Positions 1 through 18,836 of a DNA stretch of 18,836 nt are shown one piece after another. Numbering within the stretch: position 1 is the stretch's first letter; every line of letters begins with the position of its first letter. The position numbers and the translations under genes were made by a program. The notes under the pieces were generated by a model, which searched no databases, was not told the origin of the DNA, and was given only the letters and a program-made list of their open reading frames with translations. The stretch is from NCBI GenBank assembly GCA_029856365.1, contig JAHQWW010000075.1, positions 1 through 18,836 on the forward strand, read 5' to 3'. Source of the DNA: Candidatus Hodarchaeota archaeon (GTDB lineage: Archaea > Asgardarchaeota > Heimdallarchaeia > Hodarchaeales > Hodarchaeaceae).

Positions 1-180
1 GATAGTCACCATATTCAATTTAATGTGGTGACTGCAGATACTCTACGGCAGGCCCAGACGAATCCTGAAAGGTATCGTGATTTAATAGTTCGTGTTGCTG
101 GTTATAGCGATTATTTTGTTGATCTGATACCCGAATTACAAGATGAAATCATTAGAAGAACCGAACATGGGAGTTTTTAA
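1..180 (+). CDS. Glycyl-radical enzyme (PFL superfamily), C-terminal fragment; resembles trans-4-hydroxy-L-proline dehydratase HypD-like enzymes (5' partial)
   Basis: Not in the ORF track. Frame 1 translates to [59 protein letters not shown], containing QFNV and the glycyl-radical loop RVAGY. The subfamily call is tentative because the active-site region is outside the window. Confidence 0.93.
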
Positions 181-181
181 T

Positions 182-655
182 TCACTGGTTCTTTTTGAAA
201 GTGAGTTTCATCTCTGTATCCACAGGGATAAAACCACCTTTTTCATATACACTCTTCCCCACTTCTGTAGAGTGTAAACTAATAGAAGTGATACCTTCTT
301 TTTTTAGAAAATCAATGATTTCTTCCAGTATTTTCGATGCGATACCTTTCTTCCGCCATTTAGTAAGTGTAAACATATTCATTATGTAAGCTTCTTTTCC
401 AGAATCATTTCTTGGTGAGGGAGGTTTTTGAAAAAACACCAATCCGCTAGTAGCTACTATTTCACCATCATTATCCGCGACCCATGATAAAAACTCTTTT
501 CGGGGGATGAAGCGATTAAAATAGTGTTTACAGGCTATTTGAAAAGATTTTATTTCTTCTTTTCCCTTTAATAGTCCCATCTCTTCAAATAAAGCAATTC
601 TAAAGCGTACCAACGAATTTAAATCGTCTAGGCTCGCTCGTCGAATATGGATCAT
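182..655 (-). CDS. GNAT-family N-acetyltransferase
   Basis: Has N-terminal IRRASLDDL, acetyl-CoA motif A (YIMNMFTLTKWRKKGIASKIL) and C-terminal LHSTEVGKSVYEKGGF. Start moved from 685 to the ATG at 655, which follows an AAGGAG RBS-like motif and removes the overlap with the DinB gene. Confidence 0.92.
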   Translation of the reverse strand: MIHIRRASLDDLNSLVRFRIALFEEMGLLKGKEEIKSFQIACKHYFNRFIPRKEFLSWVADNDGEIVATSGLVFFQKPPSPRNDSGKEAYIMNMFTLTKWRKKGIASKILEEIIDFLKKEGITSISLHSTEVGKSVYEKGGFIPVDTEMKLTFKKNQ

Positions 656-671
656 CTCAATTCTCCTTAGT

Positions 672-1187
672 TTAAGACCTATCAACTTCTTGATTATCTA
701 ATTCATTAAAATAGTAGAGATAATCAGCATCAATTCTCTCTTTTTCCAACTTTTTTAGACAGTAATTAAGTTGCCCTCGATGGTACACAGTGTGCAAGAC
801 ATATTGGAGATAGTAATCATCTAAATTTATGGTGAAAGAGGAATCATTTATCCTTTGAATAGTTATTGTCCTATTCATATCTTGTTGGAAAGCCTTAGCA
901 ATTTCTTTGTCTCTAAGTTCCCAATGCTTTAATAATTCTTTAATTGTCATAGATTTGATATGATTTACTATTTCTTCTGGAGAACTTGAATTACTTGTGA
1001 TTCTTCTAAGACATGATTCTATTGCTAATATTATGTGCTCTACTTTTCTTCTTACACTTTCTAAAATTGGGCCTAGGTCTAGTGAAAATTCTTTTTTAGA
1101 GAAGTTCTCTAATTGTTTTCTAGTTTCATTTCCTGCCCATAGATGATAATTTCCAAGATCTGCGATGCCCATTTCTAATACACTCAA
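672..1187 (-). CDS. DinB/YfiT-family four-helix-bundle protein
   Basis: Has N-terminal YHLWAG, central His (VEHII) and C-terminal LHTVYHRGQL, giving the His triad typical of DinB. TTG start. Confidence 0.85.
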   Translation of the reverse strand: MSVLEMGIADLGNYHLWAGNETRKQLENFSKKEFSLDLGPILESVRRKVEHIILAIESCLRRITSNSSSPEEIVNHIKSMTIKELLKHWELRDKEIAKAFQQDMNRTITIQRINDSSFTINLDDYYLQYVLHTVYHRGQLNYCLKKLEKERIDADYLYYFNELDNQEVDRS

Positions 1188-1376
1188 ATTTAATTTTAGT
1201 TTTTGACGAATTTTAGAATTTTTAATTTTTCCTTATTAGGTAAATTTCGAGCGTTTTTTAAGTTTTTGACATTATTCTTTTAGAAATCAGACTCTATTTA
1301 ATGAATAGTGGTGATCTCTCATTCTTTTGCCCATATAGAAGTTTTTTTAAATAGAAAAACATCTGGAGAAACTTAA

Positions 1377-2417
1377 ATGATAAAAATCCCACAAAAAACC
1401 CTTCATTGGCTCCTCGAGGGCAATAATCCTCCAGTGAGAAATTTAACAAAAGAATATCTACAGAATAACAAACCAACGAAAGCTGAATTGGCACAAGTAA
1501 ATAATTATCTCCCCATTAAGACTATTCTCTCTTTATTAAAAACAGATGGTACTTGGACTGATCCAAAGAACCCCTATAAGAAATATACAGGAAATTACTG
1601 GCAGTTAATTTTTCTCTGTGATTTAAACGCTAATGGATCATCAGAACAAATCCAATTAGCATCTGAACATATTTTCTCCTATCAATTACCCGATGGTGGA
1701 TTTCCTCATAAAATAGGATTTAAAAAGCCATTGATATGTTTAACAGCGAATATTCTTCGCTCACTTATCTATTTTGGATATCAAAATGATAAACGTGTCC
1801 AAAAAGGGATCGATATGATTACACAACATGTTATTGAGCATCAGAGTGTAGTTTGCATTGATCCAATCTTTACATTGTTACCTGATTGTCAGATGGCCCT
1901 TACAAAAGTACTTGCTATGTATTCTTACTTAAATAAGAAAGATCATTCTTCAGATATTCAGCGAGTAATGAAAATCATTACAGAAAGAATTGCTGAAAAT
2001 AAAGTCTTTAGGTATGTCCCTACTGGAGCTAAAGAGTATTATAGCGCAATAAAAGGCAAAAAAACATCTGAAATTCGTCAAATTAAGACTCGAATGTTAA
2101 CACAAACCGATAAGCTGAAGAGAACTGTTGCTAAAAGCAGTTGGAAGAAATTTGGTTTTCCTCATTCTTATACTTCTGACGCTCTTGAAACTCTTTATTG
2201 GTTGGCAAAAACCAATTCTCAAAAACGTCCTGAGTTTGAAGAAGCTGTCAATCTGGTAATTAATCGTATGGATCCTTCAGGATATTGGATAAATGAAAAT
2301 AAATTCCGAAATCCGATGTTGGTTGAAATTGAACCAAAGAAATCACCCTCTAAATGGTTAACATTCAGAGCTTGCTTCGTATTGAATAAATTCAGTGAGT
2401 TAAAATTCAAATCATAG
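1377..2417 (+). CDS. Prenyltransferase/squalene-cyclase-like (alpha/alpha)-toroid protein, function unknown
   Basis: Has repeated QW-like motifs (LKTDGTW, QLPDGGF, MDPSGYW), N-terminal WLLEGNNPPVR, FGFPHSYTSDALE and C-terminal PSKWLTFRA. Confidence 0.7.
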   Translation: MIKIPQKTLHWLLEGNNPPVRNLTKEYLQNNKPTKAELAQVNNYLPIKTILSLLKTDGTWTDPKNPYKKYTGNYWQLIFLCDLNANGSSEQIQLASEHIFSYQLPDGGFPHKIGFKKPLICLTANILRSLIYFGYQNDKRVQKGIDMITQHVIEHQSVVCIDPIFTLLPDCQMALTKVLAMYSYLNKKDHSSDIQRVMKIITERIAENKVFRYVPTGAKEYYSAIKGKKTSEIRQIKTRMLTQTDKLKRTVAKSSWKKFGFPHSYTSDALETLYWLAKTNSQKRPEFEEAVNLVINRMDPSGYWINENKFRNPMLVEIEPKKSPSKWLTFRACFVLNKFSELKFKS

Positions 2418-2443
2418 GAAGTTATTTATTCTTAAATTTCTAT

Positions 2444-3637
2444 TTAAAACCCCTTAAGAGGAGATAAGAATGATCCTGCAGATCTCTCTGTTAGCGGAAT
2501 CATAGAGTCACATTCTTTTATCAAAACATCTTTGTCAGTAATAAACCTTCCAAGCTTTTTTGCTTGAAGCTTTATTGCACTTATTACATTATCTTCAATT
2601 TCCTCAAATAAAAACAGCTTTATTAACGATTCATTTTCTTGAAAAACGTCCCAAACTCCAATTATTCTCCCATTGAGCAAGATTGATGATGTAGCATTAC
2701 CAGAGCGATCAAAAACATAATTATAACGCTTAATCTTGATATATCTTTCACGTTCTTTGTATCCCATGACATACGGGTCTAGAGCTGGCATTAAATTAAC
2801 TATTTGCCTTTTAGAACTCCGAACAGTGTCTATCAGATCTTTATCAGAGGCTAACATAAGAAGATCCTTATTAAGATCTAGAATTTTGACTTGTAAGATT
2901 TGATCTTGAATGTGATTCAATGCCTTTGTTACCTTTGTTCTGTTTAATCCAGTCCACCATATTGCATCCTTTTCAGAAATAGGGCCAAATGTGGCTAAAT
3001 AGTATTGAACTAGCTGATTTATAGCTTGTTGCTCACTAAATTGAGAGAAATCTATATTAGGGAAAAACGCATTGAAAAGAGAATATTTTCGAGGTCTAGT
3101 TCTTATTAATAATGCTTGGTCACACATCAAATACAGAATGAACGAGATAGATTTAAAAGTCGTTTGTAGAGCATTTTTTATCTCTGAAGCACTCATTTCT
3201 TCTTTATTATCTTTTAAGATACTAAGAATTGATTCTGAAAGCACTTTATATCTATCAAAAGAGATCCCTCGGAATTCCAAAGCTTTTATAGATTGTGTTT
3301 CAACCATTTTGCTTGTTGCCACATAAACTACTGGGATTATTTCTTTAGGGAAAATAAAGAGAGTTCTTCGGATACAGCGAATTTTCCCAAGATTTTTTTT
3401 GATGAACAGCTCTTCATCTAGATCCTTTTTTATGAAATTAGGCATTCGAGCAAACAAAGATATATATGGAACCTTGGTACTGGTGGCGTGTAACCCCCCA
3501 ATCTCCTTTACTATTTTCCCAATATCTTTAGTTCTTGTTTCATCTACTAAATGCTGTTTGTATAAGATTAACCGATTGATTTCATTTAATGTAATATCTA
3601 TCATGTTATCATCAATTAGAATCTCTTTACTTTTCAC
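2444..3637 (-). CDS. AlkZ/YcaQ-like (HTH_42) winged-helix DNA glycosylase family protein
   Basis: Has GGLHAT...PYISLFARM, RCIRRTLFI, YLATFGPISEKDAIWWTGL, LMPALDPYVMGYKER and ILLNGRIIGVW, matching the family layout. GTG start, exact position uncertain (an ATG about 11 codons downstream is an alternative). Confidence 0.88.
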   Translation of the reverse strand: MKSKEILIDDNMIDITLNEINRLILYKQHLVDETRTKDIGKIVKEIGGLHATSTKVPYISLFARMPNFIKKDLDEELFIKKNLGKIRCIRRTLFIFPKEIIPVVYVATSKMVETQSIKALEFRGISFDRYKVLSESILSILKDNKEEMSASEIKNALQTTFKSISFILYLMCDQALLIRTRPRKYSLFNAFFPNIDFSQFSEQQAINQLVQYYLATFGPISEKDAIWWTGLNRTKVTKALNHIQDQILQVKILDLNKDLLMLASDKDLIDTVRSSKRQIVNLMPALDPYVMGYKERERYIKIKRYNYVFDRSGNATSSILLNGRIIGVWDVFQENESLIKLFLFEEIEDNVISAIKLQAKKLGRFITDKDVLIKECDSMIPLTERSAGSFLSPLKGF

Positions 3638-3684
3638 ATCTCAATACAATTAAGAACTCAAAAGTCATAATCTTTGTTTGTTAT

Positions 3685-4641
3685 TCAAATATTCGATATT
3701 TTTACATTTCTTTGCTTCAAAAAATCCATTACTTCCTTCATCGTGGGCAATGACATTGCTCCTTGTTTCATAATTTTTAACGCTGACACGGCATTGGCAA
3801 AATAAGGGATATCGTACATATCTAGCTTCAAAAGAAGTCCCGTGATCATACCCGCAGCAAAGGCATCACCTGCACCTGTTGTATCTACAACAGGAACTTT
3901 AAACGAAGGTGCAAAAAAGCTCTCTTCTTTAGTTATGATTCTTGAACCTTGTTCTCCTGAAGTTAATCCTATCATGTCAGGGCCAATTTCAAAAATGGCT
4001 TCTAGCGCTTTTTCTCCTTTTTTTCCTGTAATAAATTCCGCTTCACTCAAAGATGGGATAAAAATATCTGTCTTTTCTAATACTTCAAGTAAATGTTCTC
4101 GGGGATCTAGGTGATGCCACAGATCATCTCGGAGATTTGGATCACACGCAACTAATACATTGTTTTGCTTTGCAATATGAATGGTCTTTTTTATTGCAGA
4201 TCTGGCTGGTTCATCCGCCATCGAGACAGTTCCATACATCAAAACTTTACTAGACTTTATATACTCTGTATTAATTTCTGACTCTTTTAACATAATATCT
4301 GCACATGGGGATCGATAGAATGAAAAAGAAGGCTTTTTTGATTCATCTAGACCTACAAACGCTAGAGCAGTCTTATATTCATTAGTTATAATTATTTGAC
4401 TGACATCGACCCCTTCTTTCTCTAAAGCTTCAAGTAAGAAGCGTCCGAAAAAGTCATCTCCGACTTTTGTAATTAAACCAGCTTCATGACCTAATTTTCT
4501 TACTCCAACAATAAAATTAGCTGGAGCTCCTCCAGCAAACCGCTTAAAAGTGGTTTGATCCTCCATACGTGTTCCAGGATTATCCGCGATTAGATCAATC
4601 AAGAGTTCGCCTATAGCTATTACATCAAGCATGGTAGACAT
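3685..4641 (-). CDS. PfkB/ribokinase-family carbohydrate kinase (fructokinase-like)
   Basis: Has GELLID, AGGAPAN, KVGDDFFG, DPNLR and the PfkB signature VDTTGAGDAFAAG. Start is likely the ATG at 4641 or 4632 rather than 4716, since family similarity begins at MLDVIAIGE. Confidence 0.95.
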   Translation of the reverse strand: MSTMLDVIAIGELLIDLIADNPGTRMEDQTTFKRFAGGAPANFIVGVRKLGHEAGLITKVGDDFFGRFLLEALEKEGVDVSQIIITNEYKTALAFVGLDESKKPSFSFYRSPCADIMLKESEINTEYIKSSKVLMYGTVSMADEPARSAIKKTIHIAKQNNVLVACDPNLRDDLWHHLDPREHLLEVLEKTDIFIPSLSEAEFITGKKGEKALEAIFEIGPDMIGLTSGEQGSRIITKEESFFAPSFKVPVVDTTGAGDAFAAGMITGLLLKLDMYDIPYFANAVSALKIMKQGAMSLPTMKEVMDFLKQRNVKISNI

Positions 4642-4870
4642 AACCAATCCTACTGACAAGACATACCATCGTGATAGCATTACTTTAATCTTTATTATTT
4701 CCGATGGAAAATTCATTTATAATTTATAATAGTGATTATTTGTAATCTGAAATAAGTACAGATATACAGGTGAACAAATAACCAAACAATTAAGAAAATT
4801 AGATGACTTTGATCTTAATGTTTATGAGTCAGGAATGAAGATTTTAATCATAAAAAAAGACAATATTGGT

Positions 4871-5014
4871 ATGAAATCAAAGAGGAAAATCACAGAACCA
4901 AGAAATGGGACAGAATCAGAAGGTAGAAGGGAAATCCCTCCAATAAATGTCCATCTACTCGTTCTAACGCTCATCCTGTCCCTCATCTTTTTGCTAGCAA
5001 TATTAGTCTTTTGA
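4871..5014 (+). pseudogene. Truncated, diverged duplicate of the 5' end of the 5260..6402 gene (47-aa ORF with one hydrophobic helix)
   Basis: Translates to MKSKRKITEPRNGTESEGRREIPPINVHLLVLTLILSLIFLLAILVF*, which aligns without gaps to (W)ESMKKSTEPKNKTQTEGRTEITPIIVHPLALALILSLIFSLGGLF. DNA similarity is visible, e.g. cgctcatcctgtccctcatcttt vs cgctcattctgtcactcatcttt. Confidence 0.8.
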
Positions 5015-5259
5015 GAGGAATTTGTATTTTCATTTCCGAGAAATTATGATTATCACAACCAATGGGGAAAACACTGGAACCTTAACACAAGGATTGAAGC
5101 CTTCCTGACCAAACAGTTGCAAAAAGACTGATTCTCATTCCTGCTGATGTTGTAGAGAATTCTTTTAATCGTTCTTTGACATTTTTGGTAGAAAAACTAC
5201 TTTTTCTAAGATAATCTTTTATGTGCGTATGAAGCGTTAGTAGAAGTAAGATCTTCTCT

Positions 5260-6402
5260 ATGGGTTGGACATGGGAATCAATGAAGAAAAGTACTGAACC
5301 AAAAAATAAGACACAAACTGAAGGAAGAACGGAAATCACTCCAATTATTGTTCATCCACTCGCTCTAGCGCTCATTCTGTCACTCATCTTTTCGCTAGGG
5401 GGATTATTTTTGATGGTAACAGTCCCTGAGGAATTAAATCGCTTTTTAGAAAATTACATCGCTGATCCGTGGTATGCTCCAAGTGAGGAAGGCGTCCAAG
5501 TACGGGCACAATATGAGTCAGTGGTAGCTTTTCTTAGACCTATAGCATACCTTTCGTTCTGGTTAATGATTATAACGATAATAGTTGGAGTACTCATTAA
5601 GCGGTACAAGCTGAGCTTTTTAGGATCCTTGACCTTCTACCTTCCGATTTTTGGTCAATTTGCTACAATGATGGGCCCTTTCTTTATTTTTGCAGGCATT
5701 GGGGTGTCACGAACTCTTTGGGTACCTATTCTGGATCACGTCCCCAAACTCTTGAATCTAGGCGCCATATTTTACTTCCCACTGGTGGTGATATTTTTTC
5801 TGATTGATCTTCTTCTTGCACTCTTAATATTTTCGCTGCGGGAACCTCTTTTACAACCACTACTAGGAGAAGAAATGGCAATATCAATTACGCATTTGTT
5901 GAATTTTATGATTGTTTTTTTTATTGCTGGAATAGGTATTTTCATTTTCACGTTTGCAGTGGTGACGTGGTTATATGGACGATTTCAAGGTCGGAAGGTC
6001 ATAGATTTTTGGATTTATCGCTATTCAAGGCATCCCCAATATATGGGGCTGATTATTTGGAACTATGGCCTGTTAATGTTATCAACAATTTCTCATATTG
6101 GCCTCTTCCCCCCCACGTTCCCTTTCCTTGTATTGTCTTTGGTAATCATTGGGATGGCTCTGAATGAAGAGAATACGATGATTCGACAACATACTGAGGA
6201 ATATATTACGTGGCGAGAGCGAACACCATTCCTATTTCCTTTACCCCGAAGAATCAGATCATTTATTACGTATCCTATGAGAAAGTTGATAAAGAAGGAG
6301 TGGCCGGAAAGTAACAAAGATATTATCCAGGTCTTACTGATTTATGGTTCTATTGTGGTATTGATGTCGGTTCCCCTTGTGAATTATGTCTTCTGGCAAT
6401 GA
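5260..6402 (+). CDS. Multi-pass membrane protein, isoprenylcysteine carboxyl methyltransferase / PEMT / DUF1295 superfamily
   Basis: Has many hydrophobic segments, the signature IYRYSRHPQYMG, then NEE and EEYITWRERTPFLFP. Start may be 5260 or 5281. Confidence 0.85.
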   Translation: MGWTWESMKKSTEPKNKTQTEGRTEITPIIVHPLALALILSLIFSLGGLFLMVTVPEELNRFLENYIADPWYAPSEEGVQVRAQYESVVAFLRPIAYLSFWLMIITIIVGVLIKRYKLSFLGSLTFYLPIFGQFATMMGPFFIFAGIGVSRTLWVPILDHVPKLLNLGAIFYFPLVVIFFLIDLLLALLIFSLREPLLQPLLGEEMAISITHLLNFMIVFFIAGIGIFIFTFAVVTWLYGRFQGRKVIDFWIYRYSRHPQYMGLIIWNYGLLMLSTISHIGLFPPTFPFLVLSLVIIGMALNEENTMIRQHTEEYITWRERTPFLFPLPRRIRSFITYPMRKLIKKEWPESNKDIIQVLLIYGSIVVLMSVPLVNYVFWQ

Positions 6403-6441
6403 AAACTTACTTCATCTTTCTTCTCTTCGACAATCGCAAAC

Positions 6442-9400
6442 TTATACCGATTTTCCCCGAGGCCATAGATCTTGGATGATTTCTTTCAGAACTCCAACGA
6501 GGCGACTGTCCGTTGTAATAATCAATTGAACCCCAATATCGTCGGAACCGATCGCAGCTTCTTCCGTACCATCTCTTGCAAAAGCATAGATTTCCACGTT
6601 TTCATAGTGTTTTAATTGGACATTTCCTAGCTCTTGAGTAATCTTTCTAGCCGTTTCCTGGGAATCAACATTAGTAAGAATCTGTATTCGTCGTCGAGTT
6701 CCTGCTTGTTCAAGTACATCCCAAGGAATCATCGATAGTTTAGGCACCATTATTTGAATGGTACTCTTCGTCCGACTTAACATTGCTTGGAGTGTCTGCA
6801 TGACCCTATCAACAGGTTGCAAATAAGTCTCCTCTACACTGGCTATTGGCACTTCCATTGCTTGTTTCTGGATCTCTGAGATTAGTGACATTAATTTTTT
6901 ACTTTTAGAAAGTCCTGATCCAAGTTTAGCGGGAATTTTACCAATAATTTGTGAAAGATCACTTGAAATTGTGTCCTGTGTTTGTGTTGCTTTTTTATCA
7001 ACTTCTGAAGTAAGATTCAACACATCATACTCTAATACTTTAGAGACATTGTCACTTTTTGATTCGAAGAAGGAGTATGTTTCTGTAAGTATAGAATCAA
7101 TGTCATCATAATATGAACTACTTCCTTCAGTAATTATATTCTGAATCTCTGTGATGCTTTCTTGGATGTTATTGGAAATGACTTCCACATTATCGGAAAT
7201 TATTTGACCAAAAGTGTTTGAAAAACTAGTAAGATTTTGATCTACTTCTTTGAATAATATCTGATGACGATCTGTAGCAGTATTTTTCTCTATTTCCAAA
7301 GCATTTATACTATTAGTGACTCTGTCATCCAAGAAATCACTGCTTTGGTTTAGAAGTGTATCATGACGGCTATTCAAAGTCGAAATAAAATTCTGAGCAG
7401 TTGCTACAAATGCTTCAAGAGAAGCTTGAAATTCTTGATATAGACGGTTCACTTTTTGACTTAATTGAATCTTACCAGAGTTTATATCAGTTTCTATTTT
7501 TATAATAATATCTTGGACATTAGTACTAAATATTTCGATGGCTTGATGAATCTCCTTCTCTATTTGAGCCCTTTTATGTGGTATTTTTTTATCTAATTCA
7601 GTAATTTTTGATTTTAAACTGTTTATTTCGCTTTGTAATCCAGTATAAATTTTTTCAATTTGATCTTTGAACTCTCCTCTCTCAGAGGAAGCTTGTTGTT
7701 CGACTGTCTTGAGATGATTTAAGCTAGAGGACTTTAAGTTGTCAATAATTTCTTTAGAATTGCTGTATTGCCCTTCAATATCTTTTAGCAATTGAGTTGA
7801 AATTTCTTCAATCCTAGTTGGAAGAGAACGAATATCTTGCAGCTTATCATTTGCGTTCGCTAGAGTCTTCGAGGATATTTCCTTTATCGACTCATTAGTG
7901 GTTTGAGTAATAGTTTTTATAGAATCTTGAAGTTTTTCATTTATTTCCTTAAGAGTTGAAATGATTACCGTACCATTATCCTCCAATTTAGTTGGAATTT
8001 CTTGAAATTTCTCTTTTTGAGATAAATTCAACACCTGGATATTCGTATCTATAATCGTCTTTAAGTCGTCTTGAGCTTCTTCTAGGGCTTTAATCAAATT
8101 CTGTAAGTTACTACTTGTCGATTCTAGGAAAGTATTTGATTGTTTATCCAGTTCTTCATTAAGTTGAGAAAGAATGGAACTTCCCTTTTGAGAAGCCAAT
8201 TTCCAATGAGTAGACATAATTTCTTTGAAATTAGAAAGATCAGATTGAGATTTGAGCCTATTAAAGGTTTTGTCTATCTCAGAAATTATAGATTCGTTAA
8301 TTACTTCCGCGATTCGTGCTCCTCCAGATTCACTTGCAGATTGAAAAGCAAGTTGAAGGTTCTGGATAAAATTTTCCACTTCAACATTAAGAATTGCTTC
8401 AAGTTCTCTTGGCGCTTGAGCTGTCTGATCTAATTGCACAATAGAGTTATTTAGCTTGTTAAATTCATTGATTAGACTTTGTTTAAGACTTTCATCAAGA
8501 GAGGTAGAAATCGTCGAGAGAAGAAGCCCTAGCTGGTCAATAAGATTCGCTTTTCGTGTGTTATATCTCTCTTTTATTCTGTCTGAAAATTCCGTGATAT
8601 TCTTCAGTGCCAGTTCATATGATGAATTGATAGATTTTGTAAGGTCTTCCTTGATAGTGTCCATTAAACGTTGGATCTCTAAATTTTGAGTATTCAAACT
8701 TGAGTTTATTGTTTCTGCAAAGGATTCACTAGATGCGTTAAGATTATGAATTTGGTCATCAATAAGTCTTTCTGTCCGTTTTTGAGCGCTATCAAATTCT
8801 TTCATTGCTGAGGTTACAATTTTTTCGATATCTTGAAATCCTCCTTTCCCTAGACTAACTCTCTTACTTAATCTTTCAGTGACCTCGGAATTAATTTCAG
8901 TCAAACGATTTCTTATCTTGTTAAGTTCTGCCTTTACAGCCCGATCGAAGGTGTTAAAATCATCAGTATGCCGTGCTTGGTATTCTTCAAGTTGAGTGGG
9001 AATATTCCGACTGAGTTCTAAGGTTGATTTCTCAATTTTTTCAGAGAGAGCTTTTAGTCGCTCCTTTGAAGTAATGATTTGTTCTTTCTGTTCGTTTTCT
9101 GCCTTTTCACTGACTTCTGTGACATCCACGGCAAGATTAGCAATATCTTGATCAAAAGTTTCGGAAATTGTTTGATTGCCAGCTTCTATATTCATTTTAA
9201 ATTGGTCAAGAATCCTTGAAATCTCTGCCTGAGTATTCATCGAGATTTGGTTTAAATCCTCTGACACACTACTAATGACATTAAAATTCTGAGTGATTTC
9301 TTCTGTTCTTGCACCTACATTTTCTACAAGCATTGACTGCATTTGACCAAGTATCATATTTGCTGAAGTCCCAAAGGAAGAGAATTCCTCATTCGCCACA

Positions 9401-11043
9401 TTTCGAAGATATTGTAAAGATTCAGAAAGTTTACTGCTTCTTTCGGAAAGTAATTCCTTCATTTTCAAGTTTAATTCGTCTACACTCGTTGTCATATCAA
9501 CTAGATTTAATTCAGAATCCTCATCGAAATTCTTTTCAATATCAGAGACCTGTTGTATCATTTCCAAGAAAGAATTGGAAGTTTGCTCTATTAATGGTTG
9601 AATCTGCTGTTCTAGATCTTGTATTACTTTATTAATTGTCTTTGAGCCTTCTTGAATGATAGTAGTTCTATTGCCTTCTAAAAGGGAAAAAATGTCTGTT
9701 TCTAATTTTAGCAACTCTTCTATTCCATTACTGTATTGGGCTTGAATAAATATTTCTAATTTTTCAAATAACTGAGAAATATCGATACTTAATTTTTCTT
9801 GGAAAGAAGATACATGTGCGGTTACATCAGTGTTTATACCCATCAGTCCTTCGGTCTGAATCGATTCAAATCCCTCTGATCCTTTAACTAATTCCTCTTT
9901 GGTATTCATTAATACTTCAGTTAAAGCTGATGTTATGTTTTCAGAGTTTAGTTTCTCTTTTGCTTCATCAAACTTATTTGTTGTTTCGATAATTGACTGT
10001 AACATTTCTGTCAAGTTTTTCCAAAGATTTTCATTAATCTTATTCGCTGAATCAATGACCGAAAAAGAACTCTTGGATGTTCGCTCACTGAAATCTTGAA
10101 CCATCTCGTGGATAGATTTTAACGATTCTTCCCCTAAATCAATGAGATTCATCTGGATTTTTTCAATTTGTTGGTTAATAATGGTCAACTTATCAGAAAC
10201 TTTCTTAGTTATTTCTTCTCCGATTGAATTAAGATCATCCTGACTTGAGAGTTTATTTTGCTCAATATTTCTGCTTGTTTGTTCGTTGATAGTTGAAAGG
10301 GTTGAATTTAAGTTCTCTGTAGTGTTTGTAACTTGATGCTGAAGTGTTTGTATTGATTGTCTCATTTGGGAAAAAAGACTATTCAAACTTTCGATTCTTT
10401 CTGAATAGATTTCAGTTATTCTTTCAAGGTGTTGTTTTCTTTCTTCTATCCGAGACTCCTTGATATTTTTCAGATTTACTTCAAGCATAGCAATATTTTT
10501 ATGGACTTCTGTTTCTAAATTGCTAGAAAATTCGGTGATCACATTCTCTAATTTTTTAGAATTCACTTGATTTTGATTTGAAACTTGATTTTTGATCTGT
10601 CGCAGAATTTCAGTAGTTTTGGTCTTTATTTGCTCCATATAAGCCCGAATATGAGATTGAAATTCTTTTTCAGATTTTGAGACTAATTCTGGCCCCTTTT
10701 GAATATCATTTACTATATTAATTAATTCTTTTTGCCCTTCTTCCCATTTATTTTTGATTTCTTCCTTAATTTGGTTTAATTCACTTTCTACTTGCCGATC
10801 AATTTCACTAGTTACTGCGATTGCTGGAGCTAATGCGATGTACTGAGGCACTTTCCCTGGGATCACTCTTATGAATTTTTTCTTTTCTAATCCATCTAAA
10901 GCACTTTGAATAGCTTCAAGAGCTAGATCACTAGCTAATATCATAATTTCTTCGACTGTTCGCACTGATTTAGAAACAATAATAGTGTAGACTTGGCCCT
11001 CTTCTGTTGTGAACCCTAATTGATTATACAAGTCTGTCGACAT
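6442..11043 (-). CDS. 1533-aa protein: N-terminal TrmB-like winged helix-turn-helix, about 1,320-aa alpha-helical/coiled-coil rod, C-terminal TrmB effector/PLD-like domain
   Basis: aa ~1-75 (LGFTTEEGQVYTII...IQSALDGLEKKKFIRVIPGKVPQYIALAP) fits the TrmB wHTH pattern. The middle is E/Q/S/K/I/L-rich with very few Pro and no Cys. aa ~1410-1533 (LQAMLSRTKSTIQIMVP...IQILTNVD...YAFARDGTEEAAIG...LIITTDSRLVGVLKEIIQDLW) fits a PLD-like fold without HxK. No Walker A/B motif is seen. Confidence 0.8.
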   Translation of the reverse strand: MSTDLYNQLGFTTEEGQVYTIIVSKSVRTVEEIMILASDLALEAIQSALDGLEKKKFIRVIPGKVPQYIALAPAIAVTSEIDRQVESELNQIKEEIKNKWEEGQKELINIVNDIQKGPELVSKSEKEFQSHIRAYMEQIKTKTTEILRQIKNQVSNQNQVNSKKLENVITEFSSNLETEVHKNIAMLEVNLKNIKESRIEERKQHLERITEIYSERIESLNSLFSQMRQSIQTLQHQVTNTTENLNSTLSTINEQTSRNIEQNKLSSQDDLNSIGEEITKKVSDKLTIINQQIEKIQMNLIDLGEESLKSIHEMVQDFSERTSKSSFSVIDSANKINENLWKNLTEMLQSIIETTNKFDEAKEKLNSENITSALTEVLMNTKEELVKGSEGFESIQTEGLMGINTDVTAHVSSFQEKLSIDISQLFEKLEIFIQAQYSNGIEELLKLETDIFSLLEGNRTTIIQEGSKTINKVIQDLEQQIQPLIEQTSNSFLEMIQQVSDIEKNFDEDSELNLVDMTTSVDELNLKMKELLSERSSKLSESLQYLRNVANEEFSSFGTSANMILGQMQSMLVENVGARTEEITQNFNVISSVSEDLNQISMNTQAEISRILDQFKMNIEAGNQTISETFDQDIANLAVDVTEVSEKAENEQKEQIITSKERLKALSEKIEKSTLELSRNIPTQLEEYQARHTDDFNTFDRAVKAELNKIRNRLTEINSEVTERLSKRVSLGKGGFQDIEKIVTSAMKEFDSAQKRTERLIDDQIHNLNASSESFAETINSSLNTQNLEIQRLMDTIKEDLTKSINSSYELALKNITEFSDRIKERYNTRKANLIDQLGLLLSTISTSLDESLKQSLINEFNKLNNSIVQLDQTAQAPRELEAILNVEVENFIQNLQLAFQSASESGGARIAEVINESIISEIDKTFNRLKSQSDLSNFKEIMSTHWKLASQKGSSILSQLNEELDKQSNTFLESTSSNLQNLIKALEEAQDDLKTIIDTNIQVLNLSQKEKFQEIPTKLEDNGTVIISTLKEINEKLQDSIKTITQTTNESIKEISSKTLANANDKLQDIRSLPTRIEEISTQLLKDIEGQYSNSKEIIDNLKSSSLNHLKTVEQQASSERGEFKDQIEKIYTGLQSEINSLKSKITELDKKIPHKRAQIEKEIHQAIEIFSTNVQDIIIKIETDINSGKIQLSQKVNRLYQEFQASLEAFVATAQNFISTLNSRHDTLLNQSSDFLDDRVTNSINALEIEKNTATDRHQILFKEVDQNLTSFSNTFGQIISDNVEVISNNIQESITEIQNIITEGSSSYYDDIDSILTETYSFFESKSDNVSKVLEYDVLNLTSEVDKKATQTQDTISSDLSQIIGKIPAKLGSGLSKSKKLMSLISEIQKQAMEVPIASVEETYLQPVDRVMQTLQAMLSRTKSTIQIMVPKLSMIPWDVLEQAGTRRRIQILTNVDSQETARKITQELGNVQLKHYENVEIYAFARDGTEEAAIGSDDIGVQLIITTDSRLVGVLKEIIQDLWPRGKSV

Positions 11044-11189
11044 AATTATCCCTTACTTTAGTCTCATTCTGTGTCAATCAAACCCAAAGATGGAAAATTT
11101 TATTTGTGATGTCAAAATTAAAATAATCTCAAATAGTTTTACGCGAACTTGTAAATTTATAATAACTCTGAAATTAATTATTTTGAATT
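11044..11189. promoter_or_regulatory. Divergent intergenic promoter region with a TATA-like box on the + strand
   Basis: 146-bp AT-rich gap between head-to-head genes. TTTATAAT at 11156-11163 lies about 27 nt upstream of the GTG at 11190, the spacing expected for a leaderless archaeal transcript. Confidence 0.5.
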
Positions 11190-12647
11190 GTGATAAAGCT
11201 GCAGAACGATAAACTTGCTGAAAGTATGATTCAACAACGGCAATATCAAAAGATAATACTTTCTAAACTTAAAGAAAACTTCCTACAGGGTCATAACACG
11301 GTCGTTGAGGTAGATACAGGATTGGGGAAACGTGTTCTAGCATTTCTTCTAATAAAAGATGTCCTCTCGGAACAAAGAGTTCTTCTACTCCTACACTCTA
11401 CAATTAGTTACTCTGAAACAATTCATTACTTTAAAGTGGAGTACGGTGGTTTTCGTGAATCAGAATTTCAAGCTTTTTCTTCTAAAACTTCAGGGTGGCT
11501 TAGATACAAAATTCTTGATGAAGCACGAGTGGTTGCTGCAACCCCCCAAACATTTGCAAATGCCTTTAATAAACTCCCCCAATCTAAAAAGCCAAAATTT
11601 AATGTAGTAATAATTAACGAAATAGACAAAATTGTTCGACGTCATGGAGATTCCCGTTTATTGATTTTTCCTTACAATAATCTCATTCCACATTTTGCAT
11701 ATTCTGGTGCATGGATTGTAGGAATGACGGGAACAATTCGAGACTCTCACATTCTTTATAATCAATCAAAAGATCAAATTGAGATTCAACCTGAAATTGT
11801 TTCACTTGATAAACGTATTCCTGAACTTCACATCATTCGGATGGATACACTTCTAGCACAAACTGATATTAAAAACTATATCCAGAATACTTATATTCAG
11901 CGATATCATGTGAAGGCGAGTCCTGAATTACAAACAATTTTGGATTTGATAGATCAGGGCATTAAAGACTTACGACAATTAATTATTGATGAGACTATGG
12001 AACAACATCCGACTCTTCTTGAAACAATTCCCTCGTCTCAAGTCGCACTAGTTTCTGGAATGTTAGAATCAGGTAACACTCAGAAGTATCAAGGCTTATT
12101 ACTAATACGAAAATATTGTACTGCAATGCAACCAAAAAAATTTCGAAAATTCCTCTTTCGCCTAAAGAAATTCGGGATAACCAAGGATCTCATTTATGAT
12201 TTACCTGAATATAACGCTAAGATTGACAAAGTACTCGAGCTTATTAAAAAACAACCCCAGAATTCTAAAACAGTTGTTTTATGTTCATTTCTTGATACAG
12301 CTCAAAAGCTCGAAGATGAAATTCAACAAATTGGGGTCACAACTTTTCAAGTGACTGGACAAGTTCGAAATAAGATCTCTGTACTTAACAAGTTTAAGGA
12401 AATAGAGGAAAAAGCCGTACTTGTGATGACTGCTGTGGGTGAAAGAGATATTGACCTCCCACAGGCTAATCTATTAATCGTCTATGACGTTGTCAATACT
12501 GTAAAAACGATGTATCAAAGGTTTAAAAGGACTCGTGGTGGTTTAGTCTTATGTTTATGTTATAAAAAAACCTTTGAAGAGCAAAAAGTCAATCGATTGC
12601 TTCAAGAGATTAGTAAACGCTATCCATGGTCTTCAATAATAGAATGA
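11190..12647 (+). CDS. SF2 helicase-like protein, Hef/Mph1/FANCM-like, with divergent motifs and no ERCC4 nuclease domain
   Basis: Has Q-motif RQYQ, motif I VDTGLGKR, Ib VVAATPQTFAN, II IINEID, III GMTGT, IV VVLCSFLDTA, V VMTAVGERDIDLP and VI YQRFKRTRGG, with a helical insert between the RecA lobes. Confidence 0.85.
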   Translation: MIKLQNDKLAESMIQQRQYQKIILSKLKENFLQGHNTVVEVDTGLGKRVLAFLLIKDVLSEQRVLLLLHSTISYSETIHYFKVEYGGFRESEFQAFSSKTSGWLRYKILDEARVVAATPQTFANAFNKLPQSKKPKFNVVIINEIDKIVRRHGDSRLLIFPYNNLIPHFAYSGAWIVGMTGTIRDSHILYNQSKDQIEIQPEIVSLDKRIPELHIIRMDTLLAQTDIKNYIQNTYIQRYHVKASPELQTILDLIDQGIKDLRQLIIDETMEQHPTLLETIPSSQVALVSGMLESGNTQKYQGLLLIRKYCTAMQPKKFRKFLFRLKKFGITKDLIYDLPEYNAKIDKVLELIKKQPQNSKTVVLCSFLDTAQKLEDEIQQIGVTTFQVTGQVRNKISVLNKFKEIEEKAVLVMTAVGERDIDLPQANLLIVYDVVNTVKTMYQRFKRTRGGLVLCLCYKKTFEEQKVNRLLQEISKRYPWSSIIE

Positions 12648-12689
12648 AATCTTTCAATGCACCATGTTCGTTTTTTCAAAATTAATTCA

Positions 12690-13385
12690 CTAAAGAAAGG
12701 GGATAAATCCTCCACCAAAAAAGCCAACAACTAATAAGCAACCTATTAATGAAATCCATATTTTTGGATCCCATGCGAGTACTTTTGCTCCATCTAAAAC
12801 GCCTATGGGAAGAAGATTAAACACCCCTAGAAAAACATTCAACCAAACACCAACAATTCCAATAAAATTTAATGCTAAGCCTAATGAAATCATGCTGCTG
12901 TCAAGAATTAACAAAACACCAACTCCTTGGAGGGAAAGGAATAATCCTGCAAGTATAAAATTAGTTATTGGCCCAGAAGCAGAAACTCTACCACGAATTC
13001 CCTGAGAAGCAGTGGCTTCACCCCACCAAAACACAGCTCCTGTTGCAAGAATCGGAAAACCAATTATAACACTAATTAATGTTAGAAATAGTGCTTCCTT
13101 ACTAAGCCTGTAGTAAGCTCTTGCACCATACTTGATGGCAATAAATTTGTGAGATAATTCATGGGCAAAAAAACTTACGCCTAAGACGAACAGATAGATC
13201 AGCAGTTCATCTGGTATTTTTCCTTCTTGAATGACATCGCCAAGAGTTCCTGTTAGGTAGAGAATTACGAAACTTGTAATTAACCACCCAATTCCTAGTT
13301 CAGATATTTCTTGAACAGATAGATGGAGTCTATCAAGAATAGTTTTTTTAGTGAAATCACTTTTCCAATCAGGTTTTTGATCCAT
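12690..13385 (-). CDS. Site-2 protease (peptidase M50) intramembrane zinc metalloprotease
   Basis: Has HELSH (HExxH) within a hydrophobic segment, SASGPITN and FNLLPIGVLDG (NxxPxxxLDG). Confidence 0.95.
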   Translation of the reverse strand: MDQKPDWKSDFTKKTILDRLHLSVQEISELGIGWLITSFVILYLTGTLGDVIQEGKIPDELLIYLFVLGVSFFAHELSHKFIAIKYGARAYYRLSKEALFLTLISVIIGFPILATGAVFWWGEATASQGIRGRVSASGPITNFILAGLFLSLQGVGVLLILDSSMISLGLALNFIGIVGVWLNVFLGVFNLLPIGVLDGAKVLAWDPKIWISLIGCLLVVGFFGGGFIPFL

Positions 13386-13802
13386 TCATACCTCCTCCTT
13401 GCACGTATGACTACCAGGAAGATAATGTGATCCACAGAGGATCTGTCCACATCTCGCGCAATAAAATGGTTTATGAATCTTTTTCCCACAAGTGCTGCAA
13501 AAAGCAACTTCTGGAATTTCTGGTCTTTTCTGTACCTTATCAGGGTACACCTTTACCACTTTAAAGTTCGTTAAATCAGGGGAAGCCTCATACTCAGCTT
13601 GATATCCTTTTATCCTTTCTGGTGAAAATAAGAGAGCAATAAAAATCATTCCAGTAATTGTAGTAATTATTCCTAGCGTTAACAGTCTAAATGAAGGATG
13701 AATATAGAATATAAGGCTTGAAAGAAAAAAACCAAAACTAAGGACTGTTATAACACTAAATCCGATCAAATATTTTGAGTTGAGGTTCATATTAGTCATC
13801 AT
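13386..13802 (-). CDS. Membrane-anchored AN1-type zinc-finger protein
   Basis: Two N-terminal hydrophobic helices, then CSTCGKKIHKPFYCARCGQILCGSHYLPGSHTC (C-x2-C...C-x2-C-x4-C-x2-H-x5-H-x-C, the AN1 spacing). Confidence 0.88.
   Translation of the reverse strand: MMTNMNLNSKYLIGFSVITVLSFGFFLSSLIFYIHPSFRLLTLGIITTITGMIFIALLFSPERIKGYQAEYEASPDLTNFKVVKVYPDKVQKRPEIPEVAFCSTCGKKIHKPFYCARCGQILCGSHYLPGSHTCKEEV
13390..13400 (-). promoter_or_regulatory. Strong Shine-Dalgarno sequence for the S2P gene, embedded in the 3' end of the AN1 gene
   Basis: The minus strand reads AAGGAGGAGGTA-TGA-ATG: SD motif, stop codon of the upstream gene, then the next start codon immediately. Confidence 0.7.
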
Positions 13803-14463
13803 CTAAGTTTGGAAATAAGTCTAAGATTTCTGTCAATGATGAAATAACAATTATTTCAGGAAGAATTTGTTCAAAATCTTCTTTATGAAACATTCCCTTT
13901 CTTCCAATAAAATAGATATCATTCATTTTTGCTCTTTTAAGGTCATGTAATGAATCTCCAATAAAAATAATCTCGGAGCTAGAATAATTATATTTCGATT
14001 TAACAAATTTAAAATGATCCGTACCCTTTTCAAACCCAGGCCTCCACCCAAGTATATCATCGACCATATTCAATCCATGTTTCTTAAGATAATTAGTTAT
14101 TATTGATTCAATTGTACCACTAGATATTCCTAATTTATATCCACGTCGTTTCAGTTCTCGAAGTACCACGCAGGAATCTGCAAATAGCTGTTGTTCAAAG
14201 ATTCGCTCAAGTTTCATTTTTTCGAATTCAGTTACTATTTTACCATTATCTTTTTTAGGAGCTATAATTTCCATTTGTTGAATAAATGGAAGTCCTGTAG
14301 TTTCACGATAGCTTTTCTGAGCTTCTTCGGTAGAAAATCCATAGGAATTTGTTAGAAGATATACTGCATTATTCTCTAAAAATGGCATTGAATCTACAAT
14401 GGTTCCATCGAAATCGAACATGATATACTGAGTTTTACAAAGATTTACCAATTTTTTTTTCAT
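13792..14463 (-). CDS. HAD-superfamily hydrolase (phosphoglycolate-phosphatase-like)
   Basis: Has motif I FDFDGTIVDS, motif II GISSG, Lys in FEKG and motif IV FIGDSLHD. Confidence 0.93.
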   Translation of the reverse strand: MKKKLVNLCKTQYIMFDFDGTIVDSMPFLENNAVYLLTNSYGFSTEEAQKSYRETTGLPFIQQMEIIAPKKDNGKIVTEFEKMKLERIFEQQLFADSCVVLRELKRRGYKLGISSGTIESIITNYLKKHGLNMVDDILGWRPGFEKGTDHFKFVKSKYNYSSSEIIFIGDSLHDLKRAKMNDIYFIGRKGMFHKEDFEQILPEIIVISSLTEILDLFPNLDDD

Positions 14464-14692
14464 TATTATTTGATACCTCTGTGTTATATTCCTTTGATCA
14501 GATCTTCTGTTTCTTAGTCCTGTAAAATAATAATTGATGACTTGAGCTAATCAATCAAAGTTATTATCAAATGTTTTTAAAAGTCTCTTACTAAGGTGTT
14601 CAAAAATATCTATATTAGAAATAGAAAAAGTGTGCTATCAAATCAAACCTTGAAAAAGATATATTTTTCCTTCTCTTTGGAGCAAAGTTAAA

Positions 14693-16336
14693 TTGCGCAC
14701 ATATGATACACTTTTTATGTGGTTTATGTTATTAATAGTGTTCATATTGGGTTATTTTATTTTGCTGTCTTTTTTACTACCCGAAGGATATGTAAATCAC
14801 GAATATCTCCTAATCGGGTTATTCATAACGTTACTGGGTTTAGTTATCCTGTTTATCTACTTCTTGGTGTTGAGGCGTCAACGAAAACAGATTCAAATAC
14901 ATCTTAATACTTTTCGAGAAACAGGAATGCAGGTCTTCATCGAGAAATATGAGAAACTTCTTTATAGCCGAGATATAGGTGATCTTCCTAAAATCACGCG
15001 TTTAATCTTTAATTTTAATTGTCTCGCAATTATCCAGCCTAAGAATATTGAAGAATTACAAAGAATTATTAGTCTTTGCGAACAATACAAGATCCCTCTT
15101 ATTCCCCGTGGAGCAGGAACTAGTGGATATGGTGGAGTATTACCTATAAAGAACGGTATTATCGTTATCTTAACCTTTTTTGATAAGATAATAGCTATAA
15201 ATGAGGAAAAAAATACCGTTGAAGCTGAATGTGGAGTAACTTGGGAACATCTTCGCAAATTCCTTGAATCTAAAGGGAAGACTTTGAAATCATATCCTTC
15301 ATCTGCACCATCGTCAACAATTGGTGGGTGGGTTACTCAAGGTGGATACGGTGTGGGGTCAGCCAAATTTGGCAGTGTTAATGAAAGTATTCTGAATGTC
15401 ACCGTTATTGGAAAAGAGGGAAGGGAATTCCACCTTGAAGATCCTGAGGTATTTATAGGCAGCTGCGGAAGCTTGGGTATTCTTTGGAAAGTTACTTTAA
15501 AAATAAAGAATTTTTCAAAAATAATTCACAAAATTGTCTCGTCTTCTCACCAAAACCAGTTAGTGAAAGCAATTCCAGTCTATCAAGAATTATTACCTTT
15601 TTTTTTACGTTATGATGATTATCATAATCTAATTTGGAAGAATCCTAAATCTAATCTATCACCTTGGGGGTCTCAAAATTACACTGGAGGAGTTATTTCC
15701 ATGAGTTTTCTGGAGGAAGACTGGAATCAAAGAAAATTCAATGAAATTAAAAATGAATTTCAACTCGTTGTACAATCAAATGACCTAGGCAAGACATTTT
15801 GGAATGATCGATTTGATACAATTAAACTAAAACGTAGAGGACCATTCCTCATAATAGCAGAGGTGCTTATACCAACTATTCACTTAGAGAAGATTATTGA
15901 GATACTATCTAAACGTTACGAACGAGGATCATATGCATTAGAACTTGTGTCTACATCGGATGACCTATGTGTTATGTTTGTGTGGTTCCCCGTTGATATG
16001 AGACGTTGGTCATTACCTTTTATTGGCTCTTTTACTTATGCTTATCATTGGTTAAGGTTTATCGATATTATATATTCCACTCGTCACTGGAAAGGCAGAC
16101 CTTACAGTAGTGGTCTTTGGCTTAGTGCATATTCAGGATTAATTTTCGGACAAAAATTTCATGAAATGAAACGACTAAAAAAGAAAATTGATCCTTATGG
16201 TATATTTAACCCAGGAAAAGTATGGGGTACTCGAATCCCTCGTTTCTTCCCTATTATTCCGTTATCTCTTATCTTTTGGTTTGGTATCCCTCTCGTAAGT
16301 GTTCTTTATCGAATTACCCCCAAGAAATATAGATAG
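14693..16336 (+). CDS. FAD-linked oxidoreductase (FAD_binding_4 / GlcD-VAO fold) with N-terminal membrane helices
   Basis: Has IPRGAGTSGYGG, YPSSAPSSTIGGW, FIGSCGSLGILWKVTLK and C-terminal LKKKIDPYGIFNPGK. Two hydrophobic helices in aa 1-60. TTG start, uncertain. Confidence 0.9.
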   Translation: MRTYDTLFMWFMLLIVFILGYFILLSFLLPEGYVNHEYLLIGLFITLLGLVILFIYFLVLRRQRKQIQIHLNTFRETGMQVFIEKYEKLLYSRDIGDLPKITRLIFNFNCLAIIQPKNIEELQRIISLCEQYKIPLIPRGAGTSGYGGVLPIKNGIIVILTFFDKIIAINEEKNTVEAECGVTWEHLRKFLESKGKTLKSYPSSAPSSTIGGWVTQGGYGVGSAKFGSVNESILNVTVIGKEGREFHLEDPEVFIGSCGSLGILWKVTLKIKNFSKIIHKIVSSSHQNQLVKAIPVYQELLPFFLRYDDYHNLIWKNPKSNLSPWGSQNYTGGVISMSFLEEDWNQRKFNEIKNEFQLVVQSNDLGKTFWNDRFDTIKLKRRGPFLIIAEVLIPTIHLEKIIEILSKRYERGSYALELVSTSDDLCVMFVWFPVDMRRWSLPFIGSFTYAYHWLRFIDIIYSTRHWKGRPYSSGLWLSAYSGLIFGQKFHEMKRLKKKIDPYGIFNPGKVWGTRIPRFFPIIPLSLIFWFGIPLVSVLYRITPKKYR

Positions 16337-16349
16337 GCCTTTGTAATTC

Positions 16350-17129
16350 CTAAATACAGTGATTTTCAAGAAAAGAATCTATTTTTTCAAATGCTGATTG
16401 AGCTTCTTCAGAATAGAAGAACCAACGAGCTCTTTTTTCATGAGTCCAGCGTTCTTTATAGGGACAATTCACCAATTTATCATAAATGAAATCTGGAGAA
16501 AGAATATCATTCTCATTATGAATAATTAGGGTGGGCTGAGTAATAAGAGATAATCGCCGATTTGTGAACCCAATAACCCTGTAAAGTTCGATCAACGATT
16601 CTGTTGGCCTTTTCGAATAGTAGAACTGCTCTCTCTCCTCATCAGAAACCTTTTTCATTAGTTCAGCTTCCACCTCTGAAATTGTAGAGAAGTCTTTTTT
16701 AATAAACTTGAGAAAAGGTAAAACTGTTTTAACCAATGTTGAGGGAGAATGTTGACTTGGGGATATAAGAATTAATCCGTTTATTTGGTCTCTTTCTGGC
16801 GAAGCAGCTAGCATTGTAGCTAGCACTGATCCCAAAGCTACCCCAATCACAATTATTTTAGAGTAATTCTGTAGTAAATAAAAGAGTCCTTCCCTCGCGT
16901 TTGAATACCAGTCTAGCCAAGTAGTTTGTCTCAATTCCTCTGGTACACTACCATGTCCAGGTAATAATGGAGCAATTCCAGAATAACCACAACTTCGTAA
17001 AAATACTCCTAGAGGTCGAACTTCACTTGGACTTGCCGTAAATGAATGAAGGAGTAGACATCCAACATCACTTTTGGAACCAAATCCCTTGAATTCAAAA
17101 GGAAGGGCTAATGGATCGACATCATACAT
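16350..17129 (-). CDS. Alpha/beta-hydrolase fold protein (Est30/YvaK carboxylesterase-like), probably catalytically inactive
   Basis: Has CLLLHSFTASPSEVR, APLLPGHG, TTWLDWY and ITQPTLIIHNEND. The nucleophile elbow reads GVALG instead of GxSxG. Confidence 0.88.
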   Translation of the reverse strand: MYDVDPLALPFEFKGFGSKSDVGCLLLHSFTASPSEVRPLGVFLRSCGYSGIAPLLPGHGSVPEELRQTTWLDWYSNAREGLFYLLQNYSKIIVIGVALGSVLATMLAASPERDQINGLILISPSQHSPSTLVKTVLPFLKFIKKDFSTISEVEAELMKKVSDEEREQFYYSKRPTESLIELYRVIGFTNRRLSLITQPTLIIHNENDILSPDFIYDKLVNCPYKERWTHEKRARWFFYSEEAQSAFEKIDSFLENHCI

Positions 17130-17323
17130 AAAAATGCGCTCATCACTGTTTTTTTGTGGTTAAATATGATTTTCGTCACGATTATAAAAGAATGATAAAT
17201 CACAATAATCCCCATCTGTCTTACTCTTAAATATTTATTTTAAAATAAGAACCCTTTTTAATAAAGAGAGAGTGAAAAAAGAAAATTTTAATACTTATAA
17301 TATGGTTAAGTAATTAATGGATT

Positions 17324-17330
17324 AGGTGAT
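17324..17330 (+). promoter_or_regulatory. Archaeal-type Shine-Dalgarno AGGTGAT upstream of the KaiC-like gene
   Basis: AGGTGAT ends 6 nt before the TTG at 17337, which supports that start. Confidence 0.6.
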
Positions 17331-17336
17331 CAGAAT

Positions 17337-18116
17337 TTGGAATCTAGTCAAGTAATTCGTACTGGTGTTCTATCGTTAGATATATTCCTTGGAGGGGAAG
17401 AGAATCCTGGAATTCCGAATAAGAGCGTCATTCTTGTACTAGGTGAACCAGGGACTAAATTTGAGCTTTTCACACAACAAGTGCTATTTCGGATGTTAAA
17501 AACCAAAGCTACTGAAAAAGTCGTTTATTTGTCTTACGATGGGCGGCCTAAAGAAATAGTGGAAGAAATGTCGATCTATAATTTCCATCTTCAGCCATTT
17601 ATTGAAGCTGGAGAAAAATGGAAGTTTATGGATGCTTTTACTGCTAGAATAGCAGCTGAAGGAGCTGTTATTGGGTTACAATCGGTTCCTGGAGTAGATT
17701 TAGGAGATGAATACGCACAAGATTCATTACGATACTTTACTAGACTGTTTATTCCAGAAATAATTCAATATGATAAAGTTTGTACATGTATTCATTCAAT
17801 TTCATCATTAATTCGTAATAATTCTATTGAAAGTGTAAGCATCGCAATGGAAGCTCTTAAGCATGTTGTAAGAGAGCGTGGATCGGGGATCCACTTTATA
17901 TTAATGGTTAAAAACTTACATGGTCCTGCTGTTGAAGTACTCGCATCACATCTAGCTGATTTTGTTTTTGACATTTCCTTCGGTCGTGTTGGTGGGGGAA
18001 AGATAGCAATCAACTTTTCAGTTCAAAAATCTTGGAAAAGCACCCTTCTACCAATTTCAGTTCCAGTAACGATCGATAGACGAGGGATTCGTCTAGAAAC
18101 AACGGTACGAGTATAA
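17337..18116 (+). CDS. KaiC/RAD55-like RecA-superfamily protein with degenerate Walker motifs
   Basis: Has IRTGVLSLDIFLGG...GIP...VILVLGEPGT, VVYLSYD, FMDAF, SHLADFVFDI and C-terminal VTIDRRGIRLET, matching the single-domain KaiC-like layout. Confidence 0.88.
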   Translation: MESSQVIRTGVLSLDIFLGGEENPGIPNKSVILVLGEPGTKFELFTQQVLFRMLKTKATEKVVYLSYDGRPKEIVEEMSIYNFHLQPFIEAGEKWKFMDAFTARIAAEGAVIGLQSVPGVDLGDEYAQDSLRYFTRLFIPEIIQYDKVCTCIHSISSLIRNNSIESVSIAMEALKHVVRERGSGIHFILMVKNLHGPAVEVLASHLADFVFDISFGRVGGGKIAINFSVQKSWKSTLLPISVPVTIDRRGIRLETTVRV

Positions 18117-18165
18117 AATGTGGAGAATAGCTGAAAGAATCTGATTTTTTCTTAATTATCAGGTT

Positions 18166-18834
18166 TTATACAAACCTAAAATCACGAACAATGGTTGATC
18201 GGTAACTATAGATCATATTTTTGAAATCAAATCTCACAGGATTTATTTTTTTAAGACTCACATGAATAAAATTTTTTTCAATTTGAAGTAAAGCAAAATA
18301 ATAACAGGTAAGCGGTCCAGGATTTACATAAATTATTTTATTTTTTCTTTTTATAAGAGGTAATTCATGATAATGTCCAAATATCACTATTTTGGGTTTC
18401 ATATGGTCTATAAATTTTGAAATTGAAGCTGATCCTCCTGTTATTTCACCAATAGTTGTATTATAACGAAACGCTGGTGGTTCATGGCTAATTAGAATAT
18501 CAAAAGAAGTAGAGTTAGAAGTTTTACTTAACTTGTATAAAGGTTTTAGACGAGTTGAAAAATCGTGTGGAAGGAATTCCATATCACATAATGGTTGTTT
18601 ATATCTATCTGGTGAAAATAAGGATCCACCAAAACCCAAAATTCTTAGCGATCCGATATGAATTGCTTTTGTGTTTAAAAAAAATAATTTTGATGATGAC
18701 CAAGTTCTAAGGAATTGCTGAACCTCATAACAGTCAACGTTACCAGGAACATAAATGATAGGTATTTCTAGAGATCCTAATAGGGATAGAACAGTCTTAA
18801 CAGATTTTATCTGATTTTGAACAAATTTTTGTCT
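18166..18834 (-). CDS. Calcineurin-like metallophosphoesterase (Icc-like), 5' partial
   Basis: The frame stays open upstream of 18639 to the window edge (RQKFVQNQIKSVKTVLSLLGSLEIPIIYVPGNVDCY...LRILGFGGS). Motifs are PGNVD, LISHEPP, FGHYHE and VNPG. Confidence 0.9.
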   Translation of the reverse strand, partial: RQKFVQNQIKSVKTVLSLLGSLEIPIIYVPGNVDCYEVQQFLRTWSSSKLFFLNTKAIHIGSLRILGFGGSLFSPDRYKQPLCDMEFLPHDFSTRLKPLYKLSKTSNSTSFDILISHEPPAFRYNTTIGEITGGSASISKFIDHMKPKIVIFGHYHELPLIKRKNKIIYVNPGPLTCYYFALLQIEKNFIHVSLKKINPVRFDFKNMIYSYRSTIVRDFRFV

Positions 18835-18836
18835 TC

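Follow-up and report, generated by a model that had tools for sequence, protein, structure and literature searches.

A 1533-residue protein with TrmB-type ends

The DNA analysed here (the window) is an 18,836-nucleotide stretch of a contig from a Hodarchaeal genome. An intact ORF occupies positions 6442-11043 of its reverse (-) strand and encodes a protein of 1533 amino acids plus a stop codon; all features described below lie on this strand. Eight full-length orthologs of 1534-1538 amino acids, with 43-79% identity, are found in Heimdall- and Hodarchaeal MAGs that include a closed chromosome. A chimeric assembly, the danger flagged in the original prediction made from the sequence alone, was checked and is excluded, as eight other assemblies, among them the closed chromosome CP070695.1, carry the same architecture at equal length. 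The prediction was right in suspecting an Asgard host and in anticipating that annotation pipelines would mislabel the protein, which is listed as 'hypothetical' or 'HTH domain-containing'. The protein has a net charge of -79 and contains no transmembrane segment, no cysteine and no Walker A or Walker B pattern, in agreement with the expected lack of ATPase motifs. In addition, it is not matched by the Pfam families SMC_N, AAA_23 or Rad50.

The strongly conserved N-terminal domain (residues 1-78; 10810..11043) is a TrmB-type winged helix-turn-helix (wHTH), as had been proposed. When residues 1-120 are scanned alone, the Pfam TrmB family PF01978 covers residues 8-73 (E 1.7e-6; 28.2 bits versus a cut-off of 25.6). 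The full-length protein scores 23.9 bits, slightly below this cut-off, and relatives of the same architecture score 35.7-48.6 bits. A profile of residues 1-130 matches TrmBL2 (5bpd), with query residues 4-110 aligned to TrmBL2 residues 9-109. The wHTH is followed by a conserved amphipathic helix (residues 79-117; 10693..10809) that is kept in all orthologs and ends at G117-P118. Judged from the TrmBL2 profile and ortholog conservation, this helix is equivalent to the coiled-coil helix of TrmB and TrmBL2.

In TrmB, the recognition-helix pair Tyr50-Asp51 is required for DNA recognition (PMC4158304). This pair is absent from the rod protein, where the aligned positions are Gln46-Ser47 and vary among orthologs (Q/K, then S/N/D/E/T/G). 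DNA binding by the head is uncertain because of this replacement. The net charge of the wHTH is -2, and a search upstream of the gene found no conserved palindromic operator.

The C-terminal alpha/beta domain (residues 1405-1533; 6445..6831) is PLD-like, of the TrmB/TrmBL2 type, and lacks the HxK motif, which is what the original prediction had described. It is preceded by a conserved basic helix (residues 1372-1404; 6832..6930; pI 9.4), corresponding to residues 2-28 of an AF2 model of residues 1370-1533 (pLDDT 81). The top Foldseek matches for this model are the TrmBL2 structures 5bpi and 5bpd (E 2e-9), and Foldseek aligns the basic helix and the domain jointly with the TrmBL2 helix plus domain. 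By VIA, the best match is TrmB 2f5t (Z 15.8, rmsd 2.1 over 125 aa) in an alignment covering TrmB residues 110-241 only; TrmBL2 has a Z of 13.9, and PLD-fold nucleases rank after both. No HxK occurs within residues 1405-1533, and its position as estimated by hand alignment to the PLD motif is occupied by F1488-A-R1490. The family signature in this domain consists of R1452, N1474 and R1490-D-x-x-E1494-E1495. Pfam PF11495 does not match the 1533-residue protein and matches only the short relative P0024, weakly; the PLD-like domain after the linker helix is recognised by its fold and not by a PF11495 sequence match. The second, sugar-binding subdomain that TrmB sugar sensors carry after residue ~245, including G320/E326 (PMC4158304), is absent, and the rod protein ends with the PLD-like subdomain.

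A helical rod of constrained length

From G117-P118 to P1371, the two ends are joined by a rod of ~1,250 residues. The original prediction of a continuous helical middle is correct with regard to helicity, given a hydrophobic period of 3.64 with a spectral power of 12.3 (shuffle maximum 1.8). The rod is not strictly continuous, as its helix is interrupted by an invariant Gly-rich break at residues 727-736, with minor breaks near 555-558, 877 and 905-908. Its hydrophobic stripe is straight and hendecad-like rather than heptad, corresponding to a non-supercoiled arm, and the spectrum shows no prominent peak for a sequence repeat of 11 or 22 residues. Only four indel columns are present in the ~1,250 rod residues of orthologs sharing 43-79% identity.

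The invariant motif KRVSLGKGGF (residues 727-736; 8836..8865) divides the rod into an outgoing N arm of 609 residues (118-726; 8866..10692; net charge -41) and a returning C arm of 635 residues (737-1371; 6931..8835; net charge -35). The outgoing arm is defined by its period, mirror symmetry and AF2 helix, and the returning arm by its period, mirror symmetry and balanced deletions. Surrounding the motif is an apex island (residues 677-770; 8734..9015) that is near-invariant in 11 sequences. No other part of the rod is as conserved, and no other part is charge-neutral (net charge 0, compared to -76 for the two arms combined); the island is still recognisable in relatives of 714 and 1091 residues. 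Two further conserved islands flank it. Island 1 (residues 537-575; 9319..9435) contains the helix break SSFG at 555-558 and lies 158-196 residues before the turn, a distance unchanged in the 1091-residue relative P0014. Island 2 (residues 879-917; 8293..8409), apparent from conservation and AF2, has breaks at P878 and G907-G908 and lies 146-184 residues after the turn.

Evidence for a probable fold-back of the rod

Conservation along the protein is mirror-symmetric. Among 1000 centres tested with nine orthologs, the best is residue 732 (r 0.68), and leaving out the central 100 residues to either side puts the centre at 731.5 (r 0.62). The two islands are equidistant from the turn, which would place island 1 opposite island 2 in a hairpin. 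Shorter relatives with the same turn motif have lost nearly equal lengths from the two arms, namely 206 versus 203 residues in P0014 (1091 aa) and 401 versus 405 residues in P0013 (714 aa), and therefore, in each of the three length classes, the turn lies 6-8 residues ahead of the middle of the rod. A group of 802-residue paralogs (nine orthologs, 40-82% identity) likewise shows mirror symmetry, centred on residue 358 (r 0.65-0.70), and its rods show no deletion relative to the copy in the source genome.

An AF2 model of residues 520-945 is a hairpin in which loop 727-732 separates two long helices (pLDDT 75, pTM 0.36), with residues 559-726 forming one single helix. Foldseek yielded no match to this model at E <= 0.001. 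Its superpositions on known helical hairpins are symmetric about loop 727-732, including those on the Maxi antifreeze protein 4ke2 (196/196 residues, rmsd 2.7, model 112-308), the chemoreceptor 2ch7 (302 residues, model 50-373) and Rad50 (343 residues). From sequence and model together, the rod helix probably reverses at residues 727-736, and a fold-back architecture for the protein is very likely. The original view that ~1,320 residues hold the wHTH and the effector domain apart is not supported, given the mirror conservation, the balanced deletions, the near indel-free rod and the AF2 hairpin. Because the rod appears to fold back at its midpoint, the two end domains would meet at one end of the arm and form a TrmBL2-like head. 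The conserved functional end would be the hairpin tip.

Comparison with known proteins

TrmBL2, a chromatin protein of Thermococcales (5bpd, 5box, 5bpi, 5bqt), resembles the rod protein in having a wHTH plus amphipathic helix and a C-terminal PLD-like domain without the sugar-binding subdomain. However, TrmBL2 is 264 residues long with one short linker helix, whereas the rod protein carries ~1,250 fold-back helix residues within that linker. The C-terminal domains share only 16-18% identity, and the DNA-recognition Tyr-Asp pair is not retained. The TrmB sugar sensors (2f5t, 3qph) have the wHTH family in common with the rod protein and provide the best fold match to its C-terminal domain. The TrmB family as a whole is compact, with about 260-360 residues and a single short linker, and a protein of 1533 residues falls outside this size range.

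SMC, Rad50 and MukB proteins also have a DNA-directed globular head built from the termini, a long antiparallel arm, a conserved apex and mirrored discontinuities. The rod protein appears to share their fold-back organization, as judged from sequence and model, and arms of Rad50, Smc5/6 and MukB are among the weak fold matches of the model of residues 520-945. In contrast, the ABC ATPase head of these proteins (Walker A/B and signature motif) is missing. Their apex is a hinge domain or a CxxC zinc hook, whereas that of the rod protein is a short Gly-rich loop between conserved helices, and their helices have a period of 3.5 rather than 3.64.

The cytoplasmic hairpins of chemoreceptors have indels that are symmetric between the arms. 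The rod protein resembles them in this respect and in its highly conserved tip, although its arm is ~3x longer, it has no membrane or HAMP module, and its base is a TrmB head. MCPsignal is absent among Pfam matches at E <= 1, and the chemoreceptor resemblance is structural only. Maxi type I antifreeze protein is a helical hairpin of 11-residue repeats. Of the rigid superpositions of the turn region, the one on this protein is the closest. The likeness is only geometric (7% identity), since this fish antifreeze is unrelated to the rod protein in function and origin. Exchangeable apolipoproteins (PF01442) consist of tandem, Pro-punctuated 11/22-residue repeats; the rod has only ~8 prolines and so lacks Pro-punctuated 22-mers.

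Alternative explanations

Equal mirror symmetry and balanced indels are also expected from an extended antiparallel homodimer, in which single-helix chains of ~185 nm pair head-to-tail. Each end would then comprise the wHTH of one chain and the PLD-like domain of the other, and the dimer would bridge DNA sites ~185 nm apart. The TrmB dimer has been described as domain-swapped, and its coiled-coil helices zipper (81/91', 84/88') in a manner read here as antiparallel (PMC4158304). We nevertheless consider this arrangement quite unlikely, because the invariant Gly-rich helix breaker sits precisely at the symmetry centre, where GKGG would be needless in an unbroken helix, and AF2 turns the monomer into a hairpin at the same point. 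The protein might instead regulate transcription by means of a long sensor arm, as in chemoreceptor hairpins: its tip would sense a partner or signal, and a shift in helix packing would be passed along the arm to the TrmB-like head, altering DNA binding. A conserved tip is also a feature of chemoreceptor cytoplasmic hairpins, 2ch7 and 3g67 are among the structures on which the model can be superposed, and TrmB-family proteins are regulators (PMC4158304). This reading is unlikely given that faithful signal transmission over 90 nm is implausible, that the MCPsignal match, the recognition Tyr and a conserved upstream operator are all lacking, and that discrete length classes (714, 1091 and 1533 aa) with a common tip suit a ruler better.

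A long helical rod without an ATPase, present as several paralogs per genome, also recalls cytoskeletal or filament-forming coiled-coil-rich proteins of the intermediate-filament or crescentin kind, which would bundle laterally and use their end domains for assembly and not for DNA binding. A link to cell shape in archaea and bacteria has been drawn for proteins that are SMC-like or rich in coiled coils (PMC10869688). However, the rod's net charge of -76 disfavours lateral bundling, strict hairpin symmetry with a conserved tip is foreign to intermediate-filament-like proteins, and the globular ends are clearly TrmB-type, making this a very improbable identity. There is only a slight chance that the protein coats lipid or membrane surfaces, lying flat as an amphipathic helix of the apolipoprotein or perilipin type. 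The Pfam Apolipoprotein family PF01442 matches at 95.8 bits (cut-off 90) over eight stretches, and helices on lipid surfaces typically have a period close to 11/3. We read this match as shared amphipathic periodicity, as no 11- or 22-residue peak is prominent; moreover, the rod is acidic, and mirror-symmetric arm pairing accounts for the hydrophobic stripe without lipid.

A proposed fold-back strut or tether

The best overall explanation, which we regard as moderately probable, is a TrmBL2-derived fold-back rod that would act as a strut, tether or spacer of fixed length. The ancestor would have been a TrmBL2-type protein with a wHTH, one amphipathic helix and a PLD-like domain, whose linker helix expanded by ~1,250 residues. 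After the KRVSLGKGGF turn, arm 118-726 would pack antiparallel on arm 737-1371 to form an arm of up to ~90 nm (609 residues x 0.15 nm), with a TrmBL2-like head where the wHTH and PLD-like domain meet at its base, and the conserved, charge-neutral tip at its far end. The arm is strongly acidic and nearly free of indels, and is therefore read as a strut or tether of fixed length. The head may hold DNA or chromatin, like TrmBL2, and the tip may bind some partner, such as another tip, a membrane or a protein. The analysis itself bears on the domain identities, the fold-back and the constrained length; head assembly, DNA binding, tip binding, the oligomeric state and any chromatin role are inferred, and a tether function in particular is put forward tentatively. 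The analysis identified no binding partner for the tip. The conserved neighbouring gene, which is SF2 helicase-like, is also present in genomes that lack the rod gene.

Distribution and significance

All family members with an organism name are Asgard archaea (Heimdall-, Hod-, Hermod-, Thor-, Odin-, Frey- and Promethearchaeota). Several paralogs per genome are found in the family, with four in the source genome, and distant members are encoded in one operon together with a second rod protein and a STAND-like ATPase. The TrmB/TrmBL2 family that supplies the end domains is known. The searchable literature yielded no description of such a regulator or chromatin-protein head placed on a fold-back arm of ~90 nm with rigidly conserved length, no ATPase and a conserved tip.

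Arm lengths for the 714-, 1091- and 1533-residue forms would be roughly 36, 65 and 90 nm, and long and short forms occur together in one chromosome. A speculative and rather doubtful extension is that these proteins are Asgard molecular rulers: ATP-independent, TrmBL2-headed fold-back rods with one tip, which would keep chromatin at defined distances from whatever structure the tip binds, be it membrane, cytoskeleton or another rod. Even with a head that fails to bind DNA, the family would still clearly exemplify how the scaffold of a transcription factor can be recruited to a structural role. If the ruler reading is true, the lineage nearest eukaryotes would possess in these rods a prokaryotic precursor of a structural connection from genome to cell envelope. 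For Asgard cell biology, including the relation of chromatin to membrane and cytoskeleton, a ruler or tether anchored on DNA would offer a concrete component that can be tested.

A TrmB-headed rod protein conserved in Asgard archaea

The gene at window positions 6442-11043 on the minus strand is an intact ORF encoding a protein of 1533 amino acids, here called the rod protein, whose residue numbers are used throughout. It belongs to the TrmB/TrmBL2 kind but represents a new architectural variant, in which a fixed-length arm that folds back on itself is carried by a TrmBL2-like head, and we consider this architecture highly probable. A search of approximately 5.8 billion proteins yielded eight full-length orthologs of 1534-1538 amino acids (43-79% identity) and two partial ones. 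All come from MAGs of Asgard archaea, with the labels Heimdallarchaeota, Hodarchaeota or Promethearchaeota. Because full-length orthologs are present in other assemblies, including one on the closed chromosome CP070695.1, the chimeric assembly for which the original prediction had allowed is excluded. The full-length orthologs are annotated at source as 'hypothetical protein', and more distant members as 'helix-turn-helix domain-containing protein' or, in one case, 'sugar-specific transcriptional regulator TrmB'. Our literature searches did not find such proteins described.

Domains at the two termini

The TrmB-type wHTH that had been proposed at the N terminus is supported by two profile matches. 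Scanned on their own, aa 1-120 match the Pfam TrmB profile PF01978 over aa 8-73 with 28.2 bits (E 1.7e-6; cut-off 25.6), and the full-length protein reaches 23.9 bits versus the same cut-off. A profile of aa 1-130 built from nine orthologs matches the TrmBL2 structures 5bpd, 5box, and 5bqt over query positions 4-110, which span the wHTH and its downstream amphipathic helix.

A profile of the C-terminal domain found no match among PDB sequences, with only TrwF appearing at E 1.2, and therefore the fold of the last 164 residues was predicted first. The resulting AF2 model (28 family sequences as input, pLDDT 81) has TrmBL2 chains as its top Foldseek matches (E 2e-9 to 1e-7), followed by TrmB and then by PLD-fold proteins such as Zucchini, Nuc, NucT, and PLD3/4. 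In an all-against-representatives structure comparison, TrmB 2f5t ranks first (Z 15.8, rmsd 2.1, 125 residues on TrmB 110-241) and TrmBL2 second (Z 13.9). The HxK motif is absent from this domain, and a hand alignment to the PLD motif places F1488-A-R1490 at its position. R1452, N1474, and R1490-D-x-x-E-E form the family-wide signature of the domain. These results agree with the PLD-like C terminus lacking HxK that was read from the sequence originally, as does the absence of ATPase motifs: the rod protein lacks Walker A and B motifs, and it also has neither cysteines nor transmembrane segments. TrmB proper includes a sugar-binding subdomain, whereas the chain of the rod protein ends after the PLD-like subdomain; TrmBL2 likewise lacks the sugar-binding part.

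An amphipathic middle of fixed length

Between these domains, the spacing of hydrophobic residues is periodic (3.64 residues) and coherent across aa 120-1380. The spectral power at this period is 12.3, compared to a maximum of 1.8 among 200 shuffles, and the power at the heptad period of 3.5 is 0.05. The same feature (period 3.62-3.68) is found in nine orthologs and in the three paralogs from this genome, and approximately 3-4 angular positions per 11 are hydrophobic. Judged from this periodicity, the middle is predicted to form an amphipathic helix whose stripe runs nearly straight, a hendecad-like pattern that differs from a classical left-handed coiled coil. The near-straight stripe explains the formal match of the Pfam 'Apolipoprotein' profile (95.8 bits, eight stretches), which we read as shared periodicity and reject as homology. 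It also explains the PADLOC matches to ZorA tails; these, with LmuB and similar matches, fall only on the helical rod and were likewise rejected as compositional or due to shared periodicity. Among nine orthologs with 43-79% identity, only four indel columns occur in approximately 1,250 rod residues.

The arm probably folds back at an invariant central turn

For nine orthologs, the smoothed per-column conservation profile was split at trial centres, and one half was correlated with the other half reversed. The best of 1000 centres tried is residue 732 (r 0.68), and the centre is at 731.5 when 60 or 100 residues next to it are dropped on either side (r 0.58 and 0.62, respectively). Residue 732 is the first glycine of the invariant motif KRVSLGKGGF (aa 727-736), which is retained as GKSGF and GKSGL in two shorter relatives. 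Relative to the rod protein, the 1091-aa relative P0014 has an N arm shorter by 206 residues and a C arm shorter by 203, and the 714-aa relative P0013 from Thorarchaeota has arms shorter by 401 and 405. The turn lies 6-8 residues ahead of the midpoint between the wHTH and the C-terminal domain in all three length classes. Two conserved islands (aa 537-575 and 879-917) are located 158-196 and 146-184 residues from the turn, and these similar distances mean that they would face each other; P0014 retains both at unchanged turn distances. A mirror centre is also found for the 802-aa paralog, whose orthologs from eight related genomes (40-82% identity) place it at residue 358 (r 0.65-0.70), stable with the centre left out. 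No ortholog in this group has a rod deletion relative to the copy in this genome.

An AF2 model of the apex (aa 520-945, 13 sequences, pLDDT 75, pTM 0.36) contains helices at 559-726 and 733-875 with a loop at 727-732 between them. By VIA-align, it superposes on known helical hairpins symmetrically about this loop, including Maxi antifreeze 4ke2 (all 196 residues, rmsd 2.7, model 112-308) and chemoreceptor 2ch7 (302 residues, model 50-373), and SMC and Rad50 arm fragments also superpose. Foldseek returned no match to the apex model at E <= 0.001, and the sub-threshold matches were mostly hairpins of Rad50, Smc5/6, MukB, and the dynein stalk.

An extended antiparallel homodimer would also account for the mirror symmetry taken by itself. 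However, the presence of an invariant helix-breaking turn at the exact centre favours a hairpin, and so does the AF2 model of the monomer. Together with the balanced arm deletions, these features point to a fold-back, and the claim that the end domains are held approximately 1,320 aa apart by a continuous helical rod is not supported. Thus, the original prediction was sound in its observations of the domains and of the missing ATPase, and its interpretation holds only in part.

In the predicted hairpin, the head would comprise the wHTH (aa 1-78), a post-HTH helix (aa 79-117, ending with G117-P118), a pre-domain helix (aa 1372-1404, beginning after P1371), and the PLD-like domain (aa 1405-1533). 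In alignments with TrmBL2, both helices correspond to its single linker helix, indicating that the insertion lies inside a TrmBL2-type linker helix. In a review of TrmB, the dimer is described as a zipper formed by the linker helices of both subunits, whose DNA-binding domains are swapped (PMC4158304). Its residue pairs 81/91' and 84/88', listed in the same review, can be read as antiparallel, and on this basis the head would resemble half a TrmB dimer, with a single wHTH, a helix pair, and a single effector domain. A complex prediction for aa 1-330 and aa 1150-1533 (head and proximal arms), run without controls, scored 0.23 against a mark of 0.32, which counts neither for nor against this arrangement. 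The arm is built from 609 and 635 residues with a combined net charge of -76, and would extend up to approximately 90 nm if straight. The mirrored islands, which are partly broken, lie approximately 25 nm from the tip. The tip region (aa 677-770) is the most conserved part of the rod and the only charge-neutral one, and its loop presents K727, R728, and K733 along with V729, L731, and F736.

Family members and their genomic contexts

Used as a query against 1.84 billion representative proteins, the C-terminal domain retrieved 38 proteins at E <= 1e-3, most of which are 700-1800 aa long with the domain at the very C terminus. In the members scanned, a TrmB wHTH (E 1e-9 to 1e-13) occupies the N terminus and the middle is helical. 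All organism-named members are Asgard, spanning Thor-, Frey-, Odin-, Hermod-, Heimdall-, Hod-, and Promethearchaeota, and this genome encodes four paralogs of 1533, 1393, 802, and 760 aa. The wider family also includes stand-alone C-terminal domain proteins of approximately 150-210 aa. The contexts of the 714-717-aa sister group have no partner gene in common.

The 802-aa paralog of this genome (locus L015, G000:C18:75485-93927; gene at 8940-11348, minus strand) adjoins an SMC gene (3968-7558, plus) and is divergent from genes for ScpB (11555-12121, plus) and a ScpB-like protein (12131-13324, plus). This adjacency recurs in four related genomes (G001, G002, G009, and G010; 41-73% identity). 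In three genomes from other families (G013, G016, and G020), the paralog and the SMC/ScpB genes are on different contigs, and the condensin link is thus a genus-level association only. This context gives a weak hint that the paralog is linked to chromosome organisation. The 282-aa ORF following SMC (7595-8443, plus) is not recognised as ScpA by Pfam. Immediately downstream of the paralog is a 138-aa ORF (G000:C18:84020-84313, or L015:8458-8874, minus), a stand-alone copy of the C-terminal PLD-like domain that is 82% identical to aa 700-802 of the paralog.

For four distant members (1257-1812 aa; Heimdall-, Frey-, and Promethearchaeota), the gene for the TrmB-headed rod occupies the third position in a compact operon with all genes on the same strand (L010:2765-9774, L011:1962-11439, L012:1644-11160, and L013:3049-10353). 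The first gene specifies a STAND-like AAA_16 ATPase (568-587 aa) and the second a helical 'apolipoprotein-like' protein (408-770 aa); the genes are separated by 2-22 nt. This operon is absent from the orthogroup of the rod protein itself.

In the window, the rod gene is divergent from a gene 146 bp away for a 485-aa SF2 helicase-like protein with ResIII and Helicase_C domains (11190-12647, plus). Of 21 related genomes, 17 retain the helicase-like gene (35-85% identity), and the divergent pairing recurs at three loci (L005, L006, and L009), where gene order is broadly conserved in general. Among the genomes with the helicase are G001-G003, in which no 1533-aa gene was found and family members are located elsewhere, and for this reason the helicase was rejected as an obligate partner. 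The window also contains tightly packed genes for a HAD hydrolase, a membrane AN1 zinc-finger protein, and an M50 site-2 protease (12690-14463, minus), whose order is retained in 43%-identity relatives and on the contig with the 1091-aa relative (L006:1892-3684 and L009:2736-4475). An AlkZ-like DNA glycosylase gene near the rod gene (2444-3637, minus) is directly downstream of it in a 63%-identity relative (L005:12662-13801). Three different family members have small Arf/Ras/Roc-type GTPase genes only a few kb away (L011:1-1323, L016:5941-6495, and L027:9894-10948), once accompanied by a Roadblock/LC7 gene; as GTPases of this type are abundant in Asgard genomes, this proximity may have no further meaning.

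Possible function

TrmBL2 is a non-specific chromatin protein, and by analogy DNA binding would be the default reading for the head. However, the Tyr50-Asp51 pair that is important for DNA recognition by TrmB (PMC4158304) is aligned with Gln46-Ser47, in a column that is variable among orthologs, the net charge of the wHTH is -2, and no conserved operator was found upstream of the rod gene. The 146-bp gap to the helicase gene is conserved between close relatives only and shares no palindrome with the 43%-identity or 1091-aa relatives, and autoregulation was rejected as a candidate.

The acidic arm, the rigid conservation of its length, and the discrete length classes with one tip suggest a spacer or tether with the tip as the business end. 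A structural role as tether or ruler, rather than conventional regulation, is most likely, and a tether function in particular is put forward tentatively. Two closed Heimdallarchaeota chromosomes, CP070695.1 and CP070760.1 (L036), carry the long form together with a form of 727-728 aa; on CP070695.1 these are 1535 and 728 aa, with the short form at G009:C1:3187107-3189251 (L039). The short forms are 33-37% identical to aa 1-281, 633-864, and 1257-1533 of the rod protein, and the turn and apex region are common to both. Thus, in each of these organisms, one cell has two rod lengths with a single type of tip.

Follow-up and report, generated by a model that had tools for sequence, protein, structure and literature searches.

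A conserved central break and mirror-image arm-length changes in a giant TrmB-headed rod protein of a Hodarchaeota archaeon: evidence for antiparallel pairing of its arms

Background

TrmB and TrmBL2 of the Thermococcales are proteins of about 260-340 aa with one short linker/dimerisation helix, and in the solved structures of both the winged helix-turn-helix (wHTH) and the C-domain of one chain make up the unit. The protein considered here, P0001, is encoded in the window analysed (the whole stretch of 18,836 nucleotides of contig JAHQWW010000075.1 from a Candidatus Hodarchaeota archaeon). It is like TrmB and TrmBL2 in having an N-terminal wHTH above the Pfam cut-off and a C-domain that, on indirect evidence, aligns to the domain after the linker helix of TrmB. 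It is unlike them in its approximately 1,325 residues of putative hairpin helix, and unlike TrmBL2 in apparently having lost the basic residues of the recognition helix, a difference that rests on an alignment with E ~1 and without DNA-binding data.

The arms of SMC, Rad50 and MukB are long intramolecular antiparallel coiled coils that unite the N- and C-terminal parts of the protein in a head and carry a special element at the apex. P0001 appears to resemble them in this design, and its predicted model superposes on arm fragments of Smc, Rad50 and MukB. In contrast to SMC and Rad50, P0001 has no ABC ATPase head or Walker motifs (the Pfam matches are to TrmB and helical-repeat families only), its apex is a five-residue turn without a hinge domain or a CxxC zinc hook, and its repeat is hendecad-like and not heptad. 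The cytoplasmic hairpin of chemoreceptors (2ch7), too, consists of two long helices that meet in a Gly-containing, highly conserved tip, but it has no sequence relationship with P0001, whose stalk is four times longer and whose head is a TrmB-type domain where chemoreceptors have a transmembrane sensor. P0001 shares straight helices and an 11-residue-type repeat with Maxi type I antifreeze protein (4ke2) and apolipoproteins A-I and A-IV. This likeness is one of periodicity and composition; P0001 is strongly acidic and has no detectable tandem repeat or proline-punctuated 22-mers. No published description of a fold-back TrmB rod architecture was found in literature searches.

Results and discussion

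Layout of the protein and its relatives

The features of P0001 and their positions in the window are listed in Table 1. Eight full-length orthologs (1,534-1,538 aa) occur in metagenome-assembled genomes of Heimdall/Hod-group Asgard archaea; the long class used for calculating conservation consists of nine orthologs (1,533-1,538 aa, 44-79% identical). A more distant relative of the same length as P0001, P0014, is 27% identical. Shorter related forms are also present, namely paralogs of 711-719 aa and a single relative of 1,091 aa. Paralogs of different length with a common tip module can sit together in one genome. No short paralog was found in the window's own genome (83.6% complete), and the homologue search gave no other members of the length class of the 1,091-aa form. 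No internal repeats were detected in P0001 by self-BLAST.

Distant rod-TrmB relatives (1,006-1,719 aa) were mapped onto the long-class profile. Because only their heads align specifically, the rod matches being compositional, the symmetry of their arms cannot be assessed by profile mapping. These proteins do carry Lys-rich patches near the anchor midpoint, an anecdotal observation. The wider Asgard family is larger, with Atlas clusters of up to 354 members.

Table 1. Features of P0001, with residue ranges and positions in the window
Feature	Residues	Positions	Strand	Basis or remark
Whole gene P0001, TrmB-headed rod protein	1-1533	6442..11043	(-)	1,533-aa ORF, from ORF list and translation
TrmB-type winged helix-turn-helix	8-73	10825..11022	(-)	Pfam PF01978
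N arm of rod, outgoing helix (predicted)	~76-727	8863..10818	(-)	Hydrophobic period and AF2
N-arm segment missing from 711-719-aa paralogs	~211-610	9214..10413	(-)	Profile search gap
Tip module	~611-842	8518..9213	(-)	Common to long, short and 1,091-aa forms
Apex motif KRVSLGKGGF	727-736	8836..8865	(-)	Predicted non-helical turn aa 728-732 (RVSLG)
C arm of rod, returning helix (predicted)	~733-1400	6844..8847	(-)	AF2 helices and period
C-arm segment missing from short paralogs, mirrors aa 211-610	~843-1253	7285..8517	(-)	
C-terminal globular domain	~1401-1533	6445..6843	(-)	Indirect TrmB matches

The two ends of the protein

On its own, the segment aa 1-76 matches the wHTH family PF01978 with 29.8 bits (cut-off 25.6); in the full protein the score is 23.9 bits, just under the cut-off. 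PF01978 is also assigned to several orthologs in precomputed lists. In a PDB sequence search the N-terminus found only TrmBL2 entries (5bqt/5bpd/5box), with E ~1. In this alignment DLALEAIQSALDGL is paired with EVPAPRTYDVLRSL, with the PGK wing retained but without conservation of the Arg positions.

The C-terminal domain has no direct Pfam match, PF11495 included. The evidence for its nature is indirect. P0039, a protein of 364 aa with PF01978 and PF11495 (22.7 bits, cut-off 22.2), matches aa ~1255-1500 with E 1.2e-4; TrmB entries 3qph and 2f5t are among the top three matches of a PDB profile search (E 0.24-0.33); and TrmBL2 5bqt is the best Foldseek match of a low-confidence model of a short homolog (prob 0.90, E 0.03). 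The domain is thus probably of the TrmB/TrmBL2 type that follows the linker helix.

A conserved break at the rod midpoint

The first-pass annotation of this DNA had reported a Gly-rich break in the helical sequence, between positions 8830 and 8870 and at the middle of the rod. The motif KRVSLGKGGF does lie within these limits, and the recomputed midpoint of the rod (aa 76-1400) is residue 738, or ~735 between conserved anchors, which places the motif 3-6 residues away. G732, G734 and G735 form the sole four-residue window with at least three Gly in the whole protein, and the chance that one such site falls within ±6 residues of the midpoint of the 1,325-aa rod is ~1%.

The break is also conserved, a check that the annotation had proposed. 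K727, R728, V729, S730, L731, G732, K733, G735 and F736 are invariant in the nine orthologs, and the motif recurs at the centre of the shorter forms: KRVSLGKSGF at residue 322-327 of the short paralogs (rod midpoint ~328) and KRLSVGKSGL at residue 512 of the 1,091-aa relative (rod midpoint ~517). In P0014 it is likewise found at the rod midpoint. The stretch that includes the motif, aa 681-740, is the most conserved of the rod (0.84-0.94), and the tip module around it, which corresponds to block 2 of the profile search described below, is the rod's most conserved part, being 44% identical to the short paralog as against 28-29% elsewhere.

The tip had further been described as basic. Locally this is correct, since four basic residues (R724, K727, R728 and K733) add up to +4 within 10 residues, the rod as a whole having a net charge of -74; the apex region is not, however, the most basic patch of the protein. 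The rule that the most basic window marks the midpoint holds in only about half of the sequences and was rejected, and the basic tip is a modest feature.

Arm lengths and mirror-placed deletions

When the long-class profile was searched against the short class, three collinear blocks were obtained with two gaps between them. The two missing segments (Table 1) are placed as mirror images, with sums of 1464 (211+1253) for their outer ends and 1453 (610+843) for their inner ends. Measured from anchor to anchor, the arms of the long class are 669-670 (N) and 691-694 (C) residues long, the distance from G732 to the RTKST anchor being 692 in P0001, against 670 for the N arm, and those of the short class are 261 and 283. 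By these anchor motifs, each arm has lost exactly 409 residues. The arms of the 1,091-aa form are shorter than those of the long class by 219 and 222 residues. The C arm exceeds the N arm by 21-25 residues constantly in every length class (22 in both the long and the short class).

Within the long class the rod length is nearly invariant: down to 44% identity no indel exceeds 1-2 residues, and even at 27% identity the rod has no large indel. The small indels are not compensated within the same sequences, which counts against a fold-back. The expectation that indels of homologs should come in symmetric pairs is met by the large length changes (409/409; 219/222) and not by the small ones. Matched length changes in both arms are what one would expect of a spacer or tether of fixed length.

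Long-class conservation, correlated with its own mirror image, reaches its maximum (r 0.59-0.75) at i+j=1460-1466, and does so also when the central 160 residues are left out. The same test on the short class is weak and ambiguous, with peaks at 590-596 and 670-676 versus an expected 645-672, and when local hydrophobic period and amplitude were compared with their mirror images, no peak was seen at i+j ~1460 (r 0.22-0.24). The pairs G558/G907 and P118/P1371, which had been pointed out as mirror-placed, do have sums of 1465 and 1489, but the mirroring of Gly and Pro is by itself not significant: 7 of the 18 N-arm breakers have a C-arm partner within ±4, where 3.9±1.8 are expected (P=0.085). The accompanying caution that the mirrored glycines may be coincidental was thus well placed. 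G558 varies among the orthologs, G566 and G907 are invariant, and AlphaFold2 (AF2) leaves the G558 and G907 sites both helical.

Predicted structure and periodicity of the rod

AF2 was run on aa 540-926 with an alignment of 14 sequences. The model (pLDDT 81.2) has helices at 541-727 and 733-848, 187 and 116 residues unbroken, with the sole central break at 728-732 (pLDDT 75-80) and further C-arm helices at 850-875 and 877-925. Its best Foldseek matches are all antiparallel hairpins, namely the chemoreceptor 2ch7 (E 7e-4), the Rad50 coiled coil, the dynein stalk and the MukB elbow. In VIA-align, 2ch7 aligned over 303/309 residues (Z 13.3) and Smc 5xg2 over 237/237, and the lowest rmsd, 3.1 Å over 196/196, was that of Maxi antifreeze 4ke2. 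These matches have their centre at model residue ~190, that is, aa ~729. Because no coordinates or contact map were read, the hairpin topology is inferred from these superpositions. AF2 also tends to return a hairpin for any monomeric fragment that contains two long helices. With these reservations, the AlphaFold check suggested by the annotation is passed, in that the segment is predicted as an antiparallel hairpin turning at 728-732. For a full-length 714-aa paralog (15-sequence alignment) the model is usable for secondary structure only (pLDDT 51.6, pTM 0.24); it has one helix from 78 to 316 and a single central break at RVSLG, and its Foldseek matches are weak.

The hydrophobic period is 3.64 over the whole rod (power 544 versus a shuffle maximum of 125), and in no 100-residue window does the power at the heptad value of 3.5 rise much above zero. 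The period is 3.62-3.68 throughout the N arm and 3.6-3.75 in the C arm, except at aa 876-975. The repeat is hendecad-like, not heptad, and therefore the helices should be nearly straight and not supercoiled. Gly and Pro are rare, with only 18 and 20 in the two arms. The Pfam family PF01442 (Apolipoprotein) is matched with 95.8 bits (cut-off 90), spread over 8 stretches, and a PDB profile search matches apolipoprotein A-IV. Such a spread of the PF01442 match is what periodicity and composition alone would be expected to give.

Fold-back of the arms and its alternatives

Three things come directly from the analysis: where the break lies and how well it is conserved, the paired length changes at mirror-image places, and the prediction of a hairpin. 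They strongly support an antiparallel pairing of the arms, within one chain or between two. The reading in which we have considerable confidence, short of certainty, is that of an intramolecular antiparallel helical hairpin with the GKxGF break at its apex. Residue coevolution could not be brought to bear on it, the sequences being too few. In such a hairpin the N arm would run out and the C arm return alongside it, with i+j ~1455-1465, and the wHTH and the C-domain would be joined into an ordinary TrmB/TrmBL2-like head on a stalk of ~650 residues per arm, which at 0.15 nm per residue comes to ~98 nm. What is a short linker helix in TrmB would have been expanded into a giant hairpin, and the stalk length would be under tight selection, changing only by matched loss or gain of facing segments in both arms. 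Pairing within a single chain is inferred, as are dimerisation through the head, as in TrmB proteins, into a four-helix stalk, and docking of the tip module, with its small basic/hydrophobic loop, onto a membrane, DNA or protein partner.

The fold-back proposed in the first-pass annotation is accordingly supported as to the antiparallel arrangement, while its confinement to one chain is not settled. Two fully extended chains could instead lie head-to-tail, each N arm paired with the C arm of the partner chain, to give a rod of ~200 nm. The GKxGF site would then sit on the dyad, and each end would bear a composite head, made of the wHTH of one chain and the C-domain of the other. Such a dimer would show constant i+j, matched arm deletions and mirrored conservation just as a one-chain hairpin would, and no test that was run separates the two. 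It is nevertheless considered rather unlikely. It does not need a conserved five-residue non-helical G-x-x-G turn at the exact centre, which a hairpin does; AF2 places a turn there; and in TrmB and TrmBL2 the unit is formed within one chain, as noted above. It is considerably harder to maintain that there is no long-range pairing at all, the rod being a parallel extended coiled-coil dimer, stacked short bundles or apolipoprotein-like repeats, with the central motif merely a conserved binding site or a flexible linker. The PF01442 and apolipoprotein A-IV matches, a period of 3.64, of a kind seen in amphipathic helices on lipid surfaces, and the negative periodicity-mirror test are in its favour. 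It leaves without reason, however, two independent, equal and mirror-placed losses in both arms. The lack of internal repeats, the long unbroken predicted helices and the scarcity of Gly and Pro also speak against it, and the net charge of -74 makes rod-length binding to an anionic surface unlikely.

The resemblance of GKGGF to the GRGF of the chemoreceptor (MCP) signalling tip raises the possibility that the tip is a diverged MCP tip, in which case the protein would be an MCP-like signalling rod of the cytoplasm. In structure the model does match the cytoplasmic domain of the T. maritima chemoreceptor (2ch7) best, but other generic hairpins match equally well, the ends of the protein are TrmB domains, and the period is 3.64 and not the heptad 3.5. 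Homology of the tip to chemoreceptors was sought and rejected: with E values of up to 10 admitted, aa 641-830 give no match to PF00015, and aa 690-780, searched against PDB sequences, give no chemoreceptor. Therefore, the likeness is one of shape only, as the annotation had warned that it might be, and this explanation can hardly be entertained.

Possible role of the stalk

A structural role, as a tether, spacer or scaffold, is favoured over ordinary gene regulation, because the length of the stalk hardly varies even at 27% identity, because paralogs of discrete lengths have one tip module and can co-occur, and because length changes are matched removals from both arms. The function is untested. 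A more specific proposal, which must be regarded as speculative and on balance improbable, is that these proteins are an Asgard family of fixed-length molecular rulers, with a TrmBL2-type chromatin-binding head, fold-back stalks of ~37, 66 and 98 nm that all end in one conserved tip module, and a tip docked on the membrane or a cytoskeletal partner, by which DNA or other cargo is held at set distances. The architecture gives concrete predictions, namely the particle length, crosslinks at i+j ~1460 and a binding partner of the tip, and the length variants are a natural set for probing ruler function. On the ruler proposal, the long form may in addition have an elbow in mid-arm, where a Gly cluster at aa 386-402 lies opposite P1075/G1091, and it may have a docking site of its own at the conserved islands aa 541-587 and 873-916.

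The glycine-rich break of the rod

The motif KRVSLGKGGF, described in the first-pass annotation as a glycine-rich break at the midpoint of the rod, is indeed found there. The whole 1,533-aa protein was scanned, and G732, G734 and G735 make up the only 4-residue window with at least three glycines. The break lies 3–6 residues off the middle of the rod, placed at 738 by the limits of that annotation (76–1400) and at about 735 by conserved anchors; the probability of a single site falling that near the midpoint by chance is about 1%. The tip had also been called basic, which it is, but only to a modest degree.

Full-length orthologs (n = 8; 1,534–1,538 aa, 44–79% identical) occur in Heimdall/Hod-group Asgard MAGs, and their rods differ by just three indels, each of 1–2 residues. 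K727, R728, V729, S730, L731, G732, K733, G735 and F736 are invariant among them, with G, A or R at position 734, and the motif falls within aa 681–760, where the rod is most conserved. A more distant protein, P0014 (27% identical; the fragment P0017 continues it), can be aligned over the full length with no large indel, and its GKGGF is at residue 730. The short class of paralogs (711–719 aa) carries KRVSLGKSGF at residues 322–327, and a single 1,091-aa relative carries KRLSVGKSGL at residue 512. In all three length classes the motif marks the rod midpoint. Long and short forms co-occur in genomes G255, G240 and G261, and several TrmB-headed clusters of 652–872 aa in Asgard archaea are indicated by look-up in the Atlas.

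The 1,032-aa 'partial' record P0011 is explained by a 100-N scaffold gap that breaks the long-form gene in G240 (locus L019, 10348–10447), and is no natural truncation. The start of P0033 (766 aa) coincides exactly with the central Lys-rich motif MQLQDKKTRKKL in P0043, a related rod protein of 1,450 aa; either P0033 is a C-arm form of half size, or its start was miscalled.

Coordinates of the 1,533-aa protein, its features and neighbouring genes in the window
Feature	Residues	Window	Strand	Remarks
ORF, 1,533 codons		6442-11043	minus	from translation
Recognition helix	41-54	10882-10923		DLALEAIQSALDGL opposite EVPAPRTYDVLRSL in TrmBL2 alignment
Neck, N-arm part, QKGPE	115-118	10690-10701		conserved
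Gly cluster (G388, G391, G399, G402)	386-402	9838-9888		N-arm midpoint; G399 invariant
Conserved island, N arm	541-587	9283-9423		strongly conserved
Apex motif KRVSLGKGGF	727-736	8836-8865	minus	within 8830-8870 of the first-pass annotation
Conserved island, C arm	873-916	8296-8427		strongly conserved
P1075/G1091		about 7771-7821		near C-arm midpoint
Neck, C-arm part, IGKIPAKLGSGLSKSKK	1367-1383	6895-6945		conserved
SF2 helicase-like gene (Helicase_C, ResIII)		11190-12647	plus	divergently transcribed; adjoins long-form gene
AlkZ-like DNA glycosylase gene		2444-3637	minus	downstream of long-form gene

Both genes are syntenic with the long form in close relatives: the helicase-like gene also adjoins it in two of them (75–85% identity), and the glycosylase gene is downstream in three. 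The neighbours of the short paralogs (a Na+/H+ antiporter, a beta-lactamase-like protein and a nucleotidyltransferase) are unrelated. Gene context is of little help on function.

Paired losses in the two arms

Arm lengths were counted between conserved anchors: the N arm from PG..P, in the wing of the wHTH, up to the motif glycine, and the C arm from that glycine to RTKST in the C-domain. They comprise 669–670 and 691–694 residues in the long class (C minus N, 21–25), and 261 and 283 in the short class (C minus N, 22), so that by this measurement the short class has exactly 409 residues fewer in each arm. The 1,091-aa protein is without PG..P, and a conserved [Y/F]IALAP-type motif (aa 67–68) served as its N anchor; its arms are 445 and 470 residues as against 664 and 692, a loss of 219 and 222.

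Aligned to nine proteins of the short class, the long-class profile matches in three collinear blocks that abut one another (long-form residues 1–~210, ~611–842 and ~1254–1536), and the segments absent are aa ~211–610 and ~843–1253. The boundaries of these deletions sum (i+j, the residue numbers facing each other in antiparallel pairing) to 1464 for the outer and 1453 for the inner pair. In the 1,091-aa form aa 307–536 are absent, and a second gap, net 224, lies within aa 916–1229, a range that takes in the mirror image of the first (924–1153). These paired indels are the decisive evidence: two independent losses, each equal and mirror-placed in the two arms, would be expected of antiparallel arms alone.

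Predicted structure and the proposed fold-back

An AlphaFold2 model of aa 540–926 (14 sequences, mean pLDDT 81.2) predicts helices at aa 541–727 and 733–848, kinks at 849 and 876, and a sole central break at aa 728–732. Its best Foldseek matches are the chemoreceptor hairpin 2ch7 (E 7e-4), the Rad50 coiled coil, the dynein stalk and the MukB elbow. In VIA-align, it superposes on 2ch7 (Z 13.3, 303/309 aligned, model 34–346), the Maxi antifreeze hairpin 4ke2 (3.1 Å over 196/196, model 70–307) and the Smc coiled coil 5xg2 (237/237, model 66–313), all centred on model residue ~190 (aa ~729). The predicted topology is clearly an antiparallel hairpin, as judged from superposition without reading the coordinates. 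The centre gives i+j of about 1455–1460, in agreement with the deletion boundaries. A full-length model of a 714-aa paralog is of low confidence (pLDDT 51.6); it predicts two giant helices (78–316 and 322–547) with the sole break at RVSLG.

When the conservation profile of the long class is correlated with its mirror image, the peak is at i+j = 1460–1466 (r 0.59–0.75 without the central 160 residues), which the centre of the model also matches; in the short class the signal is weak. Tests for mirror symmetry in local hydrophobic period and amplitude came out negative and gave no support for antiparallel pairing. The mirrored pairs G558/G907 and P118/P1371 pointed out earlier are arithmetically correct (sums 1465 and 1489) but carry little weight: of the 18 Gly/Pro in the N arm, 7 are matched by a mirrored partner where 3.9 ± 1.8 would be expected (P = 0.085), G558 is not invariant among orthologs, and the mirror-placed sites stay helical in the AlphaFold2 model.

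The fold-back inferred in the first-pass annotation is well supported by the paired indels, the conserved midpoint break and the hairpin-like model. An antiparallel dimer of two chains would produce identical symmetry and cannot be excluded computationally, though it is considered unlikely. The arms probably pair within one chain, as a straight stalk of ~98 nm that bears a TrmB-like head on one end and, on the other, a conserved tip module (aa ~611–842). By inference, two such stalks would dimerise into a four-helix stalk, and the tip module would dock. Strict length conservation, together with discrete length classes sharing the tip module, suggests a ruler or tether role; the function remains open.

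The proposed TrmB-type head

The N-terminal half of the proposed TrmB head is supported by PF01978 (TrmB-type wHTH): scanned alone, that region scores 29.8 bits, above the cut-off of 25.6; in a PDB sequence search TrmBL2 gave its sole matches (E about 1). The C-terminal half is a probable TrmB-type domain on indirect evidence. The last ~130 residues have no direct Pfam match; they match a canonical 364-aa protein bearing PF01978 and PF11495, and their profile places TrmB 3qph and 2f5t in the top three PDB sequences (E 0.24–0.33). TrmBL2 also ranks first in Foldseek for the low-confidence short-paralog model. By its N-terminal and, probably, its C-terminal domain the protein belongs to the TrmB/TrmBL2 family, with the linker helix swapped for what is probably a giant hairpin.

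In the TrmBL2 alignment the basic residues of the recognition helix are replaced, and the basic wing KKKFIRVIPGK is retained. Because of this replacement, sequence-specific DNA binding may, judging from sequence, be altered or lost. The neck segments QKGPE and IGKIPAKLGSGLSKSKK sum to about 1486–1490 and are kept in both the long and short classes; no other 21-aa window of the protein is as basic as the latter (+5).

Rod periodicity and comparison with known systems

The rod between the ends (about 1,325 residues) is predicted helix. It carries a net charge of -74, and no repeat can be detected within it. The hydrophobic residues recur with a sharp period of 3.64 (power 544, as against at most 125 in shuffles), and power at 3.5 is practically zero. 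The repeat is of hendecad type, which explains the 'apolipoprotein' matches in Pfam and PDB and implies nearly straight helices.

The rod resembles an SMC/Rad50 arm in geometry, but the protein is without ATPase head, hinge or zinc hook; it likewise resembles the chemoreceptor hairpin, but its periodicity is not heptad, and sequence searches gave no MCPsignal match in Pfam and no chemoreceptor in the PDB. It is a member of neither family. The likeness of GKGGF to what is presumably the chemoreceptor tip motif, GRGF, found no support in sequence searches. The protein varies two known kinds, the TrmB family and fold-back coiled coils, and no description of a TrmB-headed fold-back rod was found in the literature searched.

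The glycine cluster of the N arm lies roughly opposite P1075/G1091, and the amplitude of the hydrophobic period drops at about aa 371. By analogy with MukB or cohesin this site could be an elbow, which is untested. The two conserved islands are mirror partners (545+916 = 1461; 587+873 = 1460), both within long-form-only segments, and the predicted kinks at aa 849 and 876 (P878) are near them. At about 22–28 nm from the tip, they may serve as a joint or docking site specific to the long form.
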